The notes beneath the pieces were generated by a model that worked only from the letters and a program-made list of their open reading frames with translations, was not told where the DNA came from and ran no database searches. Shown in pieces: positions 1-64,000 of a stretch of 64,000 nucleotides of DNA (position 1 is its first letter; each line of letters opens with the position of its first letter). Location of the stretch: NCBI GenBank assembly GCA_963803805.1, contig CAWDOD010000007.1:64001-128000 (forward strand), written 5' to 3'. A program made the translations under genes and the position numbers. The stretch is from an uncultured cyanobacterium (lineage in GTDB: Bacteria > Cyanobacteriota > Cyanobacteriia > Cyanobacteriales > CAWCAG01).

Positions 1-1
1 C

Positions 2-883
2 TTGAGTGTTATGGTCTATCGCCATATTGCCCCGGCAAAAGCTCAATTAGGATTCTCCGGTCGCTACAATTTAATTGAGGATTTTTTACAAGATTTTTAT
101 GCTGAGTCCCTCAAAGCATTCCGACGGGAGAATGAGGTTGCTGAAGATTATCAGCCTCGTACCAAGTTGCAATTAGCAGAGTATATGGCTTTTACGGAGC
201 AATATGCAAAACGCCGCATCACTTTGCCCAATGGTTACAGCCAACAATTAATTATTTTAAGGGCCCAAAGCTTCGCTCGTCGTCAACCTTCAGAAACATC
301 AGTAGATATTGAACAAGCTATTGAATTTCCTAAAGGTGAAGATGCCCAAGGGAGACATTCTTCCCATGTGGTACATGAGGTACGGGCAAAAATGGTTTCA
401 GAAAATCCTGATCCCTGGAAATCTGCAACTCGCGATCGCTTAGTTAATGCTTTGTTTGAGTACCTCGAATCTAACGGTCATTCTGACTGTGCTAATTATT
501 TAGCTTTGAAACTCCAAGATCTTCCTGCTTCAGAAATTGATGAAATTCTTGGTCTTTCTCCCCGCGAAAGAGATTATTTACAGCAACGTTTTAAGTATCA
601 TGTTGAGAAGTTCTCCCGTTCTTCTCACTGGGAATTAGTTCACCAATGGTTAGAAGCTGATTTAGAGCAAAAGCTCGGTTTAACCAACAAAGAGTGGCAA
701 TTATTCTATGATAAGCTCTCTTCTGAACAGCGCTTACTTTTAGGACTTAAGGAACTCAAGAAAGACGATGAGGAGATTGCGTTAGCTTTAGGTTGTACCC
801 TCAAAAAAGCTCAAAAGCGCTGGACTAAAGTACTAGAAATTGCTTGGAAAATTCGCAATAGCAATGAGGCCAATGGTAATTAG
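2..883 (+). CDS. HetZ-related protein (5' end outside window)
   Basis: Motifs LAEYMAFTEQYAKRRI, QQLIILRAQ and LGLSPRERDYLQQRFKYHVEKF recognised as cyanobacterial HetZ family; frame open at window edge. Confidence 0.8.
   Translation: MSVMVYRHIAPAKAQLGFSGRYNLIEDFLQDFYAESLKAFRRENEVAEDYQPRTKLQLAEYMAFTEQYAKRRITLPNGYSQQLIILRAQSFARRQPSETSVDIEQAIEFPKGEDAQGRHSSHVVHEVRAKMVSENPDPWKSATRDRLVNALFEYLESNGHSDCANYLALKLQDLPASEIDEILGLSPRERDYLQQRFKYHVEKFSRSSHWELVHQWLEADLEQKLGLTNKEWQLFYDKLSSEQRLLLGLKELKKDDEEIALALGCTLKKAQKRWTKVLEIAWKIRNSNEANGN
432..439. repeat. HIP1 octamer GCGATCGC (representative copy; many more across the window)
   Basis: GCGATCGC recurs throughout coding and intergenic DNA (e.g. 432, 34425, 37453, 57446); cyanobacterial hallmark. 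Confidence 0.95.
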
Positions 884-1224
884 TGATTGAGATGGTTACA
901 GGTTGAAAGAAACTGAAGTTAAAGGTTGTTGGCTATTTCCTCAACTCGAAATAATCCGTTAACTACTAATTGGCAACTTGTAACCCTTCTCACTATTTTT
1001 AATTAAGTAAAAATAAGTTATCTCAATAATTAGAAATTCAAACTTAAAAATAAATTCATTAATTGCTTTTATCTTCTTGAAATGATCTATACTCCAAAGC
1101 TTCGATTTAGCCTACAGTAACCCTAGGCGAACCCCACTTCTCACTCCTTGCTTATTATTTTGTTAAGGTGAATAGAAGCGACAAAAGATAATTCTCTCGT
1201 CGATTTCTTAAGACTCAAATAATT

Positions 1225-1932
1225 ATGGTAACTAGAACCCCTGTTTCTGTTTCAAACTGCCCAAAGGAACAGAATATCGAGACTTTGAAAAAAGTTTGGC
1301 AAAATATTAAAGTCGATAGCTGTCCCCATGTTTACAACTTCCATATGCACACTCTCCATTCCGATGGCAAATTAGCTCCAGAAAAGTTAATGGAACAAGC
1401 TTGTCATGCAGGGCTTAAGGGTATGGCTATTACTGATCATCATACGGTTGATGGGTATAAAATCGCTCAAAGTTGGTTGAACCAACTTGAACAAAAGCAA
1501 GTTTATGATTCTCTACCCCACTTGTGGACCGGAGTTGAGATAACCTCAGAATTGTTGGGAACAGAAGTACATATTTTAGGCTATGGTTTTAATCCCGAAG
1601 ATCCTCAACTAAAAGGTGATTATTTCCAAGGAAGTGGCCCTTTAGGTAAGCTCAAATTAGCGAAAAAAGTTATCTCTGCTTTACAAGAAGCCGGAGGTTT
1701 AGCTGTATTAGCCCATCCTTTTCGCTACCAGGTTGGAGGCGAAGAGTTAATCCCGGCGGCGGCTGAAGTAGGTATTGATGGGATAGAAACTTATTATGCC
1801 TATCGTGCCACAAATCCCTGGCAGCCAAGTCCTCAACAAACAGCAGATACTGAACTTCTCACTGAACAGTACAATTTGTTGAGGACTTGTGGAACGGATA
1901 CCCACGGTTACAATTTGATGTTGCGAATTTAA
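1225..1932 (+). CDS. PHP-domain metal-dependent phosphoesterase (TrpH/YciV-like)
   Basis: HMHTLHSDG, AITDHH, GVEIT, LAHP, GTDTH metal-binding motifs. Confidence 0.9.
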   Translation: MVTRTPVSVSNCPKEQNIETLKKVWQNIKVDSCPHVYNFHMHTLHSDGKLAPEKLMEQACHAGLKGMAITDHHTVDGYKIAQSWLNQLEQKQVYDSLPHLWTGVEITSELLGTEVHILGYGFNPEDPQLKGDYFQGSGPLGKLKLAKKVISALQEAGGLAVLAHPFRYQVGGEELIPAAAEVGIDGIETYYAYRATNPWQPSPQQTADTELLTEQYNLLRTCGTDTHGYNLMLRI

Positions 1933-2184
1933 AGGATATTAAAAGGCAAAATTCATCAAAATAATTACCCCCAAACTCATCCCTAGTAACAGCAAAGCAA
2001 GACTTATTGATTCACCTAAATGTCTTGGTGTTTGAACAGTCTTCATATTCATTTCCTCATTAATTATTAGGTTTTCTTATATATCTACAAAGATAGCAAT
2101 AGTAAGATAATAAAAATGAGAAAAAGAGACGATTCTTAGTTTAACTTGTTGTAAGTTAATATAGCCAAGCTAGTTTACTTAGTT

Positions 2185-2895
2185 TTAATTGGTTAAACCA
2201 TGTTTGAGGGCATAGCGAACTAACTCTGTACGACTATTAGTTCCGGTTTTGCCAAACAGACGACTAACATACTTTTCTACATTACGAACACTAGTTTCTA
2301 ATCGGCGAGCAATTTCTTTATTCATTAATCCTTCTGCTACTAAGTCTAAAACGCTTTGTTCCCTTGGAGTTAGTTCAATTTTTATTAAAGGAGGCGTAGT
2401 CGTAAGTCCAGGATTATTGCCTAATATACTCTTAATTTCTGCTAACTGTTGATTTATTTGCAGTAATTCCGAACTGCCTTCTGCTTCTGAAGTTGCACTC
2501 TTTCTTTGCAATAAATTCCTAACAATAGCTTCTAATTCTTCAGGATCGAAAGGTTTAGGTAAATAAGCATCACAACCTGCTTGATAACCTTGAATGCGAT
2601 CAGAAGTCATGCCTCTAGCAGTTAGAAAGATTACTGGCAAAGCAGCAAAGCGAGGATCTTCCCTTAACTTTTGCAGAAATTGATAGCCATCAACTTTAGG
2701 CATCATAATATCAGAGATGACTAAATCAGGAGTCTCTTTTTCTAATAAATCCCAAGCTTCATCAGCATTACTAGCAGCTTGAACCGCAAATTCTTCACTA
2801 TCTTCTAAATAAGCTTGTACTGATTCGCGAATGCCTGGTTCATCATCTACTAGCAGTAGTTTTTTTGGCTCTTGTTCTTGCTCTGTTGTAGACAT
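2185..2895 (-). CDS. NarL/LuxR-family response regulator (Ycf29-like)
   Basis: Receiver domain (LLVDDE, SDIMMP, FLTA, KPF) plus LuxR HTH (LTPREQSVL...NKEIARRL...VEKYVSRLFGK). Confidence 0.9.
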   Translation of the reverse strand: MSTTEQEQEPKKLLLVDDEPGIRESVQAYLEDSEEFAVQAASNADEAWDLLEKETPDLVISDIMMPKVDGYQFLQKLREDPRFAALPVIFLTARGMTSDRIQGYQAGCDAYLPKPFDPEELEAIVRNLLQRKSATSEAEGSSELLQINQQLAEIKSILGNNPGLTTTPPLIKIELTPREQSVLDLVAEGLMNKEIARRLETSVRNVEKYVSRLFGKTGTNSRTELVRYALKHGLTN

Positions 2896-3083
2896 TTGTA
2901 GTTCTTTGTTGACTTTGCTCTATTGGCGAAGCTTAGCAGCAATAGTTAATTGTACAAGCAAAGGTCAATCAATTTCCCATACAAGTTAAGGGTTAAGGGT
3001 AAAATCTTCACCCTTAACTCTTTTTCGTCAATGTTATTTACTAATCCCTATTAATCTGTAACTCTTTTCTGTAGTTTAAGCAT

Positions 3084-3440
3084 TTAACAATAAACACTTA
3101 TATCCTCACCACATTCGTCTGCTAGATAACAGAGGGCGCGGAAACGCAAGGCAACTACTTCTTCATACAGGGGATTGAGTTTACACAGAGGGGGGATTCG
3201 TATCCAAGTACGGCCAAACATTTGCACTTCTCTAGCAAAAGGGCAATAAGCTGGTATATTCTTGCAGAGGCGATGGGCAAGACTAGGTTCTTTAATTTCA
3301 ATGCCGTTTAACCAGCTACGTAAAGGACTTAGAGGTCTGAATTTACTCTTATTGGTAGAGGAGTTTAACTTTAACTTTACAAAATGTTTCCAGATGATCC
3401 CGTAGAAGTTTTGTGGTGTATGATTATTGACATTCATCAT
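3084..3440 (-). CDS. Mo-dependent nitrogenase C-terminal domain family protein (function unknown; start uncertain)
   Basis: IPAYCPFAR...IPPLCKLNPLYEEVVALRFRALCYLADECGED signature. Confidence 0.8.
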   Translation of the reverse strand: MMNVNNHTPQNFYGIIWKHFVKLKLNSSTNKSKFRPLSPLRSWLNGIEIKEPSLAHRLCKNIPAYCPFAREVQMFGRTWIRIPPLCKLNPLYEEVVALRFRALCYLADECGEDISVYC

Positions 3441-4042
3441 TTTTCCGAAACTGCTCTCCAATAGTGGGCAGGACTGCTTGGTGTGTTTTTTAGCTACAGC
3501 TACTTAATTTAGTTTTCCCAAATCTTAGGAAAGACATCTTATGGGCTATCTACAGGAATTAGGAGTGAAATGGCCAGAGCAAATAGCGAAAATGTCTCTC
3601 AGCTTCGGTTTAAAGAGCTACTCCTGAATTCTGAACTCATTTTTCTTCGACGCATCCCTAATACAATTAGTTTCCTACTCAATCAAAGCAAGATAGGTAA
3701 ATAGTGGCAGTTATTTTGCTGAGACTGATAAGTTAACTTTATGACTTTCATTTAGCTAAATTATATCTACCTCAAACACAAGGAATCGTAACATAGGTAA
3801 CAGAATAGCCTTTTTCATGCAAATGGCGGATGAAATTTGTGCGTTAAGGGGATGAAGGAAAATTTTTAAAATCAAAGAATTTTTCCTTTTTGTCAAATCT
3901 CTCAAAGCTTTGCTATATTTGGCTTTGAGGTGGATAAAAACCGGCAAATCGGTTATAATAGTTGTATACATACCACTCCAGAAATAGGTAAGATAAACAC
4001 GCCTCAATAGCGCTGCAAATAAGCATTTAACGAATAGCAAAT

Positions 4043-5761
4043 ATGTCCGAACGACCCCAACAGCAACCGCCAAGCACATCAACTTTAGAAGAAATTCGCA
4101 CCACGCGCTTAGCCAAAGTTGAACAGCTTAAAGAGGCAGGATTAGTTCCCTATGCTTACCGATGGCGCTCTTCTGCTACTGCTACCCAATTACAGGAGAA
4201 ATATAAGGATCTGTCTAACGGTGAGGAAGTAGAAGCCCAAGTAGCCATCGCTGGCAGAATTATTGCCCGTCGAGTGTTTGGTAAACTAGCCTTCTTCAAC
4301 CTTCAAGATGAAACAGGTACTATTCAGCTTTACTTGGATAAAAAGCGCATTCAAGCTGAAATGTCTAATATCGCTAACCCCTTTAATCTCTTAAAAAAGC
4401 TCACTGACGTAGGAGACATTATTGGTGTTACTGGCACGATTAAGCGTACTGAAAAAGGGGAACTTTCAGTATATGTTAGGGAGTACACTATGCTCACCAA
4501 ATCCTTACTACCCTTACCAGACAAGTGGCACGGGCTAACGGACACAGAAAAACGCTATCGCCAGCGTTATGTAGATTTAATCGTTAACCCACAAGTGCGA
4601 GAAACCTTCCGCCGTCGGGCTAAAATTACCGCAGCAATTCGCCGCTATTTAGAACAAAAAGGCTTTTTGGAAGTAGAAACCCCTGTATTGCAGGGAGAAG
4701 CGGGAGGGGCAGATGCCCGCCCCTTCGTTACTTACCACAACACCTTAGAAATGGAGTTGTACCTACGCATTGCTACAGAATTACACCTCAAACGGTTAAT
4801 TGTGGGCGGCTTTGAAAAAGTTTTTGAAATGGGTAGAATTTTCCGTAACGAAGGAATTTCCACCCGCCACAACCCAGAATTTACATCCATCGAACTCTAT
4901 CAGGCTTACGCTGACTACAACGATATGATGGAGTTAACAGAAGATTTAATTTGTATCGTTGCCCAAGAAGTTTTGGGAACTTTAGAAATTAGTTATCAAG
5001 GTACAACCATTAATTTGCAAAAGCCTTGGCAACGGGTAACAATGCAGGATTTGGTTAAGGAAAAAACGGACTTAAACTTCAGTGAATTTAAGGATTTTGC
5101 TACAGCAAAAATAGCCGCCCAAAAGGTTGGTATTGAAATTCCTCATGACTGTCAAACTCTGGGCAAATTGCTTAATGAAGCTTTTGAACAAAAAGTAGAA
5201 GCAACTTTAGTTCAACCAACTTTTGTAATGGACTTCCCAGTAGAAATTTCTCCTTTAGCTAAGCCCCACCGCTCCCAAACTGGTTTAGTAGAAAGGTTTG
5301 AACTTTATGCTACAGGTAGGGAACTAGCTAACAGTTTCTCTGAATTAACTGATCCTCTAGATCAGCGTCAAAGGTTAGAAGCACAAGCTGCTAAAAAGGC
5401 TGCCGGAGACTTGGAGGCACAGGGTGTAGATGAGGATTTCCTCGCTGCCCTAGAATATGGAATGCCTCCTACAGGAGGATTAGGTATTGGTATTGATCGT
5501 TTAGTCATGCTGTTAACTGACGCAGCAAGTATTCGAGATGTAATTGCTTTTCCTTTACTCAAAAATACTAGTGCAGTAATTAGTTCTTTTGACTACGATA
5601 CCGAAAAAAAAATCCTCAAAATTGAGTTCAACAACGACAGTAGTTATAAATACCACGACGTACCAGAAAATATCTACCAAGGTTTGAAAAATACCCCTTC
5701 TTTGGGATTGTATTTTAATACCCATATCCGAGATAAATTCGGCTGCGATCGCCTGGTATGA
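4043..5761 (+). CDS. lysS: Lysine--tRNA ligase (class II) with C-terminal KTSC domain
   Basis: [48 protein letters not shown]-terminal extension [10 protein letters not shown]...LKIEF...YKYHDVP...[11 protein letters not shown]. Confidence 0.97.
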
Positions 5762-5782
5762 TTTAAAAATAAAAATACCGTA

Positions 5783-5819
5783 ATCCCTTACTAAATCAAG
5801 CCTTGATTTAGTAAGGGAT
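5783..5819. terminator. Perfect hairpin between convergent lysS and ComFB genes; probable bidirectional terminator
   Basis: ATCCCTTACTAAATCAAG-C-CTTGATTTAGTAAGGGAT, flanked by A-rich and T-rich tracts. Confidence 0.7.
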
Positions 5820-5848
5820 CTTATTTTGTTATCACCTGATGAACTTTG

Positions 5849-6394
5849 CTAATCCTTATTTAAATTGGACTGCGGCTCAAAGTTGGATGCTAAGTTTTTT
5901 AGTAAACCGTTGACTTGTTGTAGTAATTCCCCACCAGAACTTGTCGCAATGGGCTTTCCTAAACTAGGACGATCCATACTAAGAGCGATCGCCTCACTTA
6001 CTTGCTGGCTAATTAATTCTTGAAGTTCTTCTTTAGCTCGTTGACGCTGATATTCAGCTCCTTCTTCGGTAGTAGCATAAAGGGGAACTAAGCGATTTAA
6101 AGCATAAGCCGCAATATCTCCCACATCTAGAACTTGATCGCTAGTAGCTTCAATTTCAGCAACGCGGGTTATAGCTTCACTCAAAACTAGTTCTTCCATC
6201 ACGTTAATGAATTGCTTGCGAGGCACTGCGACTACATCACCGGTTAACAGCGAACCCATGAGTCTATCTAGTGCCATATATTCTTCAATGGACAGCGCAG
6301 AGGCTGTATCGCAGATTCTGCCTACTTCTGCTTCCATAGTAGGGGTAAGATATCCATCTTTTAAAGCTTGCTCTACGATTTTTTCTATACTCAT
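5849..6394 (-). CDS. cdgR: ComFB-domain cyclic di-nucleotide receptor (CdgR-like)
   Basis: MSIEKIVEQAL..GYLTP..EAEVGRICD N-terminus; ComFB motifs FINVMEELV and DIAAYALNRL.PLYATT. Confidence 0.8.
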   Translation of the reverse strand: MSIEKIVEQALKDGYLTPTMEAEVGRICDTASALSIEEYMALDRLMGSLLTGDVVAVPRKQFINVMEELVLSEAITRVAEIEATSDQVLDVGDIAAYALNRLVPLYATTEEGAEYQRQRAKEELQELISQQVSEAIALSMDRPSLGKPIATSSGGELLQQVNGLLKNLASNFEPQSNLNKD

Positions 6395-6683
6395 AGTGTC
6401 ACAGTACTTGGCAGCATCAATACTAGATAGTTCTAGAATTTTATTTTCACAAAAGAACTAATAAACTCGGAAAAATCAACAGAAATTCAAGATACTTGGA
6501 GTAAGCTAGCTCACTAACAACATAAGTATTTTTACTATCGTTGCTGTGGGTTTTGCCTTTTATCCTCGCTCTGAATTGTACCCTTTATAGATAGATGTAT
6601 CATACCGCTAACAAATTTAGCTTACTCCTGTTTTGAATAGACTAAAGTAAAGGTAAACTTTATTCTTTAGTTATACCCAAATT

Positions 6684-7538
6684 TTACTCAATTCCCGCGA
6701 ATCTCCAAGGTACAGGATCTACGGCTAAACCATGAATGTATAGACCCCAATGAAGGTGAGGACCTGTAGAAGCACCTGTACTACCTACAGTGCCAATTCT
6801 TTGTCCTGCTTGTACAAAATCACCTTCCTGTACTTCTATGGTGTGTAAATGCAAAAATGCGCTTAGTACTCCTTGCCCATGATCCATACCGACGGTGTTA
6901 CCATTAACCCGAAACCCGGCTGACTCTCTCCCCACAAGGGCTACTTTTCCTGCTGCCGGAGCAACTACCACAGAACCAGTAGCAGCAGCATAGTCTACCC
7001 CACGATGGTAATAATCTTTGGCTAATACTCCATTGTAATAGCGGCGAACACCAAAGACGCTGGAAACGCTTCCGGAACTTGGGCGCAAAAAAGGCCCATT
7101 CCAGAATTTTTTCGGACTCACAATAGTTTTAAAATCTGCAATTCTGTCAAGTTCAATTTGGGTTGCCCCATTACCTCCTCCTTTTACCCTAATACTCTGA
7201 GTCGGAAAATTGCGCCCTCCCAAACCGACAGCAAGATTACTAACTTCACCATCACCACTGACTTTAATTTCTAATCTTCCTGGTTGATCTAAAGGGGTAG
7301 TGGGAATCAAAGTGCGGTAACGATTGCTACCAAGGGGGAAGACAGGGTAATTTTTACTTTTAGAACTTACCTGGGGTTGAGAGTTAGGTGAGGTGGTTGT
7401 GACAACCACAGAAATAGTTTCTCCTAGTTTAGGATTGTCAGGCTTAACTTGTACCTGTAAAGCTTGTGCTGGAGCTATTCCTGTTAAAATTGTGGTCACA
7501 ACACCTGAGGTTAAAGCTACTGTTTGAAATTTGAGCAT
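6684..7538 (-). CDS. M23-family metallopeptidase with signal peptide
   Basis: HRGVD, HLH and STGPHLHW zinc motifs; AQA signal cleavage site. Confidence 0.9.
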   Translation of the reverse strand: MLKFQTVALTSGVVTTILTGIAPAQALQVQVKPDNPKLGETISVVVTTTSPNSQPQVSSKSKNYPVFPLGSNRYRTLIPTTPLDQPGRLEIKVSGDGEVSNLAVGLGGRNFPTQSIRVKGGGNGATQIELDRIADFKTIVSPKKFWNGPFLRPSSGSVSSVFGVRRYYNGVLAKDYYHRGVDYAAATGSVVVAPAAGKVALVGRESAGFRVNGNTVGMDHGQGVLSAFLHLHTIEVQEGDFVQAGQRIGTVGSTGASTGPHLHWGLYIHGLAVDPVPWRFAGIE

Positions 7539-7561
7539 TCGTTGATAATTAATAACTAAAA

Positions 7562-7774
7562 TTATCCTTTAGGCTGAAGATAAGCGATCGCTTGCCGCCA
7601 AACTATAGTAGATTGTTCGTTTTCATCAGACAAACAAAGACATTGACTATCTTGCCAAACTAGTTTACCTGCCATGACATCGTTAGTAATAAGTTTGATT
7701 TCTACTGGTTGTTGTTCTTTAATGAAACCCTGAACCTTACGAATACTAGGCAAGCCAGTGTCAAATTGTTCCAT
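7562..7774 (-). CDS. hfq: Cyanobacterial Hfq
   Basis: FDTGLPSIRKVQ..VEIKL...G.LVWQD...IVWRQAIAY Sm-like pattern; divergent from dapF as is usual in cyanobacteria. Confidence 0.9.
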   Translation of the reverse strand: MEQFDTGLPSIRKVQGFIKEQQPVEIKLITNDVMAGKLVWQDSQCLCLSDENEQSTIVWRQAIAYLQPKG

Positions 7775-7855
7775 AACTAAGAAGTTCTAATAATTAAAAC
7801 TGGTTGTAAAAAGCATCAAATTCAGCTTACCCTTTTTTGTTAAGGAGAGATTACC

Positions 7856-8710
7856 GTGACAAGACAATTTACTAAATATCATGGCTTAGGTAACGATTTT
7901 ATCTTAATAGATAACCGACAAAATCCAGAGCCAGTTATTACCCCCTCTCAAGCAATGCAGATGTGCGATCGCCACTTTGGTATTGGTGCTGATGGAGTGA
8001 TTTTCGCCCTCCCAGGGCAAGATGGTACTGATTATGCTATGCGGATTTATAATTCCGATGGCTCAGAACCAGAAATGTGCGGTAATGGAATTCGTTGTTT
8101 GGCTAAATTTATTGCCACCTTAGAAGGCGGTAAAAAAGAAGAGGCTGGAACATCTTATCGTATCCATACCTTAGCCGGGGTAATGATCCCCACCATTGAA
8201 GCAAATGGTGAAGTAACTGTAGATATGGGTTTACCTCAATTAATGGCAGGGGAAATTCCAACGACAATTTGCCCAGGGGATCACAAAGTAATTGACCAAA
8301 AATTAGCTGTTGCTGGTCATAACTGGTCAGTTACCTGTGTTGGTATGGGCAACCCTCACTGTATAACCTTCGTTGAAGATACTCAAGCCATTCCCCTTGA
8401 AAAGATTGGACCTCAATTTGAGCATCATGCTGCCTTTCCCCAACGTACCAATACAGAATTCATCCAAATTATCAAGTCAGACTATCTCAAAATGCGAGTT
8501 TGGGAAAGAGGGGCTGGGATCACCTTAGCTTGTGGTACAGGAGCTTGTGCTAGCGTAGTAGCTGGAGTCCTTAATCATAAATGTGATCGCCTTTGTACTG
8601 TAGAACTTCCGGGTGGTTGTTTAAGAATTCATTGGTCAGAGTTGGATCAAAGAGTTTACATGAGTGGGCCAGCTACCAAAGTATTTGTCGGTAATTATCT
8701 TATAGACTAG
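7856..8710 (+). CDS. dapF: Diaminopimelate epimerase
   Basis: [36 protein letters not shown]. Confidence 0.97.
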
Positions 8711-8778
8711 CCAAACCATGAGAAACTATAAAACATGAGTGGCAACCAACTTTTAACCAGTAGCAAGGGAGAATGTGA

Positions 8779-9924
8779 GTGAGCGGAGGCGTATACCTCA
8801 TTCAGGAGGAAGACCAACTGGTTGAAATGGCTGAAAAACCCTATGACTCCGAAGCTTTATTGCAAGAACTCCTGGAGAGCAATCCTGGTTTACTAGCCGT
8901 AAACCGTAGAGAAGGAGCAGCTTTGAAGCCCTGGCTTTTAGTTAGGCGTAATGTAACTAACACCACCGAAGATACAATATCGGAGCGCTGGTCACTTAAT
9001 CATCTCTTTCTTGACCAGCAAGCTACTCCTACCTTGGTGGAAGTCAAAAGTAGCGACGATTCTGGTGTTCGTAGGGCAGCCATTGGCCAAATGCTTGATT
9101 ATGCTGCTAATGCCTCGGTTTATTGGCCCGTTGAATCAATTTTGACCCAATTTGAAGCTAACTGCCGGGATCAAAATCGTGACCCCGAAGATGTCTTTGA
9201 ATCTTTTCTGGGTATCAACGCTGATGAAGAAAAATTTTGGCAACAGGTCAAAACCAACTTTCAAGCGGGTAAAGTTCGCCTCATTTTTGTCGCCGATCAT
9301 ATTTCTGCTGAGTTACAGCGAGTGGTGGAATTTCTTAATAAGCAAATGGACCCGGCTGAAATTCTTGCCCTAGAAATCAAGCAGTATGCTAGCCAAAATA
9401 ACGACCTCAAAACCTTAGTTTGTAAAGTTATTGGTCAAACCGCAGAAGCACAGCAAAGAAAGACCAGAACAACCCTTGACCGCAGACAGTGGGACGAAAA
9501 TTCTTTCTTCGCAGAATACGAAATTCGCTATGGTAAGGATGAGGCGGATATTGCCAAGAAAATTTACCTCTGGGCCATTAACCAAGAGCCAAATATGGTC
9601 GTACAATGGGTGACGGGAGATGCCTATGGTGGATTTGCCGTGAAGCTTACTTGCCCAGGTAAAAAAGAGAGCAAACTGTTTTTTGTGGGCATTGATGGGG
9701 CTTTAGAAATCTCCTCTGATGCCTATGCGGATTTGCCACCTTTTGATCATCAAAATGAGTGGTTAGAGTTAAGAAATCAACTTAGTTCTATTGGTTTAGC
9801 CTTGCCCACTGAACCTAGTCAAAGAAGATTACCTAACTTTTTGTTATCCACATTGCCAGAAGGAGAAAATCTTACTCAAGTATTGACGACATTTGACTGG
9901 GTGGTTAATAGAGTTAACTGCTGA
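8779..9924 (+). CDS. Putative PD-(D/E)xK nuclease-fold protein, possibly inactive
   Basis: E..LQ..L..NP, L(N)HLFLD..LVEVK and GQMLDYAA motifs resemble NucS/Mrr-like nuclease domains. Confidence 0.55.
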   Translation: MSGGVYLIQEEDQLVEMAEKPYDSEALLQELLESNPGLLAVNRREGAALKPWLLVRRNVTNTTEDTISERWSLNHLFLDQQATPTLVEVKSSDDSGVRRAAIGQMLDYAANASVYWPVESILTQFEANCRDQNRDPEDVFESFLGINADEEKFWQQVKTNFQAGKVRLIFVADHISAELQRVVEFLNKQMDPAEILALEIKQYASQNNDLKTLVCKVIGQTAEAQQRKTRTTLDRRQWDENSFFAEYEIRYGKDEADIAKKIYLWAINQEPNMVVQWVTGDAYGGFAVKLTCPGKKESKLFFVGIDGALEISSDAYADLPPFDHQNEWLELRNQLSSIGLALPTEPSQRRLPNFLLSTLPEGENLTQVLTTFDWVVNRVNC

Positions 9925-9943
9925 ACAAAAAAAGAGTAAATCA

Positions 9944-11742
9944 ATGGTGCTTGATAATCGTCATAAGTTCTCCTTTCGTATTGGGATTGCCATCACCTTA
10001 ATCTTTTGTAGCTTCACCTTAATTACCTGTAAAAAGCAACCTGAACAAATGAAAGTATCAACGGAAAAACTTCTTAGTGATCCTTTCTTGCAACTACCAC
10101 AACAAGATTCAGTACGAGTAGTCTGGTTTACTGAATTTGAGGGTTCCCGCCACTATGTTAGTTATGGAGAAGATACTCAAAAGCAGGTAGAGGCTACCAC
10201 AACAAAGCTAACTTATTTGCAAGAAGATCAAAAATCATTTGTTGGGGAGCAAACAGAAGAAGAGAAGATTTATCAAAAACCCCAAAAGCGAGATATTTGG
10301 CGGCATGAAGCAGAAGTTATAGAATTAGAACCCAATATTTCTCAACCTTACTCCGTTACTAGTGTAGATGCAGAAGGAGGGGCCGTTAGCAGCGAAACCT
10401 TTACCCTCGCCCCCAAACCTCAACCGGGAACTCCTCTCAAAATTCTTCTTACCTCAGATCATCAATCAAAACCAATGGTCGCTGCTAACTTAGAAAAAGT
10501 AGAACAAACCGTCGGTAAAGTTGATGGTATTTTTTTTGCTGGAGATTTGGTTAATATTCCTGATCGGGCTTCTGAGTGGTTTGATGACAATCGTGGAGGA
10601 GCCTTTTTCCGGCCCTCCAAGGACGGGCTAGTTATGAGTTGACTACCAGTGGCGCTAAAATTCGCTATCAAGGGGGGCAATTATTACAAAACGCTCCTTT
10701 ATATACAGCCATTGGCAATCATGAGGTTATGGGGCGTAGGGATGCTGAAGTAGGCTTAAATGAGCAATTCGAGGCTACCTTACCTCGTTTCATTGCTGAG
10801 AAAACTTATTTACGGCAAAAGGCAAAAGTTAATCCTCAAGATGATTCTCAAATCAAAGCCAATTGGATGGAAGCTAATTCTTTCAACACCGAAACTTACC
10901 AAGAACTTTTCAGCTTACCAACTAGTAAACCAGGAAAAGAAAAATATTATGCTGTCACTTTCGGCGATGTCCGTTTAGTTGTGTTATACGCCACGAGAAT
11001 TTGGAGAGTACCTGGTTTAAACCCGAAAAAGAAAGGTAAATACCGAGAGGTTGAACAAGATTTGTCTAGTCCTAAGCAATGGGGTTATGGTCAACATATC
11101 TTTGAAGCAATTCAAAAAGGTTCCAATCAATATCAATGGTTAGAGTCGGAGTTACAAAGTCCTGAATTTACCCAGGCTAAATACAAAATAGTTATGTTTC
11201 ACCATCCTCCCCATAGTTTAGGGGAAAATGTTGTTCCTGCTTTTACAGATCCTGTACAAATAGTTGAGCAAAACAAAGCCGAAGAAGTTATGGGGGTACG
11301 CTACGAATATCCCCAGAAACAAGACCATTTACTGCGGGATATTGTACCTTTATTAGAAGAAGCTGGGGTGCAACTTGTTCATTATGGCCATTCCCATTTA
11401 TGGAATCGTTTTGTTAGTCCCCAGGGAATGCACTTTTTAGAAACTTCTAACGTGGGTAACAGTTATGGAGCTTATTTGGGTGATAATAAGCGTAAAATCC
11501 CTGAAGGTTATCAAGAAAACTATGCCGCTACTGGTGATCCTGGTGGCTTGGAAGCTGTAGTTCCTAATCTTGCTCCTTTAAAAGATGAGACGGGGAAGGC
11601 TTTGCCTTATATTGCTAGTAATGAGATTACAGTTTTTAGTATCTTAGATACGGGGGAAGGTACAATAACTAGCTACTATTTTGATACTCGTAAACCAGAA
11701 TCAGAAGTTGTTAAGTTTGATCAGTTTCTTCTCTCAAATTGA
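9944..11742 (+). CDS. Purple-acid-phosphatase-type metallophosphoesterase (FN3 + calcineurin-like), split by a 1-nt deletion near 10609
   Basis: SDHQ and AGDLV in first ORF; GNHE, FHHP, GHSH in second; adding one C at TTCCGG gives continuous AFFPALQGRASYELTT; possible lipobox LITC. Confidence 0.85.
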
Positions 11743-11839
11743 TGAGTAAATTTATATTCTTAATAGTTGGGGTAGTTATGCCGGAGTAGAAATTCCCTCT
11801 ATTCCCTACTTCCTACTCCCCTTAAAAAATGACTGCCGA

Positions 11840-12934
11840 ATGACTGCCGATCGTCTTCTTTCTAGTTATAATTATTTTCTGCCAAAAGAACTAATTGCTC
11901 AAACACCGATTGTTCCTAGAGATAGTTCTCGTTTACTGGTAGTTGATTCTCCGACAACTCACCACCATAGCCACTTCAAAAATCTAACGGACTGGTTACG
12001 CCCTGGGGATCTTTTGGTTCTCAATAATACCCGTGTAATTCCTGCTCGTCTTTATGGTAACAAGTCTACAGGCGCTCCGGTAGAAGTCTTGTTATTGAAA
12101 GAAGAAGCAGATAATATTTGGCTGAGTTTGGTTAAACCAGGCAAGCGTTTCAAATTGGGAACGGAAATTATTTTTACTCCTCAACAGGACAATGGGGAAA
12201 ATCTATTTTTAAAGGCAAAAGTAATTGATCGCGATGCTACTACAGGAGGAAGAAAGTTACAGTTTTATTTTCCTTCTCAATACAATTTCTCAGAAATTCT
12301 CCCTAAATTTGGCCATCTACCTTTACCTCCTTATATCACCTCCGGAGCATCGCAACCAGGTCAATATCAAACAGTTTATGCTCAACAACCAGGGGCAGTG
12401 GCAGCCCCCACTGCCGGTTTACACTTCACTAAAGAGCTTTTAGAGAATTTAAGGACTGTAGGCATCCAACAAGCTTATCTAACTCTGCACGTCGGCGTAG
12501 GGACATTTCGTCCGGTGGAAGTTGAAGATATTACTAGCCACAAAATGCACCAAGAATGGCTAGAAATTCCCCCAACTACCATAGAAACAATTAAAGAAAC
12601 TAAAGCCCGTGGTGGTCGAATTATTGCTGTAGGGACGACGGTGGTACGAGCATTAGAAGGTGCTGCTGCGGAGGCTGATAATAGCCTAATAGAGCCTTTT
12701 TGTGGTCAAACAGACTTATTTATTTATCCAGGCTATTCTTTCAAGGTAGTAGAGGGTTTAATTACTAACTTCCACTTACCAGGTTCTAGTTTATTGATGT
12801 TAGTAGCGGCTTTAATAGGACGCGAACACTTATTCACTTTATATGAGGGAGCGATGACCGAGCAATATCGCTTCTATTCTTTTGGTGATGCTATGTTGAT
12901 TTTACCTGAAGCAGCCTTGAAATCAAAGACTTAG
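11840..12934 (+). CDS. queA: S-adenosylmethionine:tRNA ribosyltransferase-isomerase
   Basis: LIAQ.P, NNTRVIPARL, PLPPYI, AVAAPTAGLHF, LHVGVGTFRPV, YRFYSFGDAM. Confidence 0.97.
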   Translation: MTADRLLSSYNYFLPKELIAQTPIVPRDSSRLLVVDSPTTHHHSHFKNLTDWLRPGDLLVLNNTRVIPARLYGNKSTGAPVEVLLLKEEADNIWLSLVKPGKRFKLGTEIIFTPQQDNGENLFLKAKVIDRDATTGGRKLQFYFPSQYNFSEILPKFGHLPLPPYITSGASQPGQYQTVYAQQPGAVAAPTAGLHFTKELLENLRTVGIQQAYLTLHVGVGTFRPVEVEDITSHKMHQEWLEIPPTTIETIKETKARGGRIIAVGTTVVRALEGAAAEADNSLIEPFCGQTDLFIYPGYSFKVVEGLITNFHLPGSSLLMLVAALIGREHLFTLYEGAMTEQYRFYSFGDAMLILPEAALKSKT

Positions 12935-13004
12935 AAAGTGAAAAGTGCTTAAAAAACCGACTATTATAATCTTTAAATATTAACGATTATAAGTATTTGG
13001 TTTT

Positions 13005-14687
13005 ATGTTTTCAGGGAAGGCAAAGGCTCTTTTAATCCAGGCTACATTTTTCTTTCTTACTCTTTTTTTAGGAGCAGTTCAAGCTTGGAATCACCGTTAC
13101 AGCTTATCTACAGGAGATGCGGTTTCTTACTTAGATATTGGTGATGCTTATTGGCGAGGTGATTGGTCAGCGGCTATTAACGATTATTTTAGTCCCCTTT
13201 ATTGTTGGATTTTGGGCTTTTTTATTAAAGTAATCAATCCGGGAATCTACTGGGAATTCTTGACCGTAAAAATCACCAATTTGTTTATTCTTTTGTGTGG
13301 TTTCTTGACCTTTAGCTTTTGTCTAAAAGAATTCATCCATTACTACGAATTTAGAATTAAGCAAAATCAAACAGAGAAATATTTACAAATCCCTCAAGAG
13401 ATTTGGTTAATATCAGGATATAGCTTGTTTATTTGGTCAGCTTTACAATGGATTGGCGTTGACAACGACACTCCTGATCTTTGTGTGGCGACGATAACTT
13501 ATTTAGCGGCCGGTTTAATTTTAAGAATTTATACTCGCTCAGATAGTTGGTACAATTTCATCTTCTTGGGAGTAGTTTTAGGAATTGGCTATTTAGCAAA
13601 AGCAATTATGTTTCCTATGGCCTTAATTTTCCTGGGAACTTGCTTTTTCTGTGTTGGGAGTGTGCATCGCCCTTGGGGAAGAATTCTTGTGGCTAGTCTC
13701 GTTTTTCTGCTTGTGGCGGGGCCTTTCATTTTTGCCATCTCCCAAAAATCCGGTAGTTTTACCTTTGGTAGTGCAGGGAAACTCAACTACGCTTGGAACA
13801 TAAGTCACAATATTGGGAACCATCATTGGCAAGGAGAACCACCTGGTAGTGGAACCCCAGAACACCCTACTAGAGTGATTTTTACTGAACCCACAGTTTA
13901 TGAATTCGCCACACCAATCGCCGGAACCTATCCTCCTTGGCATGATCCCTCCTACTGGAATAGCGGTTTGCAACCCAGATCTAATCTTCGCCGCCAAATG
14001 GCTGAGGTTGCTAGTCATACTTGGGAGTGTTATCAAATTTTTGGTAAATACTTGCTTTTTGGCTACTTAATCTTCCTTATTGCCAGTGGTGACTTTTGGC
14101 TTCAGGGACGAGAATTGCTAAAAAACTGGCCACTATACATTCCTGCCTGTGCAGGGTTAGGAGCGTTACTTTTAGTTCATATTAGACCAAGATTGATAGC
14201 TAGTTTTGTCGTACTTTTATTTGCCGCTTTTTTTGGTAGTTTACGCTTAGCTAACAATCAACAAGTAAAAAAATTTGTTATTGGCATTACTCTAGGAGTT
14301 TGCTTATTGACCCTTAGCAGTTTGAGCAATATTTCTGATATTGCTGGAGAACCTATTCATTGGAAAATAGCTCAAGGTTTAGAAAAACTAGGAGTTACAA
14401 ATGGAGAACAAATTGCTATTTTAGGGAAATATGGAGATGGTAGTTCCTATTATTGGGCTAGATTAGCAAAGGTAAAGATAGTTGCGGAAATTCCAGAAAT
14501 TGCTAGTTTTTGGAGTGCAGATGTCACCACCAGGGAACAAATCTATCAAGATGTAAAAGATGTAGGAGCAAAGTTAATTGTTCAAGAAGTTGGTACAAAA
14601 CCTTCTGAAGATAGTAACTGGCAACAAATCAGTAACACTAACTGCTACCTCCATTTCTTAACCAAACTCAAAGACCCCGAATCATGA
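13005..14687 (+). CDS. Multi-pass membrane protein, GT-C-type glycosyltransferase-like
   Basis: Many hydrophobic helices; acidic first-loop motif GDAVSYLD; SPLY, TPD and GIGYLAKA motifs typical of ArnT/PMT-like proteins. Confidence 0.6.
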   Translation: MFSGKAKALLIQATFFFLTLFLGAVQAWNHRYSLSTGDAVSYLDIGDAYWRGDWSAAINDYFSPLYCWILGFFIKVINPGIYWEFLTVKITNLFILLCGFLTFSFCLKEFIHYYEFRIKQNQTEKYLQIPQEIWLISGYSLFIWSALQWIGVDNDTPDLCVATITYLAAGLILRIYTRSDSWYNFIFLGVVLGIGYLAKAIMFPMALIFLGTCFFCVGSVHRPWGRILVASLVFLLVAGPFIFAISQKSGSFTFGSAGKLNYAWNISHNIGNHHWQGEPPGSGTPEHPTRVIFTEPTVYEFATPIAGTYPPWHDPSYWNSGLQPRSNLRRQMAEVASHTWECYQIFGKYLLFGYLIFLIASGDFWLQGRELLKNWPLYIPACAGLGALLLVHIRPRLIASFVVLLFAAFFGSLRLANNQQVKKFVIGITLGVCLLTLSSLSNISDIAGEPIHWKIAQGLEKLGVTNGEQIAILGKYGDGSSYYWARLAKVKIVAEIPEIASFWSADVTTREQIYQDVKDVGAKLIVQEVGTKPSEDSNWQQISNTNCYLHFLTKLKDPES

Positions 14688-15643
14688 CCAAACTGATTAT
14701 TCAAATTCCTTGCTACAACGAGGAAGCAACTCTGGGACTTACTCTTTCAGAATTACCTCGCCAAGTTCCAGGGGTGGATATTGTAGAGTGGTTAATTATC
14801 AATGATGGTAGCGTAGACCAGACTGTGGAGGTTGCTACAGACAACGGTGTAGACCATGTTGTTAGCTTTACCCACAATCAAGGTTTAGCCAAAGGATTTA
14901 TGGCAGGCATAGAAGCTTGCCTTAAAGAAGGTGCAGATATTATTGTTAATACCGATGCTGATAACCAATACTGTGCTGCTGATATTCCTAAGTTAGTTGA
15001 ACCAATCCTGAGAGGGGAGGCGGATATAGTTATTGGGGCAAGACCGATACAAAGTATTAAACATTTTTCCCCCATCAAAAAATTCTTACAAAAACTAGGC
15101 AGTTGGGCAGTTAGGGTTGCGAGTAATACTAAAGTAGCCGATGCACCAAGTGGTTTCCGCGCCATCAGTCGCAAAGCAGCCTTGGAGTTAAATGTTTTTA
15201 ATGAATATACCTACACCTTAGAAACCATTATTCAAGCTGGACAAAAAGGTATGGCAGTGGTTTCAGTACCGATTCGGACTAATGGTTTCTTGCGGCCTTC
15301 CCGCCTGGTGAAAAGCATTTTCGCCTATGTTAGGCGTTCTTTGTTCACCATTATTAGGATATTTTTAACCTATCGACCTCTACAGTTTTTTACCCTCCTA
15401 GCTAGCTTTCCCGCTTTTTTAAGTTTTCTACTTTGTCTACGTTGGTTAATGCTGTTTATATTCGTAGATGGCACTAGAGGCAGAGTCCCTAGCTTGCTAT
15501 TAGCAGCCGTTTTAATTCTCGTTGCCTTTCAACTATTATTATTTGGTTTTATCGCCGACTTAATGGCTGTTAATCGTAAGATGCTCGAAGATGTGCAACT
15601 CAGGTTACGAAAAGCAGAAATAGATCGAAGTCAGAAGAGGTGA
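14684..15643 (+). CDS. GT2 glycosyltransferase (DPM1-like polyprenol-phosphate sugar synthase) with two C-terminal TM helices
   Basis: IPCYNEE, INDGS.D, NTDADNQY, DAPSGFRA; overlaps upstream stop (ATGA). Confidence 0.9.
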   Translation: MTKLIIQIPCYNEEATLGLTLSELPRQVPGVDIVEWLIINDGSVDQTVEVATDNGVDHVVSFTHNQGLAKGFMAGIEACLKEGADIIVNTDADNQYCAADIPKLVEPILRGEADIVIGARPIQSIKHFSPIKKFLQKLGSWAVRVASNTKVADAPSGFRAISRKAALELNVFNEYTYTLETIIQAGQKGMAVVSVPIRTNGFLRPSRLVKSIFAYVRRSLFTIIRIFLTYRPLQFFTLLASFPAFLSFLLCLRWLMLFIFVDGTRGRVPSLLLAAVLILVAFQLLLFGFIADLMAVNRKMLEDVQLRLRKAEIDRSQKR

Positions 15644-15671
15644 TAATTGCTAATTGCTAGTTGCTAATTGC
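15644..15671. repeat. Heptamer tandem repeat (STRR-like) TAATTGC x4
   Basis: TAATTGC TAATTGC TAGTTGC TAATTGC. Confidence 0.75.
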
Positions 15672-15742
15672 TAAAAAAATTATAGCCCCATCATTTTTAG
15701 TAAACAATCGCTTCCTACTCCCTGCTCCCTATTCTACCTAAT

Positions 15743-17206
15743 ATGAACGAAACAAAAATCAGCAACCGAGACTTATCTAAAATGTTATTAGCTCTTGGTG
15801 TTGGCATCACCCTGATTTACTTAGCTTTCCTTAAACCAGGAATTTGGGGTCATGATGGTAATGATATGCTCCAAGTTTCCATCTCCTTGATCACTAAAGG
15901 AAGTTTTGCTTTACCAGATGGTTTGGGGGTGCAGGGGGCAGATGGACAATATTATTCTGTCCGCTATCCTTTGCTTTCTATTGTCGCTATACCTTTTACG
16001 GCGGTTGGTTTGGTTTTGGCTTCTGTTTTAGGCTTACCTGTTAATTATGTTGCTGGGGTTTGCGTCCTTGTTTTATCGGTGTTGTTAACGGCGGGGTGTG
16101 CAGTCTTTGTTGCCTTAATTGCTTTGCGGTTAGGAAGCAAGCCTAAATTAGCTTACCTGGCTGCATTAAGTTATGCTTTTGGCACTGTAGCTTTAGTTTA
16201 TTCACGAGAATTTTTTGCTGAACCTCTGCTTAGCTTCTTAACAGCGGCTAGCCTCTACTTAATTCTTGGTCAAAAAGTGCGATCGCAACTTAGCGCCAGT
16301 TTAATTGGTGGATTGGCTATTACTGCTAAACCGGCTGCGGTGGTTATTGGCCCACCACTATCTATTTATTTATTTGCGAAAAAACGTCCTTGGTATTTAA
16401 TTCTTGCTCCTTTAGTTAGTACAGCCATGGGCATGGGATTGTATTTCAGTTACAACTATCTCCGCTTTGGGGACTGGTTTTCTTCTGGGCAAGATGGTGG
16501 CCGCTTTGGCCCTGCTGGCTTTGGGCCACGGCTATTTGGTCAATTATTCGGTTTTGGGGCAGGAGGGGGGCTAATTTGGTACTGCCCGCCGGTAATTTTG
16601 GCTGTAGTTGGTTTTTATCAAGCAGTTAAGCACAAGAAAACCTTAGAAGCTTTAGTGGTTGTGGCTGTATTTTGCGGCTTTTGGTTGCTTCATGGTTTCT
16701 GGCGCTTTGAAGGTTGGAGTTGGGGGCCTCGCTTTATTGTCCCTACTTTACCGGGATTAATGGCTTTAGCCGCTTTAGCAGGGCATCGTTGGAAAAAAAC
16801 TCTATTAGCGCTTACCTTAATCGGTTTTTTAGCTAGCGCCCCTAGTTTAGTCTCCTTTTACCAACGCCACTACGCTGAAGCATCAGATGCGGGGATAATT
16901 CAAGAAGCTTTAGAATTGTGGATTCCTCCAGCGCAATCTCCTTTGATTCAGTCCTGGGGTGCAGGTTATCGTCAAGTACAGGCGGGATTGAACAGCGATG
17001 TAGCTAATGTTCTCAAAGATGCTGGTGCGCCACCTGCACCGGGTAGCTTAGCCACTTCACAATTATTGCAAATAGTAGCTGTTTGGTGGTGGGTTTTGCC
17101 TGCTGCGGGGATTCCTTTGTGGATTGGTTTTGTGATTGCGATTATGCTTATTGCTAGTGGAGTTTGGTTGCTTATGAAAGGTTGGGGGTATGCGAGTAAT
17201 AGCTAA
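15743..17206 (+). CDS. Multi-pass membrane protein, GT-C/phospholipid-carrier-dependent glycosyltransferase-like
   Basis: GHDG first-loop motif, YSREFFAEP, WGPRF..P motif, many TM helices. Confidence 0.65.
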   Translation: MNETKISNRDLSKMLLALGVGITLIYLAFLKPGIWGHDGNDMLQVSISLITKGSFALPDGLGVQGADGQYYSVRYPLLSIVAIPFTAVGLVLASVLGLPVNYVAGVCVLVLSVLLTAGCAVFVALIALRLGSKPKLAYLAALSYAFGTVALVYSREFFAEPLLSFLTAASLYLILGQKVRSQLSASLIGGLAITAKPAAVVIGPPLSIYLFAKKRPWYLILAPLVSTAMGMGLYFSYNYLRFGDWFSSGQDGGRFGPAGFGPRLFGQLFGFGAGGGLIWYCPPVILAVVGFYQAVKHKKTLEALVVVAVFCGFWLLHGFWRFEGWSWGPRFIVPTLPGLMALAALAGHRWKKTLLALTLIGFLASAPSLVSFYQRHYAEASDAGIIQEALELWIPPAQSPLIQSWGAGYRQVQAGLNSDVANVLKDAGAPPAPGSLATSQLLQIVAVWWWVLPAAGIPLWIGFVIAIMLIASGVWLLMKGWGYASNS

Positions 17207-17367
17207 GCTGTCAGACGTTTAGATCACCTAATAGTCCTCGAAAGGATAAACTTTAGTTAATTAATATCGATGGCAGATCCATTAAAGTCTTTATTTGAAG
17301 CGATCGCTGAAGCAAAAAGCAACTGCAAATTATTTAAAGGGGATAGGGAAATCTGGGGAATTTATTC

Positions 17368-18924
17368 ATGGCAAAATTGACTAGCAAGGCTGCTTTAATA
17401 CTGAGCGTATTAACACTCACTACTTGGAGAGGAGAAGCAACTCAAGCGGCTGAACCCAGCTTAGGAAGTTCTTTCACCCAGTGGTGTCTCCAGAAAGATA
17501 ATTTGTCAACTGGAGCAATTAGAACTGTAGATGTACTGTTAGAAGAAGCAGGGACTACTGATTGTGAATCTGCTAATAACCTGTTATCAAGCCGCACCCA
17601 ACTTGACCTCAGCGACTCCGACATTATAGATGTCACGCCTTTAGCAGGGTTCACAAACTTAGAGTACCTCAATCTCAGCGATAACCAAGTTACAGATGTC
17701 ACTCCTTTAATCAGACTCACGAATTTAGAGGTACTTGACCTTGAATCTAACAAAATCACGAATGTTACTCCAATAGCCAGACTCACGAATCTATCGGGAC
17801 TCGGCCTCTATGCCAATAAAATCAGAGATGTCACGCCTTTGGCTAAACTCACAAACCTAGAGGGGCTTTACCTTGGCAATAACAAAATCAAAGAAATAAG
17901 TTCTTTAGAACCGCTTACCAACCTGAAGATACTCAATCTCAGTTTCAATGAAGCTAAAGATATCAGTCCTATAGCAAAATTTACACAACTAGAGGAACTT
18001 TACCTTTACTCTAACCAAATCTCTGATATTAATTCTCTAACAAAACTTGCCAGTTTGAAAGTCCTCAACCTTGGCGAGAATCAGATCACAGATATCAGTT
18101 CTCTAGCAAAACTGACAAATCTAGACGAACTTGACCTCAGTTATACCCAAATCAAAGATTTCAGTTCTCTAGCAAAGCTTACATATTTAGAAAAACTTAG
18201 CCTCAACGGTAATCAAATCACGAATGTCAGTTTTCTAGCAAAACTGACAAATTTAGAGATGCTTAATATTGGGGACAACAAAATTATTGATTTTGCACCT
18301 CTAACTAAACTCACAAATCTAGAGTTTCTCAATCTTTATAGCAGCCAAACTACAAATCTTGCTCCTTTAGCAGGACTCACAAATCTTAAGAAGGTTATCC
18401 TTTGGGGCAGCGAAATTACTGATATCACTTTTTTAAGGGGACTTACCGATCTAGAGTATCTTGACCTCAGCTTTAATCAAATTGAGGATATCAGTATTCT
18501 GGCAGAACTGACAAATCTGAAAGAAGTTTACCTTCCAAGAAACAAAATCACTGATATTAATTCTTTGAGGGGACTTACTAATCTTGTGTCGCTTTCCCTT
18601 GGAGAACAGAAAATTACAGATGTTACCCCTTTGGCGAGACTCATAAATCTAGAAATACTTTCCCTCAACAATAATCAAATTAAAGATGTTACGCCTTTAG
18701 CAGGACTCATAAATCTAAAGACGCTTTTCCTCAACAATAATCAAATCGCAACTGTCAGTCCTCTCTCAGAATTAACTAATCTAGAAATACTTACCCTTCA
18801 CAGCAATCAAATTACAACTGTCAGCCCTCTATCAGGATTAACCAATCTAAATCGACTTGTCATTAGGGACAATCCCGTTACACAGCCAGTTTGTCCGATT
18901 AATAAACCTGTTTGCGTCTTTTAA
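17368..18924 (+). CDS. Exported internalin-like leucine-rich repeat protein
   Basis: Signal peptide; Cys cap SFTQWC...TTDC; about 19-20 repeats of 22 aa LxxLxLxxNxIxDxxPLxxLTN; C-terminal CP..C. Confidence 0.92.
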   Translation: MAKLTSKAALILSVLTLTTWRGEATQAAEPSLGSSFTQWCLQKDNLSTGAIRTVDVLLEEAGTTDCESANNLLSSRTQLDLSDSDIIDVTPLAGFTNLEYLNLSDNQVTDVTPLIRLTNLEVLDLESNKITNVTPIARLTNLSGLGLYANKIRDVTPLAKLTNLEGLYLGNNKIKEISSLEPLTNLKILNLSFNEAKDISPIAKFTQLEELYLYSNQISDINSLTKLASLKVLNLGENQITDISSLAKLTNLDELDLSYTQIKDFSSLAKLTYLEKLSLNGNQITNVSFLAKLTNLEMLNIGDNKIIDFAPLTKLTNLEFLNLYSSQTTNLAPLAGLTNLKKVILWGSEITDITFLRGLTDLEYLDLSFNQIEDISILAELTNLKEVYLPRNKITDINSLRGLTNLVSLSLGEQKITDVTPLARLINLEILSLNNNQIKDVTPLAGLINLKTLFLNNNQIATVSPLSELTNLEILTLHSNQITTVSPLSGLTNLNRLVIRDNPVTQPVCPINKPVCVF

Positions 18925-18979
18925 GACTAACAATAAGCTTAGTTAAAATGGCAGCTTAAGGGGATATAATGCCAACTCA

Positions 18980-19927
18980 ATGCAGCGAAAATACCTTTCC
19001 TATTTAGGAACATTTTTATTTAGTTCAGGGCTACTGGGTTTAGCCACTTGGACGATTAGCCGCGAACTCAAAAATTATAGCCATCAAGACATACTCCAAA
19101 GCTTCCAAGCCTTACCAAGCGATCGCCTGTTTGGGGCGGTAATTCTCACCATGCTTTGTTATGGAGTAATGACAGGATATGACACCCTAGCAATGCGTTA
19201 TATTCGTCACCCCTTACCTTACCGAAAAACTGCCTTTGCTGCTTTTACTAGCATTGCCATTAGTAATAATATTGGTTTTGCTCTTTTGAGTGGTGGTGCT
19301 ATTCGTTATCGCCTCTATCGCCCCTGGCAGCTATCAAAACTAGAAATTGCTCAAGTCATTGCTTTTGGCAATCTTAGCTTTTGGTTAGGAATGTTAACAG
19401 TGGGGGGAGTTTTATTTATTTTTGTACCTTTGGATGTGCCTCAATTACTAAATTTCCCCCTTGCTTCAATGGATTTATTGGGGGGAATTTGTCTTGCTGT
19501 GGTCACTGGCTACTTCATCTTTAGTATTTTAGCTCGGCATAAAACTTTTCATTGGCGAGGTTCGGTGTTTCGAGTTCCTTCTCTTGCCATTGCCATAACT
19601 CAAATTACTATTGCTACAGTTGATTGGGCTTTGGCTGCTGGAGTTCTTTATCTACTTTTAGATATTGCTTCAGTGTTATCTTACTCTACTTTTTTTGGCA
19701 TTTATTTACTAGCTCAATTAGCTAGAATTATTAGTAGTGTTCCTGCTGGATTGGGCATCTTAGAAACTGTGATGGTATTAATGTTAGCCCCCCAAGTACC
19801 TACAGACAAAGTTTTGGCAGCTTTGCTAGCTTATCGAGGTATTTACTATCTATGCCCTTTCGTCATCGCAAGTATTTTAGTTGGTTGTTACGAACTTCTC
19901 CGCCGTCACCGTAAAAGTAGGATGTAA
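18980..19927 (+). CDS. Lysylphosphatidylglycerol-synthase TM domain / flippase-like protein (YbhN-like)
   Basis: TGYD.LA, G..IRYRLY, VPAGLGILE, LLAYR.IYYL.P motifs; no synthase domain. Confidence 0.85.
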   Translation: MQRKYLSYLGTFLFSSGLLGLATWTISRELKNYSHQDILQSFQALPSDRLFGAVILTMLCYGVMTGYDTLAMRYIRHPLPYRKTAFAAFTSIAISNNIGFALLSGGAIRYRLYRPWQLSKLEIAQVIAFGNLSFWLGMLTVGGVLFIFVPLDVPQLLNFPLASMDLLGGICLAVVTGYFIFSILARHKTFHWRGSVFRVPSLAIAITQITIATVDWALAAGVLYLLLDIASVLSYSTFFGIYLLAQLARIISSVPAGLGILETVMVLMLAPQVPTDKVLAALLAYRGIYYLCPFVIASILVGCYELLRRHRKSRM

Positions 19928-19981
19928 ATGAAAACCTAATATGCTGGCCCCGGCAGAGTTTCGGTGAACCACAGAAGCAGG

Positions 19982-22196
19982 TTATTGGGTTACATAAGTA
20001 ATTGACAAAGTGGCCATTTCATTGGGCCTTACTTCTGACCGACTTCGTACCGGGCCCTCCGCCTCTACCTCTATTAAGATCCCCCAACAAACTGCTAATA
20101 ATATCCACAGCTTCATCTCCCCTAGTCTCCAAAACTCCCTTCCGTGTACCTCTTCCTCTAGCAATAGAGCGCAACTTCAACAAAGCATCCTTCATCGCAA
20201 CTTCACTAAAAATCACTAACACCTCTGAAACCGTAGTTTCTTCAGCTACAAAAACAAAGCTATCCTTATCAGGGTCAGGAAGTAGCAGAGTTTCCTTTGC
20301 CCCAATTTTATTAGCTGTCTCTGCATACTCTTCATCCCGCAACTCCTGAAGCGAAGAAAATTCGTTAGGATAAAGTACAAATAACTCCCCACGAGGGTCA
20401 ATTAAAATTGCGCTAACAAAGAGTTCCTTATCCTCATTATTAACAATCTTCAATTGAAAGAACTCGTTGAGAGGTATAGAGTTGGTATCCCCGCTTCCAC
20501 GTTGCTGAGAAGAAACAGAACAATATTGAGCCTCTTTTGTACAACTGCCCCGCGCAGTAAATGCTTCTCCTAATATCTCTTTACCGCTTTCGATTTGCAA
20601 CGTTACTCCTACATCTAAGTGAGAAGATCGACCATTAATGGTTGTAGAAATTAGCCTAGCAGCGAGGAGAGATCTTAGCTTGCTGTTAAGACGTTTAATG
20701 GCTTCTTCTATTGTCTCTCCTGCCTTGCCAAAAGAATCGGGGACTACCTCTAAAGCCGGGGAAAATAAGCCGATGCTGCCTTCTGAAGGAACTTCCTTTG
20801 CCCTAACTTGATCGCTATAGCTTGGTGTCATGCGACTGAGAATATACTGCACATTCTCCGGGTAGGGTTCTGCTGCTGTTTGATAGGGGATTGCTTTGAG
20901 GCGTTTTAAGTTTGCAATTGCTTCCCCGGCCGTACTCGCATCTGCCCCTAATGAAGGGTCAAGACCAATTTTCAGCATAAACTCAGCAGGAATAGTCCGT
21001 GCAAACTCCTGTAATAAATCCCCTGGTTTAACATTACCTTCGAGGACTTTGTATCCTGCTTGCAAACCATTGCGAGAAGTTACTTCCACCTTGGCACTGG
21101 AAGAACTAACAAAAATTGCCCCCTCCCCACTAGCTTCTATGGCTTTGCTATCGACTCCTCCTAACCAAAGTTGGGGCTGATTACCTGGAGTGTTGATAAC
21201 TACTGCTTCTGTGGGGGCGACCTGAGATTCTAGTAGGTATACAGGCTGGTTTTGTAATGAAGCTGGTTGGGCTTCACTTTTGGCTATCTGATTTAAAGCC
21301 AGGAGAGCTAAATTACCATTAATCAAGTCAATAGTCTTATCTACATCTGTACTTTGTTGCCAAAGGGATTGAGTAAGTAGATAGGTAAACGCCCCAGCAT
21401 GAAACTCAGGGAAATTATAATCAGCAGCAAGTTGGTTGCGTCGTGCTGATGAAATCGCAACCCCTGTGGCTATACCTTTTTGCCTAAGTTCGGAAAATTC
21501 TGAGGAAGTTAACTTCAAATCTTTTAACAAGCGTTCCTGATATTCTCGCTCTTCGTCCCCAACTTGCTTACCTTCTCCATCTACAGCACGGATTTTAACG
21601 TTGCCCCTTGTCCCCCCTCCAGAATGACAACTATCTAAAACTACAGTTACATTTTCGGTTTTTTGCTTCAACGCATACATGAGAAGAAAGAGGGTGCGTC
21701 CGGTGATATCATTAACCACCTCCTCTTCTAAATCAGATGAGTCATCAGAGGGAACAAAAGTGCTGTTGCGGCGATATTCTGGGTCAGGAGATTCAGGATC
21801 AGCTACTTCCGAACCATGACCAGAAAAATGGAAAACCACCACATCTCCTGGTTTAGCTTGGGCGATTAAATGTTCCTTAAAAGCAGTTAGAATCCCCTGG
21901 CGAGTAGCCTGTTGATCTGTAATAGTCAGGATGTCCTTTGCTTGGAAGCCGAAGCGGTGCATTAAAAGATGTTTTTGTAGTTCTGTATCTTGGACACAAC
22001 CTAAGAGTTGACCAAAACGTTCTGTCTTAGGATAATTATTAATCCCCACCAATAGGGCAAGCTTACGGGGTGTATTCTGAGCTAAAACTTTACCATAACG
22101 AAGGCTTTGGCTTTGCAGTTCAAACTTGCTTAAGCCCAGAGTAGCTAATGCAGAACCAGCAAATTGTAAAAAGTGACGGCGCTTAATCTTTGTCAT
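19982..22196 (-). CDS. Caspase-family (ortho/metacaspase) protease with Tat signal and C-terminal DUF4384-like domain; probable 1-nt insertion near 20053
   Basis: KRRHFL Tat motif; ALLVGINNY, HFSGHGS, LDSCHSGG catalytic His/Cys; removing one base at GGGCCCGG extends the C-terminus to ...EMATLSITYVTQ (stop at 19982). Confidence 0.88.
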
Positions 22197-22339
22197 ATTA
22201 TTTTCTCCTTTAACTAGATAAATAACCTAATCTATATTTCTTAATTTCTCATCAAGTTGTACTGATTTTTTCATTTATAAAAATATATCGTTAAATTGGC
22301 GTTGCTGAATGAGTAATGATTTAGGTGATCGCAGGAACA

Positions 22340-22467
22340 GTAGTTCATCAATTTCTGTAATTTTAGGTATCTCTTCTTCTTCAGATATATCTGGTAGTTC
22401 CACTCCCGCTTCCTCAATCGAGTTCATGATTGTCGTATGGTGAATTTCTGTAACTCGTTCAATTCCT
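22340..22467 (-). pseudogene. IS1-family transposase internal fragment
   Basis: Minus strand translates GIERVTEIHHTTIMNSIEEAGVELPDISEEEEIPKITEIDEL, typical of cyanobacterial IS1-type transposases; no start or end. Confidence 0.75.
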
Positions 22468-22563
22468 CATTTTCAAAACTACGACGCTTTTTCATGTCTC
22501 ATTTGAAAATGCTATATGCTTCAGCATCATTTATAAAATTTTTGGTATGGGAGCAACTCAATG

Positions 22564-22725
22564 GGGAGCATCTCAAATTGGTAAATATAGGCTCTGGCCG
22601 TTGACTTGATGAACAAAAAGTTCAAAGAAGCAGCAATAAATGTATTCTTAAAGCTAAGAGCTAATAGCTAAGAGCTAATAGCTAACCTCACAGATCAACT
22701 GTTTCTGCAAAATTGAGATGCTCCC
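22564..22725. mobile_element. 162-bp MITE with 13-bp perfect terminal inverted repeats and 8-bp target-site duplication
   Basis: TIR GGGAGCATCTCAA...TTGAGATGCTCCC; ACTCAATG repeated at 22556-22563 and 22726-22733; internal AGCTAA(G/T/C) x5 at 22652-22686. Confidence 0.88.
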
Positions 22726-23245
22726 ACTCAATGTTCGTTTATTGTTTGTTTTTTAACTTATACAGCTTAATCCATACAGGTTATCAAAATAAATTTTGTA
22801 TCAATTTTGGCAATTGATACAAAATCTTCAAACCTGCCTCTTTTAGGTAATTTTACTCTCGATAATGCCAAGAAAATACTTTGAGCAAGGAATAAACTGA
22901 AAAATTTATTCCTTGCGACAACATTAACGCACACATCAGCTTTTTAGTATTAATTTAGCGTTCTTGAGAGAAAAACAACTTTTGAGAAACCGACTAAAAA
23001 GTCTGAAATACTTTGCAAACGCATTGCGTATTTATAGATCATTTCTCTTTATTGAGTGCTAGACTTTGCTCCCTTTTAAGTTGCTTTAGGGAAGGGGAAA
23101 AGTCATGTTTGTATCTACAGCAAAATTTTTGGTAATTGATATTATCACACAGTCTTATTTAGTCGGTAACGCCATAAATCAAATCCTATCCTTTTCAAAC
23201 CTAAAACACTCAGCATTTACGCAAACGTATTCTTGGTAAGTAAAT

Positions 23246-25696
23246 ATGGCACGTCAAACCTCTAAAAATACAACCAAACTATATTGGCTTTTCCTCAGTA
23301 CTGCTTTGATAGTCAGTGGCAACTTCCGGTTAATTGCTCCTGTTATAGCTGGTACTCAAGCTGGTCAAGAGATTAAAAACACTGCGACGGCAACTTATCT
23401 AGATCCTACAAATCCTCTCAATATTATTAATGCAACTTCTGACACTATCACCATAACCGTAGCGGAGGTTTCAGGTGTTACCGTCACTAATGCTGGTGTT
23501 ACCGATAGTAATGGTGGCAAAATTGCACGGAATGATGAGATTTTTTATGATTACACCGTTACCAACGTAGGTAATGACCCAACTCAATTGTTTATCCCCG
23601 ACGAAGATAATATCAATATCAACGGCCCTGGTACTATCACCTCTGTAGATGCAGACTTAGATGGGGATGGCACATTTGAAACACAAGTTCCTACTGGCGG
23701 ACTAACTACCACTACTCTTGTTGCTGCTGACGATTCAATTCAAGTAAGGGTAACAGTTACTGTTGATAGCAATGCTAACTCTGGAGAAACTATTGCTGTA
23801 CAACTTGGTAACACTCCAACTGATGATGGTACAAGCCAGCCTTTAGTAGATGACGGTGATAGCGACTTACAAACTATTGATGATAGTACTCCTACTCCAG
23901 TTAACGGTGAAAGTGAGACTAGCATCACTCAAGAAGCTACAGTGGAAGCTTCGCCGACAGCGTTAGCGAAAGTCCTCAAGACCCGAACTAACCACGATAA
24001 AGGAGATCCACTCGACATCACAGACGATGTTCTTAGCTATGCTCTTAGTTTACAGGTTGAATCTAGCGATCCCACAGGTACAGGGATCAATCCTGCACCT
24101 CTAGCTGGTATAGATATTAACGTTGATGGTATCGTTGAGGCTCATATCCTGATCTCTGATGCTATTCCTACAGGTACAGAATTAGAAGGTACAGCCGTTG
24201 CACCCAGTGGTTGGATTGCCGTCTATACCGATAGTCCCATTGCGACTGCTGCTGTAAATGTTAACTGGAGAACTAATCCTGCTGATTTAACTGGCCCTGT
24301 AACCCGTGTTGGTTTCATAAATGATACAGTAGCTACTGTTGCCACAGGTCAAACCGTTAGCGGTTTTAATCTCAATTTAGGGGTTATCGCCACGGCAACT
24401 TCACCTTTAAATGTAGCAAACATTGCCCAGGTATTTGGTGCTACTGATGGAGTTCCTGATATCATCATTTATGATGAATCTGGTGACCAAAATCCCAATA
24501 ACTACAACCCTGTTGATGGTACTGTAGATGGTTTCGATGCCCTTACTGACACAGGTTTACTTAATGCTTTAGATTTAACAGCCTTAACTGCTAGCGTCGG
24601 TATTGATACCAACAATAATAACACCGGTGATGGCCCTGGTGGTGAAGCTAGCTTTATTGAAATTGCTTTACCTGCTGTAGGGGATATCTTAAATGGACCC
24701 AAAGATGTTGCTGATGCTATCGGTCCAACGGATAGTAACGATGACTTTACTAACAAATCCACACCGATTATTAAATACACCAAACCTGGTTCTACTATTG
24801 ATCCTGATCCAGTAGACTTTATAAACACCTTTGTTAATACAAGTGGTCAGTCTGCTGATGTCACCTTAGAACCAGTTGCCCCCGCTAATCCCCTTGATCT
24901 ACCGGATCAAACTGTAGTTACCATCACCGCAGTAGATATTCTTACACCCACCAACCCGATTAAATCTGCTACTTACCGGTATGATCAAGCAACAGGAACC
25001 TTTACCCTCACCAATGGTACACCAATTGTCTTTAACAACCCTCTACCTCTAGTGGGTGGTCCTGGTAAAGGCGTACTTCCTAATGTTCCTGTTGCCTACA
25101 ACGTGGAGATCGACTTACCCAGTGATACACCTCTTTCTACCGATACCCTTGAAGATTATACTGGGGATACAGAATTTGGTTTCCCTGTGGGAATCGTCGC
25201 CAAACTAGACACTGACGGTAATGGCACTTTTGAAGCAGAAAATACCACCATCGACAGGGCTTACACCGGCTACCTCAAACTGGAGAAAACCTTCCAAATT
25301 CTCCAAGGAGATGGCCCTACAGTTAGTGATCCTACTGCTCCTCCTGCACCGGGTAACATCATTGAGTACACCGTCAAATACAGTAATATTTCCACTCCTG
25401 GCGGCGGTATAGGCAACATTGGCTTAAATGCAACCACGGTAATTATTACTGAAGATGGTGCTGATGCGGCTATTGAAAATAACTGGGCATTAGATAACGA
25501 TAGCAACGGTGAAATTGATACTAGCCATGTTGTGGGACAAGCAAGTGATAACAACGGCGGTATCGTTACGTACTTTGACCTTGGTGGTAGTGTTCTAGAT
25601 ACAGTAGGTGTAGATATTACAAGATATCTAGACACAATCTCTAATGTTGCCCCTGGTGCATCGGGTGAGTTTACCTTCCAACGCAAAGTCAATTAA
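23246..25696 (+). CDS. Secreted acidic Thr/Asp-rich multi-Ig DUF11-type protein; putative major filament subunit
   Basis: Signal peptide ending PVIA; DUF11-like motifs (VLKT..LSYAL..ISDAIP; LEKT..PGNIIEYTVKYSN); DxDxDG Ca-loop-like motifs. Confidence 0.75.
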   Translation: MARQTSKNTTKLYWLFLSTALIVSGNFRLIAPVIAGTQAGQEIKNTATATYLDPTNPLNIINATSDTITITVAEVSGVTVTNAGVTDSNGGKIARNDEIFYDYTVTNVGNDPTQLFIPDEDNININGPGTITSVDADLDGDGTFETQVPTGGLTTTTLVAADDSIQVRVTVTVDSNANSGETIAVQLGNTPTDDGTSQPLVDDGDSDLQTIDDSTPTPVNGESETSITQEATVEASPTALAKVLKTRTNHDKGDPLDITDDVLSYALSLQVESSDPTGTGINPAPLAGIDINVDGIVEAHILISDAIPTGTELEGTAVAPSGWIAVYTDSPIATAAVNVNWRTNPADLTGPVTRVGFINDTVATVATGQTVSGFNLNLGVIATATSPLNVANIAQVFGATDGVPDIIIYDESGDQNPNNYNPVDGTVDGFDALTDTGLLNALDLTALTASVGIDTNNNNTGDGPGGEASFIEIALPAVGDILNGPKDVADAIGPTDSNDDFTNKSTPIIKYTKPGSTIDPDPVDFINTFVNTSGQSADVTLEPVAPANPLDLPDQTVVTITAVDILTPTNPIKSATYRYDQATGTFTLTNGTPIVFNNPLPLVGGPGKGVLPNVPVAYNVEIDLPSDTPLSTDTLEDYTGDTEFGFPVGIVAKLDTDGNGTFEAENTTIDRAYTGYLKLEKTFQILQGDGPTVSDPTAPPAPGNIIEYTVKYSNISTPGGGIGNIGLNATTVIITEDGADAAIENNWALDNDSNGEIDTSHVVGQASDNNGGIVTYFDLGGSVLDTVGVDITRYLDTISNVAPGASGEFTFQRKVN

Positions 25697-25769
25697 GGCA
25701 TTTTGCTACACCAATTATTGTCGCCTACTTCCCTTCAAAGTACTAATTTGTAACTCACAGAGGTTTATT

Positions 25770-26327
25770 ATGAAACGTTTCTTCCTTAGTCTCAGCGCGA
25801 TCGCCCTTGTTGCTACAGTTCCAGTTTTAGCTAGTTCTCCAGTACAAGCTAGTATCCGTGAAGCAGGAACTAAAATTGCCCAATTTCTTGCTCGTCCTGA
25901 AGTTAAGTTAAACTTAGCCGCAGCTAAGCGTATGGTGAAAGTTGATGATTCTGGCAATGAACAGGTTAACTGGGAAGATATTGCCCAAGAAGCAACGGTT
26001 GTACCGGGGGATGTCCTCCGCTACACAGTCACTGGTGAAAATGCTGGTGATGCCACAGCCAACAACTTTGTGATCACCCAGCCTATTCCTACGCAAACCA
26101 TGTATGTTTTAGATTCAGCAGCTAGTAGTAATAGTGCCACTGTCACCTACAGCATTGATAACGGTACAACCTTCAGTGCAGAACCAACTATTCAAGTAGA
26201 TGATAACGGTACATTGATCGAGCAACCTGCACCGCCTGAGTCTTATACTCACGTTCGTTGGAGCTTTGAGCAGTCTCTAGTGGCTCAAGAAGAGGTGCAA
26301 GCTTCCTACGAAGTAACCATTAAGTAG
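25770..26327 (+). CDS. Small secreted single DUF11-domain protein
   Basis: ATG at 25770 after AGAGG; signal peptide MKRFFLSLSAIALV; VVPGDVLRYTVTGEN..ITQPIP..YSIDNG.TFS..YTHVRW. Confidence 0.85.
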   Translation: MKRFFLSLSAIALVATVPVLASSPVQASIREAGTKIAQFLARPEVKLNLAAAKRMVKVDDSGNEQVNWEDIAQEATVVPGDVLRYTVTGENAGDATANNFVITQPIPTQTMYVLDSAASSNSATVTYSIDNGTTFSAEPTIQVDDNGTLIEQPAPPESYTHVRWSFEQSLVAQEEVQASYEVTIK

Positions 26328-26463
26328 CAATAGAGAATCACATCAAATCCAGTGTGAATGGGGAACGGGGAACAGGTAATGGGCAATAGTTTTATCCCAA
26401 CTCCCCATCTCCCCATCTCCCCTTCTCCCTAAGCGCTTTAACTAGTTTGAAACTTACTTACCC

Positions 26464-27963
26464 ATGGAAAGAAACAAGCTGCTATTTTCAATTTCCTCTC
26501 AGCACAAGCTATCTACTTTCCTGAATCTTGTAGCAATCTTAGGCTTAGGAACAAGTTTAATAGGCATTGATGCCACCTTAGCTCAAGGTAACATTTCTTT
26601 CCAAAACCAAGCTACCTACACTTATCAAAACTCGGCTAACCAGACTCAGTTACAAGGAGTTTCTAATCAGATTGAAGTTAACACCCTCGACTCATCTTTA
26701 GTTGATCCTTTCGGGCAGGTTTTGGGTTGTAATGGTGAACCCTTGTTAGATTACACAGGCTTTTCCGTTAGCTTATATACTCCTGCTGCCAACGCAACCA
26801 CTGGGACAGAACTAGATCAGTTAGTTCCTTTAACGGCAACAGAGTTACCGGATGTAGCAGGTAATGACCTTACTCAAGGGGTAGAACCTAACATCAGCAA
26901 TGTTAATCCTTTTTCCCTTAGCAATACTACTCAAGGCAAGTATAGCTTCCTCTTAGATAGTAGTAAAGGACAACTGATACCAGGAACAAGCTATATTTTC
27001 GTAGTTAATCCCCCTACTAATTCTAACTATAGTCAGCGACGGGTCAAGATAGAAATACTAGCAAATAATAATGGGAAAGTCAGTTATAGAGCCAGTTCCC
27101 TAGATGGCCAACCTATTACCTCTCAAGGCCAAACTCAAATTGATGACACCCTGGTTAATATCTCTGAAGCCAACAAACAAGGTGTTATCCTAGCTGCTTT
27201 GCAACCTCAATTAGTACTGTGCAACCCTAATCAAATTGAAATTATTAAAACAGGGGATCGCGCTGTTGCTGGACCTGGAGATACGGTACTCTATCGTCTT
27301 ACAGTGAGAAGCAAATCTGATGCGACTCTCAACGCAATTAAGATTAACGATTATTTACCCCCTGGTTTTAAATTTTTACCTAATTCTGTGCGGGGTGAAT
27401 TTCAAGGGCAACCCCTTTCTATCAATGCTACTAACCATGGTAATGAGGTTGACTTTGAAATTGCAGCAAATCTCTCTCCCCAAGGTGTAATCAACCTTGT
27501 TTATGCGGCTCAACTTACTCCTGATTCTTTAAGGGGTTCCGGAGAAAATTCAGCAGTTGTGAATGCTAAGCGTCTTGACAACTCTTTCCAGGTTAAAAAT
27601 GGCCCGGTTATCCATCGTTTGCAAATCAATCCTGGCATTCTTTCTAGTTGCGGCACTTTGCTCGGTCGTGTCTTTGAAGACCATAACTTTGATGGTGAAC
27701 AACAGCCTGGTGAACCTGGCATCCCTAATGCAGTAATTGTGCTTGAGGATGGCAACCGTATCACTACAGATACTAACGGCTTATTTTCCGTGGCTTCGGT
27801 ACTTCCTGGCTATCACACAGGAACTCTGGATCTTACTAGTGTACCTGATTATACTATTGCTCCCAATCACTATTTCCGCGAACGCAATAGCCTCTCACGC
27901 TTAGTTAATCTGGCTCCTGGTGGCATGGTTCGCATGAATTTTGCTGTTACTAAAACAAATTAG
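26464..27963 (+). CDS. Secreted DUF11 + SdrD-B/CnaB-like domain protein
   Basis: Signal peptide; IIKTGDR..PGDTVLYRL..INDYLPPGF; GRVFEDHNFDGEQQPGEPGIPNA SdrD-B-like motif. Confidence 0.85.
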   Translation: MERNKLLFSISSQHKLSTFLNLVAILGLGTSLIGIDATLAQGNISFQNQATYTYQNSANQTQLQGVSNQIEVNTLDSSLVDPFGQVLGCNGEPLLDYTGFSVSLYTPAANATTGTELDQLVPLTATELPDVAGNDLTQGVEPNISNVNPFSLSNTTQGKYSFLLDSSKGQLIPGTSYIFVVNPPTNSNYSQRRVKIEILANNNGKVSYRASSLDGQPITSQGQTQIDDTLVNISEANKQGVILAALQPQLVLCNPNQIEIIKTGDRAVAGPGDTVLYRLTVRSKSDATLNAIKINDYLPPGFKFLPNSVRGEFQGQPLSINATNHGNEVDFEIAANLSPQGVINLVYAAQLTPDSLRGSGENSAVVNAKRLDNSFQVKNGPVIHRLQINPGILSSCGTLLGRVFEDHNFDGEQQPGEPGIPNAVIVLEDGNRITTDTNGLFSVASVLPGYHTGTLDLTSVPDYTIAPNHYFRERNSLSRLVNLAPGGMVRMNFAVTKTN

Positions 27964-28033
27964 GCAAAAGTCTATAGGCAATAAGCAAAAGTAATTACCT
28001 ATTTAAAATTATTTACCTTGAGGGGAAAGAGTT

Positions 28034-31000
28034 ATGCTCTACTCTGATGTATTAAAGACAAGTAAGGGGAAAAATTTAGTTGTACTGTCGGCAATACTGA
28101 TAGGAAGTGTTAACTCACTTTGCGCCCCTCAAATAGCCCAAGGACAGGAATATGTAGAAATTATTCCTGAAACAAAGACAGCAACTCAGTTTGTAGAATC
28201 AGAAACAATAACGTCAGAAACTGTTTCCAACCCAATAGATGAGACAAAGGAAATCGACCTTCCTAATAACAATGCTTCTGAAAAGACTACATCAGCAGTC
28301 AGCATCCTTTCTCCTACAGTTAACAGCATTTTAGATCAACCGGCCGTCACAGTAGTGGTTCAGTATCCTAGGGATGCTGAAATAGAACTAAGAGTTAATG
28401 GACAACCAGTAGATCCTAAACTAATCGGTCGCACAGAAACTAACTCTGCTACGCAATTAATTACCCAGACGTGGTATGCTGTGCCTCTCCAGGCAGGAAC
28501 TAACAGTCTCAGTGCCAACTTATTAGGTCAGCCAGAAACCTTAACTACCACTAGTTTACAAGTAAGAGGACAGCCAAGTGAACTAATGGTCGCCACTAGG
28601 GAAACAAGTATAGATGCTGATGCCCGCTCTACAGCGATAGTGCAAGGTCAATTACAAGACGATAATGGTAACTTAGCTAATTGGGATGGTACTGTCACCC
28701 TAAGTACCAGTGCTGGAGAGTTTGTAGAACCAGACCAAGACTTACAACAACCCGGTTTTCAAGTCAAAGTCACAGATGGTAAATTCCGCACTATCTTACG
28801 CTCAACTTTAGAAGCCCAAACTGTCACTATTCGCGCTAACACCAGAGAGTTAGAAGCCTATACTCAACTACAATTTAAAACTGCATTGCGTCCTAGCTTA
28901 GTTTCTGGAGTTGTTAACATCCGTTTGGGAGCTGGTGGTACAGATTTCTACGATAGTTTCCAAGACTTCCTACCCTTAGATGAGGATGATGATTTTGTCT
29001 TAGATTTTAGTAGCGCTGTCTTTGCTACTTTTCCCATCGGTGAATGGCTATTCACCGGGGCTTATAACAATCAACGCCCCCTTAACCTTGATTGCAATTG
29101 TGACAATCGTCTCTTTCGCAATTATCAAGCCTCAGAAAACCAGTATCCTATCTACGGTGATGATTCTACTTCGGAAATTCTCGCCCCTTCTATAGATAGT
29201 CTCTATTTGCGTCTAGAACGCTCCTCTCCTGTGGTAGGAGCCGCGCCAGATTATGTCATGTGGGGAGACTATAACACCTCAGAGTTTGCAAACCCTTCCC
29301 AATTTTTCACCGCAACAACTCGCCAACTCCACGGCTTTAAAGGCAATTATAATTTAGGCAATCTCCAAGTTAGTGGCTTCTATGCCAACAACACTGAAGG
29401 TTTCCAAAGAGACATTCTCAACCCCGACGGTACTAGCGGCATCTATTTTCTCTCCCAAAGATTGCTAGTTCCTGGTAGTGAGGATGTCTTTATTGAATTA
29501 GAAGAATTAACCCGCCCTGGAACAGTTCTGCAACGAGAACGATTAAGCCGGGGTGCAGATTACGAGATTGATTATGATCGAGGAACGTTGAATTTCCGTG
29601 AACCGCTGTTGCGTACTGATATCGATGCAGAGGGGAATATTTTAGTACGCCGACTAGTGGTTAGTTATCAGTTTGAAGATGGCGGAGAAGATACTAAACT
29701 TTATGGCGGTAGACTGCGCTATCATCTTTCCCGGAATTTAAACCAGGAAAGCTGGTTGGGCGCTACCTATCTTAAGGAGGAACAGGGTGTGCGGGACTTT
29801 GAACTGTACGGTGCAGATGTTTTGCTTTCTCTAGGAGAAAAGGGACGTTTTACCGGTGAATATGCCCATTCTCGCCATAATTCTCCAGAGTTAGGTGCTA
29901 CTGCTGGTTCGGCTTATCGTTTACTTCTAGAAGGGGAAGTAAGTACAGGAATTGCTGGCCGGGCTACTATCAATCCACTGATAATGGTTTTGCTAACCAA
30001 GCAACGGCAAGTTTTGTTCCTGGACAAACTCGTTACGGTGCAGAGTTGCAAGCCCGCCTTTCCCCAAATACTCAATTGAGGGCCAAATATGACCAGGAAA
30101 GTAATCAAGGTAATAACCAGCAAATTCTCACTCCCATCGGTAATGTGCTAGAAGGGTACACCTTAGAAGGTAGTTTAGATAGCTTTCAATCCCAAACTGA
30201 GGTAAATAATTCCCTCACCACCATTTCCCTGGGAGTGCAACAAAAAATTTCTACTGCTACTTTAGATTTTGATTGGATTTATCGCCAACGGGAAGACCAA
30301 ATTAATCCTAATCTAAATAGTAATTCCCAACAGTTGCGATCGCGATTAAGCCTACCCTTAACAGATAATCTTACTTTCCGAGCGCTCAATCAATTAACCT
30401 TAAGTGAACAGACTGATGCTGTTTACGGCGATCGCACTGCTGTAGAGTTAGATTGGCAATTTCTTCCTGGTGTTAATCTCCTATTAGGACAAAATTGGTA
30501 TACGAAAGGGACGCTTGCTGGTAGTTCCATTACTAGTTTGAGTTTGCAGGGTGATTATAATTTTAGTCCTAATACTCGCTTAACAGGGCGCTACAGCCTT
30601 TTAGGGGGTGAGAATGACTGGACGGGACACGGGGCAATAGGATTACAGCATGACTGGCAACTTACCCCTGGTTTAAAGCTTAATCTGGCCTACGAACGGA
30701 TTTTTGGTAACTTTGGCAGCAATGTTATTGGCACAGGAATTAATCAACAATCCCTGACTACAGGTAGCAATAGTTCTGTTTTAGGAGTCACAGAGGGCAA
30801 TAGCTACAGTGTGGGTTTAGACTATGCCAGCGATCCTAACTTTCAATTCTCAGCTAACTGGCAACATCGTTCCTCATCCCAAGGCAGCAACACAGTTATT
30901 TCTGCTTCTGCCCTTGGTAAAATTACCCCCAGTTTATCAGCTTTGTTAGATTTCCATCACGCTAGTTCTACTAGTCCGGCTCTGAGTGGCTTAGGAAGTT

Positions 31001-31527
31001 CGACAGATTTAAAGCTGGGTCTAGCTTTCCGCGATCCCCACAGTGATGAATTTAACGCTTTGCTTAAGTACGAATATCGTCGCAACCCTGCCACCATTCC
31101 TGATACTATTTTATTCGGCAGTGGTACAGGATCTCAAGAACATCTTTTCTCCGCTGAAGCGATTTATGCTCCTAATTGGCAGTGGGAATTTTATGGTAAG
31201 TATGCTTTCCGTACTAGCACTACCTATTTAGCGAATGATTTTGTTGCTAACTCTATAGTTTCCCTAGCACAGCTAAGGGCTACTTATCGCCTTGGTTATA
31301 GTTGGGATTTAGTAGGAGAGGCACGCTGGATCACTCAACCCACAGCCGGCTACAGTGAAACTGGCTTTCTTCTGGAAACGGGTTACTATCTAACCTCTAA
31401 TTTACGCTTGGCAGCAGGTTACTCTTTAGGGGATATTAGTGATCGAGATTTTAGTGGTTCTCGTTCTGCTGGTGGCCCTTATGTGAATCTTACTCTGAAA
31501 TTCGATGATCTTTTCTTTGGGAATTAA
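28034..31527 (+). CDS. Large outer-membrane beta-barrel protein with N-terminal Ig/invasin-like domains (about 1160 aa), split by a 1-nt deletion near 29963
   Basis: Signal peptide; YPIYGDDS and DYEIDYDRG motifs; amphipathic beta strands to C-terminal LTLKF; adding one base at CGGGCTAC gives continuous GRAYYQSTDNGFANQATASFVPGQTRYGAELQARL. Confidence 0.8.
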
Positions 31528-31768
31528 GCATTGGACATAAATTACAATGTCTTTTGAAACATACAACATCAAGATAGTAGCCTATCCTTCTTGAGCATTG
31601 ACATTTAACACTAACAAAAAATCAAAAATATACACAGGAGAATCTAAACTTTCTCAAAGAGAAGGTAACTAATATTTAGTTTGGGAGGTAAAATGCTGGT
31701 TATCTCTCAAAACCAAAAATTAGGTCAATGTCTGCTTAGTATGACCTCAAATTCTCTGAGATTAATTA

Positions 31769-34700
31769 ATGAGAAGCCACCAGCAGAGCCGCAAATTCAG
31801 TTTTCAACCATTGAAGCTCTCAGCAACCTTATCAAAAAGGCTGCATCAGAGCTTATTCGTGATCCCTGCAATCATTACTAGTACCAGCTTTTATTCCCCT
31901 CTAGTTAGCGCCCAGTCTATTATTAGGGAAGCAAACAGTACAGGAACGATAGTTAACCAACAAGGTGATATTTATCAGATTGAGGGTGGAACTCAAGCAG
32001 GAAGTAACTTATTCCATAGTTTTACTCAACTAGGGCTACAACAAAATGAAATAGTTAACTTTCTCTCCCAACCTCACATCAATAATATTCTGGGCAGGGT
32101 AACTGGCGGTAATATTTCTGTAATTGAAGGATTAATTCAGGTTAGTGGTAGTAACGCTAACCTCTTTTTAATGAATCCGGCTGGCATTATCTTTGGTAGC
32201 AATGCCAGATTAGATGTACCAGGGAGTTTCACTGCCACAACAGCCAATGCTATTGGTTTTGAGGGGGGTTGGTTTCAATCTTTGGGGGAGAATGAGTATC
32301 AAAGCTTAATAGGTTCACCTACCAGCTTTGCTTTCGGTAATGGGCAAACGGGAGGAATAGTTAACCAAGGAGATTTAACGGCTGCTAACCTCAGCCTAAT
32401 TGGTGGGACAGTAATTAATACAGGCAACCTCAATGCCCCAGGAGGAAATATTACTATAACCGCAGTGCCTGGGGGCAAAATGGTACGACTTTCTCAACAG
32501 GGAATGATTTTAGGATTAGAAGTACCAGAAGATGCGATCGCCAATGGTATAACTCCCTTAGATTTACCAAAACTATTAACCACACCCGTAGAAGGAATAA
32601 CCGAAATAGCTAAAGGGGATACAGTTGTTAGTGGTAGTGTAGTTGCAGATACCGTTAACCTTGGTGCAGTGAACCCTATTAAGTTGGGAAGCAATGGTCA
32701 AATAATTACGGGGAATAGTAAGTTTAGCACTCCTACAGTAACCATATTCCCAGCAAGTGAAACAGATCCTCTTGCTTACATCTTCCTAGATGCCACAGTA
32801 CCAGATTATCAAAGCTTTCTCTACAACGGCAAACCAGGTTCAACTACGGTGGTGGTAACGCCCGAAGAAAGGGGGATTTCAGTTGTTAGTGATAAGTTAG
32901 CAACTAGTCAACAGGTTGATGAGATACATATTGTTTCTGAGGGGAATCAGGGGAACTTTTGGTTAGGTAGGGACTTTGTAAGTAGTGAGAATGTTGGGCA
33001 GTATGAGACTCAGTTGCAGGGTTGGCAAGACGCTTTGAGTGTGGGGGCAGATATTTTAATTTATGCTTGTTTAGCTGCTTTGGGAGAAGCTGGGGACAGT
33101 TTGTTAAATCAGGTTGCTGATTATACTGGGGCGGATGTGGCCGGTTCGACGAATATTACCGGGGCAACGAGTTTAGAGGGAGATTGGCAGTTAGAGAAGA
33201 GTTTGGGGCCGATTGAGGCAGACTTAGCTTGGCAGCAAGAGATAGTTGAGAGTTACAACCATAAGTTGCAGTTATTTACTGTCACTAATGCTAATGATGC
33301 GGGTGGGGGTTCGTTGCGTGAAGCTATTAATAGTACAGCAGCTTTAGCGGGTGCTGATGAAATTCGCTTTAGTAATAATTTTACCATTAACCTGGCTTCT
33401 GGGGAATTAGCGATCGCAGGGCAGGAGTTAACTATTGATGGAGGAGTTAATAGCATTGTTGTTGATGGAGGTAAGCAATTGCGTATATTTAATATTAGCA
33501 ACGGTGCAGAGGTTACTCTCAACAATTTAACTATTCAGAATGGTAACGCGGCTGATTCTGGGGGCGGTATACGCAACCAAGATAGTAGTTTGAGGATAAC
33601 TAATAGCAACATTACTAATAATTTTTCTGCTGATGACGGTGGGGGAATTTTTAGTGTAGGGCAAAACGGTAATATAGCCACGTTAGAAGTTGTTAATAGT
33701 ACGATTTCTAGTAATCGGGCTGATGGTAGTGGTGGCGGTATTTCCAGTTTGGCTTTGAATGGTGGCACGGCGATCGCGACAGTAAGCAATGCTGGGATTT
33801 TTAGAAATACTTCTTTAGAAATTGGCCTTGGTGGTGGTGGTGTTGCGGCTGAAGCAATAGGAGGAGGTTCGACTTCTACATTCAACTTAACTAATACTAC
33901 TATCTCCGGTAATAGTAGCGTAGACAATGGTGGTGGTGTTTCTAATCGAGGGACTGAATCGGGGCAATCTACAATGGCAATTAGTAACAGTACTATATCC
34001 AATAACCAAGGAACAGGAAGTAGCTTTGATGGCGGTGGTGGGGTTGCTAATGAGTCTTTTCTTAATGGTAATGCAGTACTAACTATAACCAATAGTGAAA
34101 TTTCTAATAATACTAGCGATAGTCAAGGTGGTGGTGGTGTAATTAATTGGGGAAACCTTACTGGTAGCACAACAGTAGATATTACCAACACTACTATCTC
34201 TGGAAACTCTACTAATAATAGAGGCGGTGGTATTTTCAACTTAGTGCAAGGTGATGCTACTAGTAGTTTGAATGTTTCTGATGTCACTATTAATAACAAC
34301 ACTGCTGCTAGCGATGGTGGGGGAATTTTGAGTTTAGTTTTGGATGGTGGTACTACTGTTGTAACAGTAAGCAATGCTGGAATGTCTGACTAATACTTCT
34401 TCTGGTGGTGTAGCTGGTGGTGGTGCGATCGCAGCCGAAGGAAATGGACATAAATTCTACTTCTACATTCACTTTAACCAATAGTACTATTTCTGGTAAT
34501 AGTACCACAGACAATGGTGGTGGTGTTTCTAATGTTGCTACAAATTCTGGTAATTCTACAATGGAAATTATTAGTAGCACTATCTCTAATAATCAAGCAA
34601 CAAATAATGGTGGCGGAGGGGTCGCTAATGAGTCATTCAATGATGGCAATGCCGTACTAAACATAACAGACAGCGATATTTCTAATAATACTAGCAATAG

Positions 34701-37360
34701 TCAAGGTGGCGGTGGGGTAATCAATTGGGGAAACTTGACTGGTAGCGCTACAACAACAATTATCAACAGTAATATCTCTGGAAACTCTACTACTGGTGAG
34801 CAAGGTGGTGGAATTTTTAATCAAGTGCAAGGTAATGCTACTAGTAACTTAGACATCTTCGATAGTACAGTGACCAACAACACTGCCGCAAATGGTGCAA
34901 GTGGCGGCGGTATTACTAATAGTAGTAATGGCAATATGACCATCAACAATAGTACAATTACAGGAAACCGTGCTACTGCTGGTGATGGTGGTGGGGTTAA
35001 CAGTGGTGGCAATTTAACAATTAACAATAGTACTATTTCTAATAATACTGCTGGAAATAATGGCGGTGGAGTTGATAATCTTAGTACTCTGGTCATTAAC
35101 AACAGTACCATCTCCGGTAACACTGCTGGAAATAATGGTGGCGGTATCTACAATGGCTATTTCCAACCTCCTTCTCTAGTTGGTAATACAACCCTCAACA
35201 GCACTACGATTACCAACAACGATGCTACTAGTGACGGTGGCGGTGTTTTCAATGCTTCAGGGGGGACTGTAAACACTTTTAACACCATCATCGCTGATAA
35301 TAACGCAACTAACCCCGACGTATCAGGAAGCTTTAACGATCAAGGCAATAACCTCATCGGCAGTAGCAACGGTAGTACAGGCTTTACTACCAGTGATTTA
35401 GTAGGAACTTCTACAAACCCTATTGATCCAAAACTTGCCCCCCTGGGAGACTATGGGGGAACAACCCAAACCCATACCCTACTTCCTGGTAGCCCTGCTA
35501 TTAACGCTGGTAGCAACAACAACGCCCCCGCCACAGATCAAAGGGGAGTAACGAGGGGAACCGTTGATATTGGGGCAGTGGAAGTTAGTACAGACTTAGC
35601 TGTGAACAAAACCGTAGACAACCCCGTCACCTTTCCCGGTGACCAAATCACCTATACCATCACCATCACCAACAATGGTACAGATGCAGTCGGTGGCATT
35701 TCCCTCACCGATATTTTACCCGACGGCATCACCTTTACCTCTGCTGCTGCTAGCCAGGGTAACTATGATGTAGCTACGGGCATTTGGACTGTGGGAGACT
35801 TAGGTAGTAACTTAAATCCCCTTAATGGTACTACTGCCACCCTCGATATTACTGCCACAGTTAACTTAACTAGCCAAAACGTAACTATCAATAGTATCGG
35901 CGACCTTAGTTATATTGGGGAAGAAACCAACCCTGATAATAATCAAAGTAGTATTGCGATCGCCACTTTCCCCAATAACCTCCTCATCCCTCCACAAGAA
36001 AAAGACTTTAACCTAGAAGAACAAATCAAGCAATTAAATATCTCTCTCAACAAAAAGCAACCTTCTCCTCTCACCATTGATTTACCAGAAACAGAACAAC
36101 TGATTCAACAACTAGAGGCAAACATCACCAAAGCCTTTCAAGAGTACCTAGACTTACCAAACTATCTCCTCACTGACCTACAACAAGCCCGATCCATTCT
36201 CCAAAGGATAGAAAAAGCCACCAACATCAAGCCTGCCATCATCTACGCAAGATTTTTACCCGCCACCACTGATGCTTCGGTTGAAGGACAAAAGCTACCC
36301 CCTAACCAGCAACTCTCCTCAGAAAACAATTACCAACTAGAACTAATTCTCGTCACCGCCTCCGGAGAGGTAATCCGTCGCCCCCTTCCCAATACCACCA
36401 AAGCAGAGGTGATCCGCCAAGCTAAACACTTCCGCCGTACCATCACCAATCCTTTCCGGGAAGCAGCTTATATCAAACCCGGCCAACAATTTTATCAATG
36501 GTTAGTTGCCCCGTTAGAAGCAGATTTACAAGAGAGAGAAATTGATAACCTTGTTTTCATTCTTGATGAGGGTTTGCGTGGTGTTCCCCTGGCTGCAATG
36601 CTAGATGGCAACCAATTTGTCATCGAAAAATATAGCGTTGGTTTGATGCCCAGCCTCAGTTTAACTGATACCAACTATGTAGATGTCAAAAAACTTAAAG
36701 TACTAGCAATGGGTGCTGACACCTTCACTGAACAAAATCCTCTCCCGGCTGTCCCCAAAGAGCTATCCTTAATCACCAAGCAATTATGGTCTGGGAAGTC
36801 CTACCTCAATGAAAACTTCACCTTAAAAAATCTCAAACAAGCTAGAAATCAAGACCCCTTTGGTATCATTCACCTAGCTACCCATGGTGAATTCAAACCC
36901 GGTGAACCTAGTAACTCTTATATTCAACTTTGGGAACAAAAGCTATCTTTAGATAGTTTGCGAACTCTGGATTGGAATAATCCCTCTGTAGAATTATTAG
37001 TTTTGTCTGCTTGTCGCACCGCCTTGGGAAGTCGGGAAGCAGAATTAGGTTTTGCTGGCCTTGCGGTGCAAGCTGGGGTAAAATCTGCCCTTGGGTAGCC
37101 TTTGGACAGTTAGTGATGAGGGTACTTTAGGGGTAATGAGTAGTTTTTATCAACAACTCAAAACAGCCCCCATTAAAGCTGAGGCTTTGCGGCAGGCACA
37201 ACTAAAAATGTTACGGGGAGAAGTATATTTAGAAGATGGGCAGCTTGTTAGTGGCGATCGCCAAATAGCTTTACCTAATGCTTTGGCAGCTTTAGGAAAT
37301 CAAGACTTAACCCATCCCTACTACTGGAGTGGTTTCACTATGATTGGCAATCCTTGGTAA
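31769..37360 (+). CDS. Filamentous-haemagglutinin (TPS) N-domain + DUF4347-like + beta-helix repeats + DUF11 + CHAT protease, interrupted by frameshifts near 34391, 34451 and 37089
   Basis: NLFHSF..NILGRVTGG..MNPAGI; GGG.I/N..IS.N repeats; DPKLAPL.DYGG.TQTH.LLPGSPAINAG; DLAVNKT..PGDQITYTI; CHAT HLATHG and LSACRTA; last fragment SLW.VSD...HPYYWSGF. Confidence 0.8.
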
Positions 37361-37546
37361 CGAGTAATAAGGTGAATGAGGTTTATGGGTTTAGTTTGCG
37401 ATCCCAGGTAGCAACAATTACCAAGCAATTTATGTCCTACGGGTGCAGCGAAGCGATCGCAAAAGTAGTGGCTTAATCAAATAAACGTCTAGTTGCCCAC
37501 TTTGATTTAGAAACCCTCTCTAACTGAAAACACCATTATAAAAAAA

Positions 37547-38665
37547 TCAATCCTTCATTACTGACAATACATACTCTCCTTGATTAACTGACTGATTTGT
37601 AGATAAGTCAAAAACCAAACCGTTATCTTCAGAAGAAATACTAACTTTATGGGGTGATTTATGAGAACTTGAAAAGCATAAAACTTGGTAGAGCAACTCT
37701 CCTTTTTGAATTTGAGTGCCTAAAGCTACTCTATTTTGTATCATCCCACCAACTGAAGCGTAATACTTTTTAATAGCACTTTTAAGAACTAATTTAATCT
37801 CTGTTTTTTGTAACTGATTCAAAGACAAAACTTGTTTGTAAGTGAGATAATTAATAATACCGCGAACTCCTCTTTTAACAGAATCAGGCTCAATTACCAA
37901 ACCTGAACCTAATTCTAAAGTCCATGATTCTATATCAAAAGCAACACTTTGACCAACTTGAGCAAATTGCTTTTCTACTGCTAACCAAGGCTTTAAGAAT
38001 GCTTCATCAAAAGCATCACCATCATAGTCATTCATTAAAATACCACGTTCTAAAAGAAAGTATCTAGCACTTTCTTCTCTTCCAGAGAAACAATATAAAT
38101 AATCAATAGCTTGGTTACTAGAACTATGAATATCAATTACATAGTTAGCATCTAGACACAAAGATTGTAAATGATAGCGATAGCGTTCACGATAAGGAAC
38201 ACTACTAGGAGCGTTTATTCTCTGCCATTGCTGTTGAAATGCTGTTAATATCTTCTCCAGAAAGTTCTTTTGAATTAACTCGGTTTCCAAGGTTACTTGA
38301 CTAGCCACAAAATTGCCTAAATCACCACACTCTTTTTCATAATCCCAAAATATACGATTCCAATCTTTGCCATCATAGGGATTAAATCTTCCTGTAGAAA
38401 AGAAGTGGGTTCGTTCATTAGTAGCAAGGGGATTACAAACAGGAACCAACCAAATTTGACCTCTAAGTTGCTTTATATCTAAACCAGAAAAGAAATTTAT
38501 TAGTTCATAAATAACCTGATTACCAACAATTTCGCAGCCGTGAAGATTGGCTTGAATATAAGTTTTACTGCCTGGTTTAGAACCAATAAATTTATAGACT
38601 TGAATAGATAAATTGTCCCCCGAAGCAAGTTGCAGGACATCAATAGTAGCAATCTGCGGTTCCAT
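37547..38665 (-). CDS. Succinylglutamate desuccinylase/aspartoacylase (M14) family protein
   Basis: ANLHGCEIVG, VPVCNP, DWNR, IDIHS, TLELG; start ATG at 38665 or TTG at 38671. Confidence 0.88.
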   Translation of the reverse strand: MEPQIATIDVLQLASGDNLSIQVYKFIGSKPGSKTYIQANLHGCEIVGNQVIYELINFFSGLDIKQLRGQIWLVPVCNPLATNERTHFFSTGRFNPYDGKDWNRIFWDYEKECGDLGNFVASQVTLETELIQKNFLEKILTAFQQQWQRINAPSSVPYRERYRYHLQSLCLDANYVIDIHSSSNQAIDYLYCFSGREESARYFLLERGILMNDYDGDAFDEAFLKPWLAVEKQFAQVGQSVAFDIESWTLELGSGLVIEPDSVKRGVRGIINYLTYKQVLSLNQLQKTEIKLVLKSAIKKYYASVGGMIQNRVALGTQIQKGELLYQVLCFSSSHKSPHKVSISSEDNGLVFDLSTNQSVNQGEYVLSVMKD

Positions 38666-38723
38666 TATCAATTATCACTTATTAATGATGCCTAATGGCA
38701 ACGGCAAGCCAAACAACTAGCAA

Positions 38724-39236
38724 CTAGCCATTATTAACTATCAATTGTAATTTGTAAATATGATTAAACAATTGCCAATAATATTGTTCTGGTAAACCAC
38801 AAGTTACAGCCCCTCGCAATACCACGTTAGAATACCAATCATTAGGAGCAATTTCTGCTGTGAGCTTATCAACAACTACATAGGTACGCACGTTTTGATA
38901 AACAGCCTGTTTAGTTTCTACTGTCACCATTTCTTGACGATAGCCGTTGTTCGGAACTTCTTCCCGTTTATCAAGAAGATTACTTAAACGCCAAGGCAAA
39001 CGGTAAAGCACTCCTTCCACAGAAGAGTTAGGATCGCAAACTACATCCAAGACCCCACAATTGCGACGGACTGAACGGCGATAAAATCCTAAACGATAAC
39101 CTTTAAGGGTTGCAGTGCCAATAATGTAGTGATGAGTATTTTCTTGCAGCGATCGCTTTAAATCGACTGGACACATACAAGAGCCATAGGCAAAGTAATC
39201 AAAATAATTAGGGTCGGATTTTGCTAGAGACTGCAT
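38724..39236 (-). CDS. Gamma-glutamylcyclotransferase family protein
   Basis: YFAYGSCM, VEGVLY, LDKREE, Y...V..GA...GLP motifs. Confidence 0.88.
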   Translation of the reverse strand: MQSLAKSDPNYFDYFAYGSCMCPVDLKRSLQENTHHYIIGTATLKGYRLGFYRRSVRRNCGVLDVVCDPNSSVEGVLYRLPWRLSNLLDKREEVPNNGYRQEMVTVETKQAVYQNVRTYVVVDKLTAEIAPNDWYSNVVLRGAVTCGLPEQYYWQLFNHIYKLQLIVNNG

Positions 39237-39402
39237 AAAAAAGTCAAAAGTAGATTAATCTCAGACAGAAAGTCTTTTGTTAGCTTTAAGGACTTTCTAC
39301 CTACAATCAAGCTAGGATACCAACTCTTTTCTGACGAAGCCAAGGGTAAATGGTTATCGTTACAAAGTCTTTACAAAAAGAGTAATATTTACCTTAGATT
39401 TC

Positions 39403-40599
39403 TTATTCCTCAACCGGAAACGCCCCCGGACGTACTTTTATCGCTTTAACAACTCCTTGACGTTTTACCTTAACTTCTAAGAGTTTACCAATTTCGCTTA
39501 CTTCCACCTGGGTTTGGACTTCTGCTGCGGTTGTTACAGATTCTTGCCCCACTTCTTGAATTACATCTCCTTCTTGAAAACCAGCTTGAGCTGCTGGAGA
39601 TTTAGGAAGAACACGAACAATGAGAACACCTTTTTCTTCTTCTATTTGTAAATTGAGTTCTTTATCTTGATTAATTTCTGCTTTAACATCGGGATCTAAA
39701 GTAACCATTTGAATGCCTAAGTAAGGATGCTCAACTTGTCCTTTACGAAATAGCTCTTCAGCAATACGTCGGGCAGTTTCTATGGGAATCGCAAAACCTA
39801 AACCTTGGGCTTCTGCCCTAATCGCTGTATTGATACCAATCACCTCTCCTTTGGCATTGAGGGAGGGGCCACCGGAGTTACCAGGGTTAATAGCAGCATC
39901 AGTTTGAATAAAACTAACTCTTTTATGGGGAACTCCTACTTGGGCGCTAGAACGACCTAAAGCACTAACAATACCTACAGTAACTGTATTATCTAATCCT
40001 AAAGGATTGCCGATGGCGATCGCCCATTCTCCAGGAGTTAAATCTGTGGTTTGACCTAATTTAACAGTGGGTAAGTTTTTTTGATCGATCTTAACCACGG
40101 CTACATCAGTCATAGGATCACTACCAATTACCTTACCTTCATAGGTTTGACCATTTTTTAGGGTTACTTCAACCAAATCTGAACCTTCTACCACATGGGC
40201 ATTGGTGATAATACGGCCGTTACCACTAAGAATAAATCCTGATCCTGTACCCCTCTCCACCCTGGGGTGAGATTCAGGAAGTTCTTCTGCACCAAAGAAG
40301 CGTTTGAAGAAAGGATGTTCCAAGGGTTTGATGTTTTGAGAAGAAAAATTACGGGCAGAATCAATACGAACTACCGCAGGGCCAACTTTTTTCACCGCAT
40401 CGGCAATAAAGTTGACATTACTTTGAGACACTGGGGCCGGAGGGAGTGAGGTAGATTGCAAAGAGGCAGGTATAACAGCAGGAGATTGCTTATTTTGCTC
40501 ATCCTGGGCTATTAAATAGAAACTGCCTAAGAAACCTGTACCACTGCCAAAAGCTAACAAACCTAGATAAATAAATAGCTGCTTGAAGGACATATTCAT
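39403..40599 (-). CDS. HtrA/HhoA-HhoB family serine protease with PDZ domain
   Basis: TNAHVV, DVAV, QTDAAINPGNSGGP triad motifs; C-terminal PDZ (YLGI, SPAA.AG); N-terminal TM; ATG at 40599. Confidence 0.95.
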   Translation of the reverse strand: MNMSFKQLFIYLGLLAFGSGTGFLGSFYLIAQDEQNKQSPAVIPASLQSTSLPPAPVSQSNVNFIADAVKKVGPAVVRIDSARNFSSQNIKPLEHPFFKRFFGAEELPESHPRVERGTGSGFILSGNGRIITNAHVVEGSDLVEVTLKNGQTYEGKVIGSDPMTDVAVVKIDQKNLPTVKLGQTTDLTPGEWAIAIGNPLGLDNTVTVGIVSALGRSSAQVGVPHKRVSFIQTDAAINPGNSGGPSLNAKGEVIGINTAIRAEAQGLGFAIPIETARRIAEELFRKGQVEHPYLGIQMVTLDPDVKAEINQDKELNLQIEEEKGVLIVRVLPKSPAAQAGFQEGDVIQEVGQESVTTAAEVQTQVEVSEIGKLLEVKVKRQGVVKAIKVRPGAFPVEE

Positions 40600-40803
40600 G
40601 CTTTTCCAGAGCAAAAATGATCGTTAAAAGTAGTAGACAAAATAAAATTCAGACCAAAATCAAGCTGCATCCCAGAAAATGGGATTGAGTTTTACTATAT
40701 AACTACTAGCCTAATAATTGTGTTCAATTCTATACCCCCTTTCACCAAAATAGTAGGGGGCTTATTCCCTCACAACACCTTATTAATATACAGTTGTCGC
40801 AAA

Positions 40804-41763
40804 TTATGTTTGTAAAGTTCCTTTACCGAAGAATTTAGGGGGTTCTTTGAGACTATAAATCTGGGTTTGTTGGGCAACAGCAGCGCGAATATACATTGGA
40901 GTTTGGAGCATTCCTAATAGGGTTATACCATCAATTAAGCGCAATCCTCCCTTAGTTTTTTCTTTTAATAGTTGATCCACAGCTTCGGGATCAGGGCGAG
41001 TGGCTATTTCAGTTTCTGAACAAAGGGCAAAACCCCAAGGAGAGGCATAGGTAGGGACATGGGAAGCATAGGAATGTACATGGGGAAATACAGCTTGTAA
41101 AGTCTTTACTAACCGGGCATGGAGGGTTATTTCTGCTGGGGCAACTGGTCCTGCTTGAATTACGGCGTAGCCTCCGGGGTTTAAAACTTGTTTGATTTTA
41201 CTGAAGTATTCTTTGGTAAATAGTGGAAAAGAAGGTCCTTCTTCAATGGGATCAGAAAGATCAGAGATGATGATGTCCCATTTTTCTGCGGTATTATCAA
41301 GTACTTCTAACGCATCAGCAATTAACAATTCTACACGGGGATCATCTAAGGAGTTTTGGTGCATTTCCGGTAAATGTTCCTGGCAAGCTGCTACCACCTC
41401 CCCATCAATATCAATCATCAATACCCGTTCAATACTTTGCCAACGTAAAACCTCCCTTACCGTTGCCCCTTCTCCACCACCGAGGACAAGAACTTTTTTT
41501 GGTGATTCGTGGGCGATCGCAGCAGGATGTACCAAGGCTTCATGATAAAGAAATTCGTCTCCAGTACAAGACTGCCATTTACCGTCAAGAACTAAAGCTT
41601 TACCATAGGCTCCAGTTTCCACAATATACATTTCTTGATAGGCAGTTTTCTGATAGGCAAGAATTTTAGTAATACCATGTTCGTAAACATCCCAAGGTGT
41701 GATGTATTCTTTAATCCACAAATCCGCTTTAAGTTCGCTACCAGCCATATTTTCAATGCTCAC
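40804..41763 (-). CDS. speE: Polyamine aminopropyltransferase (spermidine/thermospermine synthase family)
   Basis: LVLDGKWQS, DEFLYHEALVHP, VLGGGEG, IDIDGEVV, DLSDP. Confidence 0.85.
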   Translation of the reverse strand: MSIENMAGSELKADLWIKEYITPWDVYEHGITKILAYQKTAYQEMYIVETGAYGKALVLDGKWQSCTGDEFLYHEALVHPAAIAHESPKKVLVLGGGEGATVREVLRWQSIERVLMIDIDGEVVAACQEHLPEMHQNSLDDPRVELLIADALEVLDNTAEKWDIIISDLSDPIEEGPSFPLFTKEYFSKIKQVLNPGGYAVIQAGPVAPAEITLHARLVKTLQAVFPHVHSYASHVPTYASPWGFALCSETEIATRPDPEAVDQLLKEKTKGGLRLIDGITLLGMLQTPMYIRAAVAQQTQIYSLKEPPKFFGKGTLQT

Positions 41764-41770
41764 TTATCAA

Positions 41771-41837
41771 TGTACGGCTTGCCGTTGCCGTTAGGCATCA
41801 ATGATCAATGATGTCTTCGACAAGGGCAAGCCCTACA
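41771..41837. repeat. Inverted pair of a ~30-nt dispersed repeat (consensus TGTACGGCTTGCCGTTGCCGTTAGGCATCA)
   Basis: Two imperfect inverted copies here; further copies at 38684-38710, 44834-44859, 46122-46153, 50184-50208. Confidence 0.75.
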
Positions 41838-41907
41838 GTTATTAATTTACAGTTTGTCCCTTGTTATGGGGGGTTAGTTTCTAGTTTTTAGTTTTTTTAG
41901 CTTTGAC

Positions 41908-42879
41908 TTAAATAATGGTGTGGCCTAATGCTAAACCGGTTACTAACATTCCTAAAACCAGAAAAGGTTGAGCGCTAGCTTGGTATTTCACATCGTTTTT
42001 GAGAGGATCGCGGAGGAAATACATATCTTGGAAGGTGATCTGGGGAATGATTAAAAGTATTAGTAATACTGCATAAAAATTTTGGTGTATGGCAACTAAA
42101 TAGCCAGCAATGCCGGCTTGGAATAAATCAATCATTAACACGCAAATCCAAGCTGCTGTACCAATGCCAAACATCACTGGTAAAGATTTTAAACCTAACT
42201 CTTCGTCTCCTTCTACACTCTTAAAATCATTCACCACCGCAATGCCCAATCCTGCGAGGCTATAAATTAGGGTGAGGATAGCAATTTTCCAGTTAAGTTC
42301 CCCAAATAAAGCATGACCGGCCCACCAAGGCAGGGCAATATAACTTGCACCTAAAGCATAGTTACCTAACCAGCCATTTTTTTTCAATTTTAAAGGTGGT
42401 GCCGAATAAATGTAGGCAAGGAATGCACCCCCAAGGGTTAAACAGGTTAGCACAGGGAAATCATGACCTGCCCAAATATCTAAACCAAAGGCTAAACCTA
42501 AACCAGCAACTAAGAGAATAACAATTTGGCTCATGACTTGAGGGACAGAAATTGCTCCTGAAGGAATGGGGCGATAAGGCTCATTAATAGCATCAATTTC
42601 TCTGTCATAAAAGTCATTTAAGGTTTGGGTATAACCTGTCATTAATGGCCCTGAGAGCAACATACAAGCAGCCGCTTTGAGAATATCTTCTAATGTCCAA
42701 CTATAGCCCCCAGAAGAAGCTGCACCGCAGACTACACCCCAGATTAAAGGAATCCAGGTAATTGGTTTCATCAACTGTAAGCGGATTTTCCAAATGGAAC
42801 TTTCCCCCGGTGCAGCACCTTTCATCCCTAACATTTGGCGGGTTTTGGCACTGCGATCGCTGCTACTTTCCGTTGTCAT
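41908..42879 (-). CDS. chlG: Chlorophyll synthase
   Basis: RLQLMKPITWIPLIWGVVCGAA, NDFYDREIDAINEPYRPIPSG, NDFKSVEGD, NDVKYQASAQPF. Confidence 0.98.
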   Translation of the reverse strand: MTTESSSDRSAKTRQMLGMKGAAPGESSIWKIRLQLMKPITWIPLIWGVVCGAASSGGYSWTLEDILKAAACMLLSGPLMTGYTQTLNDFYDREIDAINEPYRPIPSGAISVPQVMSQIVILLVAGLGLAFGLDIWAGHDFPVLTCLTLGGAFLAYIYSAPPLKLKKNGWLGNYALGASYIALPWWAGHALFGELNWKIAILTLIYSLAGLGIAVVNDFKSVEGDEELGLKSLPVMFGIGTAAWICVLMIDLFQAGIAGYLVAIHQNFYAVLLILLIIPQITFQDMYFLRDPLKNDVKYQASAQPFLVLGMLVTGLALGHTII

Positions 42880-42948
42880 TACTTAATTCTTCCTTGGCAA
42901 ATCTCATCTAAGATTTTACCTTAGATGTAAAATTGCTATGTTTTAGTC

Positions 42949-44637
42949 TCAATTATTCTCTAGGTTTAAAGAATCTAGCAAAATCAAAGGTAAAGCTTCT
43001 TTACTAATACTTAAACCATAACTGGAAGTTAAATAATCTTGGTACTCAGGCAACTGAGCAATGTAAGTACTGAAGAAAGCCAAGCTTAATGCTTTAACAT
43101 ACTCTTGAGCTATTTTCGGGTCAGGACCAACAGCTTCCGAAGGTATAGGAATGCTACCTTGTTCTTCGGCGATGGTTGAAAAGTGAGTGCCTCCTTTTAA
43201 AAGAGCTAAATATTTCTGGGGAGATGTTAACCAAGTAAAAGGCCTAATTTGCTCAATTAAAACTGGAGTAACTGTATCATCGCTACTACCCCAAATCATA
43301 ATTGGTTGCTCAATTTTACCTATTTCACTTTCTCCGAAAATAGTACTATCTAGAGGATTGATGGCTATTACTGCGGCAATACGGTCATCTTTCAACTCGT
43401 AATCAGCATTTCCTAAGTAAATAGCTTGACACTGAAGCAATAAAGAGAGATTAAGGAAGTTAGCATCGCTCTCTGGTTGACAATCTGTTTGGACTTGTTC
43501 ACTGTTGATGCCTGCACCAGCTAAAGCCAAGCTGGTGTAAGCGCCGTAGGATTGTCCTAAAATCCCGACTCGTTCAACATTAATTTTGTTGCTGTAGGAT
43601 TGTGCTAAAACATCTAATAAATATTTAATATCTAAGGGTCGGTCAATTAATTCTTGGGGGGGAGAAACTTCATTAGCTAGCCCAGCTAACAAAGCACCAA
43701 CTTGAGCAGAATTACTACCAGGATGTTCTAATACAGCTACAGCAAAGCCGTGGGATGCTAAATGAAGGGCAACATATTGAAAGGATTTAAGATTAGAACC
43801 AAGTCCGTGGGAGATGACAACTAAAGGAGAAGTCACGCCCTCCCCATTTTGGGGTAAATATAAATCAACAGGAAAGCTTCTTAGGCGCTGATCATCTTGG
43901 AGATTTAACCTTTCTACGGTAAATTTAGTTGCCCCAGAAGCTCTTAATTCTAGTAAGTTTGGTAGGTTGGTAATGGGATTATTAAAAGCTGCTTCGGTGG
44001 CTTGAACTTCAATATCGGTTACAGCTTGTTGAGTAAGCCTAATGGTACTACTTAGTTGATCGATAATTTGAAAACCGCTTCGGGAATTGATGCGTATCCC
44101 CACGGTGGGAAATTTCTTTAAGACATTTAAAGGGGTTAGCCCCTCTTCATCAGCAGCCGCTAAAATCAAAGCAGAACGCAAAGCATAAAAACCCGATTGG
44201 CGGGCTTGGGTTTGAATCACTTCCCCAAGCCGTTGTAGAATAGTTTCTCCTTGGGGGGTATAGAAAAATTGGGCTACAGCTACCGCATCTAAGTCAGCAC
44301 GAGTTAGTAAGATTTCTCTGAGTTGAGTTAACTGTTCTTCATTCAAATAACCTGCATAGTTAGTTAATTCTTGCTCAATTTTCCCTTCCCTAGCGTAGGT
44401 TTCCAAAGCTTCTACGGAGATAGAGAAATCCAAAATACCATAGGAAACATAAAGATGTTCTGCACTTAGAGCGCGATCAGCAAGTAAGTTGGGAGTCGTT
44501 AGCAAAAAGCCTATATTAAACAGGGCAATTCCCCATTTAGTCCAAGCTCGAGAAGTGAACTTTGGTAAGGCTATGTTTGGCTGAGTTAGCTTAGAGTTCT
44601 GGGGCGAAGGAGCAAGTTTAGCGATCAAAAAATTCAT
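42949..44637 (-). CDS. DUF1400 + alpha/beta hydrolase
   Basis: N-terminal AE.L.VSYG..SISV..LE.YA; SHGLGS, GQSYG nucleophile elbow, GTHFS. Confidence 0.88.
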   Translation of the reverse strand: MNFLIAKLAPSPQNSKLTQPNIALPKFTSRAWTKWGIALFNIGFLLTTPNLLADRALSAEHLYVSYGILDFSISVEALETYAREGKIEQELTNYAGYLNEEQLTQLREILLTRADLDAVAVAQFFYTPQGETILQRLGEVIQTQARQSGFYALRSALILAAADEEGLTPLNVLKKFPTVGIRINSRSGFQIIDQLSSTIRLTQQAVTDIEVQATEAAFNNPITNLPNLLELRASGATKFTVERLNLQDDQRLRSFPVDLYLPQNGEGVTSPLVVISHGLGSNLKSFQYVALHLASHGFAVAVLEHPGSNSAQVGALLAGLANEVSPPQELIDRPLDIKYLLDVLAQSYSNKINVERVGILGQSYGAYTSLALAGAGINSEQVQTDCQPESDANFLNLSLLLQCQAIYLGNADYELKDDRIAAVIAINPLDSTIFGESEIGKIEQPIMIWGSSDDTVTPVLIEQIRPFTWLTSPQKYLALLKGGTHFSTIAEEQGSIPIPSEAVGPDPKIAQEYVKALSLAFFSTYIAQLPEYQDYLTSSYGLSISKEALPLILLDSLNLENN

Positions 44638-44741
44638 AAGGTGATTTGTGCTGTCAAATATAGATTACTTGGTAAGAACTACAAACTTTCCTATTTCTCT
44701 GCCCTGCTTAACAATTAGATTAACACCAATTCAATTGTCAT

Positions 44742-44790
44742 GGCATTCATCCCACCCTGAATTAAAATTATAGACGTGGGGATGAATGCC
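44742..44790. repeat. Imperfect inverted repeat resembling an IS200/IS605-type end hairpin remnant
   Basis: GGCATTCATCCCAC ... GTGGGGATGAATGCC in the divergent intergenic region. Confidence 0.4.
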
Positions 44791-44888
44791 TAGCTAGCTA
44801 AAATATAAAACGTTCAACACTGAATCATTTGTCCCTAACGGCAACAGCAAAGCCGTACATTGATCACTGAATAACTGAATAACTAAAT

Positions 44889-46133
44889 ATGTTGCCTGTT
44901 AAAGAAGCCGAAGCTATTATTTTAAAATTATTTCAACCCCTAGATCCCCAACAAGATTTTGAGATTGTGGGTTTAAAAGAAGGGAGGGGACGTATTTTAG
45001 CTGAACCTGTCACTAGTAAGCTGGATTTTCCCCATTGGGATAACTCGGCTATGGATGGTTATGGGGTAAGGTTTGCTGATGTGGAAGATTGTTCTCCAGA
45101 CAAGCCAGTTAGTTTGTCAATTGTGGAAGAGATTCCGGCGGGTTACCAACCCCAGAGATCAGTACAGTCAGGGCAAGCAGCGCGGATCTTTACTGGTGCG
45201 GTGATGCCAGAGGGAGCAGATACAATTGTGATGCAGGAGAATACCCAGCGTGAGGGTAATGTCGTTAAAATTTTGGCTTCTCCCCAAGCAGGAGAATTTG
45301 TGCGCCGCCGTGGGGATTTTTACCAAGCAGGCAAGCCTTTATTGAATCCAGGAACTCGCCTCAATGCCCCAGAAATTGCAGTCTTAGCGGCGGCACAATG
45401 TAACCAGTTTAAAGTTTATCGCCGTTTGCGGGTTGCTATTTTTGCGACAGGGAATGAATTGATTAGTCCTGTAGAAACTTTGCAACCAGGACAAATTGTT
45501 GATTCTAATCAATATGCTTTAGCTGCATTTGTGGCTGACAATGGTTGCACTCCCATACCCATGGGCATTGTTAAGGATAAACCAGAACTATTAAAAAAGG
45601 CGATCGCCCTTGCCCTTGCTAGTGCAGATGTGGTGCTTTCTACTGGGGGGGTATCCGTGGGAGATTATGATTTAGTTGACCAAATTTTACAGGAGTTGGG
45701 GGGCAAAATTCATTTGCGTAAGGTGAAAATAAAACCGGGCAAACCCTTGACAGTGGCGACATTTAATGTAGATAGATCAGGGCAAGCATCTTTATATTTT
45801 GGCATTCCTGGCAACCCGGTTTCTGCTTTGGTAAGTTGCTGGCGTTTTGTGCAGCCAGTATTACAGAAAATGTCTGGGTTAAAAGATTGGCAACCAACTT
45901 TTATTAAAGCGCGAACTCAAAGTAAATTACGTTCTGGTGGTCAAAGAGAAACCTATCTTTGGGGAACAATGAAGGTTGTTAATGGGGCTTGGGAGTTTTG
46001 CCTCGCCCCAGGAACACATAACTCTGCTAATTTGGTGAATCTAGCTGGTACTACAGCCCTTGCGGTTGTACCTTTAGGAACAAAAACTATTGAACCAGGG
46101 GAAGAAGTAGAAGTTTTAATCAATGATGCCTAG
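44889..46133 (+). CDS. moeA: Molybdopterin molybdotransferase
   Basis: DNSAMDGY, RIFTGA.MPEGAD.IVMQE, TGNEL, STGGVSVGDYD, KPGKP, PGNPVS. Confidence 0.96.
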   Translation: MLPVKEAEAIILKLFQPLDPQQDFEIVGLKEGRGRILAEPVTSKLDFPHWDNSAMDGYGVRFADVEDCSPDKPVSLSIVEEIPAGYQPQRSVQSGQAARIFTGAVMPEGADTIVMQENTQREGNVVKILASPQAGEFVRRRGDFYQAGKPLLNPGTRLNAPEIAVLAAAQCNQFKVYRRLRVAIFATGNELISPVETLQPGQIVDSNQYALAAFVADNGCTPIPMGIVKDKPELLKKAIALALASADVVLSTGGVSVGDYDLVDQILQELGGKIHLRKVKIKPGKPLTVATFNVDRSGQASLYFGIPGNPVSALVSCWRFVQPVLQKMSGLKDWQPTFIKARTQSKLRSGGQRETYLWGTMKVVNGAWEFCLAPGTHNSANLVNLAGTTALAVVPLGTKTIEPGEEVEVLINDA

Positions 46134-46179
46134 GGGCAAGGGCAAGCCCTACAAAGATTCAACTAGCCATTAGCCATTA

Positions 46180-47960
<1,781 letters not shown>

Positions 47961-48070
47961 TTTACAGTTTTAGGAGAAAGGTTAAGGGTCAAAGGCAATG
48001 AGAACAGTATATTCAAAACTTATTACTTATTTACTTATTACTTTTCCCCTACTCCCTGCTCCCTGCTCAA

Positions 48071-48934
48071 TTAAACCATCATCAAGTCTAGTTCTTCTTC
48101 TGAGGTTTTTTGAGGTTGAGCATCGTTGAGATAGAAATCTGATAGGAGGGTAAATAAGTCACGATCTTGGGATTCGTTGGGTACTACACCTTCGGGTAAA
48201 GCTAAAACTTGGTCAGCAATATTAAGGTAGTAGTCGCAGACGTAACTTAAGGAAGGATCAGTTTCTGCCATTTCAAATAGAGTCTTACCCTTAACGCGAG
48301 AAACGCGGATATCTTCAATTAAAGGTAGGATTTCTAACACTGGCATTGGTACTGATTCGATGTATTTGTCGATTAAGTCACGCTTGGAGGTACGGTTGCC
48401 AATTAAACCTGCTAAGCGGAGGGGGTGGGTGCGGGCTTTTTCTCTTACCGAGGCAGCGATACGATTAGCAGCGAATAAAGCATCAAAACCATTGTCGGTG
48501 ACAATCATGCAATAGTCAGAGTAGTTTAAAGGTGCAGCAAAACCACCACAAACTACGTCACCTAAGACATCAAAGAGGATGACATCATACTCATCAAAAG
48601 CATTGAGTTCTTTAAGGAGTTTAACGGTTTCCCCAACTACATAACCACCACAACCTGCACCAGCCGGGGGACCTCCTGCTTCTACACAATCCACTCCGCC
48701 ATAACCTTTATAAATGACATCTTCTGGCCAAATATCTTCGTAATGGAAATCTTTTTCTTGTAAGGTGTCGATGATAGTAGGAATAAGGAAGCCTGTCAGA
48801 GTAAAAGTGCTGTCATGCTTAGGGTCACAACCAATTTGCAAGACTTTTTTACCTCTTTTAGCTAAAGCAACAGAGATATTACAGCTTGTTGTAGATTTAC
48901 CGATTCCACCCTTTCCATAAACTGACAGTTTCAT
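48071..48934 (-). CDS. chlL: Light-independent protochlorophyllide reductase iron-sulfur ATP-binding subunit L
   Basis: [40 protein letters not shown]. Confidence 0.98.
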
Positions 48935-49468
48935 ATTGGTTGTCTCCTAGTTTTAATTGAATATATGGTGATGTGTTTATTTAAGCTACGGACGTTAGAA
49001 ACAGAAGATATAAGCTTTTTGTCTTCATTAGGCATTATTGTCGAACTTCTCCATAAAGGAAAGGGGGTTTATAAATGAAGATGGCAGCTATAGCTAGAAA
49101 TAAGCATCAAATAAACTTATGAATGGTTCATTGCTGTATAAATCTTTTTTTAAACCATAAAAGCTTTTTAAAACTATTTTTAGTCTCTTATTTAAGTAAA
49201 TAGTAACAAAAGACAAAAAGCCAACTTTCAAACCAAAACTGTTCTAAGCAACTATATTTCCTAGTAATACGGAGAAAGCTGTATAAAAGAGAACGGGTTT
49301 ATCTGTCGCCAACCCGTAGATTTATCCTTTTAACTAGGCTAAGGATAATTTGAATAAATCTGGAACAGCAAAATTGAACAACTTTATAAACAATCATTAA
49401 TTTTCCAAATTCTCTTAACTGTTCATTGATAATTGAATAATTGATAACTGTATTAAGGGTTAAATTGT

Positions 49469-49666
49469 GTGAGTTCATCCCCTCGTCCAGACAAGTCTAT
49501 TTTTGCTTATCCTTTTGCGATTATCTCTGCGATCGCTTTAGCTATGTATATTTTGAGGGGGTTTGGACTTTTGGGCTTCCTTCCCGGTGGTATTTTGATG
49601 TCACTGTTCCTAATCAGCTTAGGATTAGGCATCGCCTACGGTATTGACCAAACCTTGCGTTATTGA
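49469..49666 (+). CDS. Small two-TM hypothetical membrane protein
   Basis: Two hydrophobic segments around ILRGFGLLGFLPGG; GTG start. Confidence 0.65.
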   Translation: MSSSPRPDKSIFAYPFAIISAIALAMYILRGFGLLGFLPGGILMSLFLISLGLGIAYGIDQTLRY

Positions 49667-49691
49667 GTCGCCCGTTGTCTAATAAAAAAAA

Positions 49692-49702
49692 TGTGTTATC
49701 TT
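49692..49702 (+). promoter_or_regulatory. Putative extended -10 promoter of the downstream structured transcript
   Basis: TGTGTTATCTT (TGn-TATCTT) preceded by an A-tract. Confidence 0.45.
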
Positions 49703-49772
49703 AATTGAAGGGAAAGAGAAATCCCAGTCATTTTGAAACTAAAACCGTTCAGGTAGAAAGGAGGTGATGCCC

Positions 49773-49844
49773 ATGATTGAAAGTAGTATAACCATGGGTC
49801 GTTTAGTTAGAGTTTATCGGCTGCGTGCCGGGGCTGTTCTTTAA
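49773..49844 (+). CDS. 23-aa small ORF MIESSITMGRLVRVYRLRAGAVL
   Basis: AAAGGAGGTGAT (full anti-SD complement) at 49757-49768, 4 nt before ATG; below the ORF-track length cutoff. Confidence 0.5.
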   Translation: MIESSITMGRLVRVYRLRAGAVL

Positions 49845-49939
49845 AGAACCCAGCTTAACTCGTTTTATCTTAAAGCGCTGGAGAGCTGAACTTTATAGTT
49901 CCTTCCGGCAGCCAGATACTAACTAGAAGACCCGCTACA

Positions 49940-49991
49940 CCGCTCCCATATCAAGTGCTTAATTGTACTGAGTGGGAGCGGATAGTTTTTT
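49940..49991 (+). terminator. Rho-independent terminator
   Basis: CCGCTCCCA...TGGGAGCGG stem followed by TAG and a T6 run. Confidence 0.7.
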
Positions 49992-50053
49992 GGGGACAAT
50001 TTTTTTTGGCATTGCTGGGTTTAAAGTTATGAATTGCTTTTGTCGACAATAAA

Positions 50054-50155
50054 TCCCCTGCCCCCTAAATCCCCCAAATTGGGGGACTTTGAGTTTTGGG
50101 AGACTTCAAATTCTTTTCTCTACCCCAGAATTAGGGGGCAGGGGGGCGAAATCAG
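50054..50155. repeat. ~100-nt GC-rich palindromic dispersed repeat, copy 1
   Basis: CCCCCAAATTGGGGG and CCCCAGAATTAGGGGG hairpins; reverse complement aligns to 52652-52753. Confidence 0.8.
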
Positions 50156-50223
50156 AGCCACGAAGCAACACCTTTTTTTGAATTGTACGGCTTTGCCGTT
50201 GTCGTAGACTAAATTTGGATAAA

Positions 50224-50508
50224 ATGCAACTACTTAGTGATCAAGAAATTCAACAGCATCTTAGTCAATTATCTGGCTGGGAATTAGAAGGTAAGAAGAT
50301 TAAGTATCTTTTCAAATTTAAAGATTTTGTCGCAGCGATTGATTTTGTGAATAAACTAGTAGAACCAGCAGAATCTGCCGGACATCATCCTGATTTGGAA
50401 ATTTCTTATAACAAAGTTACTGTGAGCTTAACTAGCCATGATGCAGGGGGCTTAACTGAAGCAGACTTTGAAATGGCCAAGAAGATTTCCCTAATAGCTA
50501 GTCACTAG
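50224..50508 (+). CDS. phhB: Pterin-4-alpha-carbinolamine dehydratase
   Basis: FKFKDF..AIDFVN, AE..GHHPD, SHDAGGLT..DF..A; ATG at 50224. Confidence 0.92.
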   Translation: MQLLSDQEIQQHLSQLSGWELEGKKIKYLFKFKDFVAAIDFVNKLVEPAESAGHHPDLEISYNKVTVSLTSHDAGGLTEADFEMAKKISLIASH

Positions 50509-50813
50509 TTGCTAATTTTGTTTACTTGTCCTAGTTCCTGAACTGCCGAGCAAAATAACTCTAACTTTTGGCAGTACAAATCAAACTAGTGGTATAAGTA
50601 TACTTGCCTGTAGCTTAATTTAGCTTCCTCATAAAAACTTTCCAAAAGTTTTTATGATCATGGGAACTCCATAAGTAAACGGGTTGTCTAAAAGAATCTA
50701 GGGCTGGTTTATACACCAACTAAAAAACCTAGCATAAACTACTTGAGTTACTGTTTAACATTAGCGGTGTATCATATGTTTAAGAGTGAGGATGTAACTC
50801 TACAAGTCAAGAG

Positions 50814-50822
50814 GTGTGAGGA
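50814..50822 (+). promoter_or_regulatory. Putative Yfr1 sRNA target site in the porin 5' UTR
   Basis: GTGTGAGGA, 10 nt upstream of the ATG, complements 9 nt of the conserved Yfr1 motif ACUCCUCACAC. Confidence 0.6.
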
Positions 50823-50832
50823 AAAGTTAACT

Positions 50833-52611
50833 ATGTCGAAATTACTCTGGAAATCATTGCTGGTCAGCCCAGCTATCTTAGGCGTTGTCTTAGCTTCTTC
50901 TGCTAACGCCGCAGGTACTCAAGTTCCTGCAAATCAATTGGATGTTGCTGAAGCGGAAGTCTCTTTAGAAGAGTCTGCTAACTTAGAAGCTTCTGCAACC
51001 ACAGAAGTAGCCCCTGAATTAAATTTTGAAGTTCCCCAAGAAACTCCTGTTGCCCAGGCTGACAACAGCGAAATTATCAACCAAATCAACGAATACAGCG
51101 GCGACAGCAATGCTCTTGACCAAGTAACCAGCGTCAATCAGCTTTCTGATATTGATCCTTTCTGGTTCAGTGCTGTACAAAAAATGGTTGACAAATACGG
51201 TTGTATTGTTGGCTATCCTGATGGAACCTTCAAAGGGCAAAGAAATATTACCCGCTACGAATTTGCAGCAGCAGTTAGCCGTTGTATGGAGTGGGTAGAG
51301 GAAAATATCGGCAGTGTAGATGGTACAGATTTAGCCACTCTACGCCGCTTAGTACAAGAATTTGAAGCTGAACTTGCTGTATTAGGTGCAAGAGTTGATG
51401 ACCTCGAAGGTCGTGTTGCTTTTGTTGAAGACCATCAATTCTCTACCACTACCAAGTTAGACGGTGAAGTTATCTTCGCTCTTACCGATGAGTTTGGTAC
51501 TAGCAATGATAACAATACGATTTTTGTAGATAGGGGTCGTTTAGCTTTAAATACTAGCTTCACTGGAAGTGACAACCTAGTTACCCGTCTTGCTTTTGGT
51601 AACTCTACTGTATTTGACACTGGTACTGGCAGCGCTGAAGCTACCCAAAGCTTTGACCTCCGTCCTGTTGATGGTGGTAACAACGTAGTAATAGACTGGT
51701 TAGCTTACTACTTCCCATTCGGCGCTTCTCAAGTTTATGTAGCAGCTTGGGGTGGTATTTGGAGTGATATTGCTCCTACCTTAAACCCTTATTTTGAAGA
51801 CTACGACGGCGGTAATGGTGCTTTAACAGCTTTCGCTTCTGAAAGCCCCATCTACCGTATTGGTGGTGGTACTGGTGGTGCTGTTAGCCTTGGCGTTGGT
51901 CTTTTAGAAAGTGTTTTAGGCCCAAGTACTGTTACTTTTGGATACCTAACTGGTAACGGAAGTGTTCCTGGTGACGGCTTTACCAATGTTGCTGGTGATC
52001 AAGGGAGTGGCTTATTTAGTGGTGACTATGCTGCCTTGGGTCAAATCAACTTTAACTTGGGAGATCGTATTGGCTTAGGTGCTACCTACGTGCATGGTTA
52101 TCACAACGGTGGCAGCGCTATTTATGACCTTGGCGGGCTTTCTAGTGGTGTTGTTGGTACAGGCCCAGCAAACTTCCCTCATATTAATTCAGGTACTGCT
52201 GTAACTAACTCCTACGGCCTTGAAGCTGCTTTCCGCTTAACTGAGAATATCTCTATCAGCGGATTTGGCGTTTACACAGACGTTATTTCCATCCAAGAAG
52301 GAGATACAGAAAGCTGGAGTTATGGCGCTGGTGTTGCCTTCAATGACTTAGGTAAAGAAGGTAGCGTTTTAGGTATCTTCGGTGGCGCACAACCTTACAG
52401 TATCTTAGATCCAACTGGTGCTGTTGCTACAGACTCAGTTACTGGTAACGTGCTAAATGATATTCCTTATACTGTTGAAGCCTTCTACAAGTATCAACTT
52501 AGCGATAACATCTCTGTTACTCCTGGTTTAATCTGGATCACCAATCCTAACCAAGACGAAACAGCAGAAGATGCTTGGATCGGTACTTTGAGAACCACCT
52601 TCAGTTTCTAA
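50833..52611 (+). CDS. Cyanobacterial SLH-domain porin (SomA/SomB, OprB-like)
   Basis: Start MSKLLWKSLL; QVTSVNQLSD, YGCIVGYPDGTF, TRYEFAA (SLH), QFSTTTKL.GE, C-terminal GTLRTTFSF. Confidence 0.95.
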   Translation: MSKLLWKSLLVSPAILGVVLASSANAAGTQVPANQLDVAEAEVSLEESANLEASATTEVAPELNFEVPQETPVAQADNSEIINQINEYSGDSNALDQVTSVNQLSDIDPFWFSAVQKMVDKYGCIVGYPDGTFKGQRNITRYEFAAAVSRCMEWVEENIGSVDGTDLATLRRLVQEFEAELAVLGARVDDLEGRVAFVEDHQFSTTTKLDGEVIFALTDEFGTSNDNNTIFVDRGRLALNTSFTGSDNLVTRLAFGNSTVFDTGTGSAEATQSFDLRPVDGGNNVVIDWLAYYFPFGASQVYVAAWGGIWSDIAPTLNPYFEDYDGGNGALTAFASESPIYRIGGGTGGAVSLGVGLLESVLGPSTVTFGYLTGNGSVPGDGFTNVAGDQGSGLFSGDYAALGQINFNLGDRIGLGATYVHGYHNGGSAIYDLGGLSSGVVGTGPANFPHINSGTAVTNSYGLEAAFRLTENISISGFGVYTDVISIQEGDTESWSYGAGVAFNDLGKEGSVLGIFGGAQPYSILDPTGAVATDSVTGNVLNDIPYTVEAFYKYQLSDNISVTPGLIWITNPNQDETAEDAWIGTLRTTFSF

Positions 52612-52651
52612 GCAAGTCAAATCTTTGATTTCGGCGTTGCTGATCGTCAAT

Positions 52652-52753
52652 CTGATTCCGCCCCTCTGCCCCCCATAAATGGGGGGAGAAAAGAACTCAA
52701 AGCCCCCTAAAACTCAAAGTCCCCCAATTTGGGGGATTTGGGGGGCAGGAGAT
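52652..52753. repeat. ~100-nt GC-rich palindromic dispersed repeat, copy 2 (inverted relative to copy 1)
   Basis: Shares AAAACTCAAAGTCCCCCAATTTGGGGGATTT with the reverse complement of 50054-50155. Confidence 0.8.
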
Positions 52754-52783
52754 CGAGGGAGTCTTAATTTCTGTTAGTCAAAC

Positions 52784-52812
52784 AAAGCCCTGCTTGTAAG
52801 CGGGGCTTTTTC
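52784..52812. terminator. Terminator hairpin between the convergent porin and TPS genes
   Basis: AAAGCCCTGCTT-GT-AAGCGGGGCTTTTT. Confidence 0.7.
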
Positions 52813-52856
52813 ATAAAAAAGCGCCCCAAAAAAGATTTTTTTATCCATAGCCACTA

Positions 52857-55274
52857 TTACTCCTGACAATATTCAGGGCGAAAATTGGGTTGTTCCTGGT
52901 AAAACTCGAAACAGTAGGGTGTAACTAAATTGCTTACTTCTGGCAAGCTAGGTAAAGAATTAGGTAAGTTGAGTAAAGAGTTTCCGACAGGAATTGTCGG
53001 CATAATGGAAACACTCACAACACCATCATTAGTATCAGCAATAGTATTAAAGTTAAGAAATTGTCCCAATTCCCCGGTTAAAACTGCCCCAAGAGGTGGA
53101 GTCACCACATTCTTACTGAAACCTTGCCCATAAACTCCTGTTTTGCTACCATCTTGTCCCTCACTCGCCCAAACTACCACCAAGCCACCGTTAGCTAAAC
53201 CAATTAGGGAAGGGTTGGTTTGGGCATCATTAGTAGTGGTGTTGATAGCAAACTCACTACCAACTTTATCACCTTGGGGATTGTAACGTTGCCCATAAAC
53301 CCCATCGCTACTACCATCCTGCCCTAAACTTTCCCAAGCTATAATAAACCCCCCATCTGCTAAGGCTGTAGCTTTGGGGTTTTCTTGAGTCCTATTGGTG
53401 AAAGTATTAATTTGCATTTCCTTGTTGATGGTATTGCCGTTGGCATCATAAAGTTGGGCATAAACCCCTTTACCGCTACCGTCTTGATCATTACTTTCCC
53501 AAGTAACCACAAAGCCACCATCACTTAAACCAGTAAGGTGAGAATCTCTTTGGGGCTTGATGGTTTCTGTGTTAACCTGCAACTCATTTCCCACAGGATT
53601 ACTATTCATATCAAAACGTTGGCGATAAATACCTTCTTCACTACCATCTTGATTCTTACTAACCCAAACTGCTACAAAACCGCCATCAGCTAAACCAACT
53701 ATGGTAGGGACAGTTTGATCATTGTTAGTAGTAGTATTAATCAGAAATTCCGTGGCGATGGCATTGCCACTAAAATCATAGCGTTGTCCATAAATGCCGT
53801 CGCCGCTACCATCTTGTTCCCTACTTTCCCAAGTAACTATAAATCCCCCATCAGCTAAATTCGTGATATTAGGGTTTTCCTGGGAGTTGGTAGTAGTGGT
53901 GTTGATCTGAAACTCTCCTGCTACCGGGCTACCTTGGTTATTATAAATCTGCCCATAGACCCCTTGACTATTGCCATCTTGCCCCTCACTTTCCCAAACC
54001 ACTACAAAACCACCGTTTGCTAAGGCAACAACTTTAGGATCTTCCTGGGAGTTAGTAGTAGTGGTATTAACAAGAAACTCGCCCCCCAACTTACTACCTT
54101 GGTTATCATAAATCTGACTATAAACCCCTTGATCATCCCCATCTTGCCCCTCACTCTCCCAAACCACTACAAAACCACCATCCCTTAAAGCCGTGACATC
54201 AGCAGTATCCTGCCCTTCATTGGTAAAAGTATTGATAGCAAACTCATTACCTCTGGGGGTTAAGTTATGGCTTCCCGTCTCCGTTAAAGTTACCGTACCA
54301 TTCACCCCGCTATTATGGCGACGGCTGGCACGAACATTACTATAACTGTTAGCAACAGGAGATACTTGTAAATCATAGGCGGTTAAAGCAACTGTGCCGC
54401 CATCACCACTACTTAAGCCACCATCGGCAGAAACTTCTGCAAGCCCTGCAATGGTTAACTTATTCCCTGCTTGCATAATCACCTGCCCACCATCGCTATT
54501 ACCCGTACCATCAGCACTAATTCTCGCGTTATCTTCTATCGCAATATGATCAGCAAATAGTGCCACAACTCCCTGTTGTGCCGCGATTTCTCCCAACTGT
54601 TCAATGCTATTGTTACCATCAGTGGTAAGGTTAAAAACCATTCTCCCTAAAGCAGACTCCGATACTTTTACCTGAGTACCTGCGGCTAAAATAGTTTGTC
54701 CGGTGGGTGTGATAATCTGTCCTTGATGATTAATGGTTTTCGCTAGTAACCAAACTTGCCCGCCATTAACCGTAGTAATTTGCGCCCACTTTTCTACTAC
54801 AATCGGGCTACCATTACCAATTTGGTTAAACTGGTAATTACCATTCAGAAAATCTTGATCACTGATATCTAAGGTAGAAAGGATTAAACTTTGGAGGTCA
54901 ATAACTGCCCCATTTCCCACCAAAATACCGTTACCATTAATTAAGAATACTGCCCCATTAGATTGTAAAGTACCAAAAATCTGAGAAGGATTAACCCCAG
55001 TAACGCGGTTAAGGATAGCACTTTGAGAGTTTTCTTGTAAAAAGCGAGTTATTTCTCCGTTATTAATGGAAAACTCTTGCCAATTAATAATTGCCCCAGG
55101 AGAATTGGTAATCTGTAAATTTCGAGTCCCCAAACCCTGAAATTCAACCCTACCATTAACTACTGTAGGATTAAGAGGATTGGCGATCGCCGAATAGCCA
55201 ATACTAGCTAAACCTAAACTTAGCAAAAAAGTAGATATTTTACGAAACACGATGCACCCAGTATCAGTTATCAT
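52857..55274 (-). CDS. TPS/filamentous-haemagglutinin N-domain protein with seven 55-aa repeats (probable beta-propeller)
   Basis: INWQEFSI..AILNRVTG.NPSQIFG.L.SNG.VFLIN.NG; repeats EF.INT.T...Q..P....L.DGGFVV.W.S..QDG...GVYGQ. Confidence 0.85.
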   Translation of the reverse strand: MITDTGCIVFRKISTFLLSLGLASIGYSAIANPLNPTVVNGRVEFQGLGTRNLQITNSPGAIINWQEFSINNGEITRFLQENSQSAILNRVTGVNPSQIFGTLQSNGAVFLINGNGILVGNGAVIDLQSLILSTLDISDQDFLNGNYQFNQIGNGSPIVVEKWAQITTVNGGQVWLLAKTINHQGQIITPTGQTILAAGTQVKVSESALGRMVFNLTTDGNNSIEQLGEIAAQQGVVALFADHIAIEDNARISADGTGNSDGGQVIMQAGNKLTIAGLAEVSADGGLSSGDGGTVALTAYDLQVSPVANSYSNVRASRRHNSGVNGTVTLTETGSHNLTPRGNEFAINTFTNEGQDTADVTALRDGGFVVVWESEGQDGDDQGVYSQIYDNQGSKLGGEFLVNTTTTNSQEDPKVVALANGGFVVVWESEGQDGNSQGVYGQIYNNQGSPVAGEFQINTTTTNSQENPNITNLADGGFIVTWESREQDGSGDGIYGQRYDFSGNAIATEFLINTTTNNDQTVPTIVGLADGGFVAVWVSKNQDGSEEGIYRQRFDMNSNPVGNELQVNTETIKPQRDSHLTGLSDGGFVVTWESNDQDGSGKGVYAQLYDANGNTINKEMQINTFTNRTQENPKATALADGGFIIAWESLGQDGSSDGVYGQRYNPQGDKVGSEFAINTTTNDAQTNPSLIGLANGGLVVVWASEGQDGSKTGVYGQGFSKNVVTPPLGAVLTGELGQFLNFNTIADTNDGVVSVSIMPTIPVGNSLLNLPNSLPSLPEVSNLVTPYCFEFYQEQPNFRPEYCQE

Positions 55275-55405
55275 TCATCAATAAATAATTATTATATGCA
55301 GTGGCGACCCGTTTTTTTGAACATATTAGACAAGTCAAAGTTTAAATTGGGTTGCTTTGATTAATTATTAATTGGCGGCTGATACGATGTCTGATTTTGC
55401 ACCCC

Positions 55406-55447
55406 TAGCAACTAGCCATTAGCAACTAGCTATTAGCCATTAGCAAT
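55406..55447. repeat. Heptamer tandem repeat (STRR-like) TAGCNAY x6
   Basis: TAGCAAC TAGCCAT TAGCAAC TAGCTAT TAGCCAT TAGCAAT. Confidence 0.75.
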
Positions 55448-55451
55448 TGAT

Positions 55452-57065
55452 ATGCCCCTGTCTCGCTTACTTACTTTAATTATTGGCCTCAGTCTTATTT
55501 TAGGACTGGTTATTTGGCTGATTATTGCCCTACATCGACTCTATTGGCAAGCTTCTTTTACCTCACCGTTTCTTGCTTTTTTGCTGTTGTTGCTAATTAT
55601 CACTTTATTGGGGTTGTTAGTTGGGGTATTTATTTATTATTTCTATTCTTCTTCCTCCCAACGTTCTCGTAAAAATCAGCAGAAGCGACGTATAATCGCC
55701 AGACTACCGGAACAAAAAACTGAAGCAGCAGAAGAAAATTTAAAAGCGATTCAACAACAAGTAACCCAAGTTCAAGATGAAGTAACCCGCCAAGCTTTAT
55801 TAACTCGTTCACGAGAAATTGAAGCAAACTTAGCTAGGGGAGAATTGCGAGTTGTCGTCTTTGGGACAGGTTCGGCGGGTAAAACTTCTGTGGTAAATAG
55901 TTTAATTGGTAGGGTTGTTGGCGAAGTTAATGCACCCATGGGAACTACCCAAGTAGGAGAAACCTACTGTATGAAAATGCGGGGCTTAAGTCGAGATATT
56001 TTAGTTACTGATACACCAGGAATATTAGAAGCAGGTATTGCCGGAACAGAAAGAGAAGAGTTAGCCAGACAGTTAGCCACAGAAGCAGATTTACTCTTAT
56101 TTATTGTTGATAATGACCTGCGGCAATCAGAATATCAACCCTTAAAAGCTTTAGCCGAAATTGGTAAGCGATCGCTACTCGTTTTAAATAAAACTGATCT
56201 TTATTCCGAGCAAGATCAAGAGATTATTTTAGCAAGATTGAGGGAAAGAATCAAAGGTTTTATTGCCGCTTCGGATCTAGTTGCGATCGCTGCTAACCCC
56301 CAACCTATTCCTTTAGAAACCGGGGAAATAGTTAAACCAGAATCTGAGGTGATGCCCTTAATCAAACGCCTCGCCGCCGTCTTACGGGCAGAAGGAGAAG
56401 ACTTAGTTGCAGATAATATTCTCCTGCAATCTCAGCGTTTAGGAGAAGAAGCCCGGAAACTTATTGATCAACAGCGTCGTAAGCAAGCCGATAAAATCAT
56501 TGAACGCTTTCAATGGATTGGGGCAGGGGTTATTGCCGTTACCCCTTTACCCGTAATTGATATGTTAGCCACCGCCGCCGTTAATGCCCAAATGGTAGTA
56601 GAAATTGGCCGCATTTATGGTTGCGAATTAAACGTAGAAAGGGGCAGAGAATTAGCCCTTTCTTTAGGCAAAACTTTAGTTAGTTTGGGGGTGGTGAAAG
56701 GGGCAACGGAATTAATTGCTAGGGTTTTACAATTAAACGTAGCCACCTACTTAATTGGCAAAGCCATTCAAGGAGTAACTGCAGCTTATTTAACTCGTAT
56801 TGCCGGCAAAAGTTTCATTGAATATTTCCGCCATGATCAAGATTGGGGAGATGGGGGCATTACAGAGGTAGTACAAAGACAATTTCAACTTTCCCGCAAG
56901 GATGAATTTCTTAAATCTTTTGTGCAAGATGCGATCGTTAAGGTAGTTAAACCCCTCAAAGATCATCTTCCCGTTGAAAATGAATTAGAAGCCGAAATTG
57001 AAGTTGAATTAGAAAGAGTAGAAGATGATTGGGAGAAAAGAAACTCCTCTTACGGCGAATGGTGA
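55452..57065 (+). CDS. Membrane-anchored GTPase with DUF697 (YcjF-like) domain
   Basis: Two N-terminal TMs; G1 GTGSAGKTS, G3 DTPG, G4 NKTD; DUF697 TPLPVIDMLA. Confidence 0.88.
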   Translation: MPLSRLLTLIIGLSLILGLVIWLIIALHRLYWQASFTSPFLAFLLLLLIITLLGLLVGVFIYYFYSSSSQRSRKNQQKRRIIARLPEQKTEAAEENLKAIQQQVTQVQDEVTRQALLTRSREIEANLARGELRVVVFGTGSAGKTSVVNSLIGRVVGEVNAPMGTTQVGETYCMKMRGLSRDILVTDTPGILEAGIAGTEREELARQLATEADLLLFIVDNDLRQSEYQPLKALAEIGKRSLLVLNKTDLYSEQDQEIILARLRERIKGFIAASDLVAIAANPQPIPLETGEIVKPESEVMPLIKRLAAVLRAEGEDLVADNILLQSQRLGEEARKLIDQQRRKQADKIIERFQWIGAGVIAVTPLPVIDMLATAAVNAQMVVEIGRIYGCELNVERGRELALSLGKTLVSLGVVKGATELIARVLQLNVATYLIGKAIQGVTAAYLTRIAGKSFIEYFRHDQDWGDGGITEVVQRQFQLSRKDEFLKSFVQDAIVKVVKPLKDHLPVENELEAEIEVELERVEDDWEKRNSSYGEW

Positions 57066-57144
57066 AATCCTGATTGACTGACCAAAAAGAAAAGGAAAAA
57101 GCAGAAAAGAGTAATGAGGAGAGGGATAGAAAGGACACCTAACC

Positions 57145-57354
57145 ACCTGTAAGTAAATATGCCCTACTAAAAAATGAATTAGACTTAAGCGAATAAGACT
57201 AGCCATATTGAGCGACTCAACTGCACATTAAGGCAGCGAATTTCGCGATTGGTTAGAAAAGCTCTTTCTTTTTCCAAGAAACTGGAAAATCATATTGAAG
57301 CTATCTGGAATTTTGTCCATCACTACAATAAATCATTACCTGTTTAGGACTACC
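57145..57354 (+). mobile_element. IS1-family 3' remnant (InsB-like C-terminus and right end)
   Basis: Translates TSHIERLNCTLRQRISRLVRKALSFSKKLENHIEAIWNFVHHYNKSLPV-stop, followed by terminal GACTACC (GGTAGT on the reverse strand); upstream part has stops. Confidence 0.8.
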
Positions 57355-57595
57355 AATATCTCTAAAAGTAGGAGCGATCGCGTACTATTATTAAATTAGG
57401 TCTAAAGTTTTGAGTCGTGTGGCGATACTCTACGGGTGCGGCGAAGCGATCGCATCCTGATAACTATAGGGTAGATTGATAGCTAAAAAGCTAATAGCCA
57501 TTAGTGACAAGTTAAGCTGTTAGCTATCCTAGATTTTATACTCTCCGGGATAAATCTACGGAGTTTTCAGTTTTGATTTTTACAAAATTAGTGAA

Positions 57596-57976
57596 ATGCC
57601 AGTCAATCATTCCCTAACATCAGCGCAAATCGCTATTTATCGCCAAACTTCTCAAAAACGCTGGCGTAAAAGTGAACCGCTACGCAAAAAAAGACGACAG
57701 AAAGCCTGGCAGTTAGCCCAGCAAGCTGCTACTATCCTAAAAGATAAATTTGGCGCTACTAAGGTAATGGTATTCGGCTCTTTGGTAGATGAAGAACGTT
57801 TTACCCTTTGGTCTGATGTAGATATTGCTGCTTGGGGAATATCTCCTCAAGATACATTCACAGCAATGGGAACCTTATGGGATTTGGATGAGGAAATTGA
57901 AGTTAATTTAGTGGATGTAGGGGTTTGTCGCTCTCATATCCTCAAAGCTATCCTCGAAGAAGGAATAAATCTGTGA
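57596..57976 (+). CDS. Minimal nucleotidyltransferase (MNT) antitoxin
   Basis: FGSL-x9-SDVDIA motif; VNLVD; 126 aa. Confidence 0.9.
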   Translation: MPVNHSLTSAQIAIYRQTSQKRWRKSEPLRKKRRQKAWQLAQQAATILKDKFGATKVMVFGSLVDEERFTLWSDVDIAAWGISPQDTFTAMGTLWDLDEEIEVNLVDVGVCRSHILKAILEEGINL

Positions 57977-58467
57977 CCAAAGCAAGATATCAAACTCTTG
58001 CAGCACGCATTGAGTCTGAGGTTGCAGATTTGGCAAGAGTAGCTGAACGGAGTCAAAGGGCAATGCAGGCTTATCATCAAAGCAGATCAGAAAATCAAGA
58101 CCTGTTTTTAGATTCAGTAGCTCTTAGTCTCCACGACTTTTATACAGGTTGGGAACGTATTTTTTGCCAAATTGCTACTGTTGTAGACGAAGATTTACCT
58201 TCAGGAAGTCAATGGCATCAAGCACTGTTAACTCAGATGGGTCAAAACTTATCAGAGATTCGCCCAGCAGTAATCTCCGAAGAGACAATTCAAAGTTTAG
58301 ATGAATATAGGCGTTTTCGCCATGTGGTGAGAAATGTCTATGGTTTTGATTTGGACTGGCAAAGGATTGAACCCTTAATTACTAACTTAGTTGAGGTATT
58401 TACCCAACTAGAGAGTGAATTATTAGCTTTTAGCGGTTTGCTGGAGAAAATAGCAAGTGATGAGTAG
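57973..58467 (+). CDS. HEPN / HepT-like ribonuclease toxin
   Basis: GTG start overlaps the MNT stop (GTGA); LHDFYTG.E.IF, WH..LL.QM, RP.VIS, YRRFRHVVRNVY motifs. Confidence 0.88.
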   Translation: MTKARYQTLAARIESEVADLARVAERSQRAMQAYHQSRSENQDLFLDSVALSLHDFYTGWERIFCQIATVVDEDLPSGSQWHQALLTQMGQNLSEIRPAVISEETIQSLDEYRRFRHVVRNVYGFDLDWQRIEPLITNLVEVFTQLESELLAFSGLLEKIASDE

Positions 58468-58494
58468 AATGAGAAAAATACCAGGGATAGTACC

Positions 58495-60153
58495 ATGGAA
58501 CTACTATACCAACCGGGGGCAATCATTGAGCAGCGCTATCGCCTTAAAGAGGTATTAGGGCAAGGTGGTAGCGGTACAACCTACAAAGCCCAGAATTTAG
58601 TAACTAACCAACTAGTAGCTATTAAAATTCTTTCCTTTCGCCATCTGAAAGACTGGAAACAACTGGAACTATTTGAAAGGGAAGCACAAGTTTTAGCCCA
58701 ACTAAATCATCCCCACATTCCCCGCTATCTGGACTACTTTGCTGTTGATGACTCCTTTTGCATCGTACAGGAGTTAGCACCGGGTAAATCATTAGCTGAG
58801 TTAATAGCTGAAGGGAAACGTTTTAGTGAAGCAGAAGTTAAAGACATTGCGATACAAATACTGGAAACATTAGTTTATCTACATTCTCAGAAACCACCTG
58901 TTATTCATCGGGATATTAAACCGGAAAATATTATTGTCGGGAATAGGGAAAAGGAAAGGCAAGAGGCAATAGGCAATAGGCAAGAGAAACAAGCGGAAGA
59001 TTTTGGTGAAATACTTACGGTTAGTACTTCCAAGCAAAGCAAAGATAACCATGTTTCTAATTCCTCACATCTGAAAAAGTGGAGGAAAGGCAAAAATCAG
59101 GTGTTTCTGGTAGACTTTGGTGCAGTGCAGAACACCTACCACAGCACTCTAGCACGAGGAAGTACAGTAGTAGGAACCTTTGGTTATATGGCCCCGGAAC
59201 AGTTTATTGGGCAAGCAGTGCCAGCTAGTGATTTGTACGGTTTGGGAACAACATTACTATTTTTGTTAACCCACCGTTCCCCAGCAGAGTTACCAACTCA
59301 GGAGTTAAGTATTGATGTAAGGGTCTGCACACAGGTTTCTGAGCATTTAACAGCATGGCTAGAGAAGACAGTGGAAGCCGATGTAGCAGATAGGTTTGGT
59401 TCAGCGAAGCAAGCTTTAGCTCAGTTAATGAAAAAGAATCAGCAAAAGTTAGTTCTTAGCTCAGGGATAAAGTGGCAAGGTTTAGTTGTGGTGGCGATAG
59501 GAACAATTGCTGCAAGTTGGTTAATTATGCAACTACCCTTTTATTTAACTGCTAAGTTAGGCTTGTTTCCTCAAGGAGTGTATGACGCAATCGAAGAGGG
59601 GAATGTGGAGCGAGTTGAGGAGTATTTAGAAACTGGTGTTGATCCTGATTTGAAAACAGAAAAAGGTGAGTTTAAGCATTTAAGTCTTTTATATTATGCA
59701 GTCGAGCAAAACCAGAAAGAAATAGCTGAGGTATTAATTTCGAGGGGGGCGGATGTTAATCTTACTGGTCGATACCAAACACCACTGCATATAGCTGCTA
59801 CAAGAGGTTACGAGGAAATCGCTCAGTTACTGGTTACTCACGGGGCTGATGTTAATTTTGTGGAGAAACAAAATGGCTATACACCATTGCATTATGCAGC
59901 ATGGCATGGGCATCGTGAAATAGCTGAGTTGCTAATTAATCAGGGGAGTGACGTTAACGCTGCTACATATTCTGGTTTCACGCCACTGCATTTAGCAGCA
60001 GGACGAGATTATCATCAAACAGTTGAGTTACTTATCAATCAAGGCTCTGAGCTTAGTCCTGTTGACCAGTGGGGAGAAACCCCTCTAGGCAGGGTAGCGA
60101 AGCGAGGTCATCAGACAACAACCGAATTACTTAAAAGTCACGGTGCAAGATGA
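58495..60153 (+). CDS. Hanks-type Ser/Thr kinase with TM helix and C-terminal ankyrin repeats
   Basis: LGQGGSG, VAIK, HRDIKPEN, LVDFG, GTFGYMAPE; TM LVVVAIGTIAASWLIM; about 6 TPLH-type ankyrin repeats. Confidence 0.93.
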   Translation: MELLYQPGAIIEQRYRLKEVLGQGGSGTTYKAQNLVTNQLVAIKILSFRHLKDWKQLELFEREAQVLAQLNHPHIPRYLDYFAVDDSFCIVQELAPGKSLAELIAEGKRFSEAEVKDIAIQILETLVYLHSQKPPVIHRDIKPENIIVGNREKERQEAIGNRQEKQAEDFGEILTVSTSKQSKDNHVSNSSHLKKWRKGKNQVFLVDFGAVQNTYHSTLARGSTVVGTFGYMAPEQFIGQAVPASDLYGLGTTLLFLLTHRSPAELPTQELSIDVRVCTQVSEHLTAWLEKTVEADVADRFGSAKQALAQLMKKNQQKLVLSSGIKWQGLVVVAIGTIAASWLIMQLPFYLTAKLGLFPQGVYDAIEEGNVERVEEYLETGVDPDLKTEKGEFKHLSLLYYAVEQNQKEIAEVLISRGADVNLTGRYQTPLHIAATRGYEEIAQLLVTHGADVNFVEKQNGYTPLHYAAWHGHREIAELLINQGSDVNAATYSGFTPLHLAAGRDYHQTVELLINQGSELSPVDQWGETPLGRVAKRGHQTTTELLKSHGAR

Positions 60154-61322
60154 TGAGCAAAAATAATCGGCAACCAACCCCACCTTATCATCCCATAATA
60201 CCAATTATTGAAAGTCTTCAACGCCACCCAGGAATAGGCTGCATACTCTTAGTAACAGTATTACCAATCTCAATAACAGCAAGGGTACTGGGCTTAATTC
60301 TTCAGCCATTATGTTACTTAGCTACAAAGTTAGGATTATTCCCTAGAAATAAGAAGACACCACTACATGAAGCATCTAAGCAAGGTGACGAAGAAGAAGT
60401 TGAGAGATTGATTGCTCAAGGTAGTAATGTTAATGTCGTTGATCAAACTAGAAATACGCCACTACACTATGCAGCATTTGGAAATCATTTAGAGATAGTT
60501 ACTATATTAGTTGAGCAAGGTGCGGATGTGAATGCTGTTGATAAAAAGGGGCATATCCCACTGCATTATGCCGCAACGAGAGGTTATGAGGAAATAGTTA
60601 CTATATTAGTTAATCATGGGGCTGATATTGATGCTGTTACTGAATCTGGGAATACGCTACTACAAGAAGCGGTAGCAAAAGGTAAGCATGAAATAGTTAC
60701 TATGTTAGTTAATTACGGGGCTAATGTGAATGCTGTTGATAAAAAGGGAAATACACCGCTATATCATGCAATACGGAGAGGTGAGCAAGAAATAATCACT
60801 ACATTAATTGACCACGGAGCTGATATTGATGTTATCACTGAATCTGGGAATACACTACTACAAGAAGCAGTAGAGAGAGGTAATCAGGGAATCGTTAATA
60901 TGTTAGTTAGTCATGGGGCTAATGTTAATGCTGTCAGTAAATATGGACTTACGCTACTACATTATGCAGCACGGGGATCTAACCAGAAAATGGTCACTAT
61001 GTTAGTTAATCATGGGGCTAATGTCAACGCTGTTGCTGACGATGGAAGTATACCACTACATCATGCAGCAGAGAGAGGTAATCAGAGGATAGTCACTATG
61101 TTAGTTGATCATGGGAGCAACGTTAATGCTGTTGATCATCTTGGAGATACGCCGCTACATGATGCAGCATGGAAAGGTCATCGAAAAATAATCACTATGT
61201 TGATTAATCAAGGTGCTGATGTCAATGCTGCTAATGAAAAGGGGCATACACCACTATATGGCGCAGAAGTGAGAAGTCATAAAACAACAATCAAATTACT
61301 TAAAAGCAAAGGTGCAAGATAA
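60150..61322 (+). CDS. Ankyrin-repeat protein with N-terminal hydrophobic segment
   Basis: About 10 repeats G.TPLH.AA..G..EIV..LV..GA.VNA; ATGA overlap with upstream gene. Confidence 0.92.
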   Translation: MMSKNNRQPTPPYHPIIPIIESLQRHPGIGCILLVTVLPISITARVLGLILQPLCYLATKLGLFPRNKKTPLHEASKQGDEEEVERLIAQGSNVNVVDQTRNTPLHYAAFGNHLEIVTILVEQGADVNAVDKKGHIPLHYAATRGYEEIVTILVNHGADIDAVTESGNTLLQEAVAKGKHEIVTMLVNYGANVNAVDKKGNTPLYHAIRRGEQEIITTLIDHGADIDVITESGNTLLQEAVERGNQGIVNMLVSHGANVNAVSKYGLTLLHYAARGSNQKMVTMLVNHGANVNAVADDGSIPLHHAAERGNQRIVTMLVDHGSNVNAVDHLGDTPLHDAAWKGHRKIITMLINQGADVNAANEKGHTPLYGAEVRSHKTTIKLLKSKGAR

Positions 61323-62779
61323 TGAGTGATAAACCTACAGTAAAGTCCCGCGATCGCAAATTACAACAACTACATCAACCAGGAACAATCCTTAACCAAC
61401 GCTATCGCCTTAGCAATGTCATAGGAGAAGGTGGTATCGGCATCACCTACGCAGCACAAGACTTAGAAACAAACCAACCAGTCGCCCTAAAAACTTTATC
61501 CCTAGAACGCTTAACAAATTGGAAAGTACTAGAACTTTTTGAAAGAGAAGCCCGCATCCTCGCAACCTTAAACCATCCCTCTATCCCTGATTACATCGAC
61601 TACTTCCACGTTGATGAACCTGAAAACAAAAACTTCTACCTTGTACAGCAACTAGTTACAGGAGAATCTCTTGCTGAGTTGGTAGAAAAAGGCTGGAAAG
61701 CAACCGAAACAGAAGTTAAACAGTTGGCAACCCAAGTATTAAATATTCTCACCTATCTACACTCCTTAATTCCCCCAGTTATTCACCGGGACATCAAACC
61801 TCAAAACATTATTCGCACCAAAGAAGGAAAAATCTTCTTGGTGGATTTTGGTGCAGTGCAAGATACCTATCGCCATACTGTTGCTAAAGGAAGTACGGTA
61901 GTAGGAACCTTCGGTTACATGGCCCCGGAACAGTTTCGGGGACAGGCAACTCCAGCTACTGATTTTTATGGTTTAGCAACCACTTTACTCTTTGTCTTGA
62001 CAGGAAAATCCCCTGCCGACTTGCCCCAACAACAACTGAAAATCAACTTCCGCCCCACAGTGCCACTCTCCCCTAACTTTGCTAACTGGTTAGACAGAAT
62101 GCTCGAACCAGCCAAGGAACGACGCTTTCCTGATACAAAAGCTGCCCTGGCCGTGTTGTCAGGGGAAAAACGATTAGCTGACTATCCTCTATGGCAACGC
62201 AAACGCCCTAAGCAAAATTCCCTTAAGGTGACTAAAACTGAAGAGCAATTAACGATTCAAATTGCCCCTGTTTGGTTAAAGAGTAATCAAGCACTTAGAC
62301 TAACTTTTTCAACCATTGTCAATGGTATCTTTTTAATAATTATGTTGCTTTGGTTTCGGAATATATGGATACAACTATCCTTAGAAGATGTTTTTTATCA
62401 AGATTTCAGTGCTAACAGCATATACTTAATGTTCTTTTCTATATTGATTTTATTAGTAATAATTGCTAGTGGTTGGTTAGAGAAGCATCTTTTATCTTCT
62501 TGTTTAGAAACGATGTTTCCTCTCCATCTTGAGGTTAATCGAAATGTTTTTTTGCTTAAGCGTGAGTATTTTGGGAGTTATCCTAGTTGGTTGAAGAAGC
62601 GCTTTAGGATTAAGAATTTCCCTAAAATAGAATTAAAAAATAGAGCTTTTAGAGGGAGATGTATTAATGTTTATCCTGATACTAAAAGTAAACACTTCTC
62701 TTTTGGCGCTTTTATAAAAGAATCAGAACAAGAATGGTTAGTAGAAGAAATCGAGACATTTTTTAAAAGATTTATTTAG
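61322..62779 (+). CDS. Hanks-type Ser/Thr kinase with two C-terminal TM helices
   Basis: IGEGGIG, VALK, HRDIKPQN, LVDFG, GTFGYMAPE; C-terminal FG....E.EWL..EI..F motif; TAATG overlap. Confidence 0.93.
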   Translation: MSDKPTVKSRDRKLQQLHQPGTILNQRYRLSNVIGEGGIGITYAAQDLETNQPVALKTLSLERLTNWKVLELFEREARILATLNHPSIPDYIDYFHVDEPENKNFYLVQQLVTGESLAELVEKGWKATETEVKQLATQVLNILTYLHSLIPPVIHRDIKPQNIIRTKEGKIFLVDFGAVQDTYRHTVAKGSTVVGTFGYMAPEQFRGQATPATDFYGLATTLLFVLTGKSPADLPQQQLKINFRPTVPLSPNFANWLDRMLEPAKERRFPDTKAALAVLSGEKRLADYPLWQRKRPKQNSLKVTKTEEQLTIQIAPVWLKSNQALRLTFSTIVNGIFLIIMLLWFRNIWIQLSLEDVFYQDFSANSIYLMFFSILILLVIIASGWLEKHLLSSCLETMFPLHLEVNRNVFLLKREYFGSYPSWLKKRFRIKNFPKIELKNRAFRGRCINVYPDTKSKHFSFGAFIKESEQEWLVEEIETFFKRFI

Positions 62780-63152
62780 GAATAGCAAGTCGCACCAAGA
62801 GACTATAATAAGCGCAGTCCAGTTCTTTTGCAAACTAGTAAAAAGAGGATGCGATCGCAGGGTAATCGAACTTACCTTCTTATTCGATTTCATTAGTCGG
62901 AAAAATCTCAAACTTGGAGAGTAAAAATTTTAATCTATTCTTTAATCTTTCATCTTTTCTTGAACTAATATTAAGTACTTATTGACAAAACACAGTCTTT
63001 CAAGCTCCACAAGCAGCTCATTTTTGTAGTATAAATATTGTTTCTTGTTGTTAAATTGGCTACAAAAAGTCAATTTTGTATAACATGATGCAAAGATTTC
63101 GTTAAATCCAGGTTAAAATCATTTACATTAAGACAAACTTCGGTTAGAAAAA

Positions 63153-64000
63153 TTGCAGACACTAACTTCGCAAGTTAAGCAAACAGATTTTCCTGCCAGT
63201 ATCTTCCACTTAGATAATGGTTTAACAATTATTCATCAGCACATCGCCGCAACCCCTGTGGTAGTAGCAGATGTTTGGGTAAAGGCTGGGGCGATGAGAG
63301 AACCCCAGGAATGGTCAGGAATGGCTCATTTCCTAGAGCATATGGTCTTCAAAGGGACAAAACGTGTTGCTCCGGGAATATTTGACCAAGTAATTGAAAG
63401 TCGCGGTGGCACTACAAACGCTGCAACAGGTCATGACTACGCCCATTTCTATTTAACCACAGCATCTACTTACCTAGCTGATACATTACCTCACTTAGGG
63501 GAAATTCTTCTTCAAGCAGAAATTGCCGAGGTCGAATTTATTCGGGAACGAGAGGTGGTAATAGAAGAAATGTACTCTTGTTACGATGATCCAGATTGGT
63601 TGGGTTTCCAAGCTTTATGCAACACCCTTTACCAATGCCATCCCTACGGACGTTCTATTTTAGGGGAAGAAGAACAGTTAAAAGGTTATACCCCAAACCA
63701 AATGCGCTGTTTCCATGCTTCCCACTATCAACCGGAGAATATAACAGTCTCCATTGTGGGGGGAGTCTGCCAAGAAGAAGCTTTATCTTTAGCTACAGAA
63801 GCTTTTAGCAACTTTAAACCCCGTTCAGAATGTCCTCCCTCCTTAGTAGAAGCAGAACCCCCCTTAACAGGAAATCGCCGTAGAGAACTGCATTTACCTC
63901 GCTTAGAACAAGCAAGGTTGTTAATGGGCTGGATGGGACCAGGAGTAGGGGAAACGATTGGTAGCTTAATAGATATTAAGTCTAAATCTCCCCTTAAAGA
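63153..64000 (+). CDS. M16 (pitrilysin/insulinase) peptidase, 3' end outside window; absent from the ORF track
   Basis: From TTG 63153: ...LDNGLTII..VVADVWVKAG..E...GMAHFLEHMVFKG (HxxEH); frame open to window end. Confidence 0.92.
   Translation, partial: MQTLTSQVKQTDFPASIFHLDNGLTIIHQHIAATPVVVADVWVKAGAMREPQEWSGMAHFLEHMVFKGTKRVAPGIFDQVIESRGGTTNAATGHDYAHFYLTTASTYLADTLPHLGEILLQAEIAEVEFIREREVVIEEMYSCYDDPDWLGFQALCNTLYQCHPYGRSILGEEEQLKGYTPNQMRCFHASHYQPENITVSIVGGVCQEEALSLATEAFSNFKPRSECPPSLVEAEPPLTGNRRRELHLPRLEQARLLMGWMGPGVGETIGSLIDIKSKSPLK

Follow-up and report, generated by a model that had tools for sequence, protein, structure and literature searches.

A naturally split CnaA/DUF11-like domain in a cyanobacterial surface protein and its proposed role in covalent head-to-tail fibre assembly

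The two ends of a secreted protein encoded in a 64,000-nucleotide stretch of DNA from an uncultured cyanobacterium (the window) are pieces of one Ig-like domain. As judged by sequence comparison, the mature N-terminus and the C-terminal domain are homologous to a single domain of unsplit relatives, and the split is natural and conserved. The gene lies in a conserved operon, and the two pieces dock onto each other in a structural model. The 816-aa protein is probably the shaft subunit of a fibre, in which subunits join head to tail in trans via the split domain and are locked covalently. An earlier, sequence-only reading had proposed that the N-terminal Asn of one subunit is crosslinked to the Lys in the C-terminal domain of the next; this interpretation is supported in that it agrees with all computational tests run. 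Trans joining, formation of the bond, the length and polarity of the polymer, and what p2, p3 and the outer-membrane protein would do in it belong to the model proposed below.

The major subunit and its unsplit relatives

The layout of the protein, hereafter the major subunit, and of its operon partners is given in Table 1. All nine motifs named in the sequence-only reading are found where that reading had placed them. In the internal domain, VLKT (residues 243–246), ISDAIP (303–308), FNLNLGV (374–380) and VANIAQ (390–395) follow each other in the full Lys–Asp–strand–Asn order that had been claimed for it, and Pfam assigns residues 240–420 to DUF7925 (PF25546) with an E-value of 1.9e-62 and 210.8 bits against a cut-off of 26.5, covering profile positions 1–185 of 185. 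DUF7925 is the sole Pfam match of the protein; the TasA/camelysin family is not matched. The last domain contains LEKT (679–682, nt 25280–25291) and ITEDG (734–738) and ends, directly before the stop codon, on the strand FTFQRKVN (809–816), so that the Asn strand is missing. At the opposite end, GTQAGQEIKNTATATY comprises residues 36–51 (nt 23351–23398), with the N45 codon at 23378–23380 (+), and SDTITITV comprises residues 65–72. No LPxTG-like motif ([LIV]Px[TSA]G) occurs in the major subunit. The gene is present as a single copy in its own genome, and 1166 homologues were recovered at E <= 1e-5 among 8000 candidates scored; among the 120 matches listed, every homologue carries PF25546, and query coverage is 97–100%. 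Of 401 genomes sampled across the phylum, 44 contain the family, and 308 relatives were recovered among species-level genomes.

Table 1. Position of the major subunit, its parts and its operon partners in the window (nucleotides)
Feature	Position	Strand	Description
Major subunit gene	23246..25696	+	ORF of 816 aa, secreted; signal peptide followed by donor strands, Ig-like domains (DUF7925 among them) and a truncated acceptor domain
Predicted Sec signal peptide	23246..23350	+	Residues 1–35, predicted cleavage after PVIA; hydrophobic segment and small-x-small site, read from sequence
Donor segment	23351..23485	+	Residues 36–80; two beta-strands, IKNTATATY (N45) and SDTITITV, missing from the C-terminal domain
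Internal complete DUF7925 domain	23963..24505	+	Own triad Lys245 / Asp305 / Asn392
C-terminal acceptor domain	25253..25693	+	About residues 670–816; Lys681 (codon 25286–25288), Glu736 (25451–25453), Asp737
p2, acceptor-only small subunit	25770..26327	+	Signal peptide and one DUF11 domain stopping before the Asn strand; no donor segment
p3, donor-only subunit	26464..27963	+	499 aa; N-terminal donor-like strand ISFQNQATYTY, complete DUF11 domain, SdrD_B-like C-terminal domain
Large outer-membrane protein	28034..31527	+	About 1,160 aa; candidate export pore and anchor

The claim that the mature N-terminus supplies the part which the C-terminal domain lacks is borne out by unsplit homologues, which carry both pieces contiguously. 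A profile of the C-terminal domain matched 315 cluster representatives at E <= 1e-3, of which 149 are listed besides the protein itself. The domain end is contained in 139 of these 149 matches; 100 of the 139 end no more than three residues past the domain, and 28 have short tails rich in Pro, Thr and Asn. In 11 of the listed matches the domain is internal, and in 10 of these 11 a homologue of the donor segment follows directly behind it, as in the junction of one unsplit protein, where ...FQRQVN is followed by QTTAGQLITNTANATYEDPNNP. Two unsplit ORFs, of 2451 and 2711 aa, were traced in the DNA of cyanobacterial genomes belonging to the same order and contain no stop codon. When the major subunit is aligned with an unsplit homologue (alignment A4), its C-terminal domain (50% identity) and its mature N-terminus (51%) fall into adjacent columns: the final residue of the chain adjoins the one that follows the predicted signal peptide, with zero reference residues between them and no overlap. 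The tiling of the mature N-terminus onto the unsplit homologues supports the predicted cleavage point. Over the unsplit proteins, the shaft N-terminus is a close homologue (51–71% identity) of the stretch behind the domain, and the domain order in these relatives is preceding domain, split-type terminal domain, first domain. The link between the two ends is taken from the unsplit homologues; hhalign comparisons of the donor segment with the final strands of two complete domains, the internal one and the DUF11 domain of p3, did not reach significance (P 0.09 and 0.57, respectively). The C-terminus is of the xRxxN type in 78 of 81 loci; the other three have short extensions.

Fold, catalytic triad and modelled joint

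The split domain had been labelled a DUF11 domain in the sequence-only reading. Modelling supports a CnaA-like fold, while a Pfam DUF11 match on the C-terminal domain was not obtained. At E <= 10, Pfam returned zero families for residues 657–816 and chance-level matches only for residues 36–235, and the C-terminal domain sequence had no matches in the PDB at the same threshold. The label derives from weak profile–profile alignments, language-model features and fold comparison. In hhalign, the match with the p2 and p3 DUF11 domains is weak (P 0.0037 and 0.0049), as is that to the end domain of the protein encoded by a sixth gene (P 0.017), and profile–profile links to DUF11-type domains reach probabilities of only 3–9%. 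In three such comparisons (P 0.004–0.009), E736 falls on the position of the catalytic Asp or of the Gln that replaces it. In the ESM Atlas the nearest named clusters are DUF11, with a score of 0.90.

An AlphaFold2 model of an unsplit domain (pTM 0.83, mean pLDDT 83.4) superimposes over residues 7–199 on BcpA with a Z-score of 12.4 (rmsd 2.2 Å over 131 residues), on the antigen I/II C-domains with Z 11.6–12.0 and on RrgB (2x9z) with Z 10.9; Foldseek matches of the same model also include 7lgr and 1amx. Structures 2X9Z, 7LGR and 3OPU serve as reference CnaA-like isopeptide domains in the accessible part of a survey (PMC12617251). Since integrin leg domains (Z 11.0–11.5) and mu2 adaptin (10.4) reach comparable scores, the fold alone is not specific to a family, and the completed terminal domain is, in the model, a CnaA-like beta-sandwich as in the isopeptide domains of Gram-positive pilins, the resemblance extending to the fold rather than to one particular family. 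Foldseek searches with the whole monomer model gave generic multi-Ig matches only (integrin legs, PrgB, antigen I/II; TM 0.11–0.25).

The three residues of the proposed bonding site are kept in all or nearly all split proteins. In the 81 copies compared (the window and 80 species-level genome loci), the Lys/acid/Asn triad that had been singled out for a conservation check is confirmed: N45 and K681 are each found in 81 of 81, and position 736 holds Glu in 79 copies and Asp in two. Such constancy goes beyond chance. Neighbouring positions are similarly constrained, I43, Y51 and Y708 occurring in all 81 copies, A47 in 80 and A49 in 79. Among representatives at 50% identity, 125 of 128 have the Lys and 126 of 128 the acid (Glu in 120, Asp in six); all three replacements of the Lys, by Thr, are in unsplit proteins. 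Of 74 full-length split proteins, 73 have the N-terminal Asn motif. In the internal DUF7925 domain, the triad residues are kept in 80, 81 and 81 of the 81 copies, and its three residues are lost jointly in 2 of 36 homologues. For Q8YS00, a seed member of the DUF7925 family, an intramolecular Lys–Asp–Asn bond has been predicted, as given in the accessible part of PMC12617251. By sequence comparison, the Lys, Glu and Asn of the split domain are under stricter conservation than the internal-domain triad.

Docking was modelled with residues 36–235 and 640–816 as two chains. The complex has an ipSAE of 0.86 (0.87, 0.86 and 0.86 in the individual runs), and the best of three controls reaches 0.03; the ipSAE mark applied here is reached by 116 of 157 solved complexes and by 2 of 215 mismatched pairs. 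The runs have at least 90% of contacts in common, and partner pLDDT is 86–91. Donor residues 36–75 are thus predicted to dock into the C-terminal domain, with the strand at 729–736 antiparallel to residues 47–52, N45 contacting Y708 and A47 contacting E736. On the donor side the modelled interface comprises residues 36–38, 40–55, 57, 61, 63–68 and 70–75, and on the acceptor side residues 673–683, 698–712, 727–738, 809 and 815–816. The chain ends meet in this model, residues 36–38 and 815–816 both being interfacial. N45, K681 and E736 are all interface residues, and the K681–N45 pair lies outside the 25 least-error contacts listed. The high ipSAE may partly reflect resemblance to a whole domain, since complete CnaA-type domains have already been solved.

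Operon partners, proposed mechanism and alternatives

The major subunit is accompanied by proteins that carry only one half of the joint. Both p2 and p3 were found in 80 of 80 loci, and the gene order major subunit–p2–p3–outer-membrane protein is kept in 77–80 of them. The p2 protein matches Pfam DUF11 (E 2.9e-6, profile positions 8–89 of 114) and also TIGR01451; its Lys is kept in 80 of 81 copies, and Gln occupies the acid position in 79 of 81 (numbering of the 186-aa translation from 25767). Since p2 has Gln in place of the catalytic acid, at least its joint may not be covalent. The N-termini of p3 and the major subunit are homologous (hhalign probability 85%, E 6.5e-6). In p3, 80 of 81 copies retain each of N48, Q49, A50, Y52 and Y54, and the same count applies to each of its internal K, D and N. 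With p2 lacking a donor and p3 lacking an open domain, completion of these two proteins is possible in trans only. An additional acceptor-only protein of about 700–1370 aa, encoded by a sixth gene, was found in 46–53 of 80 loci.

The start of the outer-membrane protein gene overlaps the end of p3. In the window this gene appears as two ORFs because of a one-base frame change near 29963; a contig from run X1 has one extra base behind 29963, which restores the reading frame. The protein is a single ORF of 1154–1337 aa in five reference loci and has relatives in 78 of 80 loci, and its Pfam matches are weak (Invasin_D3, Big_1, Porin_4 and OMP_b-brl). Searches of the own genome, which is 97.4% complete, gave no matches to Sortase (PF04203), to Usher (PF00577) or to the PapD-like chaperone family PF00345 (PapD_N), the control for the last being positive in E. 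coli and D. radiodurans. No periplasmic chaperone preventing premature assembly was identified. A promoter and terminator scan of 22100–32000 yielded fewer sites than shuffled sequences and hence no usable signals. No RNA runs containing the operon were listed, and the single DNA run that contains it is probably the source sample.

In the proposed mechanism, the major subunit would form the shaft of a fibre on the surface of a diderm cyanobacterium. The last of its Ig-like domains, which is CnaA/DUF11-like, is interrupted in the loop before the final two strands, and these strands lie immediately behind the signal peptide instead. After export, the N-terminal strands of one subunit would enter the open C-terminal domain of another; this insertion would rebuild a complete domain and recreate the head-to-tail order of the unsplit giant adhesins. 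Asn45 of the incoming chain would be brought beside Lys681 and Glu736 of the receiving chain, where a spontaneous Lys–Asn isopeptide bond could form with release of NH3, giving a covalent joint without sortase. The donor end would be capped by acceptor-only p2, or in other genomes by a large adhesin-like protein whose end domain is truncated in the same way, and the acceptor end by donor-only p3. The outer-membrane protein, translationally coupled to p3, may export or root the fibre. Trans joining is favoured by the conserved occurrence of acceptor-only, donor-only and outer-membrane proteins in one operon.

The same set of proteins might instead build a three-part assembly without a polymer, composed of an acceptor-only protein (p2 or the tip adhesin), one shaft and the donor-only anchor p3, the shaft ends not being mutual partners in vivo. 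This is unlikely, although the operon encodes exactly one protein per role, and the conserved p3 donor strand (NQATYTY) and the p2 acceptor lead one to expect heterotypic joints. It is the shaft N-terminus, however, and not that of p3, which closely matches the post-domain stretch of the unsplit proteins, and the self pair is far above its best control in the complex model. Moreover, the presence of donor and acceptor on one protein is the hallmark of polymerising pilins, as in chaperone–usher pili.

Closure in cis would make the protein a circularly permuted monomeric adhesin, its N-terminal strands filling the C-terminal domain of the same chain, perhaps with an intramolecular Lys681–Asn45 bond and no polymer. 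The complex model is silent on trans versus cis because two separate chains were modelled, and the AlphaFold2 monomer model would fit folding back in that residues 1–30 of the mature chain are beta-strands and not a loose tail; closed self-complemented forms have also been proposed for archaeal TafA monomers, as described in the accessible part of PMC11821415. Nevertheless, these strands have the lowest pLDDT (66–72) among the structured parts of a model with an overall pTM of 0.53, and the domain order of the unsplit relatives is that of a linear stalk and not a ring. The invariably present p2 and p3 as well as the acceptor-only sixth-gene proteins all need another chain, and a monomeric adhesin would have no need of a dedicated outer-membrane protein coupled to a donor-only protein. 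Cis closure is therefore rather improbable.

Equally poor prospects attach to a donor-strand complementation in trans that stays non-covalent, with Lys, Glu and Asn kept for packing or hydrogen bonding only, as in chaperone–usher pili. Donor-strand joints are very stable even without a covalent bond, p2 lacks the catalytic acid, oligomers of the N35A mutant of the Clostridium perfringens protein BsaA resist SDS until heated (accessible part of PMC11580942), and isopeptide bonds are absent from some DUF11 domains (accessible part of PMC12617251). In contrast, the triad of the split proteins is invariant or nearly so and more strictly kept than the internal one, and E736 occupies the place that the catalytic Asp has in alignments with DUF11-type domains. 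The Lys is replaced in unsplit relatives only (3 of 10 versus 0 of about 118 others; Fisher p 3.5e-4, with kin that are not independent), and in one unsplit protein K, E and N are all gone together.

Relation to known assembly systems and significance

The closest published mechanism is the 'exchange and lock' of BsaA, a member of the TasA family. In the accessible part of PMC11580942, N35, carried by the N-terminal donor strand, bonds after insertion of this strand to K74 of the next monomer with E56 as the catalytic residue, in a spontaneous, sortase-free reaction. Here N45, K681 and E736 are proposed to act by the same logic, and the likeness is one of mechanism only. BsaA consists of a single TasA-like domain, belongs to a Gram-positive organism, and involves the SipW peptidase and membrane anchoring. 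In contrast, the major subunit is a rod of about five domains from a diderm, its joint is a split CnaA/DUF11-like domain, and its operon encodes a giant outer-membrane protein. The mechanism of BsaA is backed by mutants; that of the cyanobacterial system is proposed from sequence and models.

The CnaA-like CLIPPER/DUF11 (PF01345, PDB 9IFR) and DUF7925 (PF25546) domains have a common fold class with a Lys...Asp/Glu...Asn order (accessible part of PMC12617251), and the unsplit relatives of the terminal domain resemble such ordinary stalk domains of fibrillar adhesins. In CLIPPER/DUF11 and DUF7925 domains, as described there, an intrachain bond stabilises the stalk, whereas here the chain stops between the acid and the Asn, and the bond would link two chains. 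Split or intermolecular forms do not appear in the accessible part of that survey. Threads of Sulfolobus acidocaldarius formed by Saci_0406 likewise combine donor-strand complementation with isopeptide bonding between subunits, and no sortase is known for them, but there the N-terminal amine of Asp24 is bonded to Asn57 in subunit n+2, the subunits have an unrelated fold, and the archaeon has no outer membrane (accessible part of PMC9715654).

Like chaperone–usher pili (Fim, Pap), the major subunit has an incomplete Ig-like fold without its last strand that would be made complete by a neighbour's N-terminal extension, the neighbour being suggested here by the operon, and the operon also offers a putative acceptor-only tip, a putative terminator and an outer-membrane protein. 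In contrast to these pili, PapD_N and Usher were not found in the cyanobacterial genome, two strands are donated rather than one, a multi-domain rod separates the donor from the acceptor at its other end, and a covalent lock is predicted. SpyTag/SpyCatcher and isopeptag are engineered splits of CnaB or pilin domains in which the Asn/Asp strand is separated from the part with Lys and Glu, and the pieces reconstitute and bond spontaneously. While these are laboratory constructs made from intramolecular domains, the cyanobacterial split is natural, conserved and proposed to serve assembly. The Microcystis CT pilus (PMC12397347) was set aside, as it consists of a 12-kDa glycosylated pilin encoded in a different gene cluster. 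A literature search, which covered subscription journals to a small extent, found no paper on a split DUF11/DUF7925 domain or on this operon.

The chances are evenly balanced that the system represents a widespread new class of diderm pili. Its subunits would be natural tag/catcher proteins, with a CnaA-type domain split in the last loop, that ligate themselves head to tail outside the cell into a fully covalent fibre. Assembly would need neither a sortase nor an usher nor a chaperone of the PapD type, a giant outer-membrane protein of a new kind would serve as portal and root, and acceptor-only tips and a donor-only terminator would delimit the fibre. The origin of such a class would lie in a giant fibrillar adhesin whose stalk was divided into pieces that join themselves, or else in the opposite process, and the class would include several orthogonal natural ligation pairs.

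Covalent pili are a textbook feature of Gram-positive bacteria and depend on sortase, while the pili of Gram-negative bacteria are textbook non-covalent structures. If true, spontaneous isopeptide ligation of a split adhesin domain, encoded in a conserved cyanobacterial operon, would blur this division and add a new outer-membrane assembly route. Natural split pairs with differing partner specificities may also serve as protein-ligation tags, candidates being the shaft–shaft, shaft–p2/tip and p3–shaft pairs. For the family itself, the proposal would explain a large set of 'hypothetical' and 'beta strand repeat-containing' proteins, and the unsplit relatives would provide a rare readable case of the evolutionary path between a stalk of tandem domains and a subunit that polymerises, the latter deriving from the former.

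Two parts of one domain at the ends of the major subunit

The sequence-only reading had the last domain of the major subunit stop before its Asn strand, with the mature N-terminus as the missing piece, and a scripted motif check found all of its motif positions in the 816-residue protein to be correct (see the table). Residues 240–420 match DUF7925 in Pfam (E 1.9e-62), a family set up when intramolecular isopeptide bonds were surveyed; its seed, the Nostoc protein Q8YS00, is predicted to carry a Lys264-Asp326-Asn415 bond (PMC12617251). As a prediction, the internal triad of the major subunit is thus not new. It is looser than the terminal triad in a more diverse set (n = 36; K245 in 32, D305 in 34, N392 in 33). 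Two homologues in alignment A1, P0008 and P0033, have lost the internal Lys, Asp and Asn and retain N45, K681 and E736; this joint loss indicates that the internal triad acts as a single functional unit.

Against Pfam family models the C-terminal domain gives no hit, even with the threshold relaxed to E <= 10, so that its earlier label of DUF11 stays unconfirmed, and no match was found among PDB sequences. When profiles of the 47-residue N-terminal segment and of the final strands of complete domains were compared directly, the result was likewise not significant. Searching 1.84 billion cluster representatives with a profile built on the last 160 residues (alignment A3, 35 sequences) returned 315 proteins at E <= 1e-3. 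Among the 149 matches listed, the window's own protein excluded, 10 are partial and fall short of the domain end and 139 contain it: the chain stops at most three residues further on in 100 of these, carries a short Pro/Thr/Asn-rich tail of 4–25 residues in 28, and holds the domain internally in 11. In ten of the latter, termed unsplit, the domain leads straight into sequence clearly homologous to the mature N-terminus (e.g., ...FIFQRQVN followed by QTTAGQLITNTANATYEDPNNPGSVINNTSNPINVTIPELAGITV, which runs on into a first-domain homologue); the remaining one has a junk tail. In alignment A4, led by one unsplit domain as reference, the window's C-terminal domain (50% identity to the reference) and residues 36–80 (51%) occupy adjacent columns with zero residues between them; as the N-terminal rows were started at a conserved GTxAG, the exact abutment partly depends on this choice and the co-linearity does not. 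Since both ends tile on unsplit relatives in this way, the proposed missing piece is indeed that, and the two termini are parts of one domain, cut in the loop preceding its last two strands.

Two unsplit ORFs in same-order genomes (L083 and L085) are giants of 2451 and 2711 aa, with no stop across the junction in either, and unsplit representative sequences carry repeats resembling Chlam_PMP or beta-helix. The giant ORFs suggest that the stalk of a fibrillar adhesin was either the source of the pilin or its product.

Features of the operon, its neighbours and related loci (window coordinates unless a locus is named; motifs from a scan of the translation)
Feature	Position	Strand	Details
Leucine-rich-repeat protein with leader	17368-18924	+	518 aa; upstream of operon
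Caspase-like protein	20019-22196	-	725 aa; Peptidase_C14 and DUF4384; upstream of operon
Major subunit	23246-25696	+	ORF, 816 residues
Signal-peptide-like start	ends at residue 35		PVIA
Mature N-terminus	residues 36-51; 65-72		GTQAGQEIKNTATATY; SDTITITV
Internal domain motifs, in order	K245, D305, N392		VLKT (K245), ISDAIP (D305), FNLNLGV, VANIAQ (N392)
Last domain motifs, in order	K681, E736, D737		LEKT (K681), ITEDG (E736, D737), FTFQRKVN (final eight residues)
p2	25770-26327		186 aa as translated
p3	26464-27963		499 aa
Outer-membrane gene	28034-30079; 30046-31527		two overlapping ORFs; one-base frame change near 29963
Two-partner-secretion (TPS) exoprotein	31769-34393	+	874 aa; TPS secretion domain E 3e-40, DUF4347 E 1.7e-45
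Sixth gene, examples	L002:18962-21739; L005:19200-21890; L012:18519-22049; L039:18559-21402
Sixth-gene-like pair, own genome (L092, L094)	G000:C2:1247243-1253465	-	two genes
Unsplit giant ORF (L083)	G230:C1:2429780-2434585		long multi-domain protein with the unsplit domain inside
Unsplit giant ORF (L085)	G023:C1:1823861-1827985		long multi-domain protein with the unsplit domain inside

Conservation, fold and docking

Scoring of 8000 candidates gave 1166 homologues of the major subunit at E <= 1e-5; each of the 120 listed is full-length, and cyanobacterial wherever named. Across the window and 80 species-level loci (n = 81), N45, K681, I43, Y51 and Y708 are each kept in 81, position 736 is Glu in 79 and Asp in two, and position 737 is Asp in 77 and Asn in four; the three residues of the proposed Lys/acid/Asn triad are invariant or nearly so in homologues. 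Among 128 representatives at 50% identity, K681 is kept in 125, the three exceptions being Thr and all in unsplit proteins, and position 736 has 120 Glu and six Asp. The N-terminal Asn motif occurs in 73 of 74 full-length split proteins, the other having Ser. In one unsplit protein the Lys, the Glu and the Asn are all gone together. Loss of the Lys affects 3/10 unsplit versus 0/~118 split proteins (Fisher p 3.5e-4, for relatives that are not independent).

For the unsplit domain (205 residues, 57 rows), AlphaFold2 gives a model with a pTM of 0.83 and a mean pLDDT of 83.4, with 64–79 in the donor strands. The top VIA-align matches of this model, each spanning model residues ~7–199 and hence both parts of the domain, are BcpA (Z 12.4; rmsd 2.2 Å over 131 residues), Antigen I/II C-terminal domains (Z 11.6–12.0), PrgB Ig-like domains (Z 11.8), and RrgB (Z 10.9). 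Foldseek also returns the collagen-binding domains 7lgr and 1amx; RrgB 2X9Z, 7LGR and 3OPU are reference CnaA-like isopeptide domains in the survey table (PMC12617251). Integrin leg domains (Z 11.0–11.5) and mu2 adaptin (Z 10.4) reach comparable values, and the model supports a CnaA-like fold class rather than a specific family. In three weak profile-profile alignments of the C-terminal domain, with the internal DUF7925 domain (P 0.009), p2 (P 0.0037), and the p3 DUF11 domain (P 0.0049), E736 falls on the catalytic Asp or on the Gln of p2. ESM Atlas features give DUF11 clusters at 0.90 for this domain, a lead only.

Residues 36–235 and 640–816, each modeled with a 36-row alignment, form a complex with an ipSAE of 0.86 (runs 0.87, 0.86, 0.86; best of three controls 0.03), part of which may reflect whole-domain likeness since complete CnaA-type domains are already solved. 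The ipSAE mark is reached by 116/157 solved complexes and 2/215 mismatched pairs, a rough guide here since our own alignment was supplied. Contact agreement between runs is at least 90%, and partner pLDDT is 86–91. Strand 729–736 lies antiparallel to 47–52, with contacts N45-Y708 and A47-E736, and the interface also contains the first strand, 677–683. Residues 36–38 and 815–816 both lie within it, as expected if the cut loop re-forms. The model supports, short of demonstrating, binding of the N-terminal strands to the C-terminal domain. The split of the last domain, first noticed by inspection, is confirmed and strengthened.

Operon partners and joining in trans

Because two separate chains were docked, the complex model fits equally a donor strand that closes onto the C-terminal domain of its own chain. 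Such closure in cis would also be compatible with the model of the single chain (781 residues; mean pLDDT 84.4, pTM 0.53), where the N-terminal strands are predicted as strands (pLDDT 66–72). The argument for joining in trans is genomic. The order major subunit, p2, p3, outer-membrane protein is conserved in 77–80 of 80 loci. p2 consists of one DUF11 domain, which begins immediately behind the signal peptide and breaks off ahead of the Asn strand, so that p2 can accept a strand but has none to donate; the Lys is conserved in 80/81, and the catalytic-acid position holds Gln, not Asp or Glu, in 79/81. As a cap or holding factor, p2 might engage a donor strand and form no bond with it. Conversely, p3 starts with ISFQNQATYTY, homologous to the shaft N-terminus (hhalign probability 85%), keeps the donor-strand Asn in 80/81, and otherwise comprises a DUF11 domain, itself complete, and an SdrD_B-like one, so that it can donate a strand but has no domain left open. 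In 46–53 of 80 loci, the outer-membrane gene is followed by a sixth gene. Its product, of ~700–1370 aa with a variable N-terminus, is a candidate tip adhesin by its end domain (LLVKR...CDRIP...YGFVRFRGRVK), which is homologous to that of p2 (probability 85%) and also cut before the Asn strand. As p2, p3 and the sixth-gene proteins can be completed only by another chain, they speak for trans joining and against closure in cis.

Sortase, PapD_N and Usher families were absent from the window's own genome (97.4% complete), with controls responding as expected. That the major subunit forms a covalent fibre in trans, the N-terminal Asn of one subunit bonding to the C-terminal-domain Lys of the next as originally proposed, is the best-supported reading and one we regard as moderately probable; closure in cis, a defined three-part assembly, and complementation of the domain by a non-covalently held strand share the remaining probability.

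The sixth gene is missing from the window's operon, where the TPS-domain gene takes the place after the outer-membrane gene, a position it holds in 0/80 relatives. Elsewhere in the same genome, the L092/L094 genes resemble the sixth-gene family (LLLVKRIT / LALVKRIT, then EYTIYFL / EYTVYFL, then CDAIP, ending ...VSFRVKVN / ...FVRFRVQIE), at least one being divided between two overlapping frames; judged by these motifs, they may encode the missing tip proteins of the system. The caspase-like and leucine-rich-repeat genes are not conserved beside the operon in the 80 related loci, and its other neighbours are present there in 0/80. A full cyanobacterial-type operon (45% identity) also occurs at L018, on contig CAZZZY010000029.1, titled an uncultured Acetobacteraceae MAG; this contig is likely a binning error, not a transfer.

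In relatives the outer-membrane protein is encoded by one ORF (1154–1337 aa), whose start overlaps the p3 end; its Ig-like and porin-like Pfam matches are weak only. A contig from X1, the one public run that contains this DNA, has an extra base behind 29963 and reads through (word depth 7.3). Since it restores the frame and relatives have one ORF, the break in the window is probably an assembly error; X1 is likely the sample of origin, so that its contig is not independent support.

Relation to known donor-strand systems

Among published mechanisms, the closest to the proposed joint is that of BsaA from C. perfringens, where N35 on an N-terminal donor strand bonds to K74 of the next monomer, catalyzed by E56; this mechanism, named exchange and lock, is backed by mutants (PMC11580942). 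Archaeal threads combine donor strands with a bond between the N-terminal amine and Asn (PMC9715654), and for Tafi donor-strand fibres are known as models, in open and closed forms (PMC11821415). As described in these reports, all three differ in having no CnaA/DUF11-type domain, multi-domain subunit, or outer-membrane protein. In the literature searched, mostly outside subscription journals, neither this operon nor a split DUF11/DUF7925 domain is described. On the proposed reading, the principle, donor strands exchanged and then locked by an isopeptide bond, is known, and its structural and cellular setting is new; the proposed trans covalent joint of the major subunit is directly testable.
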